Below are positions 1 to 64,000 of a stretch of DNA of 64,000 nucleotides, piece after piece. Within the stretch, counting starts at the first letter, position 1. The number at the start of each line of letters is the position of its first letter. The DNA comes from Candidatus Pacearchaeota archaeon (GTDB lineage Archaea > Nanobdellota > Nanobdellia > Pacearchaeales > GW2011-AR1). The notes below the pieces were generated by a model. It ran no database searches. It was not told the DNA's origin and saw nothing but the letters and a program-made list of their open reading frames with translations. Where the stretch lies: NCBI GenBank assembly GCA_018304175.1, contig JAGVWT010000002.1, positions 564 through 64,563 on the forward strand, in the 5' to 3' direction. A program made the translations under genes and the position numbers.

Positions 1-1
1 A

Positions 2-454
2 AAGAAATTAAGGAAAGTATTTATAATAGTTATTATTAGTTTAGGAATCTTATCTTTTCTTCTATATGTTCCAAATAACAATGAGATTGATGAAGAGTAT
101 ATACAAAAACATCTAAAAGAAGATGCAGAAAAGAATTTTAATGAGATTGTAGAGAGAAATTTGATAGAGTTATATGGGTATGATATTATTTCTGTGAGTT
201 TTATTGGAGATAAGAAAATTGGAAATGGGTGGGTTTCTGTAACTATGAAGTCTCTTGGTAATAGAGAAGACCAGTTATTAAATGGATTGTCAATGTTGGT
301 TTCTGTTTCTAATACTGCTGGATTTAATGTTGAAAGTTATAATGTGAATATACTCTCTCCTACAGAAGAATGTAATTATTATGTAAGTAAGGCTAGTTGG
401 GAGGATTATATTAAAAATTATCAAGAAATTGAATATACTGGAAGTTGTTATTAA
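2..454 (+). CDS. hypothetical membrane-anchored protein, 5'-truncated by the window edge
   Basis: Frame of listed ORF 161..454 stays open back to nt 2 and encodes a hydrophobic helix (VFIIVIISLGILSFLLYV) upstream of the listed TTG. No family motif recognised. Confidence 0.45.
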   Translation, partial: KKLRKVFIIVIISLGILSFLLYVPNNNEIDEEYIQKHLKEDAEKNFNEIVERNLIELYGYDIISVSFIGDKKIGNGWVSVTMKSLGNREDQLLNGLSMLVSVSNTAGFNVESYNVNILSPTEECNYYVSKASWEDYIKNYQEIEYTGSCY

Positions 455-491
455 GGGAAAAATATAAAATTGAAGAATTCTTAAAAAATTA

Positions 492-1148
492 ATGAAAGAA
501 ACAAAGGAAAAGAAAATAAGAGAATGGGGAGTTCTTCTGTTAGCAATAGCAACACTTACATCAACTATTTATTTTGGTATTATAACATATGACTTACAAC
601 AAAAAACTACCCCAACAATAATACCCAACATACAAATAAGCCTTCTTGATAAACCTTTTTATGCCACATATAACTTAGTAAGGGTGGTTCACGATACATC
701 TGAAGAAGATTTTGATGTCAGTAAAGACGCTTTAAATTTTAAAATAACTAACTTAGGTCAGAAAGATGCAGGTTACCTGAATTTTTATGTTAAAGACCTT
801 GAGGAAGAATATGGGTTTACTCCTAGCCATATTGAAAATTTACAAAGATTCAATAACAGCTTTTTTCAGATTCCTTTTTGGAACAGGGCTTGCAATGATG
901 TAGTTTTGGACACAAAAGATAAAAATCAAAGTTATAACGTTGCTTATGAAGGTTGTAGAGAAATTAGAGAAAATTTAAATATAGGAATAAAAAATTTATT
1001 GCTTAGGGTAGATTGTCCTTTTTGTTTTGATAAGAACAGCCAATGTTACCCATTCAAAATATGTATTTATTCTTCAAATAGCACTTTTTGTGGAAATAAA
1101 GGAGATTATTTTGACTTAAAACCAGAAAGTTGTCCAGAGGATTGGTAA
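492..1148 (+). CDS. hypothetical protein, N-terminal TM anchor, Cys-rich C-terminal region
   Basis: 218-aa ORF with one N-terminal hydrophobic helix (WGVLLLAIATLTSTIYFGIITY) and multiple Cys near the C-terminus. No known motif. Confidence 0.5.
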   Translation: MKETKEKKIREWGVLLLAIATLTSTIYFGIITYDLQQKTTPTIIPNIQISLLDKPFYATYNLVRVVHDTSEEDFDVSKDALNFKITNLGQKDAGYLNFYVKDLEEEYGFTPSHIENLQRFNNSFFQIPFWNRACNDVVLDTKDKNQSYNVAYEGCREIRENLNIGIKNLLLRVDCPFCFDKNSQCYPFKICIYSSNSTFCGNKGDYFDLKPESCPEDW

Positions 1149-1149
1149 A

Positions 1150-1632
1150 ATGAAAAAAGAAGAAATTATGTTAGTAGAATATCAAAAGGCACAAGATTCA
1201 GCAGAGCACCATAATAACATTATGTGGACTCTCATATACATAGGGATAGGTCTCTCTCTATTTATTTTATATAAATTTTATACTGAAAATTATCCATTAG
1301 AAGAAGAAATGTTAATCTTTGGGATGGTTATTTTATCTTATTTTAGTTTTATAATATATCAATCAAACTTAAACAAATTTCTAAAATATGGGATTTGTAA
1401 AGAAATAGAGAAAAAACATAAAAAATATTTCTTAGGTCAACACACTAAAACTGGTTCAAGAGTTTTATCTTATTTTTTCCTTAATGTAATAATCTCTACT
1501 CTTCTCTACACTTATATTCTTTCTTTACCTCAAAAATACGTTTCTTTTATTTATGTAGGCTGGTTTTTTATAATTCTTCAAATATTTTATGTTATTGAAT
1601 ATACCATAGTTACGACAAGGAAGAAGAGATAA
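1150..1632 (+). CDS. hypothetical multi-pass membrane protein
   Basis: 160-aa ORF starting 2 nt after the upstream stop, with 3-4 hydrophobic segments. Confidence 0.5.
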   Translation: MKKEEIMLVEYQKAQDSAEHHNNIMWTLIYIGIGLSLFILYKFYTENYPLEEEMLIFGMVILSYFSFIIYQSNLNKFLKYGICKEIEKKHKKYFLGQHTKTGSRVLSYFFLNVIISTLLYTYILSLPQKYVSFIYVGWFFIILQIFYVIEYTIVTTRKKR

Positions 1633-1785
1633 ATTTATATATAGGCTGTTCTTTTATAATTTATCCTAATAAAATAGGGCGTTTAACAAATTCTGTTTGC
1701 TCGGTCGGGGCGTTTCGTAAAAAATAATTTATGGAAAAAGTTAAAAGTAAAAAATTCTTACATTAATAATAAATTTTTAGGAAAT

Positions 1786-2037
1786 ATGAACAAATCCACA
1801 ATTACAGGAAGTATAAACGCAAAAGCATTTGAGTTGCTTGAACAGTATTCAGAGGGTCTACGTTGGTCAGAACTGCTCTCAAAAATTAAGGCATCGTATC
1901 CCAATTTTCATCCGAAAACAATCAACGGATGCGTCTGGAAACTTGTCGAAAGATTTCCTGATAAAGTTTACAAACCATCTAAAGGACTTTTCCGTTTGCT
2001 GAAATATAAACCCAAAAGCAAAAATAAATCTACATAA
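1786..2037 (+). CDS. small winged-helix-like DNA-binding protein (tentative)
   Basis: 83 aa. The pattern LRWSELLSKIK...TINGCVWKLVERFPDKVYKPSKGLFRL resembles Mrr_N-type wHTH domains. Weak, by-eye call only. Confidence 0.35.
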   Translation: MNKSTITGSINAKAFELLEQYSEGLRWSELLSKIKASYPNFHPKTINGCVWKLVERFPDKVYKPSKGLFRLLKYKPKSKNKST

Positions 2038-2264
2038 CTTTCTTTATGTCTGCTAGTGTTTCTGTTGTGGTGTCTAACCAAACGAAAACTTAACAATCTC
2101 TCTAACCAACAGTCTTATAAAGCATGAGTTTAATCATATTATATATCAGTAGAAGATAACAGATAAATGTTAGTAAGTCTTGAGCAGTAAAATGTTTTAG
2201 TGACTTACGCTCAAGAATATTTCTTGAATTGATTTGTTAGTTGTCATTATTGACTAAGTTTTAA

Positions 2265-3479
2265 ATGGAAAAATTCATAAAACTAGGATTAAGCACAGAG
2301 TTAATAGACGTGTTGAAGCAATCTGGTTTCAAAGAGCCGTCTGAAATTCAGGAGAAAGCAATACCTCTGGCATTAGCTGGAAAAGATATTATTGGAGGTT
2401 CTGCAACAGGAAGCGGAAAAACCCTTGCCTTTGCTTCTGCAATTATTGAAAACCTAAAACCAAATAGAGAAATTCAGGCATTAATATTAACTCCCACGAG
2501 AGAGCTTGCAGAACAAGTAGCGACTTCAATAAGACATTTTTCTAAAAATAAAAAACTTAATACAACTGCTGTTTATGGAGGGGTAAGTATTGGAAATCAG
2601 ATTAAACAACTCTACACAACAGATATTCTTGTTGGAACACCTGGAAGAATTATAGATCACATAAACAGAAAAACGTTAAAATTAGATGGTATTAAATTTC
2701 TTGTTTTAGATGAAGTAGACAGAATGTTTGATATGGGTTTTAGAAGAGATGTTGAAAAAATAATCAATTATTGTCCGAGAGAAAGGCAGACCATGATGTT
2801 TTCGGCCACAGTTTCCCAAGACATTGATTATTTGTCTAAAAAATATACAAAAAATCCTGTGGAAATATCTGTATCTTCTTATGTTGATCCATCAAAGTTG
2901 AAACAGGTTTATTATGATGTTTCAGACCATAAAAAGTTTTCATTACTTGTCGGTTTGCTAAAGACTGAAAATGCAGATTTAGTTATGGTCTTTTGTGGCA
3001 CAAGAAGAAACGCTGATTTTATTGCGAATAATTTAGTAAGAGCAGGGATACAAGCAAGTGTTATTCATGGTGGTGTTGAACAGAAAAAAAGAATAAAGGT
3101 TCTCGACGAGTTTCATAAAAAGGGCACTGGAGTTTTAGTTTGTACAGATGTTGCTGCTCGTGGTTTGGACATCAAAGGAGTAAGCCATGTATACAACTAT
3201 GATGCTCCGCCTGATTTAAAGGATTATATCCATAGAATTGGAAGAACTGCTCGTGCTGGGAAGGAGGGAAAAGCGATAACTATTTTAGCCAGAAAAGACT
3301 ATGAAAAATTTGGAAACTTATTGCGTTCCGAAGAGATTAAGATAACTCTTGAAGAATTGCCTAAATTTGAAATTGTCCAAATAAAAACGAATTTCAGAAA
3401 GAATAATAATTGGTTTAATAAATCTCCTGGAAGAAAAAATTATGGTGGAAACAGGAGAAATTGGTCAAGACGAAGGTAG
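2265..3479 (+). CDS. DEAD-box ATP-dependent RNA helicase
   Basis: Motif I GSATGSGKT, Ia PTRELA, Ib TPGR, II DEVD, III SAT, VI HRIGRTARAG. Basic R/G/N-rich C-terminal tail. Confidence 0.93.
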   Translation: MEKFIKLGLSTELIDVLKQSGFKEPSEIQEKAIPLALAGKDIIGGSATGSGKTLAFASAIIENLKPNREIQALILTPTRELAEQVATSIRHFSKNKKLNTTAVYGGVSIGNQIKQLYTTDILVGTPGRIIDHINRKTLKLDGIKFLVLDEVDRMFDMGFRRDVEKIINYCPRERQTMMFSATVSQDIDYLSKKYTKNPVEISVSSYVDPSKLKQVYYDVSDHKKFSLLVGLLKTENADLVMVFCGTRRNADFIANNLVRAGIQASVIHGGVEQKKRIKVLDEFHKKGTGVLVCTDVAARGLDIKGVSHVYNYDAPPDLKDYIHRIGRTARAGKEGKAITILARKDYEKFGNLLRSEEIKITLEELPKFEIVQIKTNFRKNNNWFNKSPGRKNYGGNRRNWSRRR

Positions 3480-3530
3480 ATAATTTTAATTTAATGCTTA
3501 ACAGCCTGTTGTTTGAAATCAACATACTTT

Positions 3531-3632
3531 CTTAAAAATCTCTCACTTCAAAGTCGTTCGAATTTGATATAACTGTTAATGTAAAAATTTATTTTTAATT
3601 AAAAGTTTTGAACGTTACTTTTTCAAAGTTGC
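3531..3632. repeat. intergenic palindromic repeat family R, copy A
   Basis: cttaaaaatctctcacttcaaagtcgttcgaatttgatataactgttaatgtaaaaattt is near-identical to 14245..14300. The right arm aaagttttgaacg is an inverted copy of cgttcgaattt. Confidence 0.55.
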
Positions 3633-3690
3633 TGTATTTTTAGAAAACATATTCTCTAAAAGCCAAACTCTTTTTGTAGCATACATTTGA

Positions 3691-4191
3691 TTACTTAACC
3701 CTTTTGACAATATCAAAGATGGATTTTTTTTCGAAAGTGCTGATTTTCATTTCAGGTAAATCAATAACAACTTTAAGAAGCCCGAGCATTGAAATGAAAA
3801 CCGTGCAAATCAGGAAATCTTTTCCTCTTGATTTTTGCAGTGAGATTATTATTTTTTGAATTTTGCTTTTAACATTGTTTTTTTCCATCTCACCTAAGAT
3901 AATATTTTCAACTTCTGTAAAATCAACGTCTTGCACTGAAATTTCTCTTGGAAATTCTTTGTCAAAATTTTGGAGCTGAACAACTTTTACATCTCCATTT
4001 TCAAACTGAAAACTGAACATTTCTCCTTTGCCCTGAATACAATAATCAAGGTGCTGTTTGTCTCCGTTGTTTTTTTCCTCCCTATCTATCACAAAAAAAC
4101 CAGAACACAAATATGCTCCTTTATTCTCCTTCATGAAATTTTTAAACTCTTTTGAATTGGAAAGTTTTTCAATGTAAAATTTAAGGTTCAT
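3691..4191 (-). CDS. hypothetical protein
   Basis: 166-aa ORF with no recognisable motif. The antisense ORF 3970..4155 is judged a shadow. Confidence 0.45.
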   Translation of the reverse strand: MNLKFYIEKLSNSKEFKNFMKENKGAYLCSGFFVIDREEKNNGDKQHLDYCIQGKGEMFSFQFENGDVKVVQLQNFDKEFPREISVQDVDFTEVENIILGEMEKNNVKSKIQKIIISLQKSRGKDFLICTVFISMLGLLKVVIDLPEMKISTFEKKSIFDIVKRVK

Positions 4192-4313
4192 TCTTTGTTT
4201 TTAATTTCCCCTTTTTATTGGTCTATAAAACATTTATTTGCCATCTTTTTATTTATTGTTGTATTCTTATATTCTATTTTGTATAATATTCAAACAATCA
4301 GACTGTTTGTTTG

Positions 4314-6032
4314 TTACTTTTTATTTTCTATTTCCTCTTTTAATGTCATGGTGAAGTCGTTAATGTTAAGCGTCTGAATCTTATTATCTCCTTTAACTCT
4401 TACAGCAAGGTTTTTTTCCTTTTCTTCTTTATCACCGACGACAATTATGTATGGGATTCTCATGATTTCTGCATCTTTTACTTTTCCTGGAATTGGGATG
4501 CTTTTGAAATCAGCGTCAATTCTTAAATTAGGGATTTTTTCAGCGAGCTGTTTTATTACTTCTTTGGAATATTTTGTGTTTTTATCCGTGAAGCTCAAGA
4601 CACGGACTTGAATTGGTGCAAGCCATGTTGGAAGCCTTCCGTTTGTGTGCTCTAAAAGAATACCAATAAATCTTTCCAATGAACCATAGATTACCCTGTG
4701 GATTACAATCGGGGTTTTCTCCTTTCCGGTTTTATCAATATATTTAAGTTTGAATCTTAACGGTATTTGCATGTCTAATTGTATTGTCCCCATTTGCCAT
4801 TCTCTTCCGAGAGAGTCTTTCATAAGGATATCAACTTTTGGCCCGTAAAAAGCTCCATCACCTTCTTCAATCTTGAATTTTTTCCCAGATTTTATCAAAA
4901 CTTCCTTGAGTATTTTTTCAGCTTTGTCCCACAGCTTTTTGTCGCCCATAAACTTTTTCGGTCTTGTTCCAAGCCTGAACGAATAGTCCATCTTGAAAAC
5001 TCCATAAAATTTTTCACAGATTTCAAAAATATCTTCATACTCGCTTTTAATCATGTCTTCTGTTATGAAGTTATGTGAGTCATCTTGTTGAAAAGACCTA
5101 ACTCTCAACAACCCATTCAGAGTTCCTGAAAGCTCGTATCTGTGCAGTTTGTCAGTGTCAGATAATCTTAACGGCAAATCTTTGTAACTTCTTGTTTTTG
5201 ACCTGAAAATTACCATGGCGTTTGGACAGTTCATTGCTTTTAAACCATAATCTCCTTCGTCGGTTTTTGATATGAACATGTTTTCTTTGTAATGTGTCCA
5301 ATGCCCGGAAATCTTGTACAACGAACTTTTATTTATCAACGGTGTTATAGTTTCTTCATAACCTCTCTTAGAGTGAAATTCTCTCCAGAATTTAATCAAC
5401 TCATTGTAAATTTTTGTTCCGTTCGGAAGCCAGTAAGGCATTCCCGGAGATGACTGATTCAACAAAAACAATTCCATCTGCTGTCCTATAATTCTGTGGT
5501 CATTGCTTTTCAATTTTGAAGTATCTAATGGAGATTGCTTTATTTCATGCAAAAATTCTTCTGGGTTGTATTCTTCTTTTTCAGGCTTCTTTGAATTCGA
5601 CGAGTCAATGCTAATCTCCCTACTCAATTCTGAAAGAGGATGACCTTTGACTTTCAGTTCAAATTCTTTGTAATATCCGAAAGGTGCCCTTGTGACCTTC
5701 AAGCTTTTTGTTTTTCCCAATTCTTTCTCAGCTGTCTCCAGGATTTTAATTGCTATGTCGGGAGAAGCCAGATTTTTTGACAAATGTGCGTAAGGATACA
5801 AAACTATGTTTTTCGCTTTAACTTGTTCTGCGATGTCCTTGATATTTTTGACCAGCTCTTTGGCAACTTCATTTACATCAGTATCATTTTTTTCTACAGA
5901 AGTTAAAATAGCCAAAGCATCTTTCACTTCAGAAGGTTTTCTTTCTTTTTCAGTCAAATCGGCGATGTTTTTCAGTGCTTTTTTCAGTGGTTTGAACCTG
6001 ATGTATTCCGTGTGTAGTGCGAGAATCTTCAT
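4314..6032 (-). CDS. thrS: threonyl-tRNA synthetase, archaeal type
   Basis: Class II aaRS core (HRYELSGTLNGLLRVRSFQQDD, GAFYGPK, VIHRVIYGSLERFIG), C-terminal anticodon-binding domain, and an N-terminal domain of the archaeal editing type. Confidence 0.93.
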   Translation of the reverse strand: MKILALHTEYIRFKPLKKALKNIADLTEKERKPSEVKDALAILTSVEKNDTDVNEVAKELVKNIKDIAEQVKAKNIVLYPYAHLSKNLASPDIAIKILETAEKELGKTKSLKVTRAPFGYYKEFELKVKGHPLSELSREISIDSSNSKKPEKEEYNPEEFLHEIKQSPLDTSKLKSNDHRIIGQQMELFLLNQSSPGMPYWLPNGTKIYNELIKFWREFHSKRGYEETITPLINKSSLYKISGHWTHYKENMFISKTDEGDYGLKAMNCPNAMVIFRSKTRSYKDLPLRLSDTDKLHRYELSGTLNGLLRVRSFQQDDSHNFITEDMIKSEYEDIFEICEKFYGVFKMDYSFRLGTRPKKFMGDKKLWDKAEKILKEVLIKSGKKFKIEEGDGAFYGPKVDILMKDSLGREWQMGTIQLDMQIPLRFKLKYIDKTGKEKTPIVIHRVIYGSLERFIGILLEHTNGRLPTWLAPIQVRVLSFTDKNTKYSKEVIKQLAEKIPNLRIDADFKSIPIPGKVKDAEIMRIPYIIVVGDKEEKEKNLAVRVKGDNKIQTLNINDFTMTLKEEIENKK

Positions 6033-6072
6033 AAAGTAAAAATAGCAAGGAGATTTATAAAATTAGTGCTTG

Positions 6073-6348
6073 TTACATAAACTTAATTTGTTTTACTTCT
6101 TCAAAAATTCTCTCAGCGTATTGCCAACCTTTGCCAAGAAGTATGTAACTAAAATTGTCCTTATTGTTTAACTTTTTTGCTGCATATCCATTAGCAGAGA
6201 GGTAACTAATACCTCCTAAACAATTTATTTTTACAAATTCAATTGAAGGAATTTCTTTATCCGCGCTTTGAGTCAGCAGAACCAATGCTCCCAAGATTGC
6301 TCGGCTCTTTTCTAATTCAATATCTTCAAGTGCACTCATAAAAAACAT
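6073..6348 (-). CDS. hypothetical protein
   Basis: 91-aa ORF between thrS and trpS on the same strand. No motif. Confidence 0.35.
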   Translation of the reverse strand: MFFMSALEDIELEKSRAILGALVLLTQSADKEIPSIEFVKINCLGGISYLSANGYAAKKLNNKDNFSYILLGKGWQYAERIFEEVKQIKFM

Positions 6349-6383
6349 AGAAATTATTGATTAATAAATATTTATGTTCTCAA

Positions 6384-7529
6384 TCACCACTTCAAAAACT
6401 TTTTTACTTGTTTTTTCGCTAGAGTTTTCTTTTTCTGATGTTCTTTGAGAAACATGTTAATTTTTTCAATTAAAATCTCTTTTAGTTCGCTTGTCAAGAG
6501 TTTTCCTGATTTGTAATTGTCATGAATTTTTTGCAACTTTTTGTCGTCGGGCTCGAAGAGCATTTTCAGATATTGATATGAAATGTCTTTTTCAGGAACA
6601 CCTCCGTGTTTTCTGTGTTCTGCTACTGTATCTCTTCCTCCTGAAAAAGCATATTTTTTGATTTTTGCTTCGACTTCATTTGGAGAATCTGAAGTTAATA
6701 TTGCACTCGCTGATTCAGATGATGACATTTTGCTGTTCATTCCTGAAAGAGGTGGGAGAAACAAGCATTGAATGCTTGCAGGTTTGTAATAGCCGAGTTT
6801 TGGTAAAATGTCTCTTGTTAACCTAAAGTGTGGGTCTTGGTCAATTGCATGAGGGATTAGGCAAGGAATATTCCTACTTTTTAACACGCTTGGAAGAAAC
6901 GCCGGAACTGCCTGCATTGAAGTGTAAAAAATGCTCCCAATATTTGACTGCTCATTCATTCCGAATGAAGATTTCACCATGGAGAAAGTTATCTTTTTTG
7001 CGACTTTACATGCTTCTTTATACATCAAATTTGCATGCATTGTATCAACTAAAAAGCGGGTTTTTTTTGGGTCGAAGCCTAAGGCTATGACATCTAATAT
7101 GTTATCATTTAAGTATTCTTGAGCTTTTTCAAAACTTAAACCTTGTTTGAACAGGAATTTTTCTTCGTCGGGAAATTGAAACCACAATTCAGCGTTGAAT
7201 TTGTCCTGAAGCCACTTTGTAAAAATCCATGGCATTAAATGGCCTAAATGAACTGGTCCTGAAGGAGCTCGTCCTGTGTAGAGGAAAAATTTTTCCCCTT
7301 TTTCATATTGATTAAGAACCCAGTTTAAATCCCTGTGGGCAAAGAAAACGCCTCTTCGCAACATAAAATGCAGTTCTTTCGTGTGTTTTTTTATTTTTTC
7401 AAGAATTTGCTCGTTTATTTTCTCAACTCCAAAATCCCTGATAAGCTTTTCATAATCAACTTCTCCATGAACTTCCCATGGCGTAACCCTAAAATGTTCA
7501 CCATTCTTTTTTTCAATATTCATTCCCAA
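6384..7529 (-). CDS. trpS: tryptophanyl-tRNA synthetase, archaeal/eukaryal type
   Basis: Class I aaRS with HIGH-type signature PSGPVHLGHL and a KMSSS loop. Length and layout fit archaeal TrpRS. Confidence 0.88.
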   Translation of the reverse strand: MGMNIEKKNGEHFRVTPWEVHGEVDYEKLIRDFGVEKINEQILEKIKKHTKELHFMLRRGVFFAHRDLNWVLNQYEKGEKFFLYTGRAPSGPVHLGHLMPWIFTKWLQDKFNAELWFQFPDEEKFLFKQGLSFEKAQEYLNDNILDVIALGFDPKKTRFLVDTMHANLMYKEACKVAKKITFSMVKSSFGMNEQSNIGSIFYTSMQAVPAFLPSVLKSRNIPCLIPHAIDQDPHFRLTRDILPKLGYYKPASIQCLFLPPLSGMNSKMSSSESASAILTSDSPNEVEAKIKKYAFSGGRDTVAEHRKHGGVPEKDISYQYLKMLFEPDDKKLQKIHDNYKSGKLLTSELKEILIEKINMFLKEHQKKKTLAKKQVKKFLKW

Positions 7530-7613
7530 ACAAAGTTAGTGATATTTTTAAACTTTACAGAATTGGAAGAAAAATGTAACAAATTTTATAAACAAGTTTT
7601 ATGTTAATAATTT

Positions 7614-9662
7614 ATGAAAAAGTGGGTGTTTGTCTTCATTTGCATGGTTTTTATTGCGTCGGTTGTATCAGCAGAAATAATTCTTAATCAGCAGCCAAAT
7701 GAAATTTATAATCTTGGTGAAAGGATAAATATTCCTATTACAGTTACTTCAAGCATCGGAATTTATGATTTTATGAAAACAGAACTAATTTGTGACGGGC
7801 TTTTAAGGGAATTACCTAAAGAAGAAATTGTTTTACCAGCAAATGAAGTTGTGAAAATTGAAAAATCAGTTTTGTTGATAAAAAGATTCACAGAAGAAGT
7901 GAAAGGAACCTGTCAAATAAAAATCTCATTTGAAAACAAACCTGAAGAATACGTTTTATCTGACAAGTTTATAATTTCTGATTCTGTGATTGTTAAGCTT
8001 GACACGACTCAGTTGGAATACAATCCTGAAGAAAAAATTGTTTTGGAAGGAACAACAACAAGGGAAAATGGCGTTGCTGTAAATGGATTTGTTGAAGTTA
8101 CAGTTGTAGCTGAAAATTCAGAGAATAAAACATTCCAGAATACCGTAAGCAACGGATTTTTCTCTATTGATTTTTCAATGCCGAAAGAGACAAAGGCAGG
8201 ACAATATTTTATCAAGATAAATGTCTATGAAAAAGATCCTCTTGGAGAAATTTCTAATACTGGCTTTTTAGATATTAATATCTTAATCAAACAAGTTCCA
8301 ACAACATTGGAGATATTTTTTGAGTCAACAGAAGTTGCTCCTGAAGAAAATGTGAGGGTGAAATCTATTTTACATGACCAAACTGGCGAGAAGATTCCGG
8401 GAGTTGCAATCATGAGTATAAGAAATTCAGAAAACAAGACTATAGAACAATTAGAAAAACAAACTGATGAATTTTTTGAATATCTGATAAAGTATAACGA
8501 GAAGCCTTCAGAATGGTCTGTTGTTTCTATTTCAAGTGGTTTAACAGCGACGACAAAATTTAAAATAATGGAAAATGAAGATGTTGATGTTGAAATCGTT
8601 AATAGCACTTTGATTCTCACAAATAAAGGGAATGTGCCTTACAACAAAACAACTTTAGTTAAAATTGGAGAGAGCACCTTGGAGATTTATCCTTATTTAG
8701 AAGTTGACGAAGTAAAAAAATATAGCATAAGCGCGCCTGACGGAGAATATGTTTTGGAAGTATTGGTTGACGGAGAAAATAAAATCTCAAAAAACACTCT
8801 GCTGACTGGAGATGCAATTAACTTAAAAGAAATATCCAACAACACAGTAATTACTTTTGTGCAACATCCAATTGTGTGGATTTTCGTAATTTTTATTTTG
8901 GGATTTGTTTCATACATAATTTTTAGGAGGAGTTATAGAAAGAGTTATACTGGTTACGTTCCCGGATCTCCTAAAGGAAAAATTAATAACGTAGTAGATA
9001 CTATGACGGCGATGACTCCACTGCAAAAAAATCTCATGATTGAGCCCAAGAATAAAGCAGAGTTGTCATTCTCGTTAAAAGGGGAGAAACAAAATTCAAG
9101 TGTTATCTGTTTGAAGATAAAAAATTACAGCAGAATTAACATGAAAGATCAAAATATAAAAACATTTTTTAATGAAGTAGACGAAATTGCAAGGGAAAAC
9201 AAGGCAGCGCTTTATGAAAACCAAGATTGTGTATTTTTGATATTTTCTCCTATTATAACAAAGACATTCAAGAATGAGAGAAAAGCTGCTGAAGTCGCTG
9301 AAAAAATCAAAAGAATTCTTGAGGAACATAACAAACTTTACAGAGAAAAAATAAACTTTGGAATTTCGGTTAATGTTGGTGATATAATTGCAAAAATGGA
9401 TAAGGGTGTTTTGCAGTTCATGAGTTTGGGTAATTTTATAACAGCTCCAAAAAAACTTTCTTCCATTTCAGATGGTGAGATTTACATAAGCGAGAAAGTA
9501 AAAGAAAGATTAATTTCTGATGCCAAAACAGAGAGGCATGAGAAAGATGGAGTTGTCTTTTACACAATAAAAGAATTTAGGATAAGGGAAGACCATGGGA
9601 AATTTATAGGCAATTTCTTAAGGAGACTTGAAAGCGATAAGAAGGATGTAAAGAGTAACTGA
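7614..9662 (+). CDS. single-pass membrane receptor-like protein: large extracellular region, TM helix, cytoplasmic degenerate class III nucleotidyl-cyclase-like domain
   Basis: Signal/TM at the N-terminus and a second TM (IVWIFVIFILGFVSYIIF). The C-terminal ~190 aa follow the cyclase-homology secondary pattern (SVICLKIKNY..., QDCVFLIF, INFGISVNVGDIIAKM, GNFITAPKKLSSISDGEIYISEKV) but lack the first metal-binding Asp. Confidence 0.55.
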   Translation: MKKWVFVFICMVFIASVVSAEIILNQQPNEIYNLGERINIPITVTSSIGIYDFMKTELICDGLLRELPKEEIVLPANEVVKIEKSVLLIKRFTEEVKGTCQIKISFENKPEEYVLSDKFIISDSVIVKLDTTQLEYNPEEKIVLEGTTTRENGVAVNGFVEVTVVAENSENKTFQNTVSNGFFSIDFSMPKETKAGQYFIKINVYEKDPLGEISNTGFLDINILIKQVPTTLEIFFESTEVAPEENVRVKSILHDQTGEKIPGVAIMSIRNSENKTIEQLEKQTDEFFEYLIKYNEKPSEWSVVSISSGLTATTKFKIMENEDVDVEIVNSTLILTNKGNVPYNKTTLVKIGESTLEIYPYLEVDEVKKYSISAPDGEYVLEVLVDGENKISKNTLLTGDAINLKEISNNTVITFVQHPIVWIFVIFILGFVSYIIFRRSYRKSYTGYVPGSPKGKINNVVDTMTAMTPLQKNLMIEPKNKAELSFSLKGEKQNSSVICLKIKNYSRINMKDQNIKTFFNEVDEIARENKAALYENQDCVFLIFSPIITKTFKNERKAAEVAEKIKRILEEHNKLYREKINFGISVNVGDIIAKMDKGVLQFMSLGNFITAPKKLSSISDGEIYISEKVKERLISDAKTERHEKDGVVFYTIKEFRIREDHGKFIGNFLRRLESDKKDVKSN

Positions 9663-9664
9663 AT

Positions 9665-10483
9665 CTATTTTTTCTTTTTCTTGAATTGAGTGGTTTTTTC
9701 TGATTTTGATTTTTCATCTCTGATTTTTTCTATAATTGTTTTTCCTATATTAAAGAATTTTGTCGCTAAGCCGATTATTATCAAGAATATCCCAACAAAC
9801 AATAATATCATTAAAACCGTGTTTGACGTGGAGAGCATTATTGAAATAAACTTCACAAAAATATCACTGAGTATTTGTATCTCTCCAAATAGATTTTTTC
9901 CAAGAAAAAGCACAAAACTATCAATCTTTGTAAGGGGAAGAACAGAGATTATTAAGATTGAGCCAATAATTATCAGGAAATTTCCTTTATTTTCAAAAAG
10001 GAAAAACATTATTCCTGCCAACAAAATAGCAACAAAAAATGATATGTAGAATTTTCCTTTCCAGTATTCTTTTGCATGTTCTGAGATAATAAAGAAAGGA
10101 TATTGGTATTTTTCAAAACATTCAACAAAGCCACATTCATATTCACTGTAGTAAACTTCTTCTACTATTTGTTTTGCTTCATATTCAATGAAAGCTTCTT
10201 CTCCTTGAGCAACAATATTGCACGGAACATCAAAAACAAAATCATCCTGTGTAAAAACAAAGTTTGCGTCTTGGTTTATTGCACAATACTGTTCTGCTAA
10301 TGCAAGATAAGAAGATATTTGTTCATTGCCTTCTGTGAGGTCTTTCGCAAAAGAAACAATTTCCGGCTGAACATTTTCATAATCAAGCGACAAATACAAA
10401 ACTAAAAAGAAATTCATTGCGATTAATGAAGCCAACAATAAAATTCCTAAAAAGATTTTTCCTATACCTCTTATAATCCCCAT
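9665..10483 (-). CDS. hypothetical multi-pass membrane protein
   Basis: 272-aa ORF with an N-terminal TM and 3-4 C-terminal TM segments. Lys-rich tail. Confidence 0.5.
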   Translation of the reverse strand: MGIIRGIGKIFLGILLLASLIAMNFFLVLYLSLDYENVQPEIVSFAKDLTEGNEQISSYLALAEQYCAINQDANFVFTQDDFVFDVPCNIVAQGEEAFIEYEAKQIVEEVYYSEYECGFVECFEKYQYPFFIISEHAKEYWKGKFYISFFVAILLAGIMFFLFENKGNFLIIIGSILIISVLPLTKIDSFVLFLGKNLFGEIQILSDIFVKFISIMLSTSNTVLMILLFVGIFLIIIGLATKFFNIGKTIIEKIRDEKSKSEKTTQFKKKKK

Positions 10484-10525
10484 ATTTGGAAGAAGAATTA
10501 TTTGTTTATAAAATTACTTGAAACT

Positions 10526-11398
10526 CTACATTTTTTCCAGAGCCTTTATTCTTTTTTCAATAGAAGGATGCGTTGATGTCAAGTTCTTAAGTGGATTTGA
10601 AAAAAACAAAGGAGCGACTGCTTTGCTTACTTTTTTTTCAGGGAAAACGTTTTCGCGCTCTATTTTTTTTAATGCTCCAATTAATCCTCTAGGATAACGA
10701 GTAAATTTAACTGCAGAAGCGTCTGCATTATATTCTCTGCGACGGGAAATTGCTAACTGAATTAAATTAACAACAATTGGGGCAAGAATCGCGAGAAGAA
10801 CTCCCACAATAATAAGGAAAACATTTTTGTTATCTCCATTACCATTAAACCATAAACTGTGCAGGAACATCTCAGAAATTATTGCAATCATTCCGACCAT
10901 TATTGTTGCTACAGTCATGTATTTAATATCATAGTTCGCGACATGTCCAAGTTCGTGGGCTAAAACACCGCGAAGTTCTTCTTTGTCAAGTTTTTCTAAT
11001 GCACCTGTTGTTACGCAGATAACTGCGTTTTCAGGGTTTCTTCCTGAGGCGAAAGCATTTATCTGCCTTGATTCCATGACATAAAGTTTTGGTTTTGGAA
11101 TTCCTGATGCAATACTTAGAGATTCTACTAAGTCATGATACAATTTGTATTTTTCATGCGAAGCAGGTTTTGCTCCGACACTTGCGACAGCGATTCTTCC
11201 TGAGTTGTAATAAGTTAACCAGATATAAGTAAGCGAGAAAATTATTGATATAATCATTATCAGGAAAAAATATCCTGGTGCGAATGCGAACGAAATTAAA
11301 TAACCCAATGCAATAAAAATTATGAAAATTGAAAAAATCAGGAAAAATGACTTCCAATTGTTCCTTGAAATTTGGTCATTGAAATCTACTTTTTGCAT
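10526..11398 (-). CDS. htpX: HtpX-like M48 zinc metalloprotease
   Basis: HELGHV zinc motif, downstream EYNADA, four TM segments. Typical HtpX length. Confidence 0.9.
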   Translation of the reverse strand: MQKVDFNDQISRNNWKSFFLIFSIFIIFIALGYLISFAFAPGYFFLIMIISIIFSLTYIWLTYYNSGRIAVASVGAKPASHEKYKLYHDLVESLSIASGIPKPKLYVMESRQINAFASGRNPENAVICVTTGALEKLDKEELRGVLAHELGHVANYDIKYMTVATIMVGMIAIISEMFLHSLWFNGNGDNKNVFLIIVGVLLAILAPIVVNLIQLAISRRREYNADASAVKFTRYPRGLIGALKKIERENVFPEKKVSKAVAPLFFSNPLKNLTSTHPSIEKRIKALEKM

Positions 11399-11472
11399 AA
11401 AGAGAATTGTAAGGTTTAGTATAAAAAAGTTTGTGAATTATAAATTTAGGAAGTTTTATAAATAAGTATTTT

Positions 11473-12300
11473 ATGCTTAGTCTTATGACATTAATTATGA
11501 AAATGAGTTTAAGACAAGAAAATGTACATAGGGTATGTGGTCCTTTACTGGGGCTCTCACCATTAGAATTAGAAGTTTTACTAGACCAAAGTTTTGAGGA
11601 AGTTAGAAGTTTTTATGAAGAGAACCACGGATTAAATAAAAATCTAGAAAAAAGACAAAATTACTTTTTTGCAAAAAGCTTCTTAGATGGATGTAAATCA
11701 GTAACGGGAAAAATTTCCAGAGAAAAACATTTAGAAACTCCCCAGATTTTTGTAGAAATGGGAGAAAAAGGATATTCTACAAAATACAATCCTCAAATTA
11801 ATCAGAGAATTGCAGAAAAATTGGCACAGTTCAAAAGAACTAATGGAAATAAAGTGCCAGCTGATAAAATATTTTCAAAGCAATTCACACAGAATAGAAA
11901 TTGGATTATTGAACAACAGCTTGCAATTGTAAAATATTTATGTGATTTACAAGAAATATATCTACAAACTGGGAATCTATTAGATTTAAAACCGGTAAAT
12001 CAACAAAATATTGTGGAACATATAAATTACTCTGCGTCCAGCGTGTGCAGATTAATTAAAAATTTATCTACTAAAATTCCAAGTGGAAGAGTTATTTTTG
12101 CATATGAATTAATTCCTGGAGCAAAGGAGACAAATCAGAAAGGAACTTATGCATTAATGCGACTTAAAGAAGACCAAACCCTATATGAAAATGGAAGATG
12201 GAAAGTTTCAGATAGAGAATTAGTACCAATTTTGGAAAATAGATTTGGTATTCAGGTAGCAAGAAGAACTATTTCTAAATATAAGAGAATGACAAAATAG
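11473..12300 (+). CDS. sigma-54 (RpoN)-like protein lacking an obvious core-binding domain
   Basis: C-terminus ...VSDRELVPILENRFGIQVARRTISKYKRM matches the RpoN box (ARRTVAKYR). Upstream LKPVNQQNIVEHINYSASSVCRLIKN...GRVIFAYELI parallels the sigma-54 DNA-binding domain. The N-terminus MKMSLRQ...LGLSPLELEVLL resembles region I. The true start may be an internal ATG (about 11487-11500). Confidence 0.6.
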   Translation: MLSLMTLIMKMSLRQENVHRVCGPLLGLSPLELEVLLDQSFEEVRSFYEENHGLNKNLEKRQNYFFAKSFLDGCKSVTGKISREKHLETPQIFVEMGEKGYSTKYNPQINQRIAEKLAQFKRTNGNKVPADKIFSKQFTQNRNWIIEQQLAIVKYLCDLQEIYLQTGNLLDLKPVNQQNIVEHINYSASSVCRLIKNLSTKIPSGRVIFAYELIPGAKETNQKGTYALMRLKEDQTLYENGRWKVSDRELVPILENRFGIQVARRTISKYKRMTK

Positions 12301-12316
12301 TTAAAAATTTATTTCA

Positions 12317-12874
12317 CTAATCTTTGAAATCAACCTTCACATTTTTTCTCTCGGATTCTGCGATTTTCAGATGTTCTTTTGGCTTTCTTCCATAAAGATT
12401 CGCAAAAAAACTTCCTGGGAAACTTTGACACATATTATTATAGCTTAAGATTGAGTCATTGTAAAATTGTCTTGCGTAAGCAATTCTGTCTTCTGTTGTT
12501 GAAAGCTCCCTTTGCAATTCCAGGAAGTTTGTGTTTGCTTTCAAATCAGGATATGCCTCTGCAATTGCGAATAGTTTTCCAAGCGCTTTCTCAAGAAGGC
12601 TGTCTGCTGCGAGTTTATCTGTTGTGTTTTTTGCGCTGACCAGAGATTTTCTGGCGTCTGAGACAGATTTTATTACTGTTTTTTCGTGCTTTGCATAGCC
12701 TTTCACAGATTCAATAAGATTTGGAATTAAATCGGTACGTCGCTTTAATTGAACATCAATCTGGCTCAGCGAATTGTCAATTCTGTTCGACAAAACTACA
12801 AACCTGTTGTAATAATAAATGAAAATTAAAACTACAAAAATTGCTAAAGCCAGTAATATCCATAACCAATTCAT
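12317..12874 (-). CDS. lemA: LemA family protein
   Basis: N-terminal TM followed by the LemA-type stretch YNRFVVLSNRIDNSLSQIDVQLKRRTDLIPNLIESVKGYAKHEK. Confidence 0.85.
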   Translation of the reverse strand: MNWLWILLALAIFVVLIFIYYYNRFVVLSNRIDNSLSQIDVQLKRRTDLIPNLIESVKGYAKHEKTVIKSVSDARKSLVSAKNTTDKLAADSLLEKALGKLFAIAEAYPDLKANTNFLELQRELSTTEDRIAYARQFYNDSILSYNNMCQSFPGSFFANLYGRKPKEHLKIAESERKNVKVDFKD

Positions 12875-12922
12875 GTCCCTTAAATGAAAATTTAATTTAT
12901 AAAACTATTGAAATAATCTCAC

Positions 12923-13291
12923 TTATCTCCCTTGAGATATATATGATTCTACAATATTATAATCCTTTATCTTACTTCCATCGAACATTTTTCTTTCTGA
13001 AATTTTAACTTCTCTTGGAGCAATAAAGTTAAGCATAATTCTTTCAAGATCATTTGAATTGTATTTTGGACCTGGTAGTTCTACTTTACACAACGGAGTG
13101 ATATCATAAGACTCCCATTCACCTAAAGTAATTATATCACTTAGTCTATTTTCTCTTAATTCTAAATCTACTTTGATTAGAATATCAAGTTCATTTTCTA
13201 TATGGCGAACTATAATATTAACTTTCCGATTATTTTTAGTATCAAAAATAGTTATTCCTTGGTTTAACTTATAATTTAGCCTTAAAACCAT
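12923..13291 (-). CDS. hypothetical protein
   Basis: 122-aa ORF, no motif. Confidence 0.4.
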   Translation of the reverse strand: MVLRLNYKLNQGITIFDTKNNRKVNIIVRHIENELDILIKVDLELRENRLSDIITLGEWESYDITPLCKVELPGPKYNSNDLERIMLNFIAPREVKISERKMFDGSKIKDYNIVESYISQGR

Positions 13292-13381
13292 TCTTTTTTA
13301 GGGTGGCTTTCTTTAAAAGAATTGCTGTATTTTATCCTATAATTGCAAAAAGTTTATTAATGTTAAATTCAGGCTAGTTAA

Positions 13382-13771
13382 ATGGACTTGAAAAAATATT
13401 CTTCAATTTCATTAAGACTTGGTTTGTCTATAGTTTTATTCTCATTTTCATATATGCAGTTTACAAATTCTGGCTCATGGGTTGGTTTGGTTCCGGGATA
13501 TATGTCGTTCATTTCAGCAGTGTATGTTGTTTATTTTAATGCATCTATGGAACTTATTCTTGGTTTGTTGATTTTTTTTGGATTGTATACAAGGGTTGCA
13601 GCAGGGATTTTGGCGCTGCAATTAATTCCGATAATATTTAATTTAGGAATAAATTCTCCGTCGGGAATAAGAGATATTGGAATATTTTTTGCAGCCCTGG
13701 CTTTGGTATTAAGCGGAAGTGATTACTTGACTTTGAGTTCTTTGTTAAAAAAAGATAAAATTTATAAATGA
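13382..13771 (+). CDS. DoxX-like small membrane protein
   Basis: 129 aa with 4 TM segments. MELILGLLIFFGLYTRVAAGILAL resembles the DoxX core. Confidence 0.55.
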   Translation: MDLKKYSSISLRLGLSIVLFSFSYMQFTNSGSWVGLVPGYMSFISAVYVVYFNASMELILGLLIFFGLYTRVAAGILALQLIPIIFNLGINSPSGIRDIGIFFAALALVLSGSDYLTLSSLLKKDKIYK

Positions 13772-13777
13772 AATTTA

Positions 13778-14218
13778 TTGCAAATTAAAATGATAAATTC
13801 AAAAGACAAAAAAGGCCAGGGATTACTTATCATAATCGTGATAGCTGTAGTATTAATCGGTGGATATTTCTTATTTCAAGTGGATATTTGGAATAATGGT
13901 GAAGATGAAAACACCAAAGTGAATCAGGAAACTGGGCAGGTTGTAAGTGAGGAAAGTCATAGTGAAGATAAACTTGAAGAGGTGATTTTCACAATGTCTG
14001 AAGTTCAAATGCACAACTCAAAGGAATCGTGTTACACTGTAATTGACAGAAAGGTTTATGATTTAACAGCTTGGATTCCGCAGCATCCTGGCGGAGAAGC
14101 AAATATACTCAAACTTTGCGGGATAGACGGGACAGGATTGTTTAGGGGGCAACATGATAATAACCCAAAGCAAGAGAATATTCTAAAGGGATTTTATATT
14201 GGGGATTTGAAGAATTAA
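13778..14218 (+). CDS. membrane-anchored cytochrome b5-like heme-binding domain protein
   Basis: N-terminal TM, then a cyt-b5 core with an HPGG motif (YDLTAWIPQHPGGEANILKLCG). Confidence 0.75.
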   Translation: MQIKMINSKDKKGQGLLIIIVIAVVLIGGYFLFQVDIWNNGEDENTKVNQETGQVVSEESHSEDKLEEVIFTMSEVQMHNSKESCYTVIDRKVYDLTAWIPQHPGGEANILKLCGIDGTGLFRGQHDNNPKQENILKGFYIGDLKN

Positions 14219-14226
14219 TGGTACTA

Positions 14227-14369
14227 CGCTCGGCTTTGCCTCGCTTAAAAATCCTCTCGCTCGTAAACTCGCTCGAATTTGATATAATTGTTAATGTAAA
14301 AATTCTGAATTAATCATAAATTATTTTTCGGAGTTAAATATCTTAATAAATATCGAGTCGTTAGACGAG
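14227..14369. repeat. intergenic palindromic repeat family R, copy B (most complete)
   Basis: Left arm cgctcggctttgcctcgct + taaaaatcctctcgctcgtaaactcgctcgaatttgatataattgttaatg, then an AT-rich spacer. The right arm atatcgagtcgttagacgag is the inverted counterpart. Confidence 0.6.
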
Positions 14370-14463
14370 TCAATTTTATTTAATGTTTGACAAACTGTAA
14401 AAATTAGAATCTGAACATAGAACACAGCAAAACTTTTATTAACTTCTTAAATTTTTAATTTAC

Positions 14464-16743
14464 ATGGGAAAAGAAGGTGATAAAACGAATTATTCTTCAG
14501 AGTTTATCAAGTGGTTTTCAGAACTAAACAAAAATTCTGGGAATGTTGCAGGAGGCAAAGGTGCTAATCTTGGTGAGATATACAATTTGAAAATTCCAGT
14601 TCCTCCTGGTTTTGTTGTGACAGCACAGGCATATGATTATTTTATTGAGAAATCAGGCATTAGAGAAAAAATGTCAGCGTTACTTGAAGATATAGACTAC
14701 GAAAAAACAGAAAAACTTGACGAGACGACAAAAAAAATCCGGGAACTTATTTCAAACTCGAAAATGCCGAAGGATTTGGAAGATGAAATTATTGAATCTT
14801 ATGAAACTCTTTCAACTGAAAGAGCTGAAGGAGAAGCAGACGAAATAATTGGTCAAACTTCTGAACAGGCTTACGTAGCTGTAAGGAGTTCAGCAACTGC
14901 AGAAGACTTGCCTGATGCCTCATTTGCCGGACAGCAGGAGACTTTTTTAAATGTTAGGGGAAAGGAAGAGCTTATTGAAAAAATAAAAAAATGCTTTGCA
15001 TCTCTTTTCACATCAAGGGCAACTTATTACAGAAAGAAAAAAGGATTCAAAGACATAAATATCAAACTTGCAGTGATTGTGCAGAAAATGATTAATGCAA
15101 CAAAATCAGGGGTTGTATTTTCCAAAGAGCCGACGGGAAAAAACCAAAATATAATAATAGAATCTGTTTATGGTTTAGGGGAAGGAATTGTTTCTGGGAT
15201 GATTACTCCTGATATGTATGTACTGTCTGGCAACGAAGATGAATTAAAAATAATAGAAAAGAAAGTTTCTGACAAGAAAATTGCAGTGGCGTGGAATGCT
15301 GATAAAAAAATTGAAGTAAAACTCCCAGAGGATAAATCAAAATCGCAAGTCTTGAATAATTATGAGATTGAAAAACTTGCAAAAACAGCTTTGAAATTGG
15401 AGGAACATTACAAAAAACCGCAAGATATTGAGTTTGCAATTGACTCAGATGGAATTTATATAGTTCAGACAAGAGCTATAACCACAATATCAAAGACACA
15501 AAAAGTAAGAGAGATTTACGGTGAAGTCATTTTGGAAGGAATTCCTGCATCGCCCGGGATTTCTTTCGGAAATATAAAAATTATAAAATCAATGCAGGAT
15601 TTAAACAAAATAAGTAAAGGAGATGTTCTGGTAACTAAGATGACAAATCCTGATATGGTTGTAGCGATGCAGAGAGCAGAGGCAATTATAACAGATGAAG
15701 GGGGTTTGACAAGTCACGCCGCGATTGTTTCAAGAGAGATGGGAATTCCTGCTGTTGTTGGAACAGACAAAGCAACGTCAATGTTGAAAGAAAGAGAAAC
15801 AGTAACTGTCGACGGTTTTACAGGGAAGATTTACAAAGGCAAAGTTTCAGAGGCAGTTCAAAAAGAAGTTCAGCAAGTTACATCAAAAACAAAAACGAAA
15901 ATAAAAGTTACAATTGACTTGCCGAGTTTTGCAGAGCGAGCTGCTAAAACAAATTTGAAAGAAGTTGGATTGCTGAGAATTGAAGGCATAATTGCTGAGT
16001 CGGGGAAACATCCAAACTATTTTGTTCAGGATAAAAAAATTAAAGACTATGAAGAAATAATTTTTAAAGGTGTCAAAAAAATCTCAGAATATTTTGACAA
16101 GTTATGGGTTAGGACATCTGATGTCCGCAGTGACGAGTTTTCTAATCTTCAAGGTTCTCCGAAGCAAACAGAGACAAATCCTATGTTAGGATTCCATGGA
16201 ATAAGATTTGGAATAAAAAATCCTGAAATTTTGAAGGCAGAGCTCAATGCTTTAAGGAGAGTTGCTAGGACAGGAAAAGAAATCGGCTTGCTTCTTCCAC
16301 AAGTAATTTCTGTTGATGAAGTCAAAAAAGTCAAGCATCTTGCCAAGGAAATAAATTTCTCAGACGCGGAAATAGGTGTGATGATAGAAACTCCTGCAAG
16401 CGTTCAAATAATCAGGGAATTATGTGAAATAGGAATTGATTTTGTTTCTTTCGGGACGAATGACCTTACTCAGTACACTCTTGCAATTGACAGAGGCAAT
16501 GAAAAAGTTCAGTATATTTACGATGAAATGAATCCTGCGGTTTTGCACCAATTGGAATATGTCATAAGAATTGCGAAGAAAAATAATGTTCAGACTAGCA
16601 TTTGTGGACAGGCAGGAAGCAAAAAAGAAATGGTGAAGTTTTTAGTTGAAAAAGGAATTGATAGCATATCTGTGAATCCTGACGCTGCGAAAGAAATTTC
16701 AGATTATGTCGCGGAGTTGGAAAAAAATAAAATGTCTAGCTAA
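14464..16743 (+). CDS. ppsA: phosphoenolpyruvate synthase (pyruvate, water dikinase)
   Basis: N-terminal ATP-grasp (GGKGANLGE), phosphohistidine swivel GGLTSHAAIVSREMGIPAVVG, C-terminal PEP-utilising barrel (FGTNDLTQY). Confidence 0.93.
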   Translation: MGKEGDKTNYSSEFIKWFSELNKNSGNVAGGKGANLGEIYNLKIPVPPGFVVTAQAYDYFIEKSGIREKMSALLEDIDYEKTEKLDETTKKIRELISNSKMPKDLEDEIIESYETLSTERAEGEADEIIGQTSEQAYVAVRSSATAEDLPDASFAGQQETFLNVRGKEELIEKIKKCFASLFTSRATYYRKKKGFKDINIKLAVIVQKMINATKSGVVFSKEPTGKNQNIIIESVYGLGEGIVSGMITPDMYVLSGNEDELKIIEKKVSDKKIAVAWNADKKIEVKLPEDKSKSQVLNNYEIEKLAKTALKLEEHYKKPQDIEFAIDSDGIYIVQTRAITTISKTQKVREIYGEVILEGIPASPGISFGNIKIIKSMQDLNKISKGDVLVTKMTNPDMVVAMQRAEAIITDEGGLTSHAAIVSREMGIPAVVGTDKATSMLKERETVTVDGFTGKIYKGKVSEAVQKEVQQVTSKTKTKIKVTIDLPSFAERAAKTNLKEVGLLRIEGIIAESGKHPNYFVQDKKIKDYEEIIFKGVKKISEYFDKLWVRTSDVRSDEFSNLQGSPKQTETNPMLGFHGIRFGIKNPEILKAELNALRRVARTGKEIGLLLPQVISVDEVKKVKHLAKEINFSDAEIGVMIETPASVQIIRELCEIGIDFVSFGTNDLTQYTLAIDRGNEKVQYIYDEMNPAVLHQLEYVIRIAKKNNVQTSICGQAGSKKEMVKFLVEKGIDSISVNPDAAKEISDYVAELEKNKMSS

Positions 16744-16744
16744 A

Positions 16745-16920
16745 CTTCATTTCGTTCGGATTGATTTATTCATCCAATCCTGCCTTCGGACAAGGATTTT
16801 CGTAAAATAGAACTTTAATGTGAATATATGGGGTGAATATATTTTGGTTTTATGAGTTAACCTTACATACATCGAGTAACTTCAGAGCGAGGGAATTTAT
16901 GAGTGAGCCGAAGGCGAGCG
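16745..16920. repeat. intergenic palindromic repeat family R, copy D
   Basis: The reverse complement of the right arm, cgctcgccttcggctcactcataaattccctcgctctgaagttactcgatg, aligns with copy B. The left arm cttcatttcgttcggattgatttatt aligns with copy A. Confidence 0.5.
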
Positions 16921-16958
16921 ATCTTCAAACAAATTTTATAAACTCCTTTCTCTTTTTT

Positions 16959-17660
16959 CTAAGTAAATAATTTCTGAAAAAGTTCTTTATTATCAAAAAG
17001 ATGGGTTTTTCCTTTGATTATAAAAATCCGATTATGGCTTTTAAGGTATTTTATTATTTGCTCTGCCATAAACTTATCTCTGAAAGTATTAATCTTCCTT
17101 GTTGCTTCATTAGTTATATTATAATTTAAAGAAGAATTGAAATAATTCCCATATATGTTGTCTAAGATAAAATCTTTGTCAAATGTTTCTAGAAAAATTC
17201 TTTTAAAATTTGAAGAAGTATAATCATAATTTTCCCATTGTGAGTTTTCTTCAAATTCTTTTAAAACAATTTTCATTTTTTCTTCAGAAGATAAAGGCAA
17301 GTCTTTCCTCAATAAAGAGTCTAAGTTTCTTAAAAAAAAATAGAGAAAAGCAAGATCTTTTCCATAAATATTTTCAATAAATTTTATACATTCTTTCTCT
17401 GAAGGGTCATTTGGCAACAATAAAATTTTCTTTTTTTTAGCAAAATAAGAAACAAAACCCATTTCCCAACCCCTTGAAATTGCATCGTCTTCACTCAGAA
17501 ATTCCGCATTTTCGTAACCTCCTTCAATTAATATAACATCGGGCCTCATTTTTTCTAATTTGCTTCTTATTAAATCAATTTGGAATAAATCAGTGCTGTG
17601 GGAAACTCCAATAAAAATTATTTCTTTGCCATTTTTCTCAAATCTTTCTACAAGAACCAT
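16959..17660 (-). CDS. TraB/PrgY/TIKI-superfamily protein (putative peptidase)
   Basis: IIFIGVSHSTD...RPDVILIEGGYEN...IIKGKTHLF parallels the TraB signatures GTAHVS / PDxVxVE / GxGH. I prefer the ATG at 17660 (2 nt after the upstream stop) over the listed TTG at 17681. Confidence 0.5.
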   Translation of the reverse strand: MVLVERFEKNGKEIIFIGVSHSTDLFQIDLIRSKLEKMRPDVILIEGGYENAEFLSEDDAISRGWEMGFVSYFAKKKKILLLPNDPSEKECIKFIENIYGKDLAFLYFFLRNLDSLLRKDLPLSSEEKMKIVLKEFEENSQWENYDYTSSNFKRIFLETFDKDFILDNIYGNYFNSSLNYNITNEATRKINTFRDKFMAEQIIKYLKSHNRIFIIKGKTHLFDNKELFQKLFT

Positions 17661-17662
17661 TT

Positions 17663-17869
17663 TTAACTCGATTTTGACCAATTATCCCAATTTCCCCATT
17701 TATCCCATTCAGTATTATTCCAATCTACATCCTCCCAATGAAGATATCCTTCATTTCCATCTGAAGAATAACTTCCTTCAGATTTTCTTTGGAAAGAATA
17801 AGTGCTTTCAGCTACCCTTTCAATTAATTCCTCTTTTTCAAGTATTTTATCAATGAGGGATCTTATCAT
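17663..17869 (-). CDS. Trp-rich small peptide, candidate RiPP precursor
   Basis: 68 aa. Helical N-terminal half, C-terminal HWEDVDWNNTEWDKWGNWDNWSKSS (six W-x-D/N/K triplets). The ATG lies 1 nt after the rSAM stop, and its own stop lies 2 nt before the next ATG. Confidence 0.55.
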   Translation of the reverse strand: MIRSLIDKILEKEELIERVAESTYSFQRKSEGSYSSDGNEGYLHWEDVDWNNTEWDKWGNWDNWSKSS

Positions 17870-17870
17870 T

Positions 17871-18976
17871 TTAAACCAATTCTAAAATGGCATCTGTAAG
17901 AGCCATTTTGGTATTCCTGCAATATTGAGTCTCACTAGTATTTATATTTTTGTGTTCAAAATATTTGTTACTTGCTTGTCCACCTCCACAAACGGAGTAA
18001 TAAGGGCACTCTTCTCGACATTGTCTAACTCCTTTAATAAAATCTTGTACATAGTAACTTTTGATTCCCCTCTCCAATATCAAACGTAATGGTTCTTCTA
18101 ATATATTTCCTACAGAAAAATTATAATTTTTATCTCCAGAAATATCTGCAAATTCAGGGGAAAGTAATATTACTTCTCCTGAAGAACTTATTGTTGGAAT
18201 AAGTTCCACTTCCAAAGGAAGCATTTCATTCTTTATAGTTTCTTTATTTTTACAAATAAAATCCATTCTTCTAAACAATCTATCAAATTCTCTTACTCTT
18301 ACTGAAGGACTATCTCTCCAAGCCACATATAATTGCCTCCAAAATTCTTTAACCTTTTCTGTTGATTTAACACCTCCCAAATTTACCCCCTCTTTTTCTT
18401 CTATATTGATACATAAACTTTTACATCCTGTGTCTTGAGCAAATTCGTAAATTTCAGTAGCACTATCAAGAGAATCTTCTGAAACAACAGCTATAATTGA
18501 AAAAGGAATATTATAATCAGACAAATATTCAATTCCTTTTAAAATTCTAAAATATGTCTGAAAGCCATGAAGATCTTTTCTTTTTGAATTTAATTCAGGA
18601 GGACCATCAACACTTACTCCAACCTTGAAGTTATAATTTTTGAATAGTTCACACCATGCCTCATTTATTAAGGTAGCATTAGTTTGGATATTATGTTGAA
18701 CTTTCGATTCTAACCCTTTCTTAGAAAAAGGAAGTATAATTTTATCAAAATGTTTAATTCCTGTAGCTAAGGGTTCTCCCCGTGCCAAATCACAGGTACC
18801 TTATTCAATATATGCTCACCTATATAATCAGCCAAATTTTCTGTAACTTGTCCAGGCATTTTTCTTTTTACATCTCTAAGCGGAAGATAACAATATTCAC
18901 AATCAAGGTTACAAAAAGTAGTGGGCTGCAAAACAAACATGCTCAACCTAAATCTAGGATCATTTAAGTTATCCAT
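17871..18976 (-). pseudogene. radical SAM / SPASM-domain peptide-maturase-like enzyme, interrupted by a 1-nt frameshift (possibly a sequencing error)
   Basis: N-terminal CNLDCEYC (CxxxCxxC). ...VIWHG then shifts frame within the G run (C4 at 18778..18781 on +), and adding one G restores WHGGEPLATG. The C-terminal CREECPYYSVCGGG...ETQYC is SPASM/anSME-like. Confidence 0.75.
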
Positions 18977-19054
18977 ACAAATGCCATCCTAAAATTCTTT
19001 ATAACATTTATGGTTTTAAAAAATATTTATAAAGTTCTTTTCATATTTCCTTAA

Positions 19055-19966
19055 ATGAATAAACGCGGAATTAGTATCGTAATTGGTTACGTGCTTTTAA
19101 TCGCAATGGTTCTTGTCATCGGAGGTTTTGTTTACTCATGGTTGAGCACGTTTGTTCCGACAGAGCAACTTGAATGCAGCGACGGAGTTGGAATGTATAT
19201 TAACAGTTACACTTACAACTGCGACACAGATGAATTAGTCCTGAATTTAAGAAACAACGGGCGTTTTGGTGTCGCAGGTTATTACATACGAGGTACTGAG
19301 TCTCAAACAGAGACGCTCCCGATAACAGACCTCTCTGAATACGAAGAAACAGATGACTTTTTCGAAGGGGCTGTTTTATTCCAAGGATTCGGCGACAACA
19401 ACTTGAAACCAAATTCAAAAATCAAAAACACATTTGACTTTTCATCTGCTCCTTTTTCGCAGATTTACAAAATTCAATTAATCCCATTAAGAAGCGAAGT
19501 AATCAACGACAAAAAAACTTTATTGAGTTGTACTAATGCAGAGATTCTCACAGAAGTGAGCTGTTACGCGGTTGGCAGCAACGGGATTTTAAGTGCAAGT
19601 TACTCAAATTTGTGCAAAAACTGCGGAACACAGCCAGACTTTACTGGAACATCATGTTCACCAGGTGCTGATTGGTGGTATTATGAATCAACATTAAGAG
19701 AAACAGGTGGTTCTGTTGGATTGACAATCGAAGAAAGACAGAAGTGTTTTGTACACCAAAATCCAGAAGATGATTATTGTGGAGATATAAAAACAGATAT
19801 TGAAGGAGATTATGGAACAAATGAGATTAGTGCGGGAGGAGTAATAAATGCAGATGATTTTTGGGTTTGTACAGACCAAGCAACAATGACTGTAACAGAA
19901 ACATTTTGGGGTGTTGATGACAATGGAAAAGATGTTGAAGATAGTTATACATTTACTGTTAGTTAG
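19055..19966 (+). CDS. archaeal type IV pilin-like (class III signal peptide) protein
   Basis: N-terminus MNKRGISIVIGYVLLIAMVLVIGGFVY fits the archaeal prepilin motif (K/R-G followed by a hydrophobic helix). The C-terminal region is Cys-rich and unassigned. Confidence 0.55.
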   Translation: MNKRGISIVIGYVLLIAMVLVIGGFVYSWLSTFVPTEQLECSDGVGMYINSYTYNCDTDELVLNLRNNGRFGVAGYYIRGTESQTETLPITDLSEYEETDDFFEGAVLFQGFGDNNLKPNSKIKNTFDFSSAPFSQIYKIQLIPLRSEVINDKKTLLSCTNAEILTEVSCYAVGSNGILSASYSNLCKNCGTQPDFTGTSCSPGADWWYYESTLRETGGSVGLTIEERQKCFVHQNPEDDYCGDIKTDIEGDYGTNEISAGGVINADDFWVCTDQATMTVTETFWGVDDNGKDVEDSYTFTVS

Positions 19967-19969
19967 CGT

Positions 19970-20671
19970 TTAAAATACTTTTATAACTATTGAGGTAATA
20001 TCATCTTTTTTTCCACCGAAATATTTTCCTTTTGATTTTTTAGTGAAAGGAGATTCCCTTTTTTTATCAAGTGAGAAAACATGGGCCTTTTCAACTAGAA
20101 TTTTGGCGACATCACCTTGTTTATTCATCTCTTCTATAATTTCTCTATCAAAAATATTATCAAACAATCCATCTGTTGCGATTAGGATGATATCTCCCTT
20201 ATTTAGTTTTATCCTTGTTTTTTCACAATCTTCAGGAGTATTTTTTACAGATTTTCCATTATATTTTCCTATTTGATACGGATAATTAAAATCAAAAACT
20301 TGCTCTTTAGATGAATAATACACTTTATTATTTCTTATGATTTTGAATCCAGAATCTCCCAAGTGGATTATATCTAAAATATTATTTTCTATTTTTCCCA
20401 TACACAATGTTGTACTTCCATCAGAAAACACATCTTCATAGGACATTTTTAATAAATCAACTGGCGTGATATCTCTTCTACTATCAGCAATTTTTTTGCA
20501 GTTTTGCATTAGTTCATTTGGAAAAATGCTTGGATCTATACCTTTTGATTTCCATCCTCCAACTCCATCGGCTACTCCAAAAATATTTTTATTTTGTGAA
20601 ATAAAATAAGCATCCTCTGATTTCTCTTTTTTTGGGTGCTTTAATCCACAAGCAAAGACTTCTATCTGCAT
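19970..20671 (-). CDS. PP2C-family Ser/Thr protein phosphatase
   Basis: GVADGVGGW, DGSTTLCMG, LGDSGF, IATDGLFDN and DDITSIVIKV, which are the canonical PPM motifs. Confidence 0.9.
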   Translation of the reverse strand: MQIEVFACGLKHPKKEKSEDAYFISQNKNIFGVADGVGGWKSKGIDPSIFPNELMQNCKKIADSRRDITPVDLLKMSYEDVFSDGSTTLCMGKIENNILDIIHLGDSGFKIIRNNKVYYSSKEQVFDFNYPYQIGKYNGKSVKNTPEDCEKTRIKLNKGDIILIATDGLFDNIFDREIIEEMNKQGDVAKILVEKAHVFSLDKKRESPFTKKSKGKYFGGKKDDITSIVIKVF

Positions 20672-20687
20672 ATAAACTTCAAAATAA

Positions 20688-20700
20688 TAAAATTTAAAAA
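20688..20700. promoter_or_regulatory. candidate shared TATA-like box of a 50-nt divergent promoter
   Basis: aaaatttaaaaa lies ~24-27 nt from both the ATG at 20671 (-) and the ATG at 20722 (+). This is consistent with leaderless archaeal transcripts. Inference only. Confidence 0.3.
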
Positions 20701-20721
20701 GTGTGCTATTTTTGATTAGTT

Positions 20722-20907
20722 ATGGGAGAAAGCCTTGAAACAAATCTGAGAGATCCTACGGAGACTGTTTTGTCTAGGGCAAAGGAAAAAAGAAAGGTGT
20801 ATTTAAATGGAACGGACTATTCAACAAGTCCAAGCAGTCCGGTAAGCCCTCCAACCCCTTATAGCCCGCCTAGCCCTCCAGATTCTTATGATACTAGAGA
20901 TTCTTAG
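20722..20907 (+). CDS. small Ser/Pro-rich protein
   Basis: 61 aa ending ...STSPSSPVSPPTPYSPPSPPDSYDTRDS. Locally GC-richer codons. Sits between the PP2C and the kinase-like gene. Confidence 0.4.
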   Translation: MGESLETNLRDPTETVLSRAKEKRKVYLNGTDYSTSPSSPVSPPTPYSPPSPPDSYDTRDS

Positions 20908-20919
20908 AAATTCTGCAAA

Positions 20920-21792
20920 ATGAAAGATGAATTTTCAGAAATAGTTAAAGATATTCTTAATAAAGATAAAAATATCAGTGTTTTAGAAAAATTATCAAAA
21001 ACAAAAAATCCGTGTTATATAATTCAAGATTCCGAAGGAAATAAGTATTTTTTAAAAATATCAAATCATGAGGATTGTATCCAAAGAGAAATTAGGGCAA
21101 TAGAATTTTATTCAAGAAACAATCTTGCAAACATAGTAAAAATAACCTCATATAATCGTAATAGTTTGGTTACTTTTTATGAAGATGGATTAGAAGAGTT
21201 AGATCATGTTGAAATGATTAGGGAATTATCTAGTTTTCATCAAAGATCACTGAATCATCATAACTTCGAAGAATTCAGCAATGATAAAATATTCCAGCAT
21301 GAAACTAGGGATAAGGCTATTAAAAGAACTAAAAAATATGAGAATATAATCTCTGAAATAGGAAATCCGATAGAATTCAGAAGTTTTCTTTTAACTATGT
21401 CGCCAGAAGATTTTAAGATCTTCCCAAGAATTCTTTGCCATGGCGATCCACATAAATGGAATATCATGAGAAGAGCTGATGGCTCTACAATATTCTTAGA
21501 CGAGGAATTTGCAGCCTACACTGAACCAACATTTGATATTGCAAGGAGTATTGTCTCGGGTAATCCCGAAGATTTATACTCTTCGATCGGGCTTTATATT
21601 GAATTTATGAAAGAAACTCCAATGATGAAACATGGAGAATCAACTCTTACTAGAGCCATACTCTATGATGTTGTCTCTCAATCTATTAGCAGGGTTTTGT
21701 CATATAGAAAAAGACATCAAAATGATGATTTGGCTAAAAAGCAAATAAATAAAATAAAGAGTTTGATGGATTATATATTTGATAGTAAATAA
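20920..21792 (+). CDS. protein-kinase-like fold phosphotransferase (APH/choline-kinase family)
   Basis: YFLKIS (beta-3 Lys), catalytic loop LCHGDPHKWNIM, metal-binding FLDEEF. Confidence 0.7.
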   Translation: MKDEFSEIVKDILNKDKNISVLEKLSKTKNPCYIIQDSEGNKYFLKISNHEDCIQREIRAIEFYSRNNLANIVKITSYNRNSLVTFYEDGLEELDHVEMIRELSSFHQRSLNHHNFEEFSNDKIFQHETRDKAIKRTKKYENIISEIGNPIEFRSFLLTMSPEDFKIFPRILCHGDPHKWNIMRRADGSTIFLDEEFAAYTEPTFDIARSIVSGNPEDLYSSIGLYIEFMKETPMMKHGESTLTRAILYDVVSQSISRVLSYRKRHQNDDLAKKQINKIKSLMDYIFDSK

Positions 21793-21843
21793 AAGGAAAA
21801 ATTAAATCCTCAAAGTACTAAAAAAACTAATTAATCATATAAA

Positions 21844-22461
21844 ATGCTTCAAGATATAAAAAATCTAATAAAAAACAAGAATGTTATTTTATTTGGAGAA
21901 TTTCATGGAACAAAAGAAATCCCAGAAATGCTTTCGCAATTTTTCTCTGAAATGGCAAAAGATGAAAATTTCAATATGTGTTTAGAGATTCCAGAAGAGT
22001 TTCAAAATTTAGAGCCGGATAAGATTCTTTCACATGCCAAAGAAGCCGATACAAGCGGGTTGATTAGTAAAGAGTATATTAAATTACTTAAGGATATTCC
22101 AAGAAATATAAAAGTGTTTTTTATTGCTCCAAATTTTATAAAAAATCAGGAAGATGTTGAAAATGGGCTAGCAAATAATATTCTAAAAATTCTTGATGAT
22201 AAAAAAACATTTGTAATTTTAGGCAATATCCATGCTTCTAAAACCCCGATAAATCTTGGTAATTTTAAAATTATAACTGCTGGAACCATATTAAATCAAG
22301 AGTTAAAGAATAAATTGTTTAGTATAAATATCTCACCAAAAAAAGGCAAATTTTATAATTTTGGTGTTAAAGAAATAAAGGATAGTGATGATATAAATTT
22401 TAATAAGGGTTTTGATTATGTTTTAAGAATAGATAGGGTCAGTCCTTGCTCGCTTTTATAA
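21844..22461 (+). CDS. ChaN/TIKI-superfamily protein
   Basis: The N-terminal VILFGEFHGTKEIPEML resembles the ChaN GE-H signature. Same superfamily as the TraB-like ORF at 16959. Confidence 0.45.
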   Translation: MLQDIKNLIKNKNVILFGEFHGTKEIPEMLSQFFSEMAKDENFNMCLEIPEEFQNLEPDKILSHAKEADTSGLISKEYIKLLKDIPRNIKVFFIAPNFIKNQEDVENGLANNILKILDDKKTFVILGNIHASKTPINLGNFKIITAGTILNQELKNKLFSINISPKKGKFYNFGVKEIKDSDDINFNKGFDYVLRIDRVSPCSLL

Positions 22462-22481
22462 TTTAAATCTTCAAAGAAAAA

Positions 22482-22832
22482 CTAATTTCCACCACTTCCA
22501 CCACCGCCACCACCAGAATCACTTCCTGAACTTCCACCACCTGCTACTGCAGCGCCAAGACCTAAAAGCAAAAGCAATCCTCCAATGCAGACAACAGTGT
22601 TGTCTTCGCAGAAACTTTTATCATCTTCTTGTGCTTCTTGCGCTCTTAAAACTCTGTCGCCGTATGAAGTATCATTTGCTGAATAACTTTGAGTTTGAGA
22701 ATTTGGATTATTCAGAGTATAACCGAAAGCAGTTACTTGAGGTGTTGCACATCCTGCTACAGAACCTGCTAAATAACTCGCCATTGCAACTCTTGCAATT
22801 CCTTTTCCAAGCTTTGAATCTAAGTATTTCAT
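22482..22832 (-). CDS. putative lipoprotein/membrane protein with a Gly-rich tail
   Basis: Lipobox-like SVAGC, a C-terminal TM (VVCIGGLLLLLGLGAAVA) and a GGGSSGSDSGGGGGGSGGN tail. Confidence 0.45.
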   Translation of the reverse strand: MKYLDSKLGKGIARVAMASYLAGSVAGCATPQVTAFGYTLNNPNSQTQSYSANDTSYGDRVLRAQEAQEDDKSFCEDNTVVCIGGLLLLLGLGAAVAGGGSSGSDSGGGGGGSGGN

Positions 22833-22928
22833 ATAAAATCCAATATTACCTACTTTTTAAAGATTTCTGTGATAGTGCATATCATAAATCAATAAAAAGA
22901 TTTAAAAATATGTAAGATATGTCTTACT

Positions 22929-23198
22929 ATGGTTAAAATAACTACAACCAAGATAAGTTCGAAAGGACAAATAGTAATACCTTCAAGCATGAGAAAGGAT
23001 TTAAGAAAGGGTGAAGAGCTGATTATAATAAAAGATGATGAAAGATTTATCATTAAGAAAGTAAATAATTTAACTAAAAACATAAGAGAAGACCTTGAGT
23101 TCGCAAGAAAAACAGAAGAAGCATGGAAAAGAATAGAAGAAGGAAAGGGTACGAGGATGAACTTTGACGATTTTATCAATGAAATGAAAAAATGGTAG
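22929..23198 (+). CDS. AbrB/SpoVT-family antitoxin
   Basis: N-terminal TKISSKGQIVIPSSMRKDL, the swapped-hairpin AbrB/MazE motif. Overlaps the toxin gene by 7 nt. Confidence 0.8.
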   Translation: MVKITTTKISSKGQIVIPSSMRKDLRKGEELIIIKDDERFIIKKVNNLTKNIREDLEFARKTEEAWKRIEEGKGTRMNFDDFINEMKKW

Positions 23199-23437
23199 GT
23201 ATTGTCTTCGATAAAAAATTCAAAGAGACTTTTTCTAAAATTAAGGATGAGTTATTAAAACAAAAAATTATAAAACAAATAGAAAAAATAAAAACTAATC
23301 CAAAAGCCGGGAAACCAATGAGATATACAAGAAAAGGAACAAGAGAATTATACATCAAACCATTTAGACTTTCTTATGCTTACTCAATTAATGATACAAT
23401 TTATATTTTAGATTTGTACCATAAAAAGAAACAGTAA
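23192..23437 (+). CDS. RelE/ParE-family toxin
   Basis: 81 aa. GKPMRYTRKGTRELYIKPFRLSYAYSINDTIYILDLYHKK is a RelE-like layout. Confidence 0.72.
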   Translation: MVGIVFDKKFKETFSKIKDELLKQKIIKQIEKIKTNPKAGKPMRYTRKGTRELYIKPFRLSYAYSINDTIYILDLYHKKKQ

Positions 23438-23446
23438 AACATAATT

Positions 23447-23688
23447 GCTTCGCTAACGCTCAGTTATTCTCTCACATCATTAATGTACAAAACCAAATTT
23501 TACATTATCAATTAAAAAAATACCCATGAGTTTATAAAATTTGTTTGAGAAAGTCTCACTCGCATTTCATGCTCACTTAAAAAAGCTCACTTGTAAATTC
23601 GTTCGAGATTTTTGCGTTTATTAATATGAAAAATTTGATTTTTATTTGTTAATTATTATATCAAAACTGAGCGACTTTGGAGTGAAGC
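23447..23688. repeat. intergenic palindromic repeat family R, copy E (compound)
   Basis: Contains ctcactcgcatttcatgctcacttaaaaaagctcacttgtaaattcgttcgagattttt (a full R arm). The inverted arm ttatatcaaaactgagcgactttggagtgaagc has the reverse complement gcttcactccaaagtcgctcagttttgatataa. Confidence 0.55.
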
Positions 23689-23729
23689 AATTTTTTCATA
23701 AATAAAAACAACGAGTGTAGTGGGGAGAA

Positions 23730-24860
23730 TTACTGCGAAACTGTTTTTTCCAAAGAAGGAACAATTTCAAATTCGTTTGATGCTCTGTATTCATTGTTGA
23801 TTTTCCAGACTGCCTTGTAATTTCCATAACCACCTTTTTCAACGAAGAAAGGAAGGAGTGGAAATCGCTGTGTTGTTTGGTTGCAAGTGTGATTTGGGAG
23901 ATAATTTCCAAATTCATTGTTTTCCTTGTGAATGTGGTCTATGTGAAAAAATTGCGTTGCAGTATTAAATGAATTAATTCTCATACTAATAAAATCACCA
24001 CCATAACAAGTCTCTGCTTTGTAGATTACTTCTCCTCTAGGAGAATAAACTTCAAGGTCAATAGTTCCTTTTACTATTCCTCTATTTGAAGCTTCTTTAA
24101 AAAGTAACCTAAATTCTTCATCTTCTTTGAATGTATTTTTAATGCCGACATTTTCATTAGGCCCAGTTCTCCCATCATTGTTGAAATCCCTGTTATAATT
24201 ATATGCGAAAGCGTAAGATTTATCCGCCGCTAACCATAATCTGCTATTTCTAAATTCTTCATCGACTAAACCTTGTTGGAAATTTGTTGGATTTGTTGTT
24301 CGTTGATTTTGTGTTGTAGTGTTTGTATTCAAACTTGCTGTTTGTTGTGCTTGTTGTGTTTGATTATAATTTCTTACACTTTCATTCAAACTTGCTATTT
24401 GTTGTGCTTGTTGTGTTTGATTATAATTTCTTACACTTTCATTCAAACTTGCTATTTGTTGCTGGTTGTTATTTGAATTATCGTTAATAGTAACTTCTGT
24501 TTCTGCCGACCTTGTGGTTAATCCGTAGTTAGTTAAATTTTCTCCGAGTATTGCAGCTCCTGGCGCCATTCTTTGTCTTTGAGGATTTCCACTTTGTGCT
24601 GCGTTTTGTGCTGCGGCGCCGAGTAAACTTCCTAAAAGAACATATTCTAATCCTGGCTCATTTTCAATTGTTTCACACGCAACCAGACTTGTAGACAAAA
24701 TTCCTGCTGCCACGATGTTTCTGACTTTTCTTCCCAAATCCATAAGATACAGAAGATTGTCGGCTTTTAAAATTTTTGGTAGCTTGAGGTTTTGATGTTG
24801 CCCATTAAAAAATTGTCTCTGAGACATTTTACTTGTTTTCCCAGAATAAATCTGTGACAA
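23730..24860 (-). CDS. putative lipoprotein with 19-aa tandem repeats
   Basis: Lipobox LSTSLVAC after the MDLGRKVRN n-region. A TATA-like ttttaaaa lies ~30 nt upstream, so the likely true start is the ATG at 24743. Repeats are QQIASLNESVRNYNQTQQA x2.4. Confidence 0.55.
   Translation of the reverse strand: MSQIYSGKTSKMSQRQFFNGQHQNLKLPKILKADNLLYLMDLGRKVRNIVAAGILSTSLVACETIENEPGLEYVLLGSLLGAAAQNAAQSGNPQRQRMAPGAAILGENLTNYGLTTRSAETEVTINDNSNNNQQQIASLNESVRNYNQTQQAQQIASLNESVRNYNQTQQAQQTASLNTNTTTQNQRTTNPTNFQQGLVDEEFRNSRLWLAADKSYAFAYNYNRDFNNDGRTGPNENVGIKNTFKEDEEFRLLFKEASNRGIVKGTIDLEVYSPRGEVIYKAETCYGGDFISMRINSFNTATQFFHIDHIHKENNEFGNYLPNHTCNQTTQRFPLLPFFVEKGGYGNYKAVWKINNEYRASNEFEIVPSLEKTVSQ
24327..24465. 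repeat. 57-nt tandem repeat, ~2.4 copies, in-frame inside the CDS
   Basis: attcaaacttgct(g/a)tttgttgtgcttgttgtgtttgattataatttcttacactttc is repeated head-to-tail at 24327, 24384 and 24441 (partial). Confidence 0.9.
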
Positions 24861-24891
24861 ATTTTATAAATAAGAAAAACTACTTTATTAT

Positions 24892-25431
24892 ATGCCTAAG
24901 AAAAAAATCATTTCTGACAAAACGATTTCTAAGATTCCTCAAAGAAAAATTCCTTCTGTTCCTGTGAAAAGAATAAATCCTCTTCAAGGAAATTTAAGGG
25001 GTTATAACAAAGATGCTGAAAAAGTTCTTATAGAAAATTTTGTCGCTTTGCAGAAAGTCATGACAAATCTCTCGCTTAAATTTGATGAATTGACAATTCA
25101 GATATCAAAACTTTTGGAATTGTTTGAGATTTCAGCAAAGTCGCTCGCTGAGAGAAGAGATTTTGGAATGGGTGATGGAAGAGCACATAGAGAATTATCT
25201 GGAAAATTAGATAATTTAATGGAGCAAAATAAAACTCTCGCCCGTGGATTGAGTTTGCTTCATGAACCTAGGCAGATGATGCCTCAACCATCTCAGATGC
25301 AGCAGCCAATGAGAAATCCTCCGCCGCAGAATATTAACAGACCATCAAGATTTAATCCTCTTCCTCAGAAACAAGCAGTTGAAACAGATGACTACAAAAA
25401 ATCAATTTCTCCAGAGGAAAAAGAGGAATGA
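24892..25431 (+). CDS. hypothetical coiled-coil protein with a Q/P-rich tail
   Basis: 179-aa ORF. 4-nt overlap (ATGA) with the downstream gene. Confidence 0.45.
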   Translation: MPKKKIISDKTISKIPQRKIPSVPVKRINPLQGNLRGYNKDAEKVLIENFVALQKVMTNLSLKFDELTIQISKLLELFEISAKSLAERRDFGMGDGRAHRELSGKLDNLMEQNKTLARGLSLLHEPRQMMPQPSQMQQPMRNPPPQNINRPSRFNPLPQKQAVETDDYKKSISPEEKEE

Positions 25432-26132
25432 GATTATTATCTGAACTAAACATTTCACAGAAAAAATTAATCTTAATTGAGTTCACACGCGAATTATTAA
25501 AAAATTCACTTGGGAATCATGTTTCTGAATTTAAAACTCCATCTCTTATGGATTTTAGGAGAAAAGAAATAAAAATTCCTGAGAGGCAAGTTTTTCCTAT
25601 AACTCAAGAATTTTACAGAGAGCAACCAAAGAAATTTCCAGTAGTAAAAAAAAGGGTAGAGCAGATTGAAGATTATGAAAAATCAATGATTGAAAATATG
25701 TCAGATGAATTTATTCCACGTTCTGGAAAAAGTGTTTTCACGAGAAGAATGCCAGAACAGCTCGTGATTCCAGAGCCAAGACTTCCTCCAAGGTTCCAGT
25801 ATTTGAAGCCTTCGCCAACCGAGCATGAAATTTATTTAGGAAGATTAAATTCACTTATAAGAGATCCTTTTGTTAAAGCCATAGAATGTAATGGTGCTGG
25901 AGAAGAAATAATAGTTATAGGGAATTTTGGAAGGAGAAAAACAGAGATTATTCTTGACAAGGGAGAAGTTGATGAAGTAATAACAAAATTCTCTGAAGAA
26001 TCAAAGATTCCTCTGCATACGGGAATTTACAGCGTCGTCTACGGAAAGCTAGTTTTTTCAGCTGTAATATCTGATTTGCTCGGTGGAAAATTCATAATCA
26101 AGAAAATGAATTACAATCCCAATTTTAGATGA
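25428..26132 (+). CDS. FlaI/PilB (type II/IV secretion ATPase) N-terminal domain only; the ATPase core is absent
   Basis: LNSLIRDPFVKAIECNGAGEEIIVIG...TEIILDKGEVDEVITKFSEE...GKFIIKKM parallels the FlaI segment up to the tIRKF motif. The ORF stops before any Walker A, and repeat copy F starts 4 nt downstream. Confidence 0.45.
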   Translation: MRLLSELNISQKKLILIEFTRELLKNSLGNHVSEFKTPSLMDFRRKEIKIPERQVFPITQEFYREQPKKFPVVKKRVEQIEDYEKSMIENMSDEFIPRSGKSVFTRRMPEQLVIPEPRLPPRFQYLKPSPTEHEIYLGRLNSLIRDPFVKAIECNGAGEEIIVIGNFGRRKTEIILDKGEVDEVITKFSEESKIPLHTGIYSVVYGKLVFSAVISDLLGGKFIIKKMNYNPNFR

Positions 26133-26135
26133 TTG

Positions 26136-26356
26136 TCTCGCTCGTAAACTTGTTATTGTTTCATTAAATTGTCTAGTGCAAATGCTCGCTATCGCTCGAT
26201 TTTAATAAACGCTCCGAGCCAAACTCCGTTAAGGTTCTCCGCGAAAAATTGTTGATGAAAATTGGAAATTAAAACGTAAAAAATCTTGGTTTTCTATGTT
26301 AACAATTAAATCAATTTGCGAAGCAGAATTTATAAGCGAGCCGTTAGGCGAGCGAG
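26136..26356. repeat. intergenic palindromic repeat family R, copy F
   Basis: The left arm is tctcgctcgtaaacttg. The reverse complement of the right arm, ctcgctcgcctaacggctcgcttataaatt, aligns with copy G (tcactcgcctgacggctcgaatgtaatt). Confidence 0.5.
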
Positions 26357-26368
26357 TAATATATTTTT

Positions 26369-27841
26369 TCAGATTTTATAACTCCCAATAATTCCAATAT
26401 CTTCTTGCGATTTCCCTGAACCCGACGAGCCTTCTTCAAGAAGTTTTTTTGCTAAATCTTTCAAGAAAAGAGTTATATCTTTTTCAACTTCGTTTTTTAA
26501 TTCTGTTTCAGGGATTTCGGGATAGTATCTCTCAGCCCAAAACTCACCTATTTCATATCTTACGTTTGCTCCATTAATGGTTTGCTCTGCTTTTGTAACT
26601 TCAACTGAGATGTTTCCAAATTCTTTTTCAAGAGCTTCTCTTTCTTCTGAAGTAAGCTGAAGTGATTCTGTAGTTTCAATAATAGGTATGATTGTTTCTG
26701 GAATTTCTTCTTCACTTGTTGCTGTTATTTCTCCCGGAGAAATTTGCGTTGTAAGTGAAAGTATTTCTTCATCTTCGTAAATCAAGCTGATTTTTAATTC
26801 TCCTTCTTTTGTGTTTATTCCAAAATTGGAAAGGTCAATTTCAAAAGCTTCTGCAACTTCTCCTAAATATTCTTCTCCGAATCCCATTTCAACTTCAATG
26901 TAGTTTGCGCTTACAATTGCTTCACCATCTTTAATTTCTAAATTTACATTCTCACTTCCCTGAACTAGTTCAACAGACTCACCTTCTTTAAGTTGGTAGA
27001 TAAATGGATTAGTAGGAGAGACTTCACCTTCAATAACATTGTTAATTTCGAGAGATGCTTGTCCTGTAATTCCCAAAAATAAATTGAAGAAATTTGAAAT
27101 AAAATTCCCTGTTATTGGTGAAAGTTCTTGAGATTCTTCTGTTGGTTCATTACTAGTTTCTTCTGAAGTGCTTTCAGTAGAAGTTTGTTCCGAGGCTTTT
27201 TCATTATCTTGTTCTGGAAGTTCTTGTTCTTCAGTTTCTAATTCCCCTGTAATTGTTTCTTCAGAATTTTCCGTATCTAAACTTTCCGCTGGTTTTTCCT
27301 CGGGAATCTCTTCAATAGGTTCTTCGATAATTTCTTCTTGAGTTCCGGTTGTTTCTTCAACGTTTTGTGTTTCCTGGGATTCTGTCTCTGAAGTTTCTTC
27401 TACAACTTCTGTTGTTGTTTCTGTATCTGCAGGTTCATTTTCAGTAGTTGATTCTTGGATTATATTAAGAGTAAATGGAATTGATTCTGTGGATTTTTTT
27501 TCACCTTCAACACCAAATCCTTCTCCCTGTCCTGTAATTAATGAGCCTTCAATGTAAAAATTTCCCTGCTTTATTTCAGAGCTTATGAAATCACTTAAGT
27601 CATATCCGTAAGTTTCTCCCCCATTCTCTATAACTATTCTTGAATTAGCAGGAATTAACTCACCTTCTTTCAATGAAAGCTTCAATACTCCAGTAAGCTG
27701 TTCACCTTCGACATGTGTTGCCTTCAAATCCAAAACAGCTTTTCCAGTAGTTGGATTATTAGAATATGCAAAGCCGTAAATTAACAGAACAGTTAATAAA
27801 AATATAGAAATGAATCCTAAAATTGTATTAAATTTTGACAT
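26369..27841 (-). CDS. secreted/anchored acidic low-complexity protein
   Basis: N-terminal TM/signal (ILGFISIFLLTVLLIYGFAYS) and a long E/T-rich acidic stretch. Confidence 0.5.
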   Translation of the reverse strand: MSKFNTILGFISIFLLTVLLIYGFAYSNNPTTGKAVLDLKATHVEGEQLTGVLKLSLKEGELIPANSRIVIENGGETYGYDLSDFISSEIKQGNFYIEGSLITGQGEGFGVEGEKKSTESIPFTLNIIQESTTENEPADTETTTEVVEETSETESQETQNVEETTGTQEEIIEEPIEEIPEEKPAESLDTENSEETITGELETEEQELPEQDNEKASEQTSTESTSEETSNEPTEESQELSPITGNFISNFFNLFLGITGQASLEINNVIEGEVSPTNPFIYQLKEGESVELVQGSENVNLEIKDGEAIVSANYIEVEMGFGEEYLGEVAEAFEIDLSNFGINTKEGELKISLIYEDEEILSLTTQISPGEITATSEEEIPETIIPIIETTESLQLTSEEREALEKEFGNISVEVTKAEQTINGANVRYEIGEFWAERYYPEIPETELKNEVEKDITLFLKDLAKKLLEEGSSGSGKSQEDIGIIGSYKI

Positions 27842-27904
27842 CTTCCCTCTTTTACCTCAATCAGAAGAAAAAAGTGTATTTAAATTTTCCGAAGGGAAAC
27901 TTGT

Positions 27905-28231
27905 TTAAGAAATATCATCTTTTGTTGCGTTAGTTGTTACTTCTTCTCCTTTTTTTATGTCTCTTGTAGCGATGTCGCATTTTTCTTTTAGGTTTTGAGT
28001 TGTGTTTGGATTTTTAGAGTGGTTTACATATCTTTCTGGTTCTGAATAGAGATTTAATTGCCCAAAATGTGTATGGACATAATTTTTTAAGTTTTCTGAC
28101 AGTTTTTCGTATTCTTCTTTTGTTAAAGGTTTGAGATTGTATTTTATTACAACTTCCCCTTTTTTGAAATTCCTATTTGCGTAAGTTCCTTTACCTTCTA
28201 AATTACCTTTCCTAATTTTTACATCACTCAT
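27905..28231 (-). CDS. minimal SET-domain protein (putative lysine methyltransferase)
   Basis: GKGTYANRNFKKGEVVIKY, then YVNHSKNPNT (variant of NHSCxPN), then ATRDIKKGEEVT. 108 aa. Confidence 0.68.
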   Translation of the reverse strand: MSDVKIRKGNLEGKGTYANRNFKKGEVVIKYNLKPLTKEEYEKLSENLKNYVHTHFGQLNLYSEPERYVNHSKNPNTTQNLKEKCDIATRDIKKGEEVTTNATKDDIS

Positions 28232-28240
28232 TTTAAGAAT

Positions 28241-28525
28241 TTATCCAGAACTTTCTTCAGTCGGCGTTACTGTATTCCCTGCTTGATTTGGGTCGTAAGG
28301 AATAAGTATTACTGATTCTCCTTCATTTACATTAATTTGCACGAATCCTTGCTCTTGAGCTCTTTTCACAATTTCGTTCGCCATGTCTACTGCGCCCTGA
28401 TTATAAAACCCAATTGTATAGCCACTGATTGAAGGTTTTATAACATAATCATAAAGGACAAAAAATGATAATCCTATGACTAACAAAATTAAAATAATCA
28501 CCACCCAATTTTGTCTTTTTACCAT
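28241..28525 (-). CDS. small N-terminally anchored hypothetical protein
   Basis: 94 aa with an N-terminal TM (NWVVIILILLVIGLSFFVLY). Confidence 0.4.
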   Translation of the reverse strand: MVKRQNWVVIILILLVIGLSFFVLYDYVIKPSISGYTIGFYNQGAVDMANEIVKRAQEQGFVQINVNEGESVILIPYDPNQAGNTVTPTEESSG

Positions 28526-28558
28526 AATCTTATAAATTTTTGTTATTTAAAAAGTTTG

Positions 28559-29254
28559 TTAAGTTGAAATCTCTACTACATTTATTACATCTTTCCACAA
28601 AATATTTCCATTGTTACTTAAATACACAGATATTGTATCGCCGGGCTCGAAGTTTATTATGTCTCTTGACTGAATATCAAAGTCCTGTTTTACCCCTATT
28701 GAAGACACGGGAATTGAATTTCCAAATCCTAATGGGTCTGAATTTTTATAGATTATTAATTCAATTGTTCCTTCACCACTTACTACTTCCAAGCTTGTTG
28801 AAATTCCCGTGATGCTTCCTTTTCTCAGCATGACATATCCGTTTTCAGCGCTTCCTTGTGCCCCTGTCGCTGTGTTTAAAAATAATGAAGAATTGCTTTC
28901 CCCACTAAAGCCAAAATTAAGCAATGTTGTTGAGATTGGTGTCTGTAAAATCTTTTGTATGTTTTTCTTCGACGCTGTTAATATAAATATAGAAGGGCCA
29001 TCATTAACATTTACTTGGTAAATTTCAATTGCCTCTTCATCAATATTTTTTATGCTGAGGTTTTCTGGTAGGTCATTGAAGTCGATAGAAGTTATATTTT
29101 TTATTTCCTCAACTGAGATCCCTTTTTTTTCAGCAACATTTTTCAGAAATTCGTCAACTTTATCATCAATATCGTTTGATGACTGAGCGTAAACTCCTAC
29201 AATTAAAAGAGAAGATACTAAAACAGCCAACAAAAATACACCACTTTTTTGCAT
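28559..29254 (-). CDS. secreted hypothetical protein
   Basis: 231 aa with a signal-like N-terminus MQKSGVFLLAVLVSSLLIVGVYAQS. Confidence 0.45.
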   Translation of the reverse strand: MQKSGVFLLAVLVSSLLIVGVYAQSSNDIDDKVDEFLKNVAEKKGISVEEIKNITSIDFNDLPENLSIKNIDEEAIEIYQVNVNDGPSIFILTASKKNIQKILQTPISTTLLNFGFSGESNSSLFLNTATGAQGSAENGYVMLRKGSITGISTSLEVVSGEGTIELIIYKNSDPLGFGNSIPVSSIGVKQDFDIQSRDIINFEPGDTISVYLSNNGNILWKDVINVVEIST

Positions 29255-29334
29255 AAATAATAAATAGAAAACTTTTATTTAAATCTTTCTGACTATATCT
29301 TAAAATTAATAAATGGGGATGTTTTCTGGTAATA

Positions 29335-29616
29335 ATGGAAGATAAGATAACAAGGCGAAAACTTGGGAAATATTTTGAGATTACTGAAAAGGCTCTCAAT
29401 ATTGTGAAGAAAAAAATTGTGAAGGGAAAAAGCAAAGAGTCGAAAGAAATAATTGACATGGTTTCAAACTACCTTTCTGATGCAAAATATTTCCGAGACA
29501 AAAAAGATTTTGTCAATGCGTTTGCCGCACTAAATTATGCACACGGCTGGCTTGATTCTGGCGTTCGACTTGGAATTTTCAACGTCAAAGACAACAAGCT
29601 TTTTACTGTGAAATAA
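29335..29616 (+). CDS. conserved archaeal hypothetical protein (DUF357-like, tentative)
   Basis: 93 aa. DAKYFRDKKDFVNAFAALNYAHGWLDSGVRLG resembles the DUF357 core as I recall it. Confidence 0.35.
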   Translation: MEDKITRRKLGKYFEITEKALNIVKKKIVKGKSKESKEIIDMVSNYLSDAKYFRDKKDFVNAFAALNYAHGWLDSGVRLGIFNVKDNKLFTVK

Positions 29617-29656
29617 AATAGATAAATTATAAAAACACCTCTGACTTTTTCCTCAT

Positions 29657-30343
29657 ATGAAAAAGGTGGTTGTTATAAGCTTAGGCGGGAGTCTGATAAT
29701 TCCTGACAAAATTGATATTGGTTTTCTCAGACATTTCAAAAAAGTTATAAGAAAAAACTTACATAAATATAGTTTTGTTATTGTCTGCGGGGGCGGAAGC
29801 ATAGCGAGAAAATATATCTCGGCGCTCAATGAAATTGGAGTAAGCGAGAAATTGCAGAATTATGCAGGAATCTCAGCGACGAGAACGAATGCGAGATTTA
29901 TGAGTTATTTATTCAACCAAGATCCAGAGAGAGGAATTCCTCAAAAGATTAAGCAAGTAAAAAGTTATTTGAGAAACCAAAATGTTGTCTTTTGTGGGGG
30001 TTTAGAATACAAACCAAATCAGACAAGCGATTCTTCTGCTGCCGCAATTGCACGAAACTTCGGGACGACTTTCATAAACATCACAAATGTTAAAGGACTT
30101 TATGACAAAAACCCAAAAGAATTCAAAAATGCGAAATTCATACCTAGGATTTCATGGGAAGAATTTTACAAAATGGCTTCAAAATTAAATTACAAACCCG
30201 GACAGCATTTTGCTTTGGATCAAACTGCGGCAAGGATGATTTTAAATAACAAAACTTTAACATATATAATTGGCAAGGATTTAAAACAGCTTAACAATTT
30301 GCTCAACAACAAGGAATTTATAGGAACCAGGATTGAGGGATAA
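29657..30343 (+). CDS. pyrH: UMP kinase, archaeal type
   Basis: Amino-acid-kinase fold with VVISLGGSLI and FVIVCGGGSIARKY. ~228 aa, as in archaeal PyrH. Confidence 0.82.
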   Translation: MKKVVVISLGGSLIIPDKIDIGFLRHFKKVIRKNLHKYSFVIVCGGGSIARKYISALNEIGVSEKLQNYAGISATRTNARFMSYLFNQDPERGIPQKIKQVKSYLRNQNVVFCGGLEYKPNQTSDSSAAAIARNFGTTFINITNVKGLYDKNPKEFKNAKFIPRISWEEFYKMASKLNYKPGQHFALDQTAARMILNNKTLTYIIGKDLKQLNNLLNNKEFIGTRIEG

Positions 30344-30808
30344 ATGTTAAAAAATTTTATCTTGATACAAGAGAGTGATTTTAACAAAGCCAGGAATTCA
30401 ATAAGGAAAAATAGTAGTTCAGGAAAGGAAATAGTTTTCTCAAGTGCCGACGACGAACTTAACAGAATGATTCTTGAAAAAGAGAAAATCAGTGTTTTAA
30501 TGATAAACCAGTCAAACAGGCATGACAAGATGAAGCAACGTGACTCAGGATTTAACCATGTTATGGCGAAAATTGCTAAAAAAAACAATGTAATTATAGG
30601 TATAAATCTTGATGAAATTCTGAATTCTGAAAAGAAAAAGAAAGCAGAAATTCTCGCCCGCATTAGGCAAAATGTAAAAATCTGCAACAAAAATAAACTC
30701 AAAATGAAATTTATATCTTTTGTGAAAAACGAGAAAGATTCTTATGACTTAAAAGCCCTGGGCTTGGCTTTAGGAATGCCGACATGGATGGCGAACACAT
30801 TGGCTTGA
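30344..30808 (+). CDS. RNase P protein component 3 (Rpp30/p30)-like, short form
   Basis: GFNHVMAKIAKKNNVIIGINLDEIL...ARIRQNVKICNKNKLKMKFISF...DLKALGLALGM parallels the C-terminal two thirds of archaeal Rpp30. Only 154 aa. The ATG abuts the pyrH stop. Confidence 0.5.
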   Translation: MLKNFILIQESDFNKARNSIRKNSSSGKEIVFSSADDELNRMILEKEKISVLMINQSNRHDKMKQRDSGFNHVMAKIAKKNNVIIGINLDEILNSEKKKKAEILARIRQNVKICNKNKLKMKFISFVKNEKDSYDLKALGLALGMPTWMANTLA

Positions 30809-30914
30809 CTAATCTTCAATATATCAGAAACACAATAACAAAGCAAGGTGCGAGTAGAAGGATTTTTGAAAACTACTTAAAAACATTTTTATAATCACTA
30901 ATTGTTAGATAAAA

Positions 30915-32441
30915 ATGGATGTAAAAAGAACCATAGAATCTTTGAGTGCAAATGAAATAAAGATAATTCCTTATCTTGAAAAGAGAAAAATAGGGGAGAT
31001 TTGCAAGGCTTCAGAATTAAGCAGAGTTGCTGTTTTGAGGGCTTTGAAGTTCCTGGAGAAAAAAAGTATTTTAGAAATTTCTTACAATAAAGAGAAAATA
31101 ATTGACTTGGGAAATAATGGTGTAATGTACAAAAAATCGGAGCTACCAGAAAGAAAACTTGTCAATTTACTTATGAGCAAACATATACTCTTGCTTGAAG
31201 AAGCTAAAAAACTTTCTGATTTAACTGACGAGGAATTTAAAGCATCCATCGGAATACTGAAAAACAAAGGGTTTATTGAATTGAAAAACGGGAAGATTCT
31301 TTTGAATACAAACAAAGAAGATATTTCAAAAAAAACCGATGAGGAAATACTTATAGAATCTTTGCCGTTGAGTTATTCTAAATTGAATGATGAGCAGAAA
31401 GAAGTTTTGAAAAATCTACAAAGAAGAAAGGAAATAGTTATTGAAAGAGGCAGAAAAACTGTGGATTTTGAACTGACAAGTTTTGGAAAAGAAATTCTGA
31501 AATCGAAGATAAGAAGCGACTTGATAGAGCAGGTTACTCCTGAAATCCTTAAGAAAGATTCTTCTTGGAAGGGAAAAAAATTCAGGCGTTACGATGTACT
31601 TGCTTTTTTGCCTGAAGTTCATGGAGGAAAGAGACATTTTGTAAATCAGGCAAGCGACTACGCAAGAAAAATATGGACAGACATGGGCTTCAAAGAAATG
31701 GAAGGAAGCATGATTGAAAGTTCTTTCTGGGTTTTTGATGCTTTGTTCACACCTCAAGATCATCCTGCGAGAGAAATGCAAGACACTTTTTTCCTCGGTA
31801 AAAAAGCAGAAATTCATGACAAAAAACTTGCTAAGTTTGTTAAAGACAGCCACGAGGGAAATCTAAAAAATCTTGGAAGTAAAGGATGGCAGTATGATTG
31901 GGATGAAGAAGAAGCAAAAAAACTTGTCCTGCGAACACATACAACTTCACTTTCAGTTAGAACTCTTGCAGATTTGAAAAATAAAAATCAAAAACTACAG
32001 GGAAAGTTCTTCGCTTTGGGAAAAGTCTTCAGAAATGAGACGGTTGACTGGAAGCACGGATTTGAATTCAATCAGACAGAAGGAATTGTCATAGATAAAA
32101 ATGCAAATTTCAGGCATCTTTTAGGTTACTTAAAACAATTCTTCAATAAAATGGGATTTGAGAAAATAAGATTTCGCCCGAGTTTCTTCGCTTACACAGA
32201 GCCAAGTGTTGAAATAGAGGTTTACCATGAAGGAAGAAAAGAATGGCTTGAACTTGGAGGAGCAGGGATTTTCAGGCCTGAAGTGGTTGTGCCTTTGCTT
32301 GGAGAAAATATTCCTGTGTTGGCATGGGGTCCTGGATTTGACAGAATTTTAATGGACTATTACAATGTAAAAGACTTGAGAGAATTATACAGCAATGATT
32401 TGAATCAACTTAGGAAAATTAAATTCTGGATGAAAACATGA
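30915..32441 (+). CDS. pheS: phenylalanyl-tRNA synthetase alpha subunit, archaeal type
   Basis: N-terminal wHTH repeats plus a class II core (HPAREMQDTF, FRNE, GAGIFRPEV, GPGFDRI). Confidence 0.93.
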   Translation: MDVKRTIESLSANEIKIIPYLEKRKIGEICKASELSRVAVLRALKFLEKKSILEISYNKEKIIDLGNNGVMYKKSELPERKLVNLLMSKHILLLEEAKKLSDLTDEEFKASIGILKNKGFIELKNGKILLNTNKEDISKKTDEEILIESLPLSYSKLNDEQKEVLKNLQRRKEIVIERGRKTVDFELTSFGKEILKSKIRSDLIEQVTPEILKKDSSWKGKKFRRYDVLAFLPEVHGGKRHFVNQASDYARKIWTDMGFKEMEGSMIESSFWVFDALFTPQDHPAREMQDTFFLGKKAEIHDKKLAKFVKDSHEGNLKNLGSKGWQYDWDEEEAKKLVLRTHTTSLSVRTLADLKNKNQKLQGKFFALGKVFRNETVDWKHGFEFNQTEGIVIDKNANFRHLLGYLKQFFNKMGFEKIRFRPSFFAYTEPSVEIEVYHEGRKEWLELGGAGIFRPEVVVPLLGENIPVLAWGPGFDRILMDYYNVKDLRELYSNDLNQLRKIKFWMKT

Positions 32442-32442
32442 A

Positions 32443-34101
32443 ATGGCAACAATAACTTTCAACAGGAAGATTTTTGAGAACGAGATAGGGAAACTCGATG
32501 AAAAAATGCAGGAAAAGATTTCTATGTTTGGAACTCCTCTTGAGACTTTCAACTCTGAAGAAATTCAGATAGAAGTTTTCCCAAACAGACCAGATTTACT
32601 TTCGTATCATGGTTTTAAGAGAAGTTTTTTGGCTTTTCTTGGGAAAAAAACAGGGTTGAGAAAATATAATTTGTCTTCTCCAAAAAAAGATTACAAAGTT
32701 GTTATTGAAAGTTCTGTTAAGGATATAAGACCACATACGGCTTGTGCAATCATAAGCGGATTAAAATTGGATGACGAAAAAATCAAGGAAATAATTGAAA
32801 TGCAGGAAAAAATTCACGCTACGCTTGGAAGAAAGAGAAAAAAAGTTGCGGTAGGAATTTATCCCTTGGAAAAAATTACATTACCAATAATTTTTAAGGC
32901 TTTAGAACCAGAGAAAATAAAATTTATTCCTTTGGAAGGAAACAAAGAAATGTCCGGAATTGAGATACTAAGAAAACATCCTACAGGTATTGAGTACTCA
33001 CATTTGTTAAAGGGAAAAGAAAAATTTCCTGTTTTTGTCGACGCTAAAAATAATGTACTTAGCATGCCTCCAATAATAAATTCAGAACTTACCGGTAAAG
33101 TGACCATAGATACAAAAGATGTTTTTGTTGAATGCTCTGGTTTTGATTTTGAAACATTGAAAAAATGCCTTAATATAATTTCCACGACTTTGGCTGATAT
33201 GGGTGGCAAAATAAATCAGATGAGTATAGTTTCTAAAGGGAAAAAAGAAATAACTCCTAATTTTGGAGAAGAAAAAATGAAAATTTCCTTAGAGAATACA
33301 AATAAACTTTTGGGTTTGAATCTTAATGAAAAACACCTTAAGAACTTGCTTGAGAAAATGGGTTATGAATATAATAAAGGAACTGTGAAAATTCCTTCTT
33401 GGCGAACTGACATATTACATGAAGTTGATTTGATTGAAGATGTCGCGATTGCTTATGGTTATGATAATTTTATTCCAGAAATACCAGAGATTTCTACAAT
33501 AGGAAAGGAAAGTAAAAGGGAAATAGTAAAAAGAAAAATTTCTGAGATTTTGATAGGTTTGAACATACTAGAAGTTTCGAATTATCACCTTACAAATAAA
33601 AATTATCAATTCAAGAAAATGGCTTTATCAGAGAAAAATCTTGTTGAGCTTGAGAGCTCAAAGACAGATTACAATATTTTAAGAAAAAATCTGAGCCATT
33701 TTCTTTTAAAAAATTTTTCCGATAATGTTGATGTCGAATACCCTCAAAAAATTTTTGAGATTGGGGAGATTTTTGAGTTGGGGAAAGAGAAAATATCTGA
33801 AAACGAGTCTCTTGCAGTTGCGGTTGCGCCTGGAAATTTTACAGAGTTGAAACAAATTCTTGAATACTTATCAAGAATGCTAAACATTCAGTTTACTTTT
33901 ACAGAGGCCAGTAATTTCCCAGATTATTTCATTGACGGGAGAGTTGTTGAAGTCATTTTTGAGAAAGATAAAATTGGTTATATTGGGGAAATTCATCCTA
34001 ACATTTTAAAGAACTGGAAAATAAAAATGCCGGTTGCTTTGTTTGAAATAAGTTTAGAAGAGGTTTTGGATAAATTATGTCTGGATTCTCACCCAAAATA
34101 A
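32443..34101 (+). CDS. pheT: phenylalanyl-tRNA synthetase beta subunit, archaeal type
   Basis: 552 aa with a B3/4 and B5 domain layout. Immediately follows pheS (1-nt gap). Confidence 0.92.
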   Translation: MATITFNRKIFENEIGKLDEKMQEKISMFGTPLETFNSEEIQIEVFPNRPDLLSYHGFKRSFLAFLGKKTGLRKYNLSSPKKDYKVVIESSVKDIRPHTACAIISGLKLDDEKIKEIIEMQEKIHATLGRKRKKVAVGIYPLEKITLPIIFKALEPEKIKFIPLEGNKEMSGIEILRKHPTGIEYSHLLKGKEKFPVFVDAKNNVLSMPPIINSELTGKVTIDTKDVFVECSGFDFETLKKCLNIISTTLADMGGKINQMSIVSKGKKEITPNFGEEKMKISLENTNKLLGLNLNEKHLKNLLEKMGYEYNKGTVKIPSWRTDILHEVDLIEDVAIAYGYDNFIPEIPEISTIGKESKREIVKRKISEILIGLNILEVSNYHLTNKNYQFKKMALSEKNLVELESSKTDYNILRKNLSHFLLKNFSDNVDVEYPQKIFEIGEIFELGKEKISENESLAVAVAPGNFTELKQILEYLSRMLNIQFTFTEASNFPDYFIDGRVVEVIFEKDKIGYIGEIHPNILKNWKIKMPVALFEISLEEVLDKLCLDSHPK

Positions 34102-34583
34102 CTCTTACCACCAACATCCATTTTGTTGTCCCAGTTTTTTTCAATTGTTTCAAGAATCTCAATAAACTGTTGACTTATCTTTTCCCATAATTCACACCCT
34201 TTCCTAATGAATTCAGCTTCTTTTTCTTCTGAATATTTTAAGTCAACTTTCATTAATTTGATTTCATTTTTTGACAGCTCTTTGTAAATTTCATTTAATG
34301 TTCTTTTTTCTTTTTCTGTTAATGTTTTAGTCATGGAGAAAACAAAAATTGATGCGTTTGTTGGGTTGAGCAGATTTTCTATGTATCTCATGTAAGCGAA
34401 AATTCTGTCAGATACAAATTTTCTTATTTCTCTCAGCAAAAAATCAGTTTCTATTTCAGCAATTTTTTCAATAGAGAAATCTCTGTTCATTTCTTCAAAA
34501 CTAGGTAAGTTGTGTTTTTCCCGGATTATTTTGTAATTCTTCTTTAATTTATCCAGTTTGCTTTCTTTATTGTTGTCTGACAT
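34089..34583 (-). CDS. hypothetical protein
   Basis: 164-aa helical ORF. Convergent with pheT and overlapping it by 13 nt. Confidence 0.45.
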   Translation of the reverse strand: MSDNNKESKLDKLKKNYKIIREKHNLPSFEEMNRDFSIEKIAEIETDFLLREIRKFVSDRIFAYMRYIENLLNPTNASIFVFSMTKTLTEKEKRTLNEIYKELSKNEIKLMKVDLKYSEEKEAEFIRKGCELWEKISQQFIEILETIEKNWDNKMDVGGKSYFG

Positions 34584-34621
34584 AATCTGGGAATAGAAAT
34601 GAGTTTTATAAAGTTAATGAA

Positions 34622-34712
34622 AAGCCTGTGCTGAGGATTGAACATGAGGGGCAACCATGTTTCCCCTTACACTAACCCCTTCCTAATTAGTTTAAACCTA
34701 TTTATTAGTTCA
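34622..34712 (-). repeat. tRNA-flanking element E plus a 22-nt exact duplicate of the tRNA-Thr 3' end
   Basis: 34622..34643 (aagcctgtgctgaggattgaac) is identical to 34740..34761. 34644..34712, read on the minus strand, is ggtttaaactaattaggaaggggttagtgtaaggggaaacatggttgcccctcat (hairpin AGGGG/CCCCT). Confidence 0.8.
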
Positions 34713-34740
34713 ATACTATTTCGCTTTGCTCAATAGCATA

Positions 34741-34813
34741 AGCCTGTGCTGAGGATTGAACTCAGGACCTCTACCTTACCAAGGTAACGCTCTACCAACT
34801 GAGCTACACAGGC
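34741..34813 (-). tRNA. tRNA-Thr (anticodon GGU)
   Basis: Folds by hand as GCCTGTG/CACAGGC acceptor, GCTC/GAGC D-stem, TTACC-TTGGTAA-GGTAG anticodon arm, CTGAG-TTCAATC-CTCAG T-arm. 73 nt, no encoded CCA. Confidence 0.9.
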
Positions 34814-34821
34814 GTGTTTAT

Positions 34822-34901
34822 GTAGCGAACTAATCAGTTTAAACGAATTCAAACCGGAAAGTGCGCGAGAAAACTTCGTGTTCTCGCTGAGCTACACAGG
34901 C
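34822..34901 (+). repeat. tRNA-flanking element E (inverted copy) plus a 15-nt exact duplicate of the tRNA-Thr 5' end
   Basis: gcgaactaatcagtttaaacgaattcaaaccggaaagtgcgcgagaaaacttcgtgttctcg (hairpin GCGAGAA/TTCTCGC), followed by ctgagctacacaggc (34887..34901), which equals 34799..34813. Confidence 0.8.
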
Positions 34902-34949
34902 ATTCGCTCAGCTAAAAGAATAAAAACGCGTTTAAAAAAATTTGCAGAA

Positions 34950-35249
34950 TTATCTTCTAAGCCAATTTCTGATAACGAGTATCAAATATACAATCAAGAA
35001 CGCAAGTGTTACAAATCCTGAAAGCAATGAAATCACACCGAAAAAGTTTACTGCGAGAATATTTGAAAGATTCTTGTAGAATCCCAAAGAAATTCCGAAA
35101 ATCACTGCGAATATTAGTAGATTTTTCAGAGCAAGGTTTGTTTTTCTGGTCGGAGCTTCTTTAGATGAAATATTCTGGTAAGATTTTCTGCTGCTCCTCT
35201 TGGAAATCCTTTTAGCCCTCTTTTTTCTAGCCATATAAGGTTTAGTCAA
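34950..35249 (-). CDS. small membrane protein with a basic N-terminus
   Basis: 99 aa with a K/R-rich N-terminus and two TM helices. Confidence 0.4.
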   Translation of the reverse strand: MTKPYMARKKRAKRISKRSSRKSYQNISSKEAPTRKTNLALKNLLIFAVIFGISLGFYKNLSNILAVNFFGVISLLSGFVTLAFLIVYLILVIRNWLRR

Positions 35250-35291
35250 AAAGACTTTTTAAATATTATCATTCACTTTTCAAGAAATATG

Positions 35292-35612
35292 TTATGTATC
35301 ACTCGTCATAGTTTTATTGTTATAACTCCAATCCATTTTCAGTGTGTTTGAAGTTAATGTTCTGACATTATTCCACGCATTTCCAAACCACAAAAAATAT
35401 GTTTTTCCGAATTCAACTGCTCCTGAAACACTTGACAAATCAGGGTCTGTTTTAAAGTAAACATAAGTTAATGAAATTGTTAATAGCAAGAATAATGCTA
35501 AGGTAAGCTTAATCACGATTTCTTGTTTTACATTTGCGACTTTCATTACAATAAATACAACTACTATTAAAATAATAACAAAAACGCCAACGCTGGACAT
35601 TTCAACTGCCAT
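35292..35612 (-). CDS. small membrane protein
   Basis: 106 aa with two TM helices. Confidence 0.4.
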   Translation of the reverse strand: MAVEMSSVGVFVIILIVVVFIVMKVANVKQEIVIKLTLALFLLLTISLTYVYFKTDPDLSSVSGAVEFGKTYFLWFGNAWNNVRTLTSNTLKMDWSYNNKTMTSDT

Positions 35613-35692
35613 TAATTACTTTAGTACAGAAAGTATAAAAAACTTTTGAATTACAAAAAGATTAAAAAATCCTTATTTCTCAAATAAGTTGT

Positions 35693-35765
35693 AGCCCCAT
35701 AGTACAGCGGTCAAGTATACTGCCCTCTGAAGGCGGTGACCCAGGTTCGAATCCTGGTGGGGCTA
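35693..35765 (+). tRNA. tRNA-Gln (anticodon CUG)
   Basis: AGCCCCA/TGGGGCT acceptor (A1-U72), CTGCC-CTCTGAA-GGCGG anticodon arm, CCAGG-TTCGAAT-CCTGG T-arm. 73 nt. Confidence 0.9.
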
Positions 35766-35770
35766 TTTTC

Positions 35771-35861
35771 AGGATTCTTGAACTAAATCGGTTTAAACAA
35801 TTAGGAAAGGTTAAGCGAAGGAAAACGTAGTTGTCCTCGCTTCGAATCCTGGTGGGGCTAT
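35771..35861 (+). repeat. tRNA-flanking element E plus a 20-21-nt exact duplicate of the tRNA-Gln 3' end
   Basis: ttgaactaaatcggtttaaacaattaggaaaggttaagcgaaggaaaacgtagttgtcctcgc, followed by ttcgaatcctggtggggcta (35841..35860), which equals 35746..35765. Confidence 0.8.
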
Positions 35862-35865
35862 AATT

Positions 35866-35982
35866 TCACTCGCCTGACGGCTCGAATGTAATTAGATTAT
35901 TAACGCAAAAACTTTAAGGTTAATATTAGAAAAGTTTTGATTATATGTTAATATTAAAATGTGAGCGACTTCGAAACGAACG
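35866..35982. repeat. intergenic palindromic repeat family R, copy G
   Basis: The left arm is tcactcgcctgacggctcgaatgtaattagattattaacg. The reverse complement of the right arm is cgttcgtttcgaagtcgctcacattttaatattaac. Confidence 0.5.
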
Positions 35983-36035
35983 TATTTTTAAGATTTAACA
36001 ATTAAATTTAAATATACTAAGATATTGAATTAATT

Positions 36036-36296
36036 ATGGTGAAGACTTCTGAAAAAGAGGTTGGGAGAATTTCAACTTATTTCAAAGATGTTGGTGTTGC
36101 TGCGATTGAATTAACCGGCGATTTGAAAGTTGGGGACACAATTCATGTAAAAGGGCACACGACTGACTTCAAACAAAAAGTTTCCAGTATGCAGATAGAC
36201 AGAAAAAACGTACAGAGCGCGAAGAAAAAGCAACACATTGGAATAAAAATTTCTGACAGAGTCCGGCCAAATGACGCTGTTTTTTTGGCTAAGTGA
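36036..36296 (+). CDS. small EF-Tu domain-2-like beta-barrel protein (tentative)
   Basis: 86 aa. VGVAAIELTGDLKVGDTIHVKGHTTDFKQKVSSMQIDRKNV resembles translation-factor beta-barrel domains. Confidence 0.35.
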   Translation: MVKTSEKEVGRISTYFKDVGVAAIELTGDLKVGDTIHVKGHTTDFKQKVSSMQIDRKNVQSAKKKQHIGIKISDRVRPNDAVFLAK

Positions 36297-36313
36297 TTTT
36301 AATTACCTGTAAT

Positions 36314-36478
36314 TCATATCATATCTAATCCAACTTTTTTTCTCTCGTATTTCATTCTTTTTTGATTCTTTATACTTTTTAGTAATCTTGAGATAGTTTT
36401 TTCTTCATTATATGCAGGAATAATTATGCTTATCTTTATTATTGACTGAATGAATAAAGATTTAAAAGTATTATACAT
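36314..36478 (-). pseudogene. remnant of a family-2 glycosyltransferase gene (N-terminal ~25 aa only)
   Basis: From the ATG at 36478: MYNTFKSLFIQSIIKISIIIPAYNEEKTISRLLKSIKNQ is the GT2 N-terminal signature (IIIPAYNEE). It then diverges and stops after 54 aa. The listed longer ORF runs into the tRNA-Glu duplicate. Confidence 0.5.
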
Positions 36479-36490
36479 ATAAAATAAATA

Positions 36491-36550
36491 GCAAAGCCCC
36501 GTTAGTTCAGTAAAAGAAACCCGATGGTTTCTTTTCAACTTCCTCGAAAC
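36491..36550 (-). repeat. 20-nt duplicate of the tRNA-Glu 5' end (with 5 nt of upstream flank) plus a diverged E-like hairpin
   Basis: gcaaagccccgttagttcag (36491..36510) equals 36603..36622. It is followed by the hairpin AAGAAAC-ccgatg-GTTTCTT and ..cttcctcgaaac (reverse complement gtttcgaggaag, compare E gtttaaac..aggaa). Confidence 0.65.
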
Positions 36551-36607
36551 GCGGAACGGCGATTTCAAATTGCCTCCGACGAAATCGCGGAGAACTCTTG
36601 GAGCAAA

Positions 36608-36826
36608 GCCCCGTTAGTTCAGAGGCCAAGAATGCGGCCCTCTCAACTGATAACTTTATTGGTTTCGGTTTTCTTGGGCTTGAAATAAACAAAGAAGAGT
36701 TATCTCGGCGAGAGAAAAGCTCTTGCTAAATGCAGCTTTGTTTATCGGTTCAGGAAAAGGGTGATTTCCTAACGGAAACTCACCGAGAGAACGGCCGTGA
36801 CCCGAGTTCGAATCTCGGACGGGGCG
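36608..36826 (+). tRNA. tRNA-Glu (anticodon CUC) with a ~146-nt intron at the canonical 37/38 position
   Basis: Exon 1 is GCCCCGT TA GTTC AGAGGCCAA GAAT G CGGCC CTCTCA. Exon 2 is C GGCCG TGAC CCGAG TTCGAAT CTCGG ACGGGGC G. Intron GAGAG (36785..36789) pairs with the anticodon-loop CTCTC. Intron about 36646..36791, junctions +/-2 nt. Confidence 0.8.
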
Positions 36827-36834
36827 TTGTTATG

Positions 36835-36874
36835 AGATGTGTTTTTTATTCAGGTATAAAACAAAAACACATCT
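36835..36874 (+). other. perfect 12-bp hairpin directly downstream of tRNA-Glu
   Basis: agatgtgttttt (36835..36846) pairs perfectly with aaaaacacatct (36863..36874), with a 16-nt loop. Function unknown (processing or termination?). Confidence 0.5.
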
Positions 36875-36880
36875 GTCTGA

Positions 36881-36954
36881 GGTTTGAAAAAATAGTTTAA
36901 GGAAAAGGGGAAAATCGAAAAAAACCACTAGGTTGTTTTCAAGTTCGAATCTCG
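36881..36954 (+). repeat. tRNA-flanking element E (diverged) plus a 13-nt duplicate of the tRNA-Glu T-arm
   Basis: ggtttgaaaaaatagtttaaggaaaaggggaaaatcgaaaaaaaccactaggttgttttc, followed by agttcgaatctcg (36942..36954), which equals 36805..36817. Confidence 0.65.
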
Positions 36955-37026
36955 CTTGAGATAGTAGCATTTACAAAAATGATAAAAAACCAAAACTTTT
37001 ATAAAAGCTTTTTTTCTATTAATAAA

Positions 37027-37073
37027 GTCTAACTTCGGTTAGACGTGGAGGGATGACTTCGGTCTATTCCTCC
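37027..37073 (+). other. two adjacent GC-rich hairpins, each capped by a TTCG tetraloop (candidate small structured RNA)
   Basis: GTCTAAC-TTCG-GTTAGAC (37027..37044) and GGAGGGATGAC-TTCG-GTCTATTCCTCC (37047..37073), in an otherwise AT-rich spacer between tRNA-Glu and dnaG. Confidence 0.4.
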
Positions 37074-37332
37074 TTCATTTTCTTGCAGAGTTTTTTATAA
37101 CCAAAATCCTTAAAAAGTCTCCAAAAGTATAATGTTATTGAAAAATACCGATTAGTATATTTCATTATCAAATTCACAATCACTTTCGTTTTTAGCTTTC
37201 CAGCGAAAGAAACCGTTTGGAATCATTTGAAATAGCAAAAGGCTGTTTTAAGAGCAATGAAAGAATTGCAAGGTATTTTTCTAAGTCTGTTATTATAACA
37301 GAAATTAAGTAAACAAATTAAAATAAAATAAT

Positions 37333-38502
37333 ATGGCTAAAGTAAGCCCAGTATCGATAAAATATATGATTTATGCGAATTTTATTGCAGAAGGTGCTTT
37401 GGAAAAACCTGATGTTATCGGAGCAATATTCGGGCAAACCGAAGGATTGCTTGGAAGCGACTTGGAAATGCGTGATTTGCAGAAAGAAGGAAAAATCGGC
37501 AGAATAGAAGTTGATTTGGAAAGAAGCGAGAAAAAAACAAAGGGACAAATAAAAATCCCAACTGCTTTGGATCAGTCAGAGACTTCTCTAATAGCTGCAG
37601 CAATTGAAACAATTGAAAGAATCGGACCAAGCGACGCGCAGATAGAAGTTGAAAGAATAGAAGACGTGCGCGGAAGCAAAAGAGATTTTATTGTTGAAAG
37701 AGCGAAGAAATTGATGAAAGAACTGCAGTCAGGCGCAGATTCAAGAGAGTTTTCAACTCAAGTCAAAGATTATTCAAGAATTTCTGGAATCACTGAATAT
37801 GGCGATGAAAAACTTCCTGCAGGAGACATTTCTGAAAGAGAAGTAATTGTTGTTGAAGGGCGTGCAGATGTTGTTAACCTATTGAAGAATGGAATAAAAA
37901 ACGTAATAGGAATGAACGGAACAAATCTCCCAAATACTATAAGAGATTTGAGCAGGGAGAAGGAAATCACTTTATTTGTTGACGGAGACAGAGGCGGAAA
38001 ACTCATAGCACGCAACGTTACTGATAATGCAAATGTGAAGTACATTGCAACAGCTCCTGACGGAAAAGAAGTCGAAGAATTAAATGGCAAGGAAATTTTC
38101 ATGTGCCTTAGAAAAAAAGTTCCTGTTGAAGAATTTTTTTACAGGGCAAACAGAAGATTTGATTACAGTGAAAAACCTGTACAAACACCAAGTCGAACAG
38201 CAGAAGTTAAAGAAGAAGATTTAAGCGACAAAGAAAGAGATGAACTCAGGGCAGTTTATGAAAGTAATAAGAAAAGAGGAAAGGCAATAATTCTTGATAG
38301 AAACTTCAAAAAAGTCAAAAGTGTTTCTGCGAAAAGTATTGTTGGTTCTTTAAGAAACCTTGATGAAAAACCATATGCAATAGTAATCGACGGAACGGCA
38401 ACTGCAATTGCTATAAATGCAGCTGAAGACGCAGATTGCAAAGTAGTTGTCGCAGATAATTTTTCTAATACAAGCTCAAAGCTAAAACTTCTGAGCTTGT
38501 AA
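37333..38502 (+). CDS. dnaG: archaeal DnaG-type primase / exosome-associated Toprim protein
   Basis: N-terminus KYMIYANFIAEGALEKPDVIGAIFGQTEGLLG is the archaeal DnaG signature. Toprim core VIVVEGRADVVNL...LFVDGDRGG. Confidence 0.9.
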   Translation: MAKVSPVSIKYMIYANFIAEGALEKPDVIGAIFGQTEGLLGSDLEMRDLQKEGKIGRIEVDLERSEKKTKGQIKIPTALDQSETSLIAAAIETIERIGPSDAQIEVERIEDVRGSKRDFIVERAKKLMKELQSGADSREFSTQVKDYSRISGITEYGDEKLPAGDISEREVIVVEGRADVVNLLKNGIKNVIGMNGTNLPNTIRDLSREKEITLFVDGDRGGKLIARNVTDNANVKYIATAPDGKEVEELNGKEIFMCLRKKVPVEEFFYRANRRFDYSEKPVQTPSRTAEVKEEDLSDKERDELRAVYESNKKRGKAIILDRNFKKVKSVSAKSIVGSLRNLDEKPYAIVIDGTATAIAINAAEDADCKVVVADNFSNTSSKLKLLSL

Positions 38503-38512
38503 TTTTTCTTTT

Positions 38513-39871
38513 TTAATAGTTGTCTAGATGGTTATCTGGATTATCTAAAAATATTCTTAATTTTCTGCCACGAGAAAAGTGGCGTAATTTTCTAATTGCT
38601 TTACCTTCTATTTGACGAATTCTTTCCCTAGTAACTCCAAGATTATCTCCTACTTCTTCTAATAAAAGGTCGTTGTCTTGATTAAATCCAAATCTTTCTC
38701 TTATAACACGTTCTTCTCTTGGAGTTAAAGACATTAAAGAATTAGAGACAACTTTTCTTTTATCATTTTTTACTACATTAGCAAACTGATTTCCATTATC
38801 AACTTCAACATCAATGTCAATTCCTTGATTTTCTTTTATTTCTGACAGTTGGTTATAATTTCCCGTTAAAGTCAAGTGTACATATCCTGAGATTGGATTA
38901 TGCCTGTTTTCTCTTCCAACATTTGGAAGTACATTCCTATTTTTAATTTTTTCAGCAAGTATTTTAATAAAGTCTTCATCAGATTTTCCTTGACGCTTTA
39001 CTTCTTCACATAACTTTATGAATTTTTCTTTTTTATTAGTGGGAATACTGGTGAAATATCCATTTTCAAGAGCATATTTTGATACAGTAGAAGCTACATT
39101 TGTCTTTATAAAACTGGAAATTCTCCCAGCTTCTGGTAGATAATTTTTCATTCTTTTTATTAAAGCTTCTGCACTAACATCTATTAAATCCCCTAATTCT
39201 ACGTAAGAAGGAAGATAATCAACCTTTGGTCTGAATCCGGTAACATATCTAATTTCTTCTTCGTCTTTATCTAATTCCTGCCTTCTACGGACAACATAAA
39301 ATTTGTTTGAACCTTTTAAAAAATCTGATGCAATATGAGTTATGTAAGGCATTGTTTTTGTGATAATTTCATTTATCGTCATTATTTGTTTGTCAGACCT
39401 TGTTTCAACTGTGTCTCCATATCCATCCATCAATTCAGTAAAATATTCTAAACCAAGTTTGTCAATTGCACGCCAACCTTCATCAGGGAAATTTCTTATT
39501 TCATCTAATGTCTTTAAACCAGGATATTCATCTTTTATTAAATCCTTAAATTTATGAGAAGCTTTTCTATTACTTGGTTCTGTAAGTGCATCCATTAAGG
39601 AATTGTATTTTTTAATTCCTATGCTTCTGTTTTCAAAATAACTTCTTACTCTATCAAAATAATTTCTGACTAAAATAGGAGTATGCTTTGTAATTTTGGC
39701 AATTTTGTTTATGTCAAAACTCAAATCAGAATTTCCTCTAGAAATGTGATTATACACATCAGTGAAACGGTCGTCTATTGTTTTTAAACCATTGTTTGCT
39801 TTTACTTGTGCTTCATAATCTTCTTCATACATGCTGTTTTGATTTAATTCTTTATTTATAAATATTCCCAT
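38513..39871 (-). CDS. sigma-70-family-like protein (clear region 4, divergent upstream regions)
   Basis: The C-terminal [50 protein letters not shown] closely parallels RpoD region 4.1/4.2 (LTxRExxVLxxRFG...[29 protein letters not shown]). Confidence 0.65.
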
Positions 39872-39956
39872 AATACAATAATTAATTTATTATTCTCTCT
39901 TATATTCACATAAAAAATCACGACGACATCCAAATTATATAGCTATCTCACTAATC

Positions 39957-39988
39957 GTTACTAACAGTTAGTACTATTTAGTTAGTAA
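39957..39988. promoter_or_regulatory. palindromic candidate operator in a divergent promoter region
   Basis: gTTACTAAC-a-GTTAGTAc (39957..39974) is a near-perfect palindrome. A third half-site GTTAGTAA lies at 39981..39988. It sits between the sigma-70-like gene and the surface-protein gene. Confidence 0.3.
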
Positions 39989-40048
39989 ATTGTGTTGTTA
40001 CCATAAAGTTTATAAATAGCCTTTACACACTAAAAATTAAAGAAAACT

Positions 40049-41260
40049 TTGTTTTCTATCTTAAATAAAATGGAAAAAAGCAAAATGGATGTCACAAAAT
40101 TTTTGGTTTCTTTAGTGACAGTTATGACAGTATTGCTTGTAGCAACAATCAGTGTCAGCGCAACAACAGACGAAATTGTAACAATAGAATCTGTTAAAAT
40201 CGATGGCATCACTGAAGTCTTCAATGAAGATATAAGTGTAATTGCTGGAGAAAAGATTTCTGTACAAGTTATCTTTGAAGCACTTGAAAATGCATCTGAT
40301 GTAAGAATCGAAGCAGAGCTTCGTGGTGTAAAATCAAGTCCTGATGTTGAAGTGCTTGTTGGAGATGTTGAAGAGGGAAAGAGATACATCAAAACTTTGA
40401 GTTTGACTGTGCCTCATGACCTTAAAAACATAGTAAGCGACGACATTGTTTTGGAAATAACAGTCTGGAACAAAGACTTCAAAACAAACGTTGACGAAAT
40501 AACTCTTAGAGTTCAAAGATCAGCATACGATGTTGCTGTAATGTCAGTAGAAACAAGTCAGACAATAAACGCTGGCGATACATTCGCAGTTGATATTGTT
40601 CTAAAGAACATTGGTTACAATGATCTTGACGATTTGTATGTTACTGCAGCAATTCCTGCACTTGGAGTCATATCCAAGGCTTATTTCGGTGACTTGGTTG
40701 CAATAGAAGTAGATGACGACGACTCAGACAAGAGCGACACAGTTAGGGGAAGAATGTACCTTACAATGCCGTTCAGTGCTGGTCAAGGAGTTTACAGCTT
40801 GGAAGTTGGAGTAACAAATGAAGATTTGTCTCTTAGCCAAGTTAAGCAAGTTTTCGTTGCAAACGAAGTACCTAACGAAGTAATAAAATCAGGAAATAGC
40901 TTGATACTTGTAAATCCTTCAAACAAGATTAAGATTTACAATGTTATTCCTGAATCACCAGCTACAGTAAGTAATAGTGTAGTTGTTGTGCCAGCAGGTT
41001 CAAGCAAGACTGTAGAAGTTAGTTCTAACGGAGCAAAGACCTTCACTGTAAATATATTGAGTGGAGACAGACTTGTTGGAACAGTTGACTTCACGGGAAC
41101 TACAGGATTAGGAACAGGATATAGCGATGTGAACACAGCAAGCCCAACAACTGTATTGGTAGTTATTTTGACTATCATATTCGTTGTATTGCTTGTTGCA
41201 TTAATTGTCTTGTTAACTAAGAAACCGGAAAAAGAAGAATTCGGAGAAAGTTATTACTAA
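40049..41260 (+). CDS. cell-surface (S-layer-like/CARDB-like) protein with a C-terminal TM anchor
   Basis: Signal-like N-terminus (FLVSLVTVMTVLLVATISVSA), beta-rich repeats and a C-terminal TM (VLVVILTIIFVVLLVALIVLL). The start may be one of the internal Met codons. Confidence 0.6.
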   Translation: MFSILNKMEKSKMDVTKFLVSLVTVMTVLLVATISVSATTDEIVTIESVKIDGITEVFNEDISVIAGEKISVQVIFEALENASDVRIEAELRGVKSSPDVEVLVGDVEEGKRYIKTLSLTVPHDLKNIVSDDIVLEITVWNKDFKTNVDEITLRVQRSAYDVAVMSVETSQTINAGDTFAVDIVLKNIGYNDLDDLYVTAAIPALGVISKAYFGDLVAIEVDDDDSDKSDTVRGRMYLTMPFSAGQGVYSLEVGVTNEDLSLSQVKQVFVANEVPNEVIKSGNSLILVNPSNKIKIYNVIPESPATVSNSVVVVPAGSSKTVEVSSNGAKTFTVNILSGDRLVGTVDFTGTTGLGTGYSDVNTASPTTVLVVILTIIFVVLLVALIVLLTKKPEKEEFGESYY

Positions 41261-41497
41261 TTTCCTTTATTTTTTTATTTATTTTTGTAATAACTTCTCT
41301 TTTTTATAAAAGAGTTGTGAATTAATAATAATCTATTTTTTGAGGTTAATATTTTGATAAATATTTAGCTTGACAAATAATCACAATAATTTTTATAAAG
41401 GACTTAGTATATAAGCAAATATGGCTATGGTTAAGTATGCAACAGACAACTCTTTCTTGAATAATAACAGGGACAAAAAAATATCGTTGATATTTTT

Positions 41498-41779
41498 TTG
41501 CTGTTGTGGACAATATACCTTGGTAAAGGAAGTGGTTTAGAAGGAAAATTAATAATAAAAAACAAGAATTTAGAATTAAGTGTTGAAGACAAAAAGGATG
41601 TTTACAATGAAGGAGAATGTTTATTTTGTGTTAAATATGAGGATAACGAAGTCTTTAAAGGCCGCCGTCTTTTCGATAACGAAGATTTGCAGGGTGGTTT
41701 AATAGTCCTGGAATCATATCATTTAGGAGAATGGGAATCTGAATTACGGGCTCTCGCTTATGGGTTTGGTAGATTTTAA
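41498..41779 (+). CDS. hypothetical protein
   Basis: 93 aa from a TTG start. An ATG-initiated 39-codon ORF at 41422 lies in another frame just upstream of a T7 run, so the start or frame is uncertain. Confidence 0.35.
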   Translation: MLLWTIYLGKGSGLEGKLIIKNKNLELSVEDKKDVYNEGECLFCVKYEDNEVFKGRRLFDNEDLQGGLIVLESYHLGEWESELRALAYGFGRF

Positions 41780-41781
41780 GC

Positions 41782-42402
41782 TTAACCTAACAACGGCACG
41801 AATAAAAAGCCCGGAATTTTTTCTTTCACAACGAGTTTGTTTTTTGATTTTACGAATTGAGTCATTGTTTGTGTAGATTCGTAAGACTTTCCAATTGGGG
41901 CAACGATAATTCCTGACTGTTTCAACTGCGAAACAAGACGTTCAGGAATTTTTTGAGCTGCAGCACTTATTAAAATTCTGTCAAAAGGTGCTTTGTCTTT
42001 CAAGCCGAAATTTCCATCGCCGTGATAAACTTCAATGTTTTTGTGATTTTTTAAATTCTTTTTCGAATTTTTAACCAGTTCTTCTCTGACTTCCAACCCA
42101 AAAACTTTTCCCTTCTTCCCTACAATTTCTGAAATCAACGCAAGAGCGTAACCACAACCACTTCCTATCTCTAAAACTCTTTGCCTTTTTTTTAATTTTA
42201 AAAGAGATAACATCACAGCAATTGTGTAGGGCTGTGAAATAGTCTGCCCTAAGCCAATCGGCAAAGCAATATCTTGATAAGCATAATTTTTTTTATCTTC
42301 AGGAATGAAATTTTCTCTCTTGACTTTTGAAAAAGCTTCAAGAATCTCGCTTGAAAACTTTTTTTCCTTCAAGCTTTGCAAAAGAATTTCTTTTTGATTC
42401 AT
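41782..42402 (-). CDS. pcm: protein-L-isoaspartate O-methyltransferase
   Basis: GQTISQPYTIAVML, SAM motif VLEIGSGCGYALA, DRILISAAA. Confidence 0.9.
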   Translation of the reverse strand: MNQKEILLQSLKEKKFSSEILEAFSKVKRENFIPEDKKNYAYQDIALPIGLGQTISQPYTIAVMLSLLKLKKRQRVLEIGSGCGYALALISEIVGKKGKVFGLEVREELVKNSKKNLKNHKNIEVYHGDGNFGLKDKAPFDRILISAAAQKIPERLVSQLKQSGIIVAPIGKSYESTQTMTQFVKSKNKLVVKEKIPGFLFVPLLG

Positions 42403-42453
42403 GTATCAAAATACTACAGCAAGATTTAAAAACCTAACACAACAAAAGTTTAG

Positions 42454-42807
42454 ATGACAAAAAAAATCACTCCGAAACATGTTTCAGTAAGTATTATCTT
42501 AAATAAAATCCCTCTCGAAAAAATAGTTCAGGAATCAGTTCTTAGAGACATAGAAGAAAATGTTGGGTTTCTTGCTCTTATGCCTCCTTTAGAAGTTTCT
42601 CCTGATTATAAAGGCGAAGATATTAGTTATCGAAGTTTTTTGAGATATATATCAATTGAAGTGCACCCAACACAAGATGCTTTAAAACCATCATCATATC
42701 ACATTGAGGATTACGCTCACGTCAAAGGAAGTAGAAAAGATAAAGACGGAGTTGCAACAAAAAGGTACACACAAAAAGAAGTAGATGCAATGATAAAAGA
42801 TTTTTAG
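42454..42807 (+). CDS. hypothetical protein
   Basis: 117-aa ORF. Shares a loose PP-x-V...YKG-x-I-x-Y pattern with the next ORF. Confidence 0.4.
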   Translation: MTKKITPKHVSVSIILNKIPLEKIVQESVLRDIEENVGFLALMPPLEVSPDYKGEDISYRSFLRYISIEVHPTQDALKPSSYHIEDYAHVKGSRKDKDGVATKRYTQKEVDAMIKDF

Positions 42808-42821
42808 ATAAAATCACTAAA

Positions 42822-43238
42822 ATGGGATTAAAAGATGTAAGGTTAGAGATAAGGGTTTCAGGAAATATTTCTCCTGAAAAATTATTAGAAATTAATAGTA
42901 ATATTAAATATATTAAAAGATTGCCTCCCTTTAAAGTTGATTATAGGCTTAAAGGAAAAATAATCAACTATGAAAAAGGATATAGGGAAATAAGAGTTTT
43001 GAAAGGGCTTAAATCATTTGAAGAAATGAAAGAAATGGAAACCACAAATGGTTTAAGACCTATAGGAATTTATGATAAATCTCCATTTAATGCTGATTTT
43101 TTACAATATTGGGTTACTGATTGGGCAAATGTTGCAGACACTGAGTATAACAATGGTTTATTACCTGTAGCTGTAAAATTATATAACGAAAGAAAATTGA
43201 ATAGATTAAGGATTAGTAGAATCAAACCTTCAAACTAA
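42822..43238 (+). CDS. hypothetical protein (possible paralogue of 42454..42807)
   Basis: 138-aa ORF, no family motif. Confidence 0.4.
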   Translation: MGLKDVRLEIRVSGNISPEKLLEINSNIKYIKRLPPFKVDYRLKGKIINYEKGYREIRVLKGLKSFEEMKEMETTNGLRPIGIYDKSPFNADFLQYWVTDWANVADTEYNNGLLPVAVKLYNERKLNRLRISRIKPSN

Positions 43239-46089
43239 CTATCTTACTTACACCTTCATGCATACTTACTCCATAAAGAATGTTTGCGTTTGAAATTATT
43301 TCATCATTATGTGTTATCACAATATACTGTCCTTTCTTCATATATTTCTTTAGTAATTCGGCTAATCTTGCAGAATTTCTCTTATCCAAAGCAGCGTCGA
43401 TTTCGTCTAAAATGTAGAAAGAATATGGCTTGTATTCCTGAATTGCAAAAATTAATGAGAGAGCAACTAAGGTTTGTTCTCCTCCTGAAAGGGAAGTCAC
43501 GTCAAAATATTTTCCATGCCCTGTTTTTACAATAATTCTTATTCCTGATTCGGTCGCAAAAGGCTCTTTTTTGTCTTCAAGTTCAAGGGAAACCATCCCC
43601 TTTGCACTAAGGCTTGAAAAATTTCTTGAAAAGATTTCATTTAATTCGTTTAGAGTTTTCAAAAATGTTCTTTTCTTTTTTGTGTCGATCTCGTTTATTA
43701 TTTTAAGGATTTCTTCTTTTTCTTTTTCAATAATGTCTGATTTTTCCTTTACAGAATCGTAATCCTTTTTAACAGAATCATAAATCTCCAACGAAAGAAG
43801 ATTTACGCTTCCAATGCTGATTAGGATTTGTTTTGCTTTTTCAAGTCGTTCCAATAATTCTTCCCTATTAGATTTTATTATTTCAATTCCTATGAAATCA
43901 GAAAAATCAGTTTCCAGATTCTCAATCTTTGCATTTATCTCTGCTTTTTCTATGTTAAATCTGTTAATTTCCTGTTCGATATTATGGACTAAATTTTGAT
44001 TCTTGACATCATCCATTTCTGTTTCTCGTATTTTTTTCTGATAATCATCTCTTTCAGAAATAAGCTTCTCAAATTTTCTACTCAGTTCTTCTTCCTGTTC
44101 TCTTTTTTCCGACAGCAAATCATCTTTTTCATCAAGGAGTTTTTTATGTTCATTCAAGTCTTCTTTTAATTCTTCTTCTTCCCTAATTGATTGTTTAAAT
44201 GAAATTTTTGCTCTTTCAAGTTCTTTTTGCTTGAACGAGACCTCGGCATTAACATTTTCGTTGCTCCTTATAGAAATTTCCTGCAACTCAATTCTAGAAG
44301 TTTCATACCTTTGTTCAACTGAAGAACTTTCAGCAACTGTCTTCTCAAGCCTGTTGCTGATTCTTTCAAGCTCTTTCAACTCTAAGCTAATTTTTTCAGT
44401 TTTCTCATGCAAAGTTTTCAGCTGATTTTTCTTTTCTCCAACACTCATGAGTTTTATTATATCTGATTCTCTTTTTTGAATTTCCATCTTTAATTGCTCA
44501 ATGTCGTATTCAAACAAACTCTTTTTTTCATTTATCTCAGAAAGTTCTTTATCTGCCTTTTTTATTTCTTCTTCCAAAAAGAGCAACGAATCATCTGCTT
44601 CCTTGTGAATTGCATGAATATGATTTTGAGTAATTTTAGATTTGCAAACAGGACAAATGTCTATTTTTGATATTTTTTGCTTTAAATCCCTGTGTTTGGA
44701 AATTTCATGTTCGTTTCTATAAGATATTTTTTCAAGCTCGGTTTCTCTGTGAATAATCTTCTTCAATGAATCTGCTTTTTCCTCTAGAATTTTTTTCAAT
44801 GAATCAACTTTCTTCCTATCTGTTTTAGAATCAAATATTTCAATAGATAATTGGTTTATCTGGCTTAAGATAAATTCGGATTCTTTTAAATAGTTCTGAA
44901 TTAAATTTTTCTTGTCATTTATTCTTTCTTTTATTGATTTTAATTCTGATTTTATACTGTAGAATTTTTTTACTTCTCCCTGTAACTTCTCAATTTCCCT
45001 CTTCTTTTCTTCAATGTCTCTATGTTTTTGTGTTAATGTCCCCGATGGTGATTTCTGTAAATCCTTTATAGATGATTCATTGTCTTTGATTACTTTTTCA
45101 AGCTCTGATTTTTCCCTCGATATCTCAGAAAGTTTATTTTCATAGTGTTCTATCTTTACACCCATTCCAGACATTTCTGCACGAAGGTTTGCAATTTCTC
45201 TGTTCAAATTATCCTGCTCAAATCCTGTTGACTTCTGAATTGTCAAATTTATAGAATTTATTTTAGATTCGTAGCTTTCTATCTTTGACATTATTTCCGA
45301 AATTATTTTTCTCGTCTTTTCTATTTCCTTTGATTTTTCCGAGACTTCAAAGTTTATTTTCTCGAGCTCTTTTCTTCTTTTAGATAAGTCGCTGAAAATT
45401 ATGCTTGCTTTGAATTTTTTTATCTGCTCTTCAATCTTTTTATACTTCAATGCCTGTTGCCTTTGCTTTTCGAGATTATTTAAGTATGCAGTTCTCTCCC
45501 TTAAAATTGTTTGAATTTCTTTCAGCTTGTTTTCTGTTTTTTCAAGTTCCTTAAGAGATTTTTCTTTTCTTATTTCATAGATTGAAATTCCTGAAACTTC
45601 CTCAATAATTCCGCGTCTCTCGAGAGGAGGCATTCGTACAAAATTCTGAATTTCTCCTTGGAGAATTATATTAAATCCCTGCGAATCTATTCCCGCCTGA
45701 GCAAGCAAAAACAAAACTTCCTGCCGGGTTTTTGTCTCATCGTTTATTTTGTAAATACTCTGGCCGTTTTTTCTTACGATTCTTTTTATTGAAACCTCGT
45801 TGCTGTCTATTGAGAAAACGCTGTCTGAATTGTCAAAAACTAATTCAACAGAAGCTTCTTTTGAGGGACCAACAGATTTAGTTCCTAAAAATATCAAATT
45901 CCCGGATTTCGCTGCCCTTAAGGATTTTGAACTTAATCTTCCTAAAACAAAACAGAGTGCATCTGAAATATTACTTTTTCCGCTTCCGTTAGCACCTATA
46001 ATAACATTTATTTCAGGTGTAAAAGGCAGTTCTGTTTTCCTCGGGAAACTTTTGAAACCGTACATTACCAACTTTTTTATGAATAGCAT
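43222..46089 (-). CDS. SMC-head ATPase with continuous coiled coil and a central CxxC (zinc-hook-like) instead of a hinge
   Basis: Walker A GANGSGKSN, SMC-type QGEIQNFVRMPPLERRGIIEEVSGISIY, signature LSGGEQTLVALSLIFAIQ, Walker B YILDEIDAALD. CPVC at residues 479-482 of 955 (nt 44644..44655). Confidence 0.85.
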   Translation of the reverse strand: MLFIKKLVMYGFKSFPRKTELPFTPEINVIIGANGSGKSNISDALCFVLGRLSSKSLRAAKSGNLIFLGTKSVGPSKEASVELVFDNSDSVFSIDSNEVSIKRIVRKNGQSIYKINDETKTRQEVLFLLAQAGIDSQGFNIILQGEIQNFVRMPPLERRGIIEEVSGISIYEIRKEKSLKELEKTENKLKEIQTILRERTAYLNNLEKQRQQALKYKKIEEQIKKFKASIIFSDLSKRRKELEKINFEVSEKSKEIEKTRKIISEIMSKIESYESKINSINLTIQKSTGFEQDNLNREIANLRAEMSGMGVKIEHYENKLSEISREKSELEKVIKDNESSIKDLQKSPSGTLTQKHRDIEEKKREIEKLQGEVKKFYSIKSELKSIKERINDKKNLIQNYLKESEFILSQINQLSIEIFDSKTDRKKVDSLKKILEEKADSLKKIIHRETELEKISYRNEHEISKHRDLKQKISKIDICPVCKSKITQNHIHAIHKEADDSLLFLEEEIKKADKELSEINEKKSLFEYDIEQLKMEIQKRESDIIKLMSVGEKKNQLKTLHEKTEKISLELKELERISNRLEKTVAESSSVEQRYETSRIELQEISIRSNENVNAEVSFKQKELERAKISFKQSIREEEELKEDLNEHKKLLDEKDDLLSEKREQEEELSRKFEKLISERDDYQKKIRETEMDDVKNQNLVHNIEQEINRFNIEKAEINAKIENLETDFSDFIGIEIIKSNREELLERLEKAKQILISIGSVNLLSLEIYDSVKKDYDSVKEKSDIIEKEKEEILKIINEIDTKKKRTFLKTLNELNEIFSRNFSSLSAKGMVSLELEDKKEPFATESGIRIIVKTGHGKYFDVTSLSGGEQTLVALSLIFAIQEYKPYSFYILDEIDAALDKRNSARLAELLKKYMKKGQYIVITHNDEIISNANILYGVSMHEGVSKIVSLKV

Positions 46090-46129
46090 AATTAAAGAAT
46101 AATTAAGAAGTTTTTAAGATTTGTTAAAA

Positions 46130-46798
46130 TCAAACATTCAACTTTTTTTGCTCGGTTTTTCCTGCAGCGACTTTCCATGTAGCCCAGGATTTTCTGAAAA
46201 TTCCGTGATTGTGATATTTCTTCAAGTTTTTTTTGAGAAACATTATAGTTATTGGGTCTGAACTATAACCACTTCCTATTTCGCTCCCATATTTTTTTCT
46301 GAGATTTGACATTTCTTTTTCTCGAATGTCTTTTGCCATTATAGAAGCTGCTGAAACAGCGATGTGGTTTACATCTGCTTTGTGTTCGCATGAAATTTCT
46401 AGATTTGAGAGATTTTTGACTTTTGATCTTAAGAGCATAGTCCATGCATTGATGTTTGTTGAAGGACAATCAACAACAACTTTTATTTTTTCGAAACCCT
46501 TGTTTATTCTGTTGATTATTTTTGCGCAGGCAAGTGCTTCCACTTTGTTGAGGTTTATTCCGTTTTTTGTTGAAGTGTCTATTTCTTCAGGATGAACAAC
46601 AACGATTTCAAAAGTTATTGCTTTATTCCTAACTGCTTCGGCTAAGAAATCTCTCTTTTTTTCTGAAAGCTGTTTGCTGTCTTTAACTCCGAGTTTTTTT
46701 AATTCTTTTTCTATTTCTTCATTGACTAAAACTCCTGCCAAAACCATTGGTCCTATCACAGGACCTCTACCTGCATCATCAATTCCTAGAATTAACAT
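46130..46798 (-). CDS. rnhB: ribonuclease HII
   Basis: LGIDDAGRGPVIGPMV (catalytic DE), DSKQLS, ASIMAKDIRE, GSGYSSD. Confidence 0.92.
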   Translation of the reverse strand: MLILGIDDAGRGPVIGPMVLAGVLVNEEIEKELKKLGVKDSKQLSEKKRDFLAEAVRNKAITFEIVVVHPEEIDTSTKNGINLNKVEALACAKIINRINKGFEKIKVVVDCPSTNINAWTMLLRSKVKNLSNLEISCEHKADVNHIAVSAASIMAKDIREKEMSNLRKKYGSEIGSGYSSDPITIMFLKKNLKKYHNHGIFRKSWATWKVAAGKTEQKKLNV

Positions 46799-46840
46799 AT
46801 CATTTCAAGAAATTTTTTGTTTTTAAAGATTTCTGTAAAA

Positions 46841-46916
46841 TAGCGGGGGTGGGATTTGAACCACACGACCTCGGGGTTATGGGCCCCGCGAGCACTCCAG
46901 ACTGCTCTACCCCGCT
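46841..46916 (-). tRNA. initiator tRNA-Met (anticodon CAU)
   Basis: A1-U72 acceptor AGCGGGG/CCCCGCT and anticodon arm CGGGG-CCCATAA-CCCCG (three G-C pairs). The T-stem GTG(T)GG/CCCAC needs one bulged U. 76 nt. Confidence 0.82.
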
Positions 46917-46997
46917 TCAGCATTTAAAGAATAGAATCACTTTTAAAGGTTTTTGAATATAAAATCTTAAAAGTAACTTAACCTTACTAAAAATCAA

Positions 46998-47078
46998 GCC
47001 CAGTTCGCATAGTGGTATTGCACGAGATTGCTAATCTCGGCCCTTCGGGGCTCGCAGGTTCGATTCCTGCACTGGGCG
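46998..47078 (+). tRNA. tRNA-Ser (anticodon GCU)
   Basis: GCCCAGT/ACTGGGC acceptor, CGAGA-TTGCTAA-TCTCG anticodon arm, long variable arm GCCC-TTCG-GGGC, GCAGG-TTCGATT-CCTGC T-arm. Confidence 0.85.
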
Positions 47079-47190
47079 TCCAAAATTAAAATGGAGAAAG
47101 AAAATGAGAAAAAACAAATTAAACTGAAAGTTCCTGCTTTGAAATTACAGGAATGGCAACATGAGGCAAATAAGAATATTAAAGAATAAC

Positions 47191-48027
47191 TTATTTACCA
47201 ACATCACTTGTTTTTTCATAGCGAATGTATAGTTTGTCTAAAATGTTCAAGATGTTTTGCCTTTGTTCAGAAGTTCCAAGACCTTTCCAGTCCAAAATCG
47301 CGAAGTCAATTTCGTCTTCTGTTTTCTTGATTGTTTCCTTTATCATTTCTTCTGTCAGTGGAAAAACGTAAGAAGGTATAACATGAGAAATTGCAACATT
47401 AGATTTTAATTGTATGTTGTTGAAGTTCGGGCAATAGTGCGGTCCGCCGATTGCTACTGCATTCTCATTGTAGGAATTTATCTCAAATGAATCAATTGTA
47501 TCTGAAATTGTTTTAGCGACGACAAAACCTGCTCTTCGATCTTCGTATTCTCTTTCAGTTGAGCCAATTTCAATGAACACACATGGCTTATCAATTAAAG
47601 GCCCGTGATGAGTTGCTTCCAAAGTAACAGAATAACTTTTTAGGTTGTACTTTTCTGTATTTTCCTTGAGTTTTTCAAAAAGCTGTTTATTGAACTGGGC
47701 AGAAGTTTTGCACAATTTTCCGGTTTCACCGCCGAATTCAGCGTTTCTGAGATTTCCAGGAGGATGTACAGTTAAGGAAGGCATGTTTTTTTCTGATTTG
47801 TGTTTTGAAGCGAAAATCACAAAATCATATTTATTAATTCTATCCAAGTCCAAGTTTTCAGTATAGAGAATTTCGTCATCAACAAGATAAAAATCAAAAA
47901 ACCTTTCAGGGTTTTTTTGCATTCCTGAAATAACAGGATTTTTCCTGAATTGGGAAAGATGAGTTGTTATATTAACACCAGCCTTATCTTTCTTGCTTGC
48001 GATAATCAGGAATTTTTGATATGTCAT
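47191..48027 (-). CDS. dtdA: D-aminoacyl-tRNA deacylase, archaeal DtdA type
   Basis: LTVHPPGN...GG, TLEATHHGP, FIEIGSTEREYED. These are DtdA family signatures. Confidence 0.85.
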   Translation of the reverse strand: MTYQKFLIIASKKDKAGVNITTHLSQFRKNPVISGMQKNPERFFDFYLVDDEILYTENLDLDRINKYDFVIFASKHKSEKNMPSLTVHPPGNLRNAEFGGETGKLCKTSAQFNKQLFEKLKENTEKYNLKSYSVTLEATHHGPLIDKPCVFIEIGSTEREYEDRRAGFVVAKTISDTIDSFEINSYNENAVAIGGPHYCPNFNNIQLKSNVAISHVIPSYVFPLTEEMIKETIKKTEDEIDFAILDWKGLGTSEQRQNILNILDKLYIRYEKTSDVGK

Positions 48028-48101
48028 AGAAAATTGTGAAGAATAGAGATTTTAAATTTTATTACAATAATCTTTATAAATCAAAAACTTTAACCATAAA
48101 G

Positions 48102-49454
48102 ATGAGGGTGATGATTGTCGACTCTGGTACAAGGGGGCATGTTATTTCTGAAGCTTACGAAAAAAGTGATTTGGTTAACAGCATTGTCGTGGCGGGAATG
48201 GGAAAGAATAATTTTGTTGCATGGAACAGAAAAAAAGAAGTTATCGCAGAGAAAAATTGTTCTGTGAAGTCTCCAGAATCTATTTTAAGGACAGCGAAAA
48301 AGTATATGCCTAATTTAATTGATGTCGCACAGGATAACGCTTTGGCGCTAGGTAGTGTGGATTTGTTGCAAAGTCAAGGATTCAAAGTTTTCGGACCTAG
48401 CAAAAAAGCATCAAGAATTGAATGGGATAAAGCGTGGTCGAGGAATTTCATGAAAAAATTTGGTATACTTCACCCAGAGTTTAAAATTTTCAAATATGAC
48501 GACGTAGTCGATGCAGAGAATGGATATGTCAGCGACATAGATTTTGCCGATATATTGTTGGCAAAAGGCAGAAGCATCTATATAAAAGCTTCTGGATTGT
48601 GTGAAGGAAAGGGCGCGTTAAGGGTAAGATATGAAGAAGATGTAGAAAAAAATATTTTGAAAATGGGGGAGTTTGGCAAAGCTGGAGAAACTTTTCTTGT
48701 TGAGGAAGGTTTGGAAGGGGAAGAATTTTCTTTTTATGCAATTTCTGATGGAATGAATTTCAAGATTTTAGGAGACGCGAAAGATTACAAAAGAGTGTTT
48801 AACAACGATGAAGGAGAGCAAACAGGGGGAATGGGCTCTTATTCTCCAACAGAGATGAGGATATTTTTACATCGTCATAAAAACAATCTTGTTGGAAAAG
48901 TGATTAATGGGCTTGGGAAAAATAATGGGGAAAATCATACATGTGTTGGAAATCCCTTCAGAGGAATATTATATGTCGGGGGAATCATTCCCAATGAAAA
49001 CCACCACAATAATAAACCACATGTCATTGAGTATAACGTGAGATGGGGAGATCCTGAATGTCAGGTTATACTTCCCGGAATAAAAAATTACTTAGAACTT
49101 GTTTTGGCTTCAATTGATGGAAATATTGAAAATATAAAAGTAGAACATAATGGACTAAAAAGAGTTTGTGTTGTAGGAACATCAAAAGGGTATCCTGGAG
49201 ATTATGAAGATGTAAGGGGAAAGAAAATTTTGGGTTTAAGGGAACTTATTGAAAAAGGTTCTGAAGAATTAAAGGTTTACGGAGAAGGGATATATGTTAA
49301 AGATGGGGAATTTTATGCTAACGGCGGCAGATTGTTTAGCATTGTGGGAGAAGGAAAAACAAAAGTGGGAGCAAGAGGAAGAACATACGAAGCGATGGCT
49401 AATGTAAACATTGAAGGAAACAATCTTCATTACAGAAAAGATATTGCTGCTTGA
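48102..49454 (+). CDS. purD: phosphoribosylamine-glycine ligase
   Basis: MRVMIVDSGTRGHV, ATP-grasp, GGMGSYSP, WGDPE. I prefer the ATG at 48102 (TATA-like tctttataaatc ~25 nt upstream) over the listed GTG at 48036. Confidence 0.85.
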   Translation: MRVMIVDSGTRGHVISEAYEKSDLVNSIVVAGMGKNNFVAWNRKKEVIAEKNCSVKSPESILRTAKKYMPNLIDVAQDNALALGSVDLLQSQGFKVFGPSKKASRIEWDKAWSRNFMKKFGILHPEFKIFKYDDVVDAENGYVSDIDFADILLAKGRSIYIKASGLCEGKGALRVRYEEDVEKNILKMGEFGKAGETFLVEEGLEGEEFSFYAISDGMNFKILGDAKDYKRVFNNDEGEQTGGMGSYSPTEMRIFLHRHKNNLVGKVINGLGKNNGENHTCVGNPFRGILYVGGIIPNENHHNNKPHVIEYNVRWGDPECQVILPGIKNYLELVLASIDGNIENIKVEHNGLKRVCVVGTSKGYPGDYEDVRGKKILGLRELIEKGSEELKVYGEGIYVKDGEFYANGGRLFSIVGEGKTKVGARGRTYEAMANVNIEGNNLHYRKDIAA

Positions 49455-49523
49455 AAAGGCAATTTTAAATTTTGTTGAGGTTTGGTTACAAAAAGTTTTT
49501 AAAACACTTATAACACACTAAAA

Positions 49524-49919
49524 TTGATTAAAATGGATAGAAAAAAAGCACCAAGAAAACTAAAACAGTGTTTTGATAAAATATTTGAAGACTATTGTCA
49601 ATCCATTAAAGGGGGAACAGCGATAACTATGTTTGCTCCTGATAACGAGATAAGTAGGTTAGTCCTTAAAGAGTTTGGTAATTATCTTGAGCAAAGAGCT
49701 AATTTTGAAAACTGGGAATATAAACCAGAAAACTTTCAAGTAGTTTACAGTAATCAAATTAGTGACCTCAATAATGAAGTTAGATTATACAACCCTAATG
49801 AGAAAAATGTAGGTTATGAAATGCTTCCAGGAAGCGAAGTACTTTTAAGACTGCCTCAAGAAAGGGCTGACAGAATACGTGATACTTTGGATTGGATTAG
49901 ATTTAATAATGTATCTTAA
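49524..49919 (+). CDS. hypothetical protein
   Basis: 131-aa ORF, no motif. Confidence 0.4.
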   Translation: MIKMDRKKAPRKLKQCFDKIFEDYCQSIKGGTAITMFAPDNEISRLVLKEFGNYLEQRANFENWEYKPENFQVVYSNQISDLNNEVRLYNPNEKNVGYEMLPGSEVLLRLPQERADRIRDTLDWIRFNNVS

Positions 49920-49930
49920 CTAATCACATT

Positions 49931-50182
49931 ATGGAATCAAGTTTTACTTTGTTGATTGGAGGTGTTGTTCTTCTCTTAGGAATTCCCACTGGAGACTTTC
50001 TCGCGAAAATCACAAAAGAAGAACTCGGTGAAAATCAAAAATATCTTAGAATTATAACACTCGTCAGTTTTGTTGGAGCACTTGTTAGTTTAATCCTCGG
50101 AGAAGATATCTTTTTGTTTAGCTTTTTGTTTATATCAATTGTTACGAGTAGAAGTTTGGCTGGAAAGAAAAGTAAGAAATAA
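49931..50182 (+). CDS. small membrane protein
   Basis: 83 aa with 2-3 TM helices. Confidence 0.4.
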   Translation: MESSFTLLIGGVVLLLGIPTGDFLAKITKEELGENQKYLRIITLVSFVGALVSLILGEDIFLFSFLFISIVTSRSLAGKKSKK

Positions 50183-50185
50183 ATT

Positions 50186-50276
50186 GCTCCACTCCGAAGT
50201 CGCTTGTTATTTGCGTGAGAGAAAATTATAATGTGGTCTGATTAGATATCGAGAGATGGCGTGAGTTAAGCGAAGC
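50186..50276. repeat. intergenic palindromic repeat family R, copy H
   Basis: The left arm gctccactccgaagtcgcttgttatttg aligns with the reverse complement of the copy E right arm (gcttcactccaaagtcgctcagttttg). The reverse complement of the right arm, gcttcgcttaactcacgccatctctcgatatc, aligns with 23447..23480. Confidence 0.45.
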
Positions 50277-50488
50277 ATTTTTAAGATATTTGAAAAAGAA
50301 AAATGAAAAAAATAGATGATTATTTATTTCGAAAGATTATTTTTTCTTTTTCTTTCTTTTTTTTGCCATGGCTTCACCTCTTAAGTAATTTGAATAAGGA
50401 ATTTTAGGTTTTATACTTATATTTTCACTAAAGAAGTAATACAAACCATCACAATAATTTTTTTAAATCAAGATTAAGTTGTTGGTTT

Positions 50489-51550
50489 ATGCCTATTGAC
50501 ACACATGTTCATCTAAGAGACGAAGAGCAAAAGCATAAAGAAACAATAAAACATGGTTTAGAAGTTGCTTTTGATTCTGGAGTCCACGCTATTTTCGATA
50601 TGCCTAACACAGCGCGTCCTGTTATCACAAAAGAAAGAATTCTCAATAGATTAAAATTAGCGAAGGATGCAAATGTCCCAGGAGTTTTTTATGGGTTGTA
50701 TCTCGGATTAACAAATGAAGCAGAACAAGTAAAGCAAGCAGTTGATATTTATATGGAAGGAGAATTTTCTCCATATCTCGTCGGCATGAAACTTTATGCA
50801 GGACATTCTGTTGGAAATTTAGGAGTTACAAGAATTGAACAACAAGAAGCTGTTTATGAAACTCTTTCAAATTCAGGGTATAGTGGAGTTTTGGTTGTGC
50901 ATTGTGAAAAGGAATCTTACATAAACAGGGAGAATTTTGATCCTAAAGTAGCAGTAACTCACTGCCATGCTCAACCTGAAAAAGCAGAAATTGAATCTGT
51001 GAAAGACCAGATTAGATTAGCAAGAAAATATAATTTCCCTGGAAAATTACACATTGCACACATTTCATCTCCTATAGCTGTAGGTATAGTCAATAAAACA
51101 AAAAAGGAAGGAATGGATATTTCTTCTGCAATTTGTCCACATCATTTTATTTATGATTGGAGGCAGATGAATGTTCCAAACGGGATTTTTTGGAAAATGA
51201 ATCCTCCGTTAAGAGAATACGAATCAAGGGAAAAAATTTTTAAAATGCTAAGAAATGGGGAAATTGATTGGATAGAAACAGATCACGCTCCTCATACGCT
51301 AGATGAAAAAATAAAATCTCCTTTCATGTCAGGAATTCCTGGGTTGGCATGGTGGCCGTTGTTTATAGAATTTTTGAGTCAAAATAATTTTTCAGGAGAA
51401 CAGATAGAAAGGCTTACTTTTTCAAATGCCGCTGAAAGATTTGGGGTTGAAATCAAAAAAGTAAGAAGAGAAATAAAAGATCGACGCAAAGATTATCCAT
51501 TTGACCCTTACGAAAAAATTGCGCAGGAGTTAGAATGGCCGGCGGGATAG
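50489..51550 (+). CDS. pyrC: dihydroorotase-like amidohydrolase
   Basis: PIDTHVHLRD (HxH), FDMPNT, MKLYAGHS, VVHCE, HIAHISS, ETDHAPH. Confidence 0.8.
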   Translation: MPIDTHVHLRDEEQKHKETIKHGLEVAFDSGVHAIFDMPNTARPVITKERILNRLKLAKDANVPGVFYGLYLGLTNEAEQVKQAVDIYMEGEFSPYLVGMKLYAGHSVGNLGVTRIEQQEAVYETLSNSGYSGVLVVHCEKESYINRENFDPKVAVTHCHAQPEKAEIESVKDQIRLARKYNFPGKLHIAHISSPIAVGIVNKTKKEGMDISSAICPHHFIYDWRQMNVPNGIFWKMNPPLREYESREKIFKMLRNGEIDWIETDHAPHTLDEKIKSPFMSGIPGLAWWPLFIEFLSQNNFSGEQIERLTFSNAAERFGVEIKKVRREIKDRRKDYPFDPYEKIAQELEWPAG

Positions 51551-52680
51551 ATAGTTTGCTTAGAACTGAAGAATTAGTTGGTTTTTTTATAAGAAAACTT
51601 CTCCCTCAAAAAAGTGTTGTTTCACTTTATTCACAAGGAAGAAAAGAATTTCTTGAAGTTTTGAAAAAAGAAACCCCATTATTCACATACAATCCTCCAA
51701 AAGAACTTGAAAGAACTTTGTGGGGTTTGAAATTTAAGACTCCTTTAATGAATGCGGCTGGAATGTTCAAAAATGGGGAATGTTCAAGAATGGTTGAGAT
51801 GCAGGGAGCAGGAGCATATATTGGGGGAACAGGAACATATTCAAAAAGAGCAGGCGTTACTGAAATAGGGATTCATCTACCTTTTGTAACTTACCCAAAA
51901 TCCCATTCAGCGTCAAACAAGCTTGGTTTGAACAACGACGGAGATTCTGTAAATTATCTTAGGGCAGAAAGGATAAAAGAAAACTTAAGAATTCCGATAG
52001 GATGGAGTATTTCATCACCTCCAGAAATAAATGATGAAACAGACAGGCTAAAACTTCTTGTAATGTCTATGATGTTTTACCAACAAAGTGGTGTTGACTT
52101 TTTGGAAATAAATGAAAGTTGCCCAAATACAGAATCTAAAATGCCAGGACAAAATGACTTCTCAAGGAGATTGGAATATGTGAAAGAAAATTTCTTAGGC
52201 AAAAGGGAAAATTTTTTGGGAATAAGAGGAAGAAAACTTCCTGTTGTTGTGAAATTTTCAAATGATACAAGGATTGAACAGTTGCCGATGATTATGGATT
52301 TGTTATTTGAAAATGGATTTGATGGAGTGAATTTTGGTAATGCTTCATCAAACTACAGTTTAATGAGAGAGTCAATACATCCAAGCGAAAGAAAGCTTTA
52401 CGATTTTTACACTTCAACTTTTGGAGGGGGAGTAAGCGGCAAGCCATTAAAAGAGAAATCTCTCGAGCTTTCTGCAAGGGCTGTTAAATATTTGAAGGGA
52501 GGAAAACCATCTCAAGAATTTCATGTCATAAGGACTGGAGGAATTGAAACCCCGAAAGATTTGAAAGAATCACTTGAGACAGGAGTTTCTTTATGCCAAT
52601 GGTATACAGGATATATGACAAGATTCAGAAAAGATGGGCATGATGTTTATAAGAGGTTTTTTGAAGAGTTTGGTAAGTAA
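51535..52680 (+). CDS. pyrD: dihydroorotate dehydrogenase-like protein
   Basis: LMNAAGMFKNGE, FLEINESCPNT, VVVKFSND, SGKPLKEKSL, IRTGGIETPKD. Overlaps pyrC by 16 nt. Confidence 0.75.
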   Translation: MAGGIDSLLRTEELVGFFIRKLLPQKSVVSLYSQGRKEFLEVLKKETPLFTYNPPKELERTLWGLKFKTPLMNAAGMFKNGECSRMVEMQGAGAYIGGTGTYSKRAGVTEIGIHLPFVTYPKSHSASNKLGLNNDGDSVNYLRAERIKENLRIPIGWSISSPPEINDETDRLKLLVMSMMFYQQSGVDFLEINESCPNTESKMPGQNDFSRRLEYVKENFLGKRENFLGIRGRKLPVVVKFSNDTRIEQLPMIMDLLFENGFDGVNFGNASSNYSLMRESIHPSERKLYDFYTSTFGGGVSGKPLKEKSLELSARAVKYLKGGKPSQEFHVIRTGGIETPKDLKESLETGVSLCQWYTGYMTRFRKDGHDVYKRFFEEFGK

Positions 52681-52721
52681 AACATCAAAGTAAGGTTTAT
52701 ATAAAAAGATTTTCTGGTTTT

Positions 52722-53444
52722 TTGATGTTTTACTTAATAGGATTGGGTTTGAATGAGAAAGGTATCTCTATTCAGGCTTTAGAAATATTGAATAAATGTA
52801 AAAAAATATACATAGAAGAATACACAAGTGATTTTCCGTATAATAAAAAAACTCTGGAGAGAGTAATCCGCAAAAAAATAATTCCTGTTAGCAGAGACTT
52901 TGTTGAGAATAAATCTGAAGATATTATCTTAGAATCAAAAAAATCTAATATCGCATTACTTGTCTATGGCTCGCCTTTAGTGGCTACAACACATATCTCT
53001 TTAATTAAAGACTTGAAGAATAAAAAAATCAAGTACAAAGTAATACACAGCACTTCTATTCTAGATGCTTTAACCGAGACTGGTTTACAGATTTACAAAT
53101 TTGGAAAAGGGACTTCTATGCCTCGTTGGACAAAAAGTTTCAGGCCAGAAAGTTTTATTGACATAGTAATGGAAAATCAGAAAATAAATGCCCATACAAT
53201 AATTTTTGTTGACCCTGGACTCGAGATAATAGAAGCATTAGAACAGCTTAATGAATCTGCAAAAGATAAAAAACTGAAAATTGATAAAATAGTTATATGC
53301 TCAAGACTTGGCACAAAAGATGATAAGATTATTTATGATAAGATACACAATTTAATTAAAAGGAAAATAAAAAAGCCATATTGCATAATAATTCCGGGAA
53401 AACTACATTTTATGGAGAAAGAGTTTTTGGAGAATTATTCGTAA
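52722..53444 (+). CDS. dph5: diphthine synthase
   Basis: MFYLIGLGL...IYIEEYTS, LLVYGSPLVATTH. Tetrapyrrole-methylase fold typical of Dph5. Confidence 0.85.
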   Translation: MMFYLIGLGLNEKGISIQALEILNKCKKIYIEEYTSDFPYNKKTLERVIRKKIIPVSRDFVENKSEDIILESKKSNIALLVYGSPLVATTHISLIKDLKNKKIKYKVIHSTSILDALTETGLQIYKFGKGTSMPRWTKSFRPESFIDIVMENQKINAHTIIFVDPGLEIIEALEQLNESAKDKKLKIDKIVICSRLGTKDDKIIYDKIHNLIKRKIKKPYCIIIPGKLHFMEKEFLENYS

Positions 53445-53605
53445 TTGTTTCCAACGTTGTAATTATTAGAGTTAACAGAATGGCTTTTTGTTTCATAATT
53501 ACTGTTTCCTGAGTCATAGTTCCCGCCTGCTCCAGGAGTTCTGACTGAATATTCCCTCATTGAGCTTCCTTCATTTCCTTTTCCTGTTAAACATCCTAAA
53601 CACAT
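53435..53605 (-). CDS. unlisted small G/N/S/Y-rich ORF (56 aa), speculative
   Basis: Hand translation: MCLGCLTGKGNEGSSMREYSVRTPGAGGNYDSGNSNYETKSHSVNSNNYNVGNNYE. GC-richer than the surrounding spacer. It is below the ORF-track cut-off, and the TATA-like box is too close to the ATG. Confidence 0.25.
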   Translation of the reverse strand: MCLGCLTGKGNEGSSMREYSVRTPGAGGNYDSGNSNYETKSHSVNSNNYNVGNNYE

Positions 53606-53650
53606 AATATTTATAAAAATCAGGTATTTTTAAAGGTTTTTGTGTGAAAC

Positions 53651-53847
53651 ACGCTCGGCTTCGCCTCGCTAATGAGGGGAACCAAGTTTTCCCTTACATT
53701 AACTCCTCCTTTAAAAATCTCTTATTCGTAAACTCATTCATCTATCTTTTTATTAATTAATAAAGAAAAATTTTAAGTTATTGGAATTAAGGGATATTTT
53801 GTGAATGTTAATAAGCAAACTATTGTTGGCGAGCACGAAGTGCGAGT
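53651..53847. repeat. intergenic palindromic repeat family R, copy C, carrying an inserted E-type hairpin
   Basis: acgctcggcttcgcctcgct [atgaggggaaccaagttttcccttacattaactcctcct] ttaaaaatctcttattcgtaaactc. The flanks align with copy B, and the bracketed 39 nt (53672..53710) align with 34644..34683. Confidence 0.6.
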
Positions 53848-53903
53848 GTTTGGATTAAAAACGACAACGCAACTTTTATTAATCTGTTTCAATAATTATT
53901 GAA

Positions 53904-56744
53904 ATGTACAATTTCAAAATTTCTGAGAAGGAGATATTGGATTTCTGGAAGAAAGAAAATATATTTGAGAAGATTAGAAAGAAAAATTTCAAAGGAAAAA
54001 AATTTTATTTTATGGACGGGCCCCCTTACGCTACAGGGCATATCCACATGGGAACGGCACTTAATAAAATTCTGAAAGATGTTGCTATGAGGCAGAAAAG
54101 GCTTCAGGGATTTGATGTTTTTGATAAAGCAGGTTATGACACTCATGGCTTACCTATTGAAAACAAAGTTGAAAAAAATCTAGGATTTGAAAAAAAAGAA
54201 GATATTGAAAAATACGGAGTAAAAAGATTCATTGAGCAGTGCAAAAAGTTCGCGACAGAGTATATAGATGTAATGAATAAAGATTTTATCAATTTAGGAG
54301 TTTGGATGGATTTTGACAATCCTTACTTGACGCTTGAAAAAGAATACATTGAATCAATTTGGGACACATTTAAAAAAGCCGATGAGAAAAAACTTCTTTA
54401 TCTTGGTAAATATCCTGTGCATGTATGCCCTCATTGTGAAACAGCTGTTGCTTACAATGAAATTGAATATATGAAAAAAACAGACATTTCAGTTTATGTA
54501 AAATTCAAAATCAAGAAAAATGAAAAAAAATACTTAATCATTTGGACAACAACACCTTGGACTCTTCCAAGCAACACAGGAGTTATGGTTAACCCTAAAT
54601 TTGATTATGTTGAATTAGAAGTTCTTGACGAGCGCGGTGAGACATGGATTGTTGCAAAGGAAAAAGTTGAAAGTGTTATGAAAAATACCGGAAAAAAATA
54701 CAAGATAAAAAAAATATTCAAAGGCAAAGAAATCAAGGACTTAGAGTACGAAAATCCGCTTTCTTTAAATTTGAACCTTCCAGAATTGAAAAAAGCGTAC
54801 AGAGTAATCCTAAATGAAAGATATGTAAACCTTGAAGAAGGAAGTGGTTTGGTACATACGGCACCAGGATGCGGTAAAGAAGATTTTGAGGCTGGTCAAA
54901 GAGCAGGGCTACCTGTTGTTAGTATTGTAAACATTGAAGGCAAGTTTGAAAAAAACACTGGAAAATATTCTGGAATGAAAGCTGAAGCGGCTAACAAAGA
55001 AATCATCAGGGATTTAGAAGAAAAAGATTTTCTTGTACATAAAGAATCTTACGTCCATGATTATCCGGTATGCTGGAGATGTAAAAGCCAGTTGCTGATG
55101 ATTTCTGTACCTCAATGGTTTTTTAAAATTAGTGAAATAAAAGATAAAATTTTAGCTTCCAACGAAGAAGTTAACTGGGTTCCAAGTTACATGAAACTCA
55201 GAATGAAAGCGTGGCTTGAAGGAATTTCAGATTGGCCGATTTCAAGAAATAGGTATTGGGGAACCCCATTGCCGATATGGATGTGTAATAAATGTGATGA
55301 AAAAAAAGTCATCGGAAGTATTGGTGAATTAGAAAAATTTTCCAAGCAAAAAATAAAAGAAGTTCACAAGCCAGAGATAGATGAAATAAATTGGAAGTGT
55401 AAATGTGGTGGTGAAATGAAGAGAATTCCAGAGGTTTTGGATGTGTGGTTCGATTCTGGAGTTTCAAGCTGGGCAGCTTTAGGATATCCAAAAAATAAAA
55501 GATTGTTTGAAAAATTTTGGCCTGCAGATTTGAATATTGAGGGAAAAGACCAATTCAGAGGCTGGTGGAACTCTCAGTTGATTCTCTCTGAAATACGATT
55601 TGGGAAAAAACCTTACAAAAACATAATGGTTCACGGGATGATTCTCGACATGGGAAAAGTCAAGATGTCAAAATCTTTAGGGAATATAATTTCTCCAGAA
55701 GATGTGATTTCAAAGTATGGTAGAGATATGACGAGATATTACTTCACTAAAATTTCTAAAGGAGAAGATTTTGCTTTCAACGACAAAGAATTCAATGATA
55801 TCCAAAGATTCTTTAGGGTTCTGATTAATGTTAATAATTATTTAAACACGCTTGAAAAATCAAAAGGCAAACAAAAACTTAAACTTGAAGACAAATGGAT
55901 TCAATCAAGATTTAATTCTTTTTTAGAAGAAGTAGAAAAAAGTTACAATAAGTACAAATTTCCTGAAGTAATTCAGAAAACAGAGGATTTCCTGATTAAT
56001 GATTTAAGCAAGACTTACATTCATATAATAAGAGAGAGGGAAGATGAAGTTTTTGAAATTTTAAATGAGATAAGAAATAAACTTTTAGTGGTTTTATCTC
56101 CCGTAATCCCTTTTGTAACGGAAAAAATTTGGCAGGAATTGAAAGAAAGAAAAATTGTTAAGGGAAACTCGGTGCATTTGTGTGATTGGCCCAAATTTGA
56201 TAAGAAAAAAATTGACAAAAAGATTGAGAATGAATTTGGAATTGTTTTTGATATAATTGAAAAAGGTCTTGCTGAAAGAGACGCTGCAAAAATCGGTTTA
56301 AGATGGCCGTTGGCAAAATTAACAATTAACACAAACAGCAAATTTGAAAAAGATATTGAAAACATAATAAAAACGCAGCTTAATGTGAAAAAAATAGAAA
56401 TAAAAAACGCAAAAGAACTTTCTTTGTTACTCGATACTCAAATAACAAAAGAGCTTGAAGCCGAGGGTTACGCTCGTGAGTTGAGTAGAAAAATTCAAGA
56501 TTTTAGAAAAAAACTTGGCTTGGAAAAAAAAGACATCATTGAACTTTTCATTTTTACCGACGGAGAATTAAAGAAAAAGCTTGAAGGGCAAAAAACCTCC
56601 ATTATAGAAAGAACTAATGCAAAAAAACTGGAAATTTACTCAAATGTCGCAACTGGCAAGGAAACATTTAAAAACAAAACTGGCTTTGAAATAAAAGATA
56701 AAAAAGGGGAAATAGCAATCGTTAAAATAATCACTAAGAGGTAA
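53904..56744 (+). CDS. ileS: isoleucyl-tRNA synthetase
   Basis: GPPYATGHIHMGTA (HIGH), DWPISRNRYWGTPLPIW, KMSKSLGN, CP1 editing insertion. Confidence 0.92.
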   Translation: MYNFKISEKEILDFWKKENIFEKIRKKNFKGKKFYFMDGPPYATGHIHMGTALNKILKDVAMRQKRLQGFDVFDKAGYDTHGLPIENKVEKNLGFEKKEDIEKYGVKRFIEQCKKFATEYIDVMNKDFINLGVWMDFDNPYLTLEKEYIESIWDTFKKADEKKLLYLGKYPVHVCPHCETAVAYNEIEYMKKTDISVYVKFKIKKNEKKYLIIWTTTPWTLPSNTGVMVNPKFDYVELEVLDERGETWIVAKEKVESVMKNTGKKYKIKKIFKGKEIKDLEYENPLSLNLNLPELKKAYRVILNERYVNLEEGSGLVHTAPGCGKEDFEAGQRAGLPVVSIVNIEGKFEKNTGKYSGMKAEAANKEIIRDLEEKDFLVHKESYVHDYPVCWRCKSQLLMISVPQWFFKISEIKDKILASNEEVNWVPSYMKLRMKAWLEGISDWPISRNRYWGTPLPIWMCNKCDEKKVIGSIGELEKFSKQKIKEVHKPEIDEINWKCKCGGEMKRIPEVLDVWFDSGVSSWAALGYPKNKRLFEKFWPADLNIEGKDQFRGWWNSQLILSEIRFGKKPYKNIMVHGMILDMGKVKMSKSLGNIISPEDVISKYGRDMTRYYFTKISKGEDFAFNDKEFNDIQRFFRVLINVNNYLNTLEKSKGKQKLKLEDKWIQSRFNSFLEEVEKSYNKYKFPEVIQKTEDFLINDLSKTYIHIIREREDEVFEILNEIRNKLLVVLSPVIPFVTEKIWQELKERKIVKGNSVHLCDWPKFDKKKIDKKIENEFGIVFDIIEKGLAERDAAKIGLRWPLAKLTINTNSKFEKDIENIIKTQLNVKKIEIKNAKELSLLLDTQITKELEAEGYARELSRKIQDFRKKLGLEKKDIIELFIFTDGELKKKLEGQKTSIIERTNAKKLEIYSNVATGKETFKNKTGFEIKDKKGEIAIVKIITKR

Positions 56745-56812
56745 TCCTCTTAATTCACCCTTTTATCATAATAATCTTTAAAAGGATGGTGAGCCAAAAA
56801 TAAATAAGTAAA

Positions 56813-57619
56813 ATGATTGTAAAAGAAGAATTTTTAAGCAGACTTAGAAAAATATTTGATTTAAATCTTTACGAAGTTAAAGTTTGGACTGCATTGTTGT
56901 CTAGAGGAACTTCAACGGCTGGAGAGTTGAGTAGTATTTCTGATGTTCCAAGAAGCAGAACTTATGATATATTGGAAAGCTTGGACAAAAAAGGTTTCAT
57001 AGTACTGAAACTTGGAAAGCCGATTAAATTTGTGGCTTTGAAACCAGAAGAAGTTGTTGAGAGGGTCAAGAGAAACCTTGCAAAAGACGCTCAGGAAAAA
57101 ACAAAAAGACTTGAGACAATGAAAAACGATGAAGTTATTGAAGAACTCAACACTTTGTTTAGCCAGGGAATAAAATTTGTCGAGCCGACAGACCTATCTG
57201 GAAGTTTAAGGGGCAGACAAAACTTGTACAATCATATAGACATGATGATAAGAAATGCTGAAAAATTAATAACAATTGTAACAACAAAAGAAGGGCTTAA
57301 CAGAAAATTTGAGGCATTGCTTCCAAGCCTTGAAAAATGCAAAAAACGTGGTGTGAAAATAAGAATCGCAGCGCCGATTAACGCCAATAACATAAAAGTT
57401 GCGAGGGAATTAAAAAAAGTGGCCGAGGTAAAAAACATGGAAAAAATGAGGGCAAGATTTGTGATTATTGATTCAAACCAGATAATGTTTATGCTTCTTG
57501 ATGACGAAAAATTCCATCCAAACTATGATACTGGTGTGTGGATTAACACGGAATTTTTCGCTGACGCTTTAGAGCAATTATTTGAACTTGCGTGGAAGGA
57601 AATGAAGAGTGTGAAGTAA
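56813..57619 (+). CDS. TrmB-family transcriptional regulator
   Basis: N-terminal wHTH LYEVKVWTALLSRGTSTAGELSSISDVPRSRTYDILESLDKKGFI plus a TrmB C-terminal domain. Confidence 0.8.
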   Translation: MIVKEEFLSRLRKIFDLNLYEVKVWTALLSRGTSTAGELSSISDVPRSRTYDILESLDKKGFIVLKLGKPIKFVALKPEEVVERVKRNLAKDAQEKTKRLETMKNDEVIEELNTLFSQGIKFVEPTDLSGSLRGRQNLYNHIDMMIRNAEKLITIVTTKEGLNRKFEALLPSLEKCKKRGVKIRIAAPINANNIKVARELKKVAEVKNMEKMRARFVIIDSNQIMFMLLDDEKFHPNYDTGVWINTEFFADALEQLFELAWKEMKSVK

Positions 57620-57669
57620 TTTCTTAAAAATTCTATCACAATAGTCTTTAAAAACAAAAACTGTTTGTT

Positions 57670-58128
57670 TTGATTATGGGTATATGCAGGTTCAGTATAG
57701 ATAATTTTCTGTTACCAATTTCTTTTGAACAGTTTGAAGAAACAGCATCAATATTAGATATTTCTATGAATGGTGTTAATCCAAATACTACAAGTGAGTT
57801 ATTTCTAACTACTAACAAAGAAGATTATGAAGTTTGCAGTTTGACGATTTTTGATTCAAGAGTTGAAGAAGCTTTGAATAGAAGGGAAAGGCATAGCTTA
57901 GAAAATTTTAATAAAGATTTGTGGAAAAAATCATTTGAAACTGAATTGATTATAAAAGATAATACAATTACTGACCCATATACGGTTTTTTTGAGTGTAA
58001 GAAGAAGAGAACCAAGAATTATGAAATTTTATGCTTCTAGTTTAGATGAAAGGTCTCAAGAAGTTTTTGACAGTTTTAAAAAAGCAAGATGGTTCCAGAG
58101 AATTGGTAATAGTTATAGCAAACCTTGA
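57670..58128 (+). CDS. hypothetical protein
   Basis: 152-aa ORF, no motif. Confidence 0.4.
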   Translation: MIMGICRFSIDNFLLPISFEQFEETASILDISMNGVNPNTTSELFLTTNKEDYEVCSLTIFDSRVEEALNRRERHSLENFNKDLWKKSFETELIIKDNTITDPYTVFLSVRRREPRIMKFYASSLDERSQEVFDSFKKARWFQRIGNSYSKP

Positions 58129-58220
58129 AGGTTTGCACATGCTTATGCGAAGAGTATTCTGAGATGAAATTGTGAAATAAACACGGTAATTCTTTTAAAT
58201 TCATTATTTCTTGGGAAATC

Positions 58221-58646
58221 ATGTTGGAAATAAACAAAGACGGGTTGCTGAAATTTTTGTCAGAAGCTGGTAAAAAAAGTGAGAGAGATTTTTTTAGAAG
58301 TGGAGATTGGCAGCATCATAGTTTATATGTTGGGGGTATCAAAAATCCTTTAGGAGTAGATATATTTTTCAAAGGAAACTTTGTTTGGAAAATGCGCTAC
58401 CACAGACAACCAAGAGATTTCCCAGAAAAATATTTACAACATGATGTTTTTCCATTTCTTAAAAAAGCCTTGCTGTCAGCTCCGGAAGACATGCCTTTCA
58501 GAGGACCAAAATATTTTAAAGAATTAGACTTTGAATACTTTTTTGATATGAAAGGGGACTGGGAATATTTCACAGGAATAGAGAGAATTTTGCATGTTGG
58601 GGACGAAGTTTTCTTTCAGGATGTTATGGGTGGCTTAATTAAATAA
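58221..58646 (+). CDS. hypothetical protein (DUF5680-like, tentative)
   Basis: 141 aa. The pattern VWKMRYHRQP...FLKKALL...PFRGPKYF...FTGIERI resembles that family as I recall it. Confidence 0.35.
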   Translation: MLEINKDGLLKFLSEAGKKSERDFFRSGDWQHHSLYVGGIKNPLGVDIFFKGNFVWKMRYHRQPRDFPEKYLQHDVFPFLKKALLSAPEDMPFRGPKYFKELDFEYFFDMKGDWEYFTGIERILHVGDEVFFQDVMGGLIK

Positions 58647-58693
58647 CATCAAAAATAAAAAATTAAGAATAAGAAATTAAAAAATAAAAATAT

Positions 58694-58894
58694 TTATTTG
58701 TTGACGATAGCCATTATTGCTCCAACCACAGTTGTGATTACAACTACCCATCCAACAATTTGTGTCAGTATTAATGGAATCCATCTCACGGTCAAAACTC
58801 CATCAACCAATCCGAATCCTACTGCTAATGACACTAGAACTCCAGTCAGCCATAATATGAAGTTCAAAACCATTCCACTTTGTTTTCTTGCCAT
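58694..58894 (-). CDS. small two-TM membrane protein
   Basis: 66 aa. A strong SD-like aGGGGGTG lies 5 nt upstream of the ATG. The mirror ORF on the + strand is rejected. Confidence 0.55.
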   Translation of the reverse strand: MARKQSGMVLNFILWLTGVLVSLAVGFGLVDGVLTVRWIPLILTQIVGWVVVITTVVGAIMAIVNK

Positions 58895-58982
58895 TTAACA
58901 CCCCCTTTCAAATTAATAACTCCTAAGAGTATGATATTTATTATAATTTAGTATTTAAATAAGTTTTGTTTTACCGTCTTTA

Positions 58983-60659
58983 TTACATTCTGTCAATTGT
59001 TTCAATTCCTAAAAGTTTCAAGGAATTTTTTAACACAATTCTAAAAGATTCAACAATTTTGAGTCTGAAATTTTCATTTTCTGAGTTAATAACTTTGGAT
59101 GAATGATAAAATTCATTAAAAATCTGTGCTAGGTGATAGGAATAATTTGCAATTATTGCGGGATTTAAAGTTTTGTGAGAGTTTAAGACAATTTCAGGAA
59201 ATGATGACAGTTTTTTAACCAGCTCAACTTCATTTTCATTTAATTCATTAACTAAGAATTTTTTGTTTTTTTGTTTTTTTGTTTTTGATTTTCTTAAAAT
59301 GTTTGAAGCTCTTGCATAACTGTACAAAAGATAAGGCCCTGTGTCTCCTTCGAAATTCAGCGCTTCTTCCAAATTAAAATTTATTGGTTTGTTTGGGGAA
59401 ATTTTTAAAATTGAATACTTCACTGCACAAATAGCTATTTTTTTTGGATCTCCTCTTGTTTTTCTCTTTGATGTCTCTTTTTTTGCTTTTTTTACAGCAT
59501 CTTCAACAAAATCCTCAAGTAAAACAACATCTCCCTTGCGCGTCGACATTTTTCTTGACTTTCCTTTTTCACTTAAAAGAATAAAAGAGTAATGGACAAC
59601 TTTTGGATAATTTTTTTTCAAAAGTTTTAATGCTTCCGTGAGTTGCTGGAAATAAAGTTTTTGGTCTTCGCCAAGAATTATAATGTTTTCTTTTGCTTTG
59701 GAAATTTTATTTAAGGTATAGGCAATATCCCTCAAAGGATACAATCCAGTTCCATCACTCCTTGTTAAAACTAATACAGGGGATTTCATCTGCCCTTCAA
59801 TTGAAGTTCCTTTCAAATCTAACACAGAACGATTTTCATGTTTGAATAATTTTCCTGTTTTTTCTAATTCAAGCAGAATTTTTTTTGCCTTTCCTATATA
59901 ATCTGACTCATAATCAAATGAATCATATTTTATTCCTAAATCAGAAAGAATTTTTTTCTGTCCATCCACACAAATTTTTGTAACTTTTTTGAATCTTTTC
60001 ATGATTTTTTTGTCATTGTGTTCAAACTTATAAAGTAAATCAAAAACTTCTTTTTCCGCTTTTTTTGAGTTTTTAACTTTCGCTGCAACTAAAATATATT
60101 TTTTCAGCATTGAATCAAATTTTTGGTTTTCTGTTTTTCCATAAACAAGCATTGCTATTTGTTTTGAAACATCATTTACAAAATAATGGACTTCAACATT
60201 GTAATTCAAAAATCTCAAAATTTTTACTAAGCTGTCTCCAATAAATGCGTTCCTAGACCTTCCAACATGCGGCGAAGCGTTTGGATTTATGCTTGTATGT
60301 TCAACCAAAACTTTTTCATTTTTTCCAATGTTTGTTTTCCCATAATTTTCTTTTTCCTTTAATATTTGATTAATTATCTTCTCTGAAAAATCTTCCTTAT
60401 CGACAAAAAAGTTGATGTATCCTCCATTAACTTGTACTGATTTAATATTATTTGAAAGCTTCACTTCATTTTTTAATTTAATGGCAATTTCCTGTGGATT
60501 TTTTTTAAGTATTGGAGAAAGAAAAAAACATGGAAATGCAAAATCACCCATTTCTTGATTTGGAGGAATTTCGATTCTTTCTTCAATTTCTTTAATTGGA
60601 ATGTTAATTCTCTCTTTTTTTAAAGTATCTGCAAGAATTTTTGAAATTTCACTCTTCAT
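58983..60659 (-). CDS. argS: arginyl-tRNA synthetase
   Basis: SINPNASPHVGRSRNAFIGD (HIGH region), MSTRKGD (KMSKS equivalent), and a DALR anticodon-binding C-terminus ending ...DRM. Confidence 0.92.
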   Translation of the reverse strand: MKSEISKILADTLKKERINIPIKEIEERIEIPPNQEMGDFAFPCFFLSPILKKNPQEIAIKLKNEVKLSNNIKSVQVNGGYINFFVDKEDFSEKIINQILKEKENYGKTNIGKNEKVLVEHTSINPNASPHVGRSRNAFIGDSLVKILRFLNYNVEVHYFVNDVSKQIAMLVYGKTENQKFDSMLKKYILVAAKVKNSKKAEKEVFDLLYKFEHNDKKIMKRFKKVTKICVDGQKKILSDLGIKYDSFDYESDYIGKAKKILLELEKTGKLFKHENRSVLDLKGTSIEGQMKSPVLVLTRSDGTGLYPLRDIAYTLNKISKAKENIIILGEDQKLYFQQLTEALKLLKKNYPKVVHYSFILLSEKGKSRKMSTRKGDVVLLEDFVEDAVKKAKKETSKRKTRGDPKKIAICAVKYSILKISPNKPINFNLEEALNFEGDTGPYLLYSYARASNILRKSKTKKQKNKKFLVNELNENEVELVKKLSSFPEIVLNSHKTLNPAIIANYSYHLAQIFNEFYHSSKVINSENENFRLKIVESFRIVLKNSLKLLGIETIDRM

Positions 60660-60784
60660 AGAATAAATTAGTAAAAAGAGGTTATAAATTTTGCTTCGAC
60701 AAAATTTATTTCATAGCCAAATTGCCTCAACTCGCGCCCACACCAGATATTTATAACTTGACACATTATATTTTTGCCTGTTGC

Positions 60785-60842
60785 AAACGCTCGCTCCGAA
60801 ATCGCTCATGAGAGTAAATCGTGAGCACGAAAGTGCAAACGC
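60785..60842. repeat. intergenic repeat family R, partial copy I
   Basis: aaacgctcgctccgaaatcgctcatgagagtaaatcgtgagcacgaaagtgc shares the cgctcg.. and gagcacgaa(a)gtgc modules with copies C and D. Confidence 0.4.
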
Positions 60843-60844
60843 AA

Positions 60845-61462
60845 TTATCTCGCAGAGTCTGCCTGTTTTTCTGCTTCGTTTTTCTTTCTTACTGCAGAAC
60901 TGTCTCCGCTGTTTTCGTAGGCGAGAATTATTTCTTCTGCTAAACTTTGAGTTATGTTTTTTTTCTTGTTGAACGCCCTATCTGAAGCGCCGTGAACAAG
61001 ATTTTTCAATGCAATATTGACTCTTCTCAGAGGTGAGACATCAACTGCCTGCAAATACCTTGCTCCACCATATTCAATAACAGTTGTTTCGTCGCGAGGC
61101 GCGGAATTTTCAATTGCTTTGACTAAAACTTTTACTGGATTTGTTTTTGTCTTTTCCTCTATTATTTTAAAAGCACCAAGAACAATCATCATGTTTTTTG
61201 TATATTTTCCTGTTGAACTTCCCAAAATTATTTTGTGCTTTTTTCCCCTGTGTCCTGCAACAGAAAGCTTGTTCATCAACCTCTCAACAATATTGGTTTT
61301 TGTCTGTCCAAGTCTTTGAGTATTTCTTCCGTGGCTTTTCAAAATTAATTTTGTGTTGAGATTTATCACTGGTTTTAGTCCTGGGTCTTCAACATTTATT
61401 TCATCAAGGGAATACATATTAAAAATCTTGAAATTCAAATCCTGTGTTTTTTGTTCTGTCAT
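60845..61462 (-). CDS. rps7: 30S ribosomal protein S7 (uS7)
   Basis: Archaeal-length uS7 (205 aa) with ...GKKHKIILGSSTGKY..., ENSAPRDETTVIEYGGARY, EEIILAYENS. Confidence 0.92.
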   Translation of the reverse strand: MTEQKTQDLNFKIFNMYSLDEINVEDPGLKPVINLNTKLILKSHGRNTQRLGQTKTNIVERLMNKLSVAGHRGKKHKIILGSSTGKYTKNMMIVLGAFKIIEEKTKTNPVKVLVKAIENSAPRDETTVIEYGGARYLQAVDVSPLRRVNIALKNLVHGASDRAFNKKKNITQSLAEEIILAYENSGDSSAVRKKNEAEKQADSAR

Positions 61463-61722
61463 TATGCTACTCTCCTTTCTAATCTATAAATATTTTCAAT
61501 GAATATAATGGGATTTCCGTTAAGATAATTTTGGGGGACATTTTTTATATTCCTTATTGGCACTCTCAAATCATCAACGTAAAGCTCCTTGCCCCTAAAT
61601 CCCACCTCATAACTTATTTTTCCTTGAACAACTAAATTTCCATCCATATCAAAAACACTTCCCCTTTTACCTGCGAGTTCTTTCAATAATCTGTTGAACT
61701 TTCCTGCTCTTGTTTTTGTCAT
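61462..61722 (-). CDS. hypothetical 86-aa protein inserted between rps12 and rps7
   Basis: The ORF starts 1 nt after the rps12 stop, and its stop overlaps the rps7 ATG (ATGA). No motif recognised. Confidence 0.45.
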   Translation of the reverse strand: MTKTRAGKFNRLLKELAGKRGSVFDMDGNLVVQGKISYEVGFRGKELYVDDLRVPIRNIKNVPQNYLNGNPIIFIENIYRLERRVA

Positions 61723-61723
61723 T

Positions 61724-62146
61724 TTACCTTCTACCCTTTTCTATAACACCTTGCCATAATAAATGCAGAGGCTGATCATTTACTTTTATGATTTTGAATC
61801 TTACTCCTGGAATGTCTCCTTTACTTCTTCCTTGTTTTCCCCCAATTCTTTCAACCATTACTTCGTCGTGCTCGTCAATGAATTTTTGCGCAAGATTTCC
61901 TGGAATGAAAGCAGTAATTATTTTTCCATTTTTTTTCAGTTGAACTTTGCAGCATTTCCTCATTGCAGAGTTTGGTTGTTTTGCTTCTTTCTGAACTTTT
62001 TGCAAAACAATTCCTTTTGCCTGATTAGCCCCTTTCAGAGGATCTGACTTAGCGTAAAGTCCGAGAGTGGCGACTTTGTAATGGTGGTCTTTCCATCTAA
62101 ATTTCTTTCTTTTTTTCTCGAACTTCATTGCATTTTTTAATCCCAT
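61724..62146 (-). CDS. rps12: 30S ribosomal protein S12 (uS12)
   Basis: [42 protein letters not shown]. The archaeal N-terminal extension includes RWKD. Confidence 0.92.
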
Positions 62147-62229
62147 ACAAATACCTGATAAAATTTGTTTATAAATATTTCCAATGAAAATAGGGAAAAA
62201 ATTTAAAGGTAAAAAGGTAAGATTATCTA

Positions 62230-62275
62230 GAGCTTCACGAGTTCGCTCGTTTTCATCGCAAGCTCGTTAAAGAGG
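62230..62275 (+). promoter_or_regulatory. conserved GC-rich 46-nt leader hairpin ending in an SD-like AAAGAGG (copy 1 of 2)
   Basis: gagcttcacgagttcgctcgttttcatcgcaagctcgttaaagagg. 35/46 positions are identical to 63446..63491, upstream of or inside the paralogous gene. Stem GAGCTT/AAGCTC. Confidence 0.45.
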
Positions 62276-62280
62276 TATAA

Positions 62281-63399
62281 ATGAAAAAGAAAATATTTAT
62301 TTTGTTCTTGGTCTTTTCAATTGCACTTCTCTCATTTTTAAGGGCAGATATTTTCTCAATAAATTCCGGAGGCGGTAACGAAATTATTATTGATTCATTT
62401 GTGTACGGAGAAGGGGGTGTTTTTTCTTGCGTTCCTCAAACTTGCAGTGAGTTTGGATTTAATTGTGGAACTTATGTGGAATTTTGCGGGACAACTTTGA
62501 GTTGTGGCTCGTGTGCTTCAGGATTCACATGTACTAGCAATGTTTGCGTCGCTGTGCCTGCTGCGCCTAGCGAAGAAGAAACCGGGAGCGGAGCAGGGGG
62601 TGGTGGAGGTGGAGGAACTTTTGTTACTTCAGGAATTAACTTTGGAGATTTAATTGTAACGCCCGCTGAAGTAAGCGTATCTGCAATCCAAGGAATAGAA
62701 GAACAAAGAGAATTAATTTTAAGGAACAACGGGCAACTGACTATTTTTGCAAGCCTTGAAGTATTTGGAGAAGACATACGGGGAATAGTCGAATTAAGCG
62801 AAGCTACATCCTCTATAAGAGCTGGTGAAGAAAAAATAATCATACTCACCATCAATTCTGAAAGCAAAGAATTGTTAACGGGAAAAATTTTGGTAAGATA
62901 TTCTGGTTATACAAAAGAGGTTCCCGTTGTTATAGGAACAAAAACTGAAAATTTCCTGTTTGATATTTCTGTTTTTATCAGCGACACGTTTAAAAAAATA
63001 ACTCCTGGAAACAGGATAAACGCGCAGTTTAATTTAATTGAAGTCGGGCTTAATGAAAAAGTTGATGTTGTTGCGACATACATAATAAAAGACTTTGAAG
63101 GAAATAGTTATTATGAAGAAAGCGAGACTTTTTTTGTCCAAGATGAAAAAACTTACTCAAAAGAATTTAATACTGAAAACTTAGAAGCAGGAAAGTATGT
63201 TTTGGGATTTGGGATTGAATACCCTGGAGCTTTTGCTATTTCATCTTCAACTTTTGAAATATCTAAACCATTTTTAGGGCTTAATTTGATTACAATCATA
63301 ATAATTATAATTTTACTGGTTGGAATTGTTTTTGTTGTGTGGATTTCAAGAAGGATTATCCTGCGAAATCGCCTGCTCAGAAAATACAAAAGTAAATGA
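62281..63399 (+). CDS. secreted Cys-rich / Gly-run surface protein with a C-terminal TM anchor
   Basis: Signal peptide, CVPQTCSEFGFNCGTYVEFCGTTLSCGSCASGFTCTSNVC, GSGAGGGGGGG, and a C-terminal TM (LITIIIIIILLVGIVFVVWI). Confidence 0.55.
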   Translation: MKKKIFILFLVFSIALLSFLRADIFSINSGGGNEIIIDSFVYGEGGVFSCVPQTCSEFGFNCGTYVEFCGTTLSCGSCASGFTCTSNVCVAVPAAPSEEETGSGAGGGGGGGTFVTSGINFGDLIVTPAEVSVSAIQGIEEQRELILRNNGQLTIFASLEVFGEDIRGIVELSEATSSIRAGEEKIIILTINSESKELLTGKILVRYSGYTKEVPVVIGTKTENFLFDISVFISDTFKKITPGNRINAQFNLIEVGLNEKVDVVATYIIKDFEGNSYYEESETFFVQDEKTYSKEFNTENLEAGKYVLGFGIEYPGAFAISSSTFEISKPFLGLNLITIIIIIILLVGIVFVVWISRRIILRNRLLRKYKSK

Positions 63400-63438
63400 T
63401 AGAGTAAAGTTTAAATGTGTAAAATGTGTTTTGTAGAA

Positions 63439-64000
63439 ATGAAAAGAGGCTCACAGGTTTGCTCGTTTTCCTCACGAGCCTGTAAAAGAGGAGTTTTATT
63501 AGTCGTTGCAATTTTCTTAGTATTTTCTCTGATTTTCCTGATTTCCGGTAAGATTGAAACAAAAAGTGTATTACTGAAATATACACTCAATAAAGACAGT
63601 GTTCAAACAAAATATATCAGCATTTCCAGTGATGAAGGAGGAGAAATAGATTTGAGTGTTAATGGAATAGAAAAAGGAGTTATATTAGACCATGACAGTA
63701 TTGTGCTTGAAGAAGGGGAGGAAAAACAAGTTGAGGTTTTATTTGACACTAATTCTGTAAGTGAAGGGGTTTACGTTGGGAATATTAAACTAATGGGAAA
63801 TGGTGAAGAAAAAATTATTCCTGTAATATTTGAAGTAGAATCTGAAGATGTCTTTTTTGATTCCAATCTTGAGATTCCGTCAAGATATTCAAACATCGCC
63901 CCAGGTGGAACAATGACCCTGCAAATAAATGTCTTTGATTTGCTCGCAGGAGGTGGTCTTCAAGAAGGATTGGGAACATCATCAGTAGATGTAGAATACA
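63439..64000 (+). CDS. paralogue of 62281..63399, 3'-truncated by the window edge (not in the ORF track)
   Basis: Hand translation MKRGSQVCSFSSRACKRGVLLVVAIFLVFSLIFLISG...KIIPVIFEVESEDVFFDSNLEIP stays open to nt 64000. It resembles ...EVPVVIGTKTENFLFDISV of the upstream gene. Confidence 0.5.
   Translation, partial: MKRGSQVCSFSSRACKRGVLLVVAIFLVFSLIFLISGKIETKSVLLKYTLNKDSVQTKYISISSDEGGEIDLSVNGIEKGVILDHDSIVLEEGEEKQVEVLFDTNSVSEGVYVGNIKLMGNGEEKIIPVIFEVESEDVFFDSNLEIPSRYSNIAPGGTMTLQINVFDLLAGGGLQEGLGTSSVDVEY

Follow-up and report, generated by a model that had tools for sequence, protein, structure and literature searches.

Bacterial sigma-54 (RpoN, sigma-N; TIGR02395), a protein of 420-520 aa composed of the Pfam domains PF00309, PF04963 and PF04552, is to our knowledge treated as a purely bacterial invention. 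It binds promoter DNA without the core enzyme, unlike sigma-70, and its C-terminal domain alone binds the -24 element; in no other sigma factor known to us can the C-terminal part attach to promoters in the absence of RNA polymerase. In bacteria, Region I contacts AAA+ activators and holds the polymerase in the closed complex. Isolated DNA-binding fragments include the C-terminal domain of Aquifex RpoN (2o8k/2ahq), a promoter-bound sigma-N fragment (5ui5) and the RpoN* "molecular roadblock" peptide, which carries the -24-binding residues of Region III, binds promoters alone and blocks transcription (PMC6491466). Such fragments retain the DNA-reading module but do not bind polymerase; on their own they recognize the -24 element and are able to repress by occlusion. 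A naturally occurring truncation of the sigma-54 gene has been described as Neisseria's rpoN-like sequence (RLS), in which the HTH and the RpoN box are lost to a frameshift and which is considered non-functional, a case of species-level decay (PMC6755734). Sigma-70-family homologues (fam00359; Castelle et al. 2021, PMC8204110) are bacterial-type sigma modules that are native in Woesearchaeota/Pacearchaeota-type genomes of the DPANN archaea; they belong to a different superfamily (regions 2-4) without homology to sigma-54, and the same paper makes no mention of sigma-54-like genes. A 2025 survey of sigma-54 states that archaea lack sigma factors, and reports that 380 archaeal proteomes yielded no EBPs specific for sigma-54 (PMC12316311). 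The literature searched, which is that outside subscription journals, gave no account of archaeal sigma-54-like proteins; an earlier mention elsewhere is possible.

The window analysed here, a 64-kb stretch of DNA from a Candidatus Pacearchaeota archaeon, holds on its + strand an ORF (11473..12300) which encodes 275 aa and, as read directly, ends with GIQVARRTISKYKRMTK. The comparisons given below support the product as a relative of sigma-54, best described as a new architectural variant of this family in a new domain of life. The features of the locus are the following:

11450..11463, + strand: putative archaeal-type promoter, a BRE-like, purine-rich GAAG with the TATA box TTTATAAA after it; its function is assigned from the archaeal BRE/TATA consensus.
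11485..12300, + strand: core-less sigma-54-like protein, most likely CDS, 271 aa from Met5 (the mechanical ORF begins at 11473 and gives 275 aa).
11497..11622, + strand: Region-I-like N-terminal segment (aa 9-50, MKMSLRQ...GPLLGLSPLELEVLLDQSFEEVRSFYEE), from hhalign and the AF2 helix 30-51.
11623..11724, + strand: family-specific linker (aa 51-84, with conserved N63-Y64...F70...C74) in place of Region II and the core-binding domain, from family conservation.
11725..11973, + strand: beta-hairpin (PQIFVE...YSTKYN, aa 88-106), a helix and a long helix resembling the extra-long helix of sigma-54 (aa ~136-166), from profile alignments and AF2.
12007..12063, + strand: helix-turn-helix corresponding to the -12-element HTH of sigma-54 (NIVEHINYSASSVCRLIKN, aa 179-197), from the alignment to sigma-54 and the AF2 helices.
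12118..12297, + strand: RpoN domain (aa 216-275), from phmmer/hmmsearch alignments to the 2o8k/2ahq C-terminal domain and to full-length sigma-54.

The true start is probably Met5 at 11485 rather than 11473. The TATA box TTTATAAA (11455-11462) lies just 10 nt ahead of the ATG at 11473, so that, given the usual archaeal TATA-to-start distance, the transcript probably begins near 11485. In agreement with the Met5 start, the NCBI entry MBS3070769.1 from the same 90% cluster has 271 aa, and the N-termini of the homologues start at the position equivalent to Met5. The arrangement ..GAAAG(A/G)TTTATAAA.. recurs 22-35 nt 5' of the ATG in nearly all orthologous loci. The record of MBS3070769.1 bears the name "hypothetical protein [Candidatus Pacearchaeota archaeon]", and for the family, whose proteins are now labelled "hypothetical protein", an annotation correction would follow.

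The C-terminal part of the protein matches Pfam Sigma54_DBD (PF04552) at E 2.7e-11, with 43.9 bits against a gathering score of 22.8, residues 150-273 covering positions 26-149 of the 160-column profile. The NCBIfam rpoN models are matched in their C-terminal halves only; for TIGR02395 the score, 52.9 bits, stays far below the equivalog cut-off of 277 bits set for full-length members, and residues 75-272 lie on profile positions 215-423 of 434. When 65 short relatives were compared by hhalign with 23 full-length bacterial sigma-54s, the match had a probability of 99.8 and an E of 3.2e-30 and comprised window residues 85-275, which correspond to the last ~200 residues of bacterial sigma-54. Among solved structures, residues 87-273 of the family profile align with residues 273-465 of 477-residue sigma-54 chains, and the aligned portions take in the IPDVLVRK...VELN hairpin, the extra-long helix, the -12 HTH and the RpoN domain; for the E. 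coli/Klebsiella chains the profile alignments start at residue 273 (IPDVLVRK...). The counterpart of the -12 HTH in the alignment is NIVEHINYSASSVCRL. The HTH consensus of the family, ..G-Y-S-x-T-S-V-S-R-L.., aligns with the STVSR consensus of the 23 bacterial sigma-54s; the window protein itself reads SASSVCRL at the place of TSVSRL in the family consensus and of ..ESTxSR.. in sigma-54, and the retained pattern S-x-S-V-x-R-L is set against STISR there. Within the RpoN domain GIMVARRTVAKYRESL is aligned with GIQVARRTISKYKRM, and the RpoN box ARRTISKYK at aa 263-271 (nt 12259-12285) is almost identical to the canonical ARRTVAKYR, with at least 90% family conservation at R264, T266 and Y270.

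The predicted fold points in the same direction. An AlphaFold model (AF2) computed from a 24-sequence alignment (pLDDT 84.8, pTM 0.80) places strands at 92-96/101-105, a long helix at 136-159 and the two helices of the HTH at 177-184 and 188-195. In a Foldseek search against the PDB the 24 best matches are all sigma-54/SigN chains, beyond which there is noise; ranks 1-19, 21 and 22 have a Foldseek probability of 1.0, rank 20 has 0.99 and the two at the bottom of the 24 have 0.89-0.92, and TMq ranges from 0.38 to 0.50 with the exception of 5nwt at 0.26.

The likeness of the N-terminus to Region I is modest but specific, as supported by the profile comparison. With the N-terminal profile of the 65 relatives set against the profile of full-length bacterial sigma-54, the top match falls on Region I and keeps register from the initiator Met onward, over columns 5-40 vs 2-42 (score 25.4, P 3e-4); the next-best segment scores 14.3. 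The controls lie much lower: the reversed query reached 10.2, and 40 column shuffles against the N-terminal slice gave at most 8.7, where the real query gave 22.5. Pfam Sigma54_AID (PF00309) itself is matched neither by the window protein at E<=10 nor by the 65 relatives at E<=0.01. In distant members of the family the likeness is visible by eye (MSQGLRLRLDLS..., MRQGMYLRQ..., ...LSxxELExLLEE...), and the N-terminal helix at aa 30-51 is modelled confidently.

Between this helix and the DNA-binding part, Region II and the ~190-residue core-binding domain (CBD) are absent, judging from the profiles, both from the window protein and from its 65 relatives. Pfam Sigma54_CBD (PF04963) has no match in the window protein even at E<=10, and none in the relatives. 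In a bacterial reference with the Pfam CBD at 100-302 and the DBD at 354-514, the archaeal homology starts at residue 288, so that of the CBD match only the tail (the last ~15 residues) is covered and ~190 residues are gone. A remnant CBD hidden in the linker of ~40 residues was considered and ruled out: the tested stretch, aa 42-92, has no hhalign match to any part of bacterial sigma-54. Low pLDDT is found within the linker at aa 54-61. The predicted architecture is therefore a Region-I-like segment, extra-long helix and HTH (ELH-HTH), and RpoN domain, which corresponds to the DNA-reading and activator-responsive portions of sigma-54, without Region II or the polymerase anchor.

The original prediction had described this 275-aa product as sigma-54-like, with an RpoN box preceded by an HTH, an N-terminus resembling Region I and a missing core-binding domain, and each of these elements was recovered at its place in the protein. 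The domain scan and the structural comparison with RpoN which it had proposed turned out likewise, with Sigma54_DBD above cut-off, AID and CBD unmatched, and the AF2 model matching sigma-54 chains. Compared with bacterial sigma-54, the archaeal protein shares the C-terminal ~190 residues with hairpin, extra-long helix, -12 HTH and RpoN domain, has a nearly identical RpoN box and an N-terminal helix that resembles Region I in the in-register profile match, and its predicted fold matches only sigma-54; it is, however, only 271-275 aa long. Set against what is understood by a "sigma-54 factor", it falls outside on the CBD, the equivalog score and the system partners, and inside on the DBD and the RpoN box. 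What is described here is a domain-loss variant of a known family, whose likeliest role is that of a conventional regulator.

The window protein is not an isolated case. An exhaustive profile search among 1.84 billion representatives returned 1772 matches at E<=1e-3, of which 109 reach E<=1e-10; proteins of 230-400 aa occupy nearly all the top ranks, and canonical sigma-54s of 420-520 aa appear from ~E 1e-11. In a word-indexed search all matches below E 1e-21 were short forms, and the full-length matches, all with the three Pfam domains, had E 1e-16 or worse. Sigma54_DBD (PF04552) is matched by 55 of the 65 short forms, AID (PF00309) and CBD (PF04963) by none. The window protein fits this stand-alone Sigma54_DBD group, whose members are 230-400 aa long, combine a Region-I-like helix and a short linker with the DBD and lack a Pfam match to AID or CBD. 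A second, very divergent subfamily (P0119) is also annotated in Pacearchaeota. A distant short form of 388 aa (P0090) combines an N-terminal helix with the DBD and is found among type I R-M genes, DnaB, DUF932 and an HTH_3 repressor, a setting that looks like a bacterial integrative or mobile element, so that not all short forms would be archaeal. Among bacteria, identity reaches only ~25% even in the best matches, which are spread over different taxa (Kiritimatiellae, Bacteroidales, Alteromonas), with no close bacterial donor among them, and any transfer must therefore be ancient or have proceeded via unsampled intermediates. The best reading is that the gene is an anciently acquired derivative of sigma-54.

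With regard to function, since the C-terminal part of sigma-54 binds promoters without RNA polymerase, the archaeal protein is proposed to be a free-standing DNA binder. The reading preferred here, with a probability of roughly 60%, is that of a natural "mini sigma-54", native in DPANN, which would act as a stand-alone, sequence-specific DNA-binding regulator and not as a polymerase subunit; DNA binding, site geometry and regulatory role are all taken from homology, in organisms that are uncultured. The horizontal acquisition and the repurposing as a conventional regulator, which the original prediction had suggested, likewise stay at the level of inference. The protein would descend from bacterial sigma-54, having kept Region I, the extra-long helix, the -12 HTH and the RpoN domain and lost Region II and the CBD, and its gene would be maintained vertically in Pacearchaeota and transcribed from its own BRE/TATA by the archaeal machinery. 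As a monomer it may bind double-stranded DNA at a bipartite site of ~16-18 bp, about one and a half helical turns, with the RpoN box reading one major groove and the HTH the next turn. Once bound, it could modulate archaeal transcription by occluding or recruiting TBP/TFB/RNAP, and it would not serve as a true polymerase subunit. The proposed mechanism corresponds to that of the isolated sigma-54 fragments mentioned above, which are, however, laboratory constructs, whereas the archaeal protein is encoded by a natural, conserved gene and additionally has a Region-I-like segment and the -12 HTH. The truncation of the Neisseria RLS is the opposite one, and there it does not concern a conserved family under selection. 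Against the regulator model count the apparent retention of Region I, which is not explained by a simple DNA-binding role, and the negative outcome of the search for target sites described below.

The family indicates that the DNA-binding module of sigma-54 can be exapted for use on its own outside the bacterial domain of life, and it offers a natural minimal sigma-54 in which Region I can be dissected apart from core enzyme and bEBPs. Considered alongside the sigma-70-like genes of these genomes, it also makes the compatibility of bacterial sigma modules with an archaeal polymerase testable.

The genomic setting was surveyed for targets and partners. In contrast to the situation of bacterial sigma-54, the window provides neither a bacterial core polymerase nor a bEBP, nor a -24/-12 promoter signal. 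No bacterial RNAP gene (rpoB/C), Sigma54_activat protein, bEBP or GAFTGA motif was found within the 64 kb, nor a second copy or paralogue of the gene. The pattern TGGCAC-N5-TTGCW with <=3 mismatches occurs 202 times in the window against an expected 197.6 +/- 14.2, i.e. without enrichment, at the low power that a 64-kb window affords. For TGG-N8-TTGCW, 9 matches stand against 4.4 expected in the window, nominally a twofold excess, and the sites that were checked against the ORF table are inside ORFs. No GG-N10-GC element is conserved 5' of the gene in the orthologous loci, and the gene and its neighbours use ordinary BRE/TATA promoters. The two things which the original prediction had suggested looking for, GG-N10-GC promoter-like sites and genes for a bacterial RNAP core or bEBPs, have thus not materialized in the window or, as regards the sites, 5' of the orthologues.

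Across the loci compared, the gene stands alone with variable neighbours, as is expected for a regulator and not for an operon component. The neighbours HtpX, LemA and hyp404 were rejected as operon partners, none of them recurring beyond close relatives. A conserved AAA+ partner was likewise rejected: LonB, which matches Sigma54_activat, lies two genes away in two loci (L008/L010), but according to tblastn this concerns one syntenic group only, and in a further locus (L015) the protein encoded by a Lon_C gene 3' of the homologue is not an AAA+ Lon. A palindromic motif 5' of the orthologues was dismissed as the protein's own operator; it is symmetric and without GG, is absent from the promoter in the window and also precedes a TrmB gene; a dimeric regulator is its likelier occupant.

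Among the other readings, the one that survives best is a working sigma-like initiation factor for the archaeal RNAP, acting either alone, through Region I and the long helix, or with the sigma-70-like protein of the same genome, which would supply polymerase binding; we consider it unlikely. In its favour, the Region-I-like N-terminus is retained across distant family members. The window itself contains a sigma-70-like ORF (38513..39871; Sigma70_r4 E 1.3e-15, PHROG sigma factor E 1.5e-17), and sigma-70 homologues are prevalent in Woesearchaeota and other DPANN, their control being unknown (PMC8204110). The remark in the original prediction on sigma-like genes in some DPANN bins fits these sigma-70 homologues and not sigma-54. 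A natural fusion (P0137/P0190), moreover, joins sigma-70 regions 2-3-4 to a C-terminus resembling the ELH-HTH-RpoN part of sigma-54 (hhalign probability 98.6, E 1e-15), and its gene directly adjoins an S7-S12-NusA-L30e-rpoA''/A' cluster on an archaeal contig. In the fusion protein, however, the RpoN box and the STVSR motif are degenerate, and joint DNA reading is therefore not demonstrated by it. A sigma-like function also has to contend with the complete absence of the domain that anchors sigma-54 to the core polymerase, and with a window in which -24/-12-type promoters are not enriched, the gene and its neighbours carry ordinary BRE/TATA promoters, and a bEBP-like protein or GAFTGA motif is lacking.

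Along these lines, a broader and slightly more doubtful conjecture would be that DPANN of the Pace-/Woesearchaeota type possess a hybrid promoter-recognition layer over TBP/TFB, in which modules of bacterial descent, a sigma-70-like protein with regions 2-4 and the core-less sigma-54 with Region I and its two DNA-reading heads, serve as accessory specificity factors contacting the archaeal RNAP; the fusion gene beside the rpoA operon would then be a fossil of this partnership, or else the family would represent the pre-CBD ancestral sigma-54.

Rather improbable, and a little more so than these, is a DNA binder derived from a mobile element, serving the element itself or some purpose other than transcription (for example as a partition, recombination-directing or transposase-accessory HTH protein), that was domesticated in DPANN. 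The layout shared with the distant short form in the bacterial integrative-element-like setting, whose source label reads "transposase", speaks for such a role, as do weak matches of several relatives to generic transposase HTH models. The close family (42-66% identity), on the other hand, resides among housekeeping genes with no integrases or transposases nearby; the gene is present in a single copy in the window, is under strong purifying selection at a fixed length of ~275 aa, and has no PHROG or PADLOC match, on which ground a phage or defence origin was also rejected.

As to whether the gene belongs to its host, the evidence is consistent. Archaeal genes are spread over the window, among them ThrRS with the archaea-specific editing domain, two-subunit PheRS, RNase P p30 and a DTD2-type D-aminoacyl-tRNA deacylase, and further a TrmB regulator, ribosomal protein S7 and a DnaG-like Toprim protein. 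The original prediction had called every informational gene in the window archaeal, which overlooked the sigma-70-like ORF. The archaeal neighbourhood and the match in composition to the neighbours, which it had also asserted, were confirmed: GC is ~0.32 and flat across the 64 kb, and the synonymous-codon deviation of the gene is 1.68, within the native range of 0.81-2.5 for its neighbours (PheRS-beta 1.68, ThrRS 2.06). Chimerism, raised at the same time as a point to be checked, was rejected along with contamination; besides the continuity of GC and codon usage and the archaeal promoter, an identical protein occurs on 14 contigs of up to 97.8 kb (JGI, Logan, ENA and NCBI assemblies, produced by several assemblers), and homologues of ~270-280 aa are found on independent long archaeal contigs. 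Taken with the pairwise dN/dS of 0.05-0.32 (dS saturated, >=1), these observations exclude mis-assembly, contamination and pseudogene decay as far as can be judged from sequence, and the gene is native, conserved, under purifying selection and functional. It is true that sigma-54 is otherwise bacterial and that the ORF has about half the normal length, but that a piece of bacterial sequence was mis-assembled or mis-binned into this archaeal contig, or that a transferred rpoN is decaying here, is highly improbable in view of the uniform composition, the promoter, the genes on both flanks in the same contig, the archaeal markers across the window, at least 36 homologue clusters of constant length from independent assemblies, and a dN/dS far below 1. 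The archaeal contigs that bear the homologues of 42-66% identity measure 187-406 kb, the surrounding genes include those for PolD DP2/DP1, Cdc6, TFE-alpha, Hjc, aIF2-beta, S8e, LonB and ScpA, and the source names are Candidatus Nanoarchaeia, Pacearchaeota and Aenigmarchaeota.

An ORF of 452 aa in the window is a second bacterial-type sigma module within the same archaeal stretch, and the gene of a DnaG-like Toprim protein converges on it:

Window 38513..39871, minus strand: sigma-70-like ORF with Pfam sigma-70 region 4 and PHROG matches
Window 37333..38502, plus strand: DnaG-like Toprim protein gene

The sigma-70 region 4 is clear (Pfam, E 1.3e-15), and the ORF also matches the PHROG family 'RNA polymerase sigma factor' (E 1.5e-17). 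The Toprim/sigma-70-like pair recalls the dnaG-rpoD adjacency of bacteria; the two ends lie 10 bp apart, but the convergent orientation rules out a shared operon. A sigma-70 family in DPANN was described by Castelle et al. 2021 (PMC8204110), and the window ORF is consistent with membership of it.

Sigma-70-type and sigma-54-type modules are joined in a natural fusion, the relative P0190, and two further relatives, all from fetched loci (L), carry the sigma-54-type DNA-binding module in other settings:

L014 8001-9263 (GCA_004196275.1, contig SDBV01002366.1): fusion gene P0190
L016 7001-8167: P0090, a distant short sigma-54-like protein of 388 aa
L017 7001-8416: P0052, a relative of 471 aa

P0190 comprises sigma-70 regions 2, 3 and 4, followed by a C-terminal domain resembling the sigma-54 ELH-HTH-RpoN (extra-long helix, -12 helix-turn-helix, RpoN domain), which aligns with the short family lacking the core-binding domain (CBD) at an hhalign probability of 98.6 (E 1e-15); its sigma-70 part is homologous to the window's sigma-70-like ORF (BLASTP, E 6e-7). 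Neither the RpoN box nor the STVSR motif of the HTH is conserved in the fusion, whose gene directly adjoins those for ribosomal S7-S12, TrmB, NusA-KH, L7Ae and a split archaeal Rpo1 (A''/A'). P0090, labelled 'transposase' in its source, has a Cys-rich C-terminal extension, and its gene is flanked on one side by a type I restriction-modification system and on the other by DUF932/DnaB/HTH_3 genes. This locus is probably a bacterial mobile element, so that core-less relatives of sigma-54 are not restricted to archaea. P0052 shows strong similarity to the archaeal family over its last 205 residues (E 8.7e-52), and the 260 residues at its N-terminus have no relationship to sigma-54 Region I or the CBD, such that P0052 represents a further domain arrangement making use of this DNA-binding module.

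For the window's sigma-54-like gene, a start at the ATG of 11473 would leave too little room after the TATA box (11455-11462); translation likely starts at Met5 (11485), which would give a leaderless or near-leaderless product of 271 aa, the length also of NCBI MBS3070769.1. Orthologues carry a palindromic element, T(T/A)ACTAC-N5-6-AGTNA(C/T), 27-31 nt 5' of the TTTATAAA box, in at least 11 distinct promoters whose upstream genes are not the same; examples are given here together with one site elsewhere, at L004:

L002 7818-7839: upstream of orthologue
L005 7441-7462: upstream of orthologue
L008 7937-7958: upstream of orthologue
L010 7937-7958: upstream of orthologue
L018 97-118: upstream of orthologue
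L022 4822-4843: upstream of orthologue
L004 12980-13001: before a TrmB-family gene

The last is the sole further match of at least 13 bits in the 308 kb of fetched loci scanned, and several loci have a TrmB homologue no more than 5 kb from the sigma-54-like gene. A dimeric regulator, perhaps TrmB-like, probably uses the palindrome as its operator and would thereby control the sigma-54-like gene. It is absent from the promoter of the window's own copy, and the best match in the window (14.1 bits at 39967) scores no higher than shuffles.

At two loci an archaeal LonB gene lies two genes from the sigma-54-like gene:

L008 9252-11096: archaeal LonB gene
L010 9579-11456: archaeal LonB gene

Both have a precomputed Pfam Sigma54_activat match, reflecting AAA+ similarity. 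Only one syntenic group shows this proximity, which was taken to be a coincidence.

Two stretches of the window, 22460-23730 (1.3 kb) and 34600-37330 (2.7 kb), lack any ORF of at least 120 aa. Within the longer one, Rfam at gathering thresholds found nothing beyond the two tRNA genes that it holds, tRNA-Thr and tRNA-Gln.

Follow-up and report, generated by a model that had tools for sequence, protein, structure and literature searches.

A probable triceptide-type RiPP operon with a Tiki/TraB-like accessory gene in a Candidatus Pacearchaeota genome

Three tightly packed minus-strand genes (positions 16959-18976), encoding a radical-SAM (rSAM) enzyme, a 68-aa peptide and a 233-aa Tiki/TraB-like protein, probably form a biosynthetic operon for a triceptide-type RiPP in the genome of a DPANN archaeon. 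The genes lie in a stretch of 64,000 nucleotides that was analyzed as a whole and is referred to here as the window; its DPANN origin, which had initially been suspected from the letters alone, agrees with the NCBI record (Candidatus Pacearchaeota archaeon J4407). The assignment is based on the enzyme's family and fold, on a conserved precursor and on the neighbourhoods in which the third gene recurs. The defining motif of triceptides is aromatic1-X2-X3 (PMC11499958), and the locus combines an anSME-related rSAM of the cyclophane clade with an aromatic1-X2-X3 core behind a leader, the precursor adjoining the maturase. The locus is a rare archaeal example of an already known triceptide type with an unusual accessory gene.

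In the proposed pathway, the AmcB-family rSAM would bind the 68-aa precursor by its N-terminal helical leader. After reductive cleavage of SAM, the 5'-deoxyadenosyl radical would abstract hydrogen from the C-beta of residue 3 in a W-x-x motif, and the carbon radical would attack the indole of the first residue, with a change of -2 Da per ring and up to six rings, one at each triplet of the core. The co-transcribed cytosolic Tiki/TraB-like hydrolase, through its 2His/2Glu site, would then most likely take off the leader.

Operon layout and precursor peptide

The rSAM and peptide genes are separated by 1 nt (TAA-a-ATG) and the peptide and third genes by 2 nt (TAA-aa-ATG, with the third-gene ATG at 17660). 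The tight three-gene set and the junctions reported in the initial annotation were confirmed by a check of the ORFs and the sequence. One divergent gene and one convergent gene flank the operon, which contains neither an exporter gene nor an immunity gene. Two TATA-like boxes between the rSAM start and the divergent gene may serve as promoter elements (Table 1). A scan for sigma-70 promoters and terminators gave no enrichment, the sigma-70 model not being applicable to archaea.

Table 1. Positions of the features of the operon in the window.
Feature	Position	Strand	Details
Tiki/TraB-like hydrolase gene, putative peptidase on the modified precursor	16959..17660	(-)	233 aa
Precursor peptide gene	17663-17869	(-)	68 aa, ending in HWEDVDWNNTEWDKWGNWDNWSKSS
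Precursor core, residues 45-68 (boundary predicted)	17663..17737	(-)	WEDVDWNNTEWDKWGNWDNWSKSS, then stop; six W-x-x motifs, presumed cyclophane sites
Precursor leader, approximately residues 1-44 (boundary predicted)	17738..17869	(-)	N-terminal helix motif L-I-D-K-I-L-E-K-E-E-L-I-E
Interrupted gene of putative AmcB-type cyclophane-forming radical-SAM peptide maturase	17871..18976	(-)	Repaired product 368 aa
Frameshift site	18778..18781	(-)	G4 run in ...TGG CAC GGGG AGA ACC C...; 1-nt deletion
Peptide across the repaired frameshift site			...VIWHGGEPLATGIK...
A+T-rich intergenic region	18977..19054	(-)	78 nt, upstream of the rSAM start; common to the divergent gene
TATA-like box	18997-19004		TTATAAAG, within 18977..19054; read directly from the sequence
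TATA-like box	19024-19033		TTTATAAATA, within 18977..19054; read directly from the sequence

The precursor has the helical leader-like N-terminal half that had first been noticed in it, followed by six Trp residues (W45, W50, W55, W58, W61 and W64), each of which starts a W-x-(D/N/K) triplet (WED, WNN, WDK, WGN, WDN and WSK; residues 45-66). The initial annotation had placed most weight on the operon logic and on this repetition, which indeed goes beyond chance: at the Trp frequency of the long ORFs of the window (0.73%), any one 25-aa stretch would contain at least six Trp residues with a probability of 2.3e-8, and the C-terminus of the precursor is the sole stretch with at least six among approximately 38,000 six-frame segments of 25 aa. 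A homology search with the precursor returned only the precursor itself, and its relatives were found via neighbouring genes. Conservation of the small ORF beside rSAM homologues, on which the initial reading had been made to depend, was observed at all three related rSAM genes found (63% and 51% identical, and a C-terminal fragment at locus L173), each of which is directly followed by such an ORF. Across four loci the peptide ORF keeps its position and motif at 29-31% identity, and W55, W58, W61 and W64 are found in every one of the four homologous precursors. A W-x-x peptide with a homologous leader lies directly 3' of the rSAM gene in the window and at loci L001, L002-L004 and L173, and the leader consensus LxxKILxKxxxVE is common to peptides 3' of AmcB-like genes from archaea, CPR, Bacteroidota and Verrucomicrobiota. 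The AmcA HMMs (NF041721, NF041722 and NF041723) gave no match at E <= 10 for the peptides of the window, L001 and L002.

Family, fold and state of the radical-SAM enzyme

In the frame-repaired enzyme the motif CNLDCEYC, from which the rSAM had originally been recognized, occupies residues 22-29, and the C-terminal segment CREECPYYSVCGGG...YC occupies residues 320-353. Among the NCBIfam HMMs, the highest score was obtained with AmcB (NF041718; 425.7 bits, cut-off 425), followed by GrrM/OscB (292 bits, short of the cut-off of 310); the XyeB score was 68 bits. The AmcB cut-off is cleared by 0.7 bit and only with the frame-repaired protein, a marginal score by which the enzyme may be classed as AmcB-type. 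The same cut-off is passed by the relatives P0003 (431.8 bits), P0005, P0009 and P0035, and P0004 falls just under it (419.0 bits). The predicted AF2 structure (pLDDT 90.5) matched anSME (TM 0.77) and the triceptide synthase ChlB (TM 0.78) over the full length in Foldseek, and a sequence search of the PDB also matched both.

The C-terminal domain is SPASM-like only in part. The resemblance initially proposed holds in that cysteines for one auxiliary cluster are present; however, there is no match to PF13186 (Pfam SPASM), and a complete SPASM domain with the seven-Cys motif for two auxiliary [4Fe-4S] clusters was not found. The only conserved C-terminal cysteines are C320, C324, C330 and C353, in addition to C109 in the core, and four such residues provide for one auxiliary cluster rather than a full SPASM domain. 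The Aux-I cysteines of anSME have no counterpart in this AmcB-like domain.

Two other identities of the enzyme were weighed, both of which are highly improbable. Three-residue cyclophane enzymes have their ancestry and catalytic residues in common with anSME, and anSME is the best solved-structure match of the window enzyme by both sequence and fold, as would be expected if its role lay outside RiPP biosynthesis, for example in anaerobic sulfatase maturation, and the Trp-rich ORF next to it were unrelated or spurious. Against this stand a score of 158.7 bits with the anSME HMM (TIGR03942; cut-off 349.45), the absence of the Aux-I cysteines, the retention of the peptide ORF across the four loci and a Trp density far above chance; HMM placement, which had been named beforehand as a check, thus sides with AmcB and then GrrM/OscB and not with the sulfatase maturases. 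The other identity, a darobactin-like product (daropeptide) with an ether and C-C bicyclic core, kin of the BamA-targeting antibiotics, is favoured by the C-terminal N-W-S-K-S, which equals residues 2-6 of the darobactin sequence, and by W-S-K, a three-residue Trp-to-Lys motif of the kind that forms the second darobactin ring. This link was not sustained. The enzyme scores 85.2 bits with DarE (NF038005; cut-off 650), 94 with DarW (cut-off 650) and 140 with DynA (cut-off 450), the SKS tail is not kept in the three homologous archaeal precursors, and no DarBCD-type transporter genes are present. Furthermore, daropeptides require an aromatic1-X2-aromatic3 motif (PMC12912966), whereas the Trp residues of the core are spaced by 3 or 5 residues (W-x-x-W or wider) with no W-x-W. 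Since W-x-W is lacking and NWSK also recurs in unrelated bacterial W-repeat precursors beside GrrM-like enzymes (L099 and L105), the NWSKS match is attributed to chance, and the idea of a darobactin-like antibiotic lead is unsupported.

The state of the triceptide-type cluster is a separate matter from its kind. The rSAM gene is read as two ORFs, of 69 aa (18767-18976) and 305 aa (17871-18788), of which NCBI annotates the 305-aa fragment only, and insertion of a single G brings back the family motif WHGGEPL, which is intact in P0003 and P0004, together with the 368-aa protein. This frameshift belongs to the lineage itself and is not a reading slip; it is identical in three assemblies of different origin (ENA, JGI and Logan; 100% identity over 2.6 kb), although these all appear to sample one clonal population and do not amount to independent read-level confirmation. 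Programmed frameshifting was set aside as the default explanation, although it might still operate: the site has no canonical slippery heptamer (X XXY YYZ), the RNA downstream does not exceed shuffled sequence in stability (z = -0.23), and a +1 slip on GGGG leads to a stop after seven codons. With the same frameshift in all three assemblies and no recoding signal, the lineage may no longer have a working enzyme, and a fixed 1-nt deletion means that the pathway has probably been inactivated recently, unless the frameshift is bypassed. There is accordingly nearly an even chance that the cluster is a decaying remnant, in which the rSAM gene is a pseudogene whose CX3CX2C segment has been cut off from the remaining enzyme, no cyclophane peptide is made by the organism and only the recency of the inactivation accounts for the intact peptide and TraB-like genes. 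The integrity of these two genes may equally be held against such decay, as may the 305-codon downstream frame, which carries no further lesion, and the fact that a -1 re-reading of one G would give exactly WHGGEPL. Since a remnant would differ in state and not in kind, it is compatible with the assignment to the triceptide type.

The Tiki/TraB-like protein and its possible role

The resemblance of the third protein to TraB/PrgY, which had been noted from the outset, is real but sub-threshold in Pfam (PF01963, 19.0 bits against a gathering threshold of 26.8; PF04187 was also sub-threshold). There are 450 homologues; 10 of 40 homologues gave weak PF01963 matches, and the distant relative P0254 exceeded the threshold (27.0 bits). 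H21 (39/40), E46 (38/40), E66 (35/40) and H220 (39/40) are conserved, as are G18, G217, R194 and D195, so that two GxxH motifs and two Glu residues make up the 2His/2Glu signature (GxxH...E...E...GxxH) of TIKI-family hydrolases and endopeptidases (PMC6254334). The AF2 model (pLDDT 96.5) gave weak Foldseek matches to EreC (6xcs; E = 7e-3, probability 0.92, TM 0.32) and 7w5z_E (E = 1.5e-3, TM 0.45), which make it a candidate for the TIKI alpha/beta fold, and a sequence search of the PDB gave no significant match. The protein carries neither a signal peptide nor a membrane segment. BLASTP detected no similarity to the product of the ChaN-like ORF at 21844-22461 of the window, and the two genes are therefore not recent paralogues.

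The gene recurs next to such peptides, which bears out its proposed status as an operon partner. The order rSAM-precursor-TraB-like is repeated in L173 (57% identity), and a TraB-like gene follows the precursor in L174, L175 and L178/L179. In all, an aromatic-x-x peptide precedes the homologue at four loci outside the window, and the neighbouring rSAM enzymes fall into two clades, AmcB-like in the window and L173 and unclassified with full SPASM in L175 and L178-L180. The gene is absent from all of the approximately 160 bacterial rSAM loci fetched. From this distribution a wider reading was formed, to which rather less than even weight is given: that a compact Tiki/TraB-like family is a dedicated partner of aromatic-x-x repeat peptides in DPANN archaea, following the precursor and not the rSAM clade, and acts as a leader/follower protease or a self-protection enzyme, so that the peptides would be the first archaeal triceptides and the family a new RiPP-processing class.

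It is somewhat unlikely that the third gene product is something other than the leader peptidase. Enterococcal PrgY and TraB lower endogenous pheromone peptide, and a limiter of this style would degrade, sequester or limit the peptide of its own cell for self-protection or signal shut-off; an esterase-type tailoring enzyme is the other variant, the TIKI superfamily taking in both esterases (Ere) and members that are not proteolytic, ChaN among them. Loci L178/L179 combine the TraB-like gene with a separate HExxH protein, which could be the real leader protease, so that the TraB-like protein need not be one, and L001 and L002 have an HExxH protein after the precursor in place of the TraB-like one. 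The HExxH proteins of L178 and of L001/L002 show no detectable relation to each other, and neither type occurs in the window, whose operon encodes no other protease. Furthermore, tight coupling directly behind the precursor is typical of maturation genes, and the protein, unlike membrane-bound PrgY, lacks a signal peptide and a membrane segment. Removal of the leader by the Tiki/TraB-like hydrolase is therefore preferred.

Novelty and relation to known systems

The degree of novelty implied by the initial annotation was not upheld, AmcA/AmcB being already curated in NCBIfam and approximately 3,900 triceptide pathways having been predicted; a literature search found no open paper characterizing AmcA/AmcB. 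The only experimentally validated archaeal RiPPs are haloarchaeal lanthipeptides, in a field that is barely explored, and a 2025 survey, in which the words cyclophane and triceptide do not occur, gives ranthipeptides and sactipeptides as the archaeal rSAM RiPPs (PMC12144867). Should the chemistry be borne out, an AmcB-type cluster of the genome-reduced Pacearchaeota would extend triceptides to archaea and indicate that peptide modification is worth the cost even to minimal episymbionts; the products might serve episymbiotic archaea toward hosts or competitors. The recurring Tiki/TraB-like partner is the more useful by-product. The Tiki/TraB superfamily is missing from a 2023 review of the proteases that cleave RiPP leaders (PMC10885120), and if the protein cleaves such leaders it would be a new protease type for RiPP engineering.

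In a scan of genome contigs with an rSAM alignment, the best 80 loci were all bacterial (CPR, Micromonosporaceae and cyanobacteria) with no archaeal genome among them, and the genome of the window itself was not returned. The closest match in a scan of metagenome contigs with a three-sequence archaeal rSAM alignment had 46% identity. GrrM-like W-repeat precursors and a recurrence of NWSK were also seen in the metagenome scan.

The closest known system is AmcA/AmcB (NF041718; NF041721-NF041723, 'multiple cyclophane-containing RiPP AmcA'), found mainly in Micromonosporaceae and other Actinomycetota. The window enzyme reaches the AmcB cut-off with the same conserved Cys set, and in both systems a precursor with several aromatic-x-x motifs lies immediately 3' of the enzyme (e.g. 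Nocardiopsis ...WDKRGRNWDNRSDWDNWDKKK); the peptides downstream of bacterial AmcB genes match the AmcA models in some cases (Micromonosporaceae and Nocardiopsis). However, the host of the window locus is archaeal, identity to actinobacterial AmcB is approximately 41-43%, the precursor has no AmcA-model match, another leader and six Trp triplets set almost end to end, a Tiki/TraB-like gene is added, and the rSAM gene is frameshifted. The triceptide synthases (OscB/GrrM, XncB, ChlB, HtkB, HaaB and MicB) are likewise anSME-related rSAM enzymes with leader-bearing aromatic1-X2-X3 precursors (PMC11499958, PMC12912966), and ChlB matches the predicted fold of the window rSAM with TM 0.75-0.78. In the GrrM-like loci inspected the precursor lies upstream, whereas that of the window lies downstream, and the C-terminal domain of the window enzyme differs from those of the characterized synthases in having cysteines for one auxiliary cluster only. 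Structurally, anSMEcpe (PDB 4K36-4K39) comes closest (TM 0.77), the rSAM core and the Aux-II-equivalent cysteines being in common; it is set apart by an HMM score under half of the cut-off, its Aux-I cysteines and the RiPP precursor context, rather than a sulfatase, of the window enzyme. The enzymes of darobactin and dynobactin (DarA-DarE, DynA) belong to the same superfamily as the window rSAM, and the Trp3-Ser4-Lys5 ring of darobactin is a three-residue Trp-to-C-beta cyclophane, the W-S-K of which occurs in the window core.

The third protein has the GxxH motifs and Glu residues (H21, E46, E66 and H220) of the TIKI/TraB/PrgY/GumN/ChaN/erythromycin-esterase superfamily, from which it differs in being compact, without a membrane anchor and under the Pfam threshold. 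A role as RiPP peptidases has been predicted for the Tiki/TraB proteins of CPR graspetide loci (Makarova et al. 2022, PMC8939145). Both occurrences are in RiPP loci of ultra-small prokaryotes; however, the protein of the window is linked to rSAM enzymes and W-x-x precursors and not to ATP-grasp enzymes.

Gene order and an interrupted maturase gene

Direct reading of the window places three ORFs at 16959-18976 on the minus strand, which bears out the coupled genes and short junctions described in the initial annotation. The DPANN host that it proposed is likewise right: the peptide (MBS3070776, locus tag J4407_00535), the 305-aa radical-SAM (rSAM) fragment (MBS3070777) and the third protein (MBS3070775, J4407_00530) are deposited under "Candidatus Pacearchaeota archaeon". 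The G+C content of the window is 32.7%. No transporter or immunity gene lies within the three-gene operon, and no tie to a RiPP cluster was seen for the divergent 303-aa protein, the phosphatase or the kinase at 19055-21792. Elsewhere in the window, a 376-aa repeat ORF shares weak similarity with a putative lipoprotein of 268 aa on the archaeal contig L002 (40% over 37 aa), and the start of an 89-aa ORF looks, by eye, like an AbrB/SpoVT-type antitoxin, so that this ORF and its overlapping partner may be a toxin-antitoxin pair.

Features of the window and of related contigs (L-numbers; all other positions refer to the window)
Feature	Position	Strand	Remarks
rSAM gene	17871-18976	-	CNLDCEYC; near the C-terminal end CREECPYYSVCGGG...YC
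rSAM ORF fragments	18767-18976 (69 aa); 17871-18788 (305 aa)	-	Split gene
G4 run	18778-18781		Site of the split
W-x-x peptide ORF, 68 aa	17663-17869	-	ATG one base after rSAM stop
Third ORF, 233 aa	16959-17660	-	ATG (17660) two bases after peptide stop
Divergent neighbor, 303 aa	19055-19966	+	N-terminal hydrophobic segment; weak DUF7266 match
PP2C-type phosphatase and APH-family kinase	19970-21792		Beyond the divergent gene
Second, unrelated Tiki/ChaN-like ORF, 205 aa	21844-22461	+	GEFHG motif; weak PF04187 match
Two small overlapping ORFs, 89 and 81 aa	22929-23437	+	First starts MVKITTTKISSKGQIVIPSSMRK
Repeat ORF, 376 aa	23730-24860	-	Tandem copies of ...QQIASLNESVRNYNQTQQAQQ...; no Pfam match
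HExxH protein, ~330 aa	L001 6387-7376; L002 2470-3474	-	HELTH / HEFSH motifs; convergent directly after precursor
Graspetide-like set	L002 5024-6841		MvdD-like ATP-grasp ligase, 74-aa peptide, ChaN-like protein
Second cluster type	L178 1872-4844 (also L179, L175, L180)		Archaeal contigs

Insertion of one G at the split yields a continuous 368-aa protein reading ...VIWHGGEPLATG..., a motif present in every homologue. The same 69 + 305 split occurs in the ENA, JGI and Logan assemblies, the DNA being 100% identical over 2.6 kb; the frameshift is a trait of this population and not a slip of a single assembly. Beyond the split the gene is intact, as are the two genes that follow it, and our reading is that the rSAM gene was recently inactivated. 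Recoding may instead bypass the frameshift, as the full protein would be regenerated if one G were read again (-1); however, a canonical slippery heptamer is lacking at the site, a +1 slip there meets a stop, and the downstream 96 nt show no more folding stability than shuffled sequences (z = -0.23).

The top curated NCBI model for the repaired enzyme is NF041718, "cyclophane-forming radical SAM peptide maturase AmcB", which aligns end to end at 425.7 bits (cut-off 425). The other models score below their cut-offs (in brackets): GrrM/OscB 292 (310), anSME 159 (349), DynA 140 (450), YhhB 111 (445), DarW 94 (650), FxsB 92 (370) and XyeB 68 (450). With AmcB best and anSME far below its cut-off, the enzyme therefore does not group firmly with the sulfatase maturases, the placement that the initial annotation had named as fatal to its proposal. 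Relatives at E <= 1e-20 number 1,037. Sequence comparison puts anSME (4K36/4K37) and the triceptide synthase ChlB (9GM3) nearest among solved structures; on these the AlphaFold model (pLDDT 90.5) superposes over its full length with TM 0.77 and up to 0.78, respectively. Eight cysteines are invariant in 17 AmcB-like sequences: C22, C26 and C29 of the SAM cluster, C109, and C320, C324, C330 and C353, the last four aligning to the Aux-II ligands of anSME. The Aux-I cysteines have no counterpart in this alignment, and the Pfam SPASM model does not match the window enzyme; these features point to a C-terminal domain that is a reduced relative of SPASM, predicted to accommodate one auxiliary cluster. 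The "SPASM-like" C-terminus proposed earlier thus holds for its Aux-II-type cysteines but not as a full SPASM domain, a term also absent from NCBI's AmcB name.

Precursor peptides and the likeness to darobactin

The 68-aa peptide ends in HWEDVDWNNTEWDKWGNWDNWSKSS, with six Trp that each open a W-x-(D/N/K) triplet. Given a Trp share of 0.73% in the long ORFs of the window, at least six Trp in a given 25-residue stretch have a chance probability of 2.3e-8, and this stretch is unique among ~38,000 six-frame windows. A protein search of 5.8 billion sequences detected no homologue of the peptide. The initial annotation had asked whether a small ORF is conserved beside rSAM homologues, and such ORFs do lie 5-8 nt after the genes of the two closest relatives, P0003 (63%) and P0004 (51%): MVTHPIINKILQKEDAVRDAA...SWDDFPSPWSDWSQWDQAWNDFTNTDW and MTDYIIRKLLEKREKIEEAA...EWRDWGDWSQWDQVWDKFNNTDW. 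Both contigs appear archaeal in our judgment, with a Pus10/TruB gene and an apparent archaeal histone. The 1.2-kb TARA contig L173, reached through the neighborhood of a TraB-like homologue, carries the 3' end of an AmcB-like rSAM gene, then a peptide MNKTIDEKIKEKEKLIEKAL...DWKQWNQWDNWSDWAKWTDWGKWNNIV with eight consecutive W-x-x motifs, and then a 57%-identical TraB-like gene. A leader helix and four invariant Trp are common to all four peptides.

Bacterial AmcB-like genes are also followed by aromatic-x-x peptides, for example ...NWNKGWGKYGKT (CPR), ...SWDNGWGNYGKT (Chitinophagaceae) and ...WDKRGRNWDNRSDWDNWDKKK (Nocardiopsis). Matches to the curated "multiple cyclophane-containing RiPP AmcA" models come from the actinobacterial peptides and not from the archaeal ones, and the leader consensus LxxKILxKxxxVE runs through the entire archaeal and bacterial set. 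Triceptides are defined by aromatic1-X2-X3 motifs cross-linked by anSME-related enzymes (PMC11499958; PMC12912966), a definition that the enzyme and putative precursor match as judged from sequence.

The five-residue identity to darobactin is real, yet has no evidential weight, and the likeness drawn in the initial annotation was not upheld. A darobactin-type product is strongly disfavored, and the enzyme lies far from DarE, whose model gives 85 bits against a cut-off of 650. Daropeptides require an aromatic-x-aromatic motif (PMC12912966), whereas the window core has none, and the three homologous peptides do not keep the SKS tail. NWSK occurs twice in bacterial W-repeat precursors adjoining GrrM-like enzymes (...TWNNWSKNS..., L099 and L105); W-S-K in the window core is simply another aromatic-x-x motif, here with a basic residue in third place. 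Low-GC bacterial loci with GrrM-like rSAM genes (L096, L098-L101, L105 and L121) have upstream precursors with a signal peptide and extended runs of W-N/T-x repeats, e.g. NWNTWNTWSNWNTWNNWNTWNTWHTW; two include NWSK, so darobactin-like pentamers arise easily in such repeats.

The third gene and leader removal

The third protein matches TraB_PrgY_gumN and ChaN below the Pfam threshold and is labelled here Tiki/TraB-like, not a Pfam member. An exhaustive HMMER search returned 450 relatives (20 at E <= 1e-30), one distant relative reaching the PF01963 threshold and another aligning to nearly the whole model. G18-x-x-H21, E46, E66, R194-D195 and G217-x-x-H220 are conserved in 35-40 of 40 aligned sequences, which is the 2His/2Glu arrangement known from the TIKI family of hydrolases, whose members range from true endopeptidases (Tiki, RRSP) to esterases (Ere) (PMC6254334). 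AlphaFold gave a confident model (pLDDT 96.5) with weak matches in the PDB (EreC, probability 0.92, TM 0.32).

The neighborhood is a stronger argument than the fold. Among the seven homologues inspected (L173-L180), the gene directly follows an aromatic-x-x peptide in L174 (...GSWNNTEWAKWGDFGKFSNVT), L175 (...SWNDYSDWSNFDNWSNWPNS) and L178/L179 (...SWNNYSDWSNFSNWGNWPH), as in L173; L176 and L177 have no such peptide in the flanks, and the L180 contig begins at the gene itself. In L175, L178/L179 and L180 the next gene is an rSAM of another clade, complete in L178/L179 (411 aa, full SPASM motif, N-terminal extension), which reaches no curated family cut-off (AmcB only 110 bits); here the peptide-hydrolase module thus has an rSAM partner from a different clade. 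This second cluster type runs from the precursor through the TraB-like gene and the 411-aa rSAM to a 224-aa HEVMH protein. No TraB-like homologue occurs in ~160 fetched bacterial rSAM loci. In these small archaeal genomes the TraB-like protein follows the class of peptide and is not tied to one enzyme clade.

The leader-peptidase role suggested initially is favored by these precursor neighbors and the 2His/2Glu residues. It is the simplest reading but has rivals, because HExxH proteins occur in L001, L002 and L178. In L001 and L002, the archaeal loci with the nearest AmcB-like genes, they stand in place of the TraB-like gene, are homologous to each other (24% identity, E = 4e-28), match no Pfam or NCBIfam family and are candidate alternative leader peptidases; that of L178 is additional to it. 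The L001/L002 type is absent from the window. For CPR graspetide loci in which SPASM enzymes also occur, Tiki/TraB proteins and zincins have been predicted to serve as peptidases (Makarova et al.; PMC8939145), and a review from 2023 on RiPP leader proteases leaves the Tiki/TraB superfamily unmentioned (PMC10885120). The 205-aa ChaN-like ORF of the window has a 56%-identical homologue in the graspetide-like set of L002, on the same contig as an AmcB-like cluster; the window has no ATP-grasp homologue.

Proposed scheme and relation to known systems

The scheme builds on the established family of the enzyme, the order of the genes, their conservation and the residues of catalytic type, and its chemistry is that expected from the family. 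The precursor's leader helix would dock on the rSAM enzyme, a 5'-deoxyadenosyl radical would take the C-beta hydrogen from residue 3 of each motif, and the carbon radical would attack the residue-1 indole, so that as many as six strained rings could form. Leader removal, probably just before W45, would then fall to the Tiki/TraB-like hydrolase; characterized triceptides are all cleaved ahead of the first motif (PMC12912966).

Triceptides are an established class with ~3,900 predicted pathways (PMC11499958), and AmcA/AmcB is an already curated system and not new. The open literature yielded no archaeal cyclophane RiPPs, though earlier bioinformatic sightings may exist; according to one paper, the cluster of WprB, an rSAM family forming a Trp-Arg cross-link, includes six archaeal sequences. 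What is new relative to these systems is the DPANN archaeal host, a subfamily of precursors that the AmcA models do not cover, and the recurring Tiki/TraB-like partner.

Follow-up and report, generated by a model that had tools for sequence, protein, structure and literature searches.

A family of miniature structured repeats in Pacearchaeota behaves like integrase-less insertion elements of tRNA genes

Integrating viruses and plasmids classically use tRNA genes as landing pads, and the tRNA genes of archaea are also known for introns, split genes, and stray fragments of debated origin. In Candidatus Pacearchaeota archaeon, a member of the DPANN archaea, an intact tRNA-Thr gene stands between exact copies of its own two ends, with one copy of a structured repeat, here named E, between the gene and each end copy. 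It was studied within a window of 64,000 nt, i.e., positions 564-64,563 of contig JAGVWT010000002.1 (GCA_018304175.1), and in related contigs, designated by L numbers. E behaves like an integrase-less, previously undescribed element that enters tRNA genes without breaking them, and the chances that it represents a family of noncoding structured miniature insertion elements colonizing tRNA genes of Pacearchaeota and related DPANN archaea are considered to be about even.

The tRNA-Thr locus and the other copies in the window

The arrangement given in a preliminary description of the locus, with intact tRNA-Thr between exact duplicates of its own ends, was borne out by ARAGORN, Rfam, exact 11-mer chaining, and a repeat finder. 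By chaining, tRNA nt 1-15 recur at 34901..34887 and nt 53-73 at 34643..34623, and the repeat finder gives the 3' duplicate as 22 nt (34622-34643), one flanking T included. Both E copies are directed away from the tRNA. The parts of this and the other decorated loci of the window are as follows:

34622..34643, minus strand: outer 3' fragment, identical to tRNA-Thr nt 53-73 and one flanking T
34644..34714, minus strand: E copy of subfamily A, same sense as tRNA-Thr (covariance model, 68.5 bits)
34715..34740, minus strand: spacer on the Thr 3' side with a small hairpin module, H2 (CTATT-GAGCAAAGCGA-AATAG)
34741..34813, minus strand: intact tRNA-Thr(GGU) (ARAGORN and Rfam, 68.9 bits)
34814..34826, plus strand: spacer GTGTTTA and arm F' (TGTAGC, 34821-34826) on the Thr 5' side
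34827..34887, plus strand: E copy of subfamily C, inverted with respect to tRNA-Thr (covariance model, 83.5 bits)
34887..34901, minus strand: outer 5' fragment, identical to tRNA-Thr nt 1-15 (GCCTGTGTAGCTCAG) (exact repeat)
35693..35765, plus strand: intact tRNA-Gln(CUG) (ARAGORN and Rfam)
35770..35840, plus strand: E copy of subfamily B downstream of tRNA-Gln (covariance model, 62.1 bits)
35841..35861, plus strand: exact copy of tRNA-Gln nt 54-73 plus one flanking T (exact repeat)
36490..36510, plus strand: outer copy of the 6-nt leader and nt 1-15 of tRNA-Glu (agcaaaGCCCCGTTAGTTCAG)
36511..36601, minus strand: diverged relative of E, inverted, on the Glu 5' side (24 bits, for a copy that is in the R2 training set)
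36608..36826, plus strand: tRNA-Glu(CUC), interrupted behind the anticodon loop by an intron of ~150 nt (sequence reading and an orthologue in L115)
36889..36954, plus strand: degenerate E copy of subfamily D downstream of tRNA-Glu (42 bits)
53672..53727, minus strand: orphan E-like core with no adjoining tRNA, followed by AGCGAGGCGAAGCCGAGCGTG (44.7 bits)

The features first noted in E, namely the hairpins GCGAGAA/TTCTCGC and AGGGG/CCCCT, the GTTTAAAC boxes, and the GGAA stretches, can all be read in the sequence. In the Thr 5' copy (34827..34887), which shares its final base with the fragment copy, the box lies at 34837-34844, the hairpin GCGAGA/TCTCGC carries the loop AAACTTCGTGT, and arm F' is complementary to GCTACA in the subsequent fragment copy (tRNA nt 6-11). 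In the Thr 3' copy, the box lies at 34697..34690, the hairpin AGGGG/CCCCT carries the loop AAACATGGTTG, and arm F' (ATTGAAC, 34714..34708) is complementary to GTTCAAT (tRNA nt 53-59); a homologue of H2 is also present after the Thr 3' copy of L115. The pattern GAACTAA-N2-8-GTTTAAAC occurs three times in the window against 0.02 expected, always adjoining tRNAs, and both Thr copies are among the matches. Moreover, folding of 296 nt of the locus predicts the nested leader-trailer pairing and the pairing of the outer acceptor halves that had been proposed (z = -3.9).

The window contains six copies of E: Thr 5', Thr 3', Gln 3', Glu 5', Glu 3', and the orphan. The Thr break points recur, as the preliminary description held, at tRNA-Gln and at tRNA-Glu (CTC in DNA letters). 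The Gln 3' copy has an arm F' CAGGATTC (35770-35777), complementary to GAATCCTG of the T-loop and T-stem, and a hairpin GCGA(A)GGA/TCCTCGC with the loop AAACGTAGTTG. At tRNA-Glu, which is missed by ARAGORN and Rfam, the leader and nt 1-15 stand both at 36490-36510 and at 36602-36622 with the diverged E between them, whose hairpin is AAAAGAAACC-ATCG-GGTTTCTTTT and whose TTTAAA box is replaced. The Glu 3' copy is followed by GTTCGAATCTCG (36943-36954), 12 nt that duplicate the beginning of the T-loop region of tRNA-Glu. The tRNA-Met and tRNA-Ser genes (46.8-47.1 kb) carry no such decoration.

Anatomy, spread, and turnover of the family

E is a structured repeat of ~60 nt that forms, together with its spacer and arm F', a unit of ~75-100 bp. 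At least 12 further copies were found at Thr, Lys, Arg, Leu, Gln, and Glu tRNAs of other Pacearchaeota/Nanoarchaeia contigs; with the six copies of the window, they place E at tRNAs other than tRNA-Thr, as the preliminary description had anticipated. The unit begins with a short spacer, continues with arm F', which repeats 5-9 nt of the target in inverted form, and ends with the core, in which TAAATCGGTTTAAAC is followed by AAAGGAA and by a covarying hairpin with the conserved loop AAACNTNGTT; a palindromic TTTAAA box characterizes the family. The inserts measure 73-97 nt and contain no ORF. All 17 tRNA-linked copies that were read point outward and are followed by a tRNA-end copy, and the covariance-model matches (R1, 56-84 bits; R2, 42-60 bits) all lie at tRNA ends except for one orphan. 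The hairpin stems covary, being of the types GCGAGA, AGGGG, GCGAAGGA, and GAAAA(G), with compensatory changes in four of the seven predicted pairs.

The inner break falls at nt 15/16, in the D-loop, in seven 5' copies, and at nt 53/54, the start of the T-loop, in the 3' copies. The duplicated segment runs from this loop break to the gene end, its outer limit lies 0-6 nt past the tRNA, and its length (15, 16, 17, 21, or 22 nt) is tied to the tRNA end. Direct repeats of the tRNA segment amount to 15 and 22 nt for Thr and 21 nt for Gln, and the same pattern occurs in eight other contigs. The inverted arms track the sequence of their targets (ATTGAAC, GATTTGAAC, GGATTCGAAC, TGTAGC), and an F'/F stem can form in 10 of 12 copies, a result that shuffled sequences seldom equal; the Thr 3' copy of L115, a young one with an exact fragment, has no F' arm. 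Most copies are one-sided, with a tRNA, one E, and one end duplicate (Gln, Arg, Leu, Lys, and the Thr of L096). The distance from GTTTAAAC to tRNA position +1 is 23 nt in the window and 30-33 nt in other copies; native tRNA promoters of the window read yTTAAAAG and lie 23-24 nt upstream.

The comparison of orthologous loci yielded the empty and filled sites that had been sought. The syntenic Thr/Gln loci lack E in five related genomes (L118, L119, L120, L121, and L124), carry it at Thr 5' alone in L096, and carry it at Thr 5', Thr 3', and Gln 3' in L115 and in the window. Copy number also varies among assemblies of the same population, in which the window and L091 have a single 88-nt 5' unit, L086 has two, and L087 has three or more; L103 has two identical copies of a 100-nt unit. 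The spacers of the L096 Thr copy and the L098 Lys copy are 77% alike, with the fragments being those of the resident tRNAs; thus, spacer, F', and core travel as a unit. The subfamily C core is 87-98% identical in six genomes whose tRNA-Thr genes are 76-93% identical, i.e., it is conserved at the level of the tRNA itself, and E is kept at the same sites in genomes where a neighboring protein is ~56% identical. Decay is seen in fragment copies with one to three mismatches (L098, L101, L100, and Gln of L115), in a Thr-like fragment (18/22 identical to Thr) after the E of the L115 tRNA-Glu, and in footprints in L125. E multiplies in tandem and decays to orphan fragments, and it appears to drive rearrangements as well.

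Two simpler accounts raised beforehand did not hold. The duplicates are not assembly artefacts, since other samples, assembled independently (L086, L087, and L091), show the structure, as do other genomes. Nor are they plain tandem tRNA decay, because E is conserved across genomes and the upstream remnant is a 5' end and not a 3' end. In L122, the same ~100-nt element stands upstream of tRNA-Gln and, inverted, within the tRNA-Thr intron, a resemblance to transposing archaeal tRNA introns.

Origin of the decorated tRNA loci

The arrangement, in which an intact tRNA is restored and a direct repeat resembling an att site is left, is the signature of site-specific integration targeting tRNA genes. 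The break points match the known att sublocations of archaeal integrases, these being the region from the T-loop to the 3' end and, for pTN3-type integrases, the 5' half (PMC8371274). Since E contains no integrase, it would have to be mobilized in trans or spread via recombination. Recombination between direct repeats or slippage would then add and remove units, giving tandem arrays and empty sites; inserted units also decay and would offer dispersed homology for rearrangements. In 5' insertions, the TTTAAA box stands where the reconstituted tRNA would require a new promoter, 23-33 nt upstream of it; after pTN3-type 5' integration, the tRNA is re-expressed from a promoter of the element (PMC8371274). 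By analogy with integron attC and CTX-phage attP, the F'/F stem may restore the target in duplex form within a folded single strand. The anatomy, the family, the outward orientation, the break points, presence and absence among genomes, variation in copy number, decay, and the lack of a nearby recombinase are direct observations; the mobility of E, the identity of the enzyme that would move it, and the promoter role that its box would have are inferred. Among the four options offered by the preliminary description, the footprint of a mobile or homing cassette is the best supported, by the dispersed family, the empty and filled sites, the tandem variation, and the decay; a cassette bringing a tRNA copy of its own, as was further proposed, need not be assumed, as most copies are one-sided. 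Decoy att sites, another of the options, are a conceivable role; old copies of E decay.

No recombinase was detected with Pfam in 30 ORFs of the window or among the Pfam annotations of its central 20 kb, and neither Phage_integrase nor any other recombinase family was matched in the window or in the genes neighboring related loci. Integrase, transposase, TnpB, and HUH proteins were absent from the window ORFs of at least 150 aa (64 kb) and from the surroundings of every E copy, as were Cas, TnpA, and IscB genes from the window and from beside any copy. In Rfam, only tRNA passes the gathering thresholds and no match overlaps E up to E = 10. Scanning IMG/VR with E patterns returned no match beyond chance, and blastn of the four subfamilies against phage and plasmid collections returned none; as E was not seen on virus or plasmid DNA, the family has no known autonomous partner. 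A 19-base pattern gave 76 matches in the GTDB species representatives, a set from which the source genome is absent, all attributable to chance, including one at an archaeal contig end with no E features. A literature search retrieved no earlier description of such elements in DPANN or Pacearchaeota.

Beside the lack of a recombinase and of an autonomous partner, and the missing F' arm of the young Thr 3' copy in L115, several observations stand against a mobile insertion element. Classical tyrosine recombinases would act poorly on a double-stranded circle of only ~90-120 bp, one core serves unrelated D-loop and T-loop targets, unlike an integrase of fixed specificity, and a fragment carried within the element poorly explains one spacer and core with the fragments of different tRNAs. 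Moreover, the very high conservation of the core and its retention at the same sites could mean a host function. A bolder version, which we regard as improbable, is that E is a programmable, nucleic acid-guided insertion element or has been domesticated as a leader/trailer module controlling pre-tRNA maturation. In guided insertion, F' would pick the target by pairing with single-stranded DNA of the tRNA gene (the T-loop or nt 6-11), and a host or mobile enzyme would bind the conserved hairpin loop, insert the unit, and copy the tRNA end.

It is rather unlikely, though worth considering, that E is a functional RNA module of the host, in which the leader and trailer copies would pair into an rRNA-like processing or protective stem shut by the duplicated acceptor halves, and single-sided copies would form stable leader or trailer hairpins. 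The predicted fold of the Thr locus, with its outer acceptor pairing and long leader-trailer helix (z = -3.9), is consistent with such a module, as are the two-sided copies at Thr and Glu in the window and at Thr in L115, a core conserved as much as the tRNA, and hairpin stems that covary around a retained loop. G.T pairs on the tRNA-sense strand in four of five informative copies (the subfamily C helix CNGTTT/AAANNG and the L100 F' stem, judged by eye) point the same way. Nevertheless, the majority of copies (Gln, Arg, Leu, Lys, and L096 Thr) stand on one side only, where both sides of a tRNA are occupied the copies belong to different subfamilies and would form an imperfect duplex, and tRNA orthologues lack E in five related genomes. 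Copies also decay, become truncated, and stand beside noncognate fragments, and identical tandem units have no obvious processing role. Junctions show no bulge-helix-bulge motif by hand or in the Thr locus fold: this motif needs two 3-nt bulges a 4-bp helix apart, and the only bulges in the predicted leader-trailer helix are of 1 nt and 5 nt. The processing stem of the preliminary description is conceivable for the two-sided Thr and Glu loci; most copies have no opposite partner. A bulge-helix-bulge intron was rejected, as registers at 15/16 and 53/54 and the palindromic AGCU (nt 9-12) give no flanking helices in a non-exhaustive search. A split or permuted tRNA gene was likewise discarded, with the outer pieces (nt 1-15 and 53-73) lacking nt 16-52 and an intact tRNA standing between them.

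Events with no dedicated machinery are a doubtful source of the family: microhomology-driven template switching or recombination between tRNA genes, with slippage as a later step and with homology supplied by T-rich flanks and by the blocks that all tRNAs conserve (nt 8-15 and 53-61). They would suit inner breaks at the edges of the most conserved tRNA blocks and outer ends 0-6 nt past the gene in A/T-rich sequence, and direct repeats alone suffice for tandem gain and loss; however, such events are rare and imprecise and leave unexplained why core, hairpin, and loop are so strongly conserved, why the F' arm matches its target, and why the same sites are colonized repeatedly in distant genomes. 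We hold it very unlikely that the decorations are inert attL/attR scars of kilobase-sized plasmids or viruses after deletion of their interior. Direct repeats of a tRNA end beside an intact tRNA are the exact trace of integrase-mediated integration (PMC8371274, PMC3293823), but independent deletions would not give the same 75-100-bp unit, homologous over its full length, at six or more tRNAs in more than eight genomes, nor explain perfect tandem arrays of a small unit or a covarying hairpin that is kept. Hardly any credence is given to E and its fragment as a small guide RNA, in which the hairpin would be the scaffold and 15-22 nt the guide of a TnpB, IscB, or Cas12-like protein. As at the right end of IS200/IS605, the hairpin abuts a variable segment identical to adjacent DNA, and a candidate BRE/TATA-like box faces it from ~23 nt upstream. 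Against this option of the preliminary description stand the absence of TnpA, TnpB, IscB, and Cas from the window and the surroundings of the copies, a scaffold of ~50-60 nt, far below known omega RNAs, the intact resident tRNA gene, which would still be a perfect target, a predicted start within the hairpin loop in subfamily D, and the lack of an Rfam match. A transposon with target-site duplications and terminal inverted repeats was rejected, as the duplicated block of the 5' copies reaches 4 nt into the inverted arm and the duplication lengths differ.

Relation to known systems

A gene-free insertion element would share with archaeal tyrosine-recombinase elements (SSV, pT26-2, and pTN3) the direct repeats from tRNA loop to gene end, the reconstitution of an intact tRNA, and the use of both the T-loop-to-3'-end and 5'-part sublocations; after 5' integration, the tRNA must be driven by DNA of the element (PMC8371274). 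Unlike them, E measures 75-100 bp, contains no integrase or other gene, employs one core family for both ends of many tRNAs, and has a target-complementary arm, a conserved hairpin, and tandem arrays. As in integron attC and CTX-phage attP, an inverted pair (F' and the fragment start, ATTGAAC...GTTCAAT) surrounds a structured segment of 50-70 nt; the putative E crossover at G|TT of the T-loop resembles G|TTRRRY of attC, and the tandem units resemble cassette arrays. However, E has no L''/L' boxes and does not form an extended imperfect palindrome, having the outer pair alone around a 3'-proximal hairpin and an unpaired TTTAAA region, and its box GTTCRAA departs from the R' consensus GTTRRRY in the fourth base, C instead of a purine. 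Furthermore, there is no IntI gene or attI site, the cargo is a tRNA end only, and the 5'-type junction is not GTT. Integrons have been reported from archaeal metagenome-assembled genomes, including Nanoarchaeota (PMC9668308).

Like MITEs (Correia elements and archaeal MITEs), E is small, noncoding, structured, dispersed, and patchy, with possible outward promoter activity; it differs in a 15-22-nt duplication set by the end of the tRNA gene and not by a fixed stagger, in a target-derived "terminal inverted repeat", and in insertion limited to tRNA genes. Compared with an IS200/IS605 end or TnpB omega RNA (scaffold ~100-200 nt), the E core has ~52-62 model positions and no tnpA/tnpB. The tRNA-disruption model of Sugahara et al. 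2012, with transposing archaeal tRNA introns, also involves fragments beside an intact tRNA-Thr(GGU) and an origin from mobile elements, whereas its element is 1.8 kb long with a recombinase and E is tiny and leaves the tRNA uninterrupted.

E thus stands as a very small, gene-free family that makes tRNA-end fragments from the D-loop or T-loop and keeps the tRNA intact. If mobile, it would offer a minimal model for the origin of tRNA fragments, and perhaps of noncanonical introns, in DPANN archaea, and a recombinase recognizing its hairpin would be a new tool-like activity; guided insertion, if true, would make it a new gene-free class of archaeal site-specific mobile DNA. In practical terms, E decorations break short-read assemblies, and many contigs terminate within this locus. 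tRNA finders, moreover, overlooked the neighboring intron-containing tRNA-Glu and, in L115, the tRNA-Gln.

The tRNA-Thr locus and the distribution of E

Archaeal PheRS alpha and beta, DnaG and RNase P p30 are encoded in the window, whose GC content is low (about 33%); the host is a DPANN archaeon, the protein beside the locus carries the annotation 'Candidatus Pacearchaeota archaeon', and the contigs derive from groundwater metagenomes. E is a structured repeat of about 60 nt. The preliminary description, which placed tRNA-Thr between two copies of E and exact duplicates of its own ends, was correct in all details examined (minus-strand reading and exact repeat matches).

Features of the tRNA-Thr locus, in minus-strand order
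34901..34887, minus: 5' outer copy, exact, of tRNA-Thr nt 1-15
between the nt 1-15 copy and the 13-nt spacer: E, inverted copy
between inverted E and intact tRNA-Thr: 13-nt spacer
34741-34813, minus: intact tRNA-Thr(GGU) (ARAGORN and Rfam)
between intact tRNA-Thr and direct E, minus: 26-nt spacer with a small hairpin
between the 26-nt spacer and the nt 53-73 copy, minus: E, direct copy
34643..34622, minus: 3' outer copy, exact, of tRNA-Thr nt 53-73 plus one T

Against 0.02 expected, the window has three matches to the pattern GAACTAA-N2-8-GTTTAAAC, each adjoining a tRNA; the third lies 3' of tRNA-Gln(CUG), and the last 21 nt of that tRNA are repeated exactly behind it. Reading of the neighbourhood also revealed a gene missed by ARAGORN and the Rfam tRNA model.

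36608-36826, plus: tRNA-Glu(CUC), interrupted at the canonical 37/38 position by an intron of about 150 nt

Its 6-nt leader and nt 1-15 are duplicated with a diverged inverted E in between, and downstream a degenerate E precedes a 12-nt T-loop copy. Two spurious ORFs (36314-36568 and 36507-36692) overlap the stretch immediately 5' of the gene. The tRNA-Met and tRNA-Ser genes, 12 kb off in the window, are plain, with no E decoration.

An E-pattern scan of metagenomes returned 18 loci, eight of them true E copies, in seven different contexts. The expectation that E abuts a duplicate of the neighbouring tRNA end held for all eight, each of which adjoins a tRNA, points outward and precedes the matching end.

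E copies from the metagenome scan (L numbers denote contigs of other assemblies or related genomes)
5' side, tRNA-Thr(GGU): L096
5' side, tRNA-Thr(GGU): L101 (= L109)
5' side, tRNA-Lys(UUU): L098
5' side, intron-containing tRNA: L111
3' side, tRNA-Arg(CCU), two tandem 100-nt units: L103
3' side, tRNA-Leu(CAA): L100

Orthologous loci, retrieved via homologues of the neighbouring 164-aa protein, added L115, with five E copies at Thr (5' and 3'), Gln and Glu. Two covariance models built from E copies (R1 and R2) detected no additional copies over about 240 kb, except for one orphan that is also the exception to the abutting rule.

53672-53727, minus: orphan E-like core, intergenic, no tRNA beside it (R1/R2)

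No E was found in Rfam, IMG/VR, phage and plasmid collections or GTDB representatives; the scans of large collections were pattern-based, so diverged subfamilies are under-sampled. Across the census of about 20 copies from about 10 genomes, E is a real family tied to tRNA ends.

Anatomy of E

Aligned copies share a common plan: T-rich spacer, an arm (F'), TAAATCGGTTTAARC, 0-8 nt, AAAGGAAR, 4-9 nt, a hairpin and the tRNA fragment, that is, the duplicated tRNA end outside E. The hairpin stems vary by subfamily (GCGAGA/TCTCGC, AGGGG/CCCCT, GCGA(A)GGA/TCCTCGC, GAAAA(G)/(C)TTTTC), the subfamilies have the loop AAACNTNGTT in common, and the covariance analysis proposed earlier found compensatory changes in four of seven predicted pairs (RNAalifold). 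F' complements the start of the fragment after E. Ten of 12 copies have the arm, shuffled sequences seldom match it, and cognate pairs gave the top scores when arms and fragments were cross-compared. Because subfamily D lacks GAAC, the 'GAAC' of the GAACTAA motif in the preliminary description is assigned to F' (complement of G53-C56), outside the core.

F'/fragment pairs
Thr: ATTGAAC/GTTCAAT
Arg: GATTTGAAC/GTTCAAATC
Gln: CAGGATTC/GAATCCTG
Leu: GGATTCGAA/TTCGGATCC, one G.T pair
5' copies: TGTAGC/GCTACA and longer versions

The E behind tRNA-Leu(CAA) in L100 (660-715, minus) carries a 49-nt insertion, made of two small hairpins, exactly within the conserved loop.

Turnover of E at orthologous loci

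Comparison of orthologous tRNA loci gave both empty and filled sites: syntenic Thr/Gln sites lack E in five cases (L118, L119, L120, L121, L124), L096 has only the Thr-5' copy, and the window and L115 are filled. Within the source population, the number of 88-nt 5' units is one in the window and L091, two in L086 and at least three in L087 (L086, L087 and L091 being independent assemblies from other samples), these copy-number differences being taken from assemblies, not reads; many assemblies break within this locus. Older copies have fragment mismatches (L098, L101, L100, L115-Gln) or, at the window Glu-3' site, a truncated fragment. In L115, E behind tRNA-Glu precedes a decayed Thr-type fragment (18/22 identical), a second E behind tRNA-Thr precedes a non-Thr fragment, and the 3' half is identical between these two cores; the mismatched fragments and common 3' half fit recombination between E copies.

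Among six genomes, identity is 87-98% for the subfamily C core and 76-93% for tRNA-Thr itself. As the spacers of the Thr and Lys copies are 77% alike and the fragments match their own resident tRNA, spacer, F' and core behave as the travelling unit, with the fragment reflecting the target.

In L125 (300-445, plus), nt 1-17 of tRNA-Thr occur twice, separated by only 34 nt that include ATTGAAC-AAA-GTTCATT; 4 nt past the gene is a 9-nt remnant (CTGAGGCTT) from another Thr acceptor variant. Both are probably footprints left by elements since lost. Relative to the conserved 164-aa gene, tRNA-Thr is oriented one way in L118 and L124 and the other way in the window, L119-L121 and L125, and in L115 the two genes are 4.5 kb apart, which suggests repeated small inversions around the tRNA cluster. 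Introns also occur in tRNA-Gln and tRNA-Glu of L115 and in tRNA-Thr of L101 and L122, several ending in GAGAAC. In L122, a Nanoarchaeia MAG, one element of about 100 nt is found at two tRNA loci (1480-1640, minus; 2940-3040, plus): it abuts tRNA-Gln position +1 and, inverted, makes the first part of the tRNA-Thr 37/38 intron, and just upstream lie an E-type hairpin (GGTTAGTGTAAGGGGAACCTTGGTGCCCCTC) and then a decayed Gln 5'-end copy. This arrangement links tRNA-flank decorations with intron content.

Origin of E and other repeats in the window

The E loci join an insert to an intact tRNA and to a direct repeat from loop to gene end, a combination that is the hallmark of site-specific tRNA-gene integration. 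Archaeal sublocations on record are T-loop-to-3'-end and 5'-half, the latter with the reconstituted tRNA expressed from element DNA (PMC8371274), and mobile elements have been modelled to create tRNA-Thr(GGU) fragments (PMC3293823). In E, the palindromic TTTAAA box precedes position +1 of tRNA-Thr by 23 nt in the window, the distance being 30-33 nt in the other 5' copies, and native tRNA promoters in the window have yTTAAAAG 23-24 nt upstream; this spacing is consistent with element DNA driving a 5'-inserted tRNA, for which the box could serve as promoter. In contrast to classical tRNA-targeting elements, E is only 75-100 bp long without any gene, uses both tRNA ends and many tRNAs with one core family, and has a target-complementary arm, a conserved hairpin and tandem arrays. 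Its arm-fragment stem most resembles folded single-strand sites, namely integron attC R''/R' (crossover G|TT) and CTX-phage attP. Integrons are reported in archaeal MAGs, Nanoarchaeota included (PMC9668308); E itself was ruled out as an attC, since L boxes are absent and it does not form an extended palindrome.

With roughly even confidence, E is read as a miniature variant, new and non-autonomous, of the tRNA-targeting integrative elements; it might be mobilised in trans with a folded single strand as recombination substrate. Of the options listed earlier, the footprint of a mobile or homing cassette is the best supported, by a family at many tRNAs, empty and filled sites and turnover. No recombinase gene occurs in the window or near any E copy. 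The strongest rival, a host-functional leader/trailer stem around the tRNA, seems unlikely: the two-sided Thr locus is predicted to fold into an outer acceptor helix and a long leader-trailer helix (z = -3.9), E is strongly conserved, and its few G.T pairs are mostly on the tRNA-sense strand, but one-sided copies are the majority, a BHB motif could not be constructed by hand, E is absent from related genomes and its copies decay. Spread by microhomology alone, somewhat less probable still, accounts for break points at the edges of conserved tRNA blocks and leaves the conserved structured core unexplained. That E units are scars of large integrated elements is improbable, since such scars would give neither a single small unit, homologous from site to site, nor tandem arrays. 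The least credible reading is the scaffold-plus-guide option, with E and fragment as a guide RNA, as there is no partner protein and the target would be the resident gene itself.

The flanks of the orphan (GAGTTTACGA..GAGA.TTTTTA and AGCGAGGCRAAGCCGAGCGT) reappear at 14225-14290 (minus) without the E hairpin module, as though a second repeat had gained or lost that module. A GC-rich intergenic motif in this AT-rich genome consists of GAG, a 3-bp hairpin (GCC/GGC or GGC/GCC) and GAG, and directly follows an E-fragment unit in two instances.

GAG-hairpin-GAG motifs in the window
26333-26359
16900-16926
35866-35890
53650-53671
14225-14246

Between tRNA-Glu and its downstream E lies a perfect hairpin, GAGATGTGTTTTTT...AAAAACACATCT (36830-36880, plus), and about 100 nt beyond it two adjacent UUCG-loop hairpins (GTCTAACTTCGGTTAGAC, GGAGGGATGACTTCGGTCTATTCCTCC; 37025-37085, plus); these are possibly an unannotated small RNA. 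Bacterial sigma-type DNA-binding domains are present in two archaeal proteins of the window (38513-39871, minus; 11473-12300, plus), one with Sigma70 region 4 (PF04545) and the other with a Sigma54 DNA-binding domain (PF04552, E = 2.7e-11).
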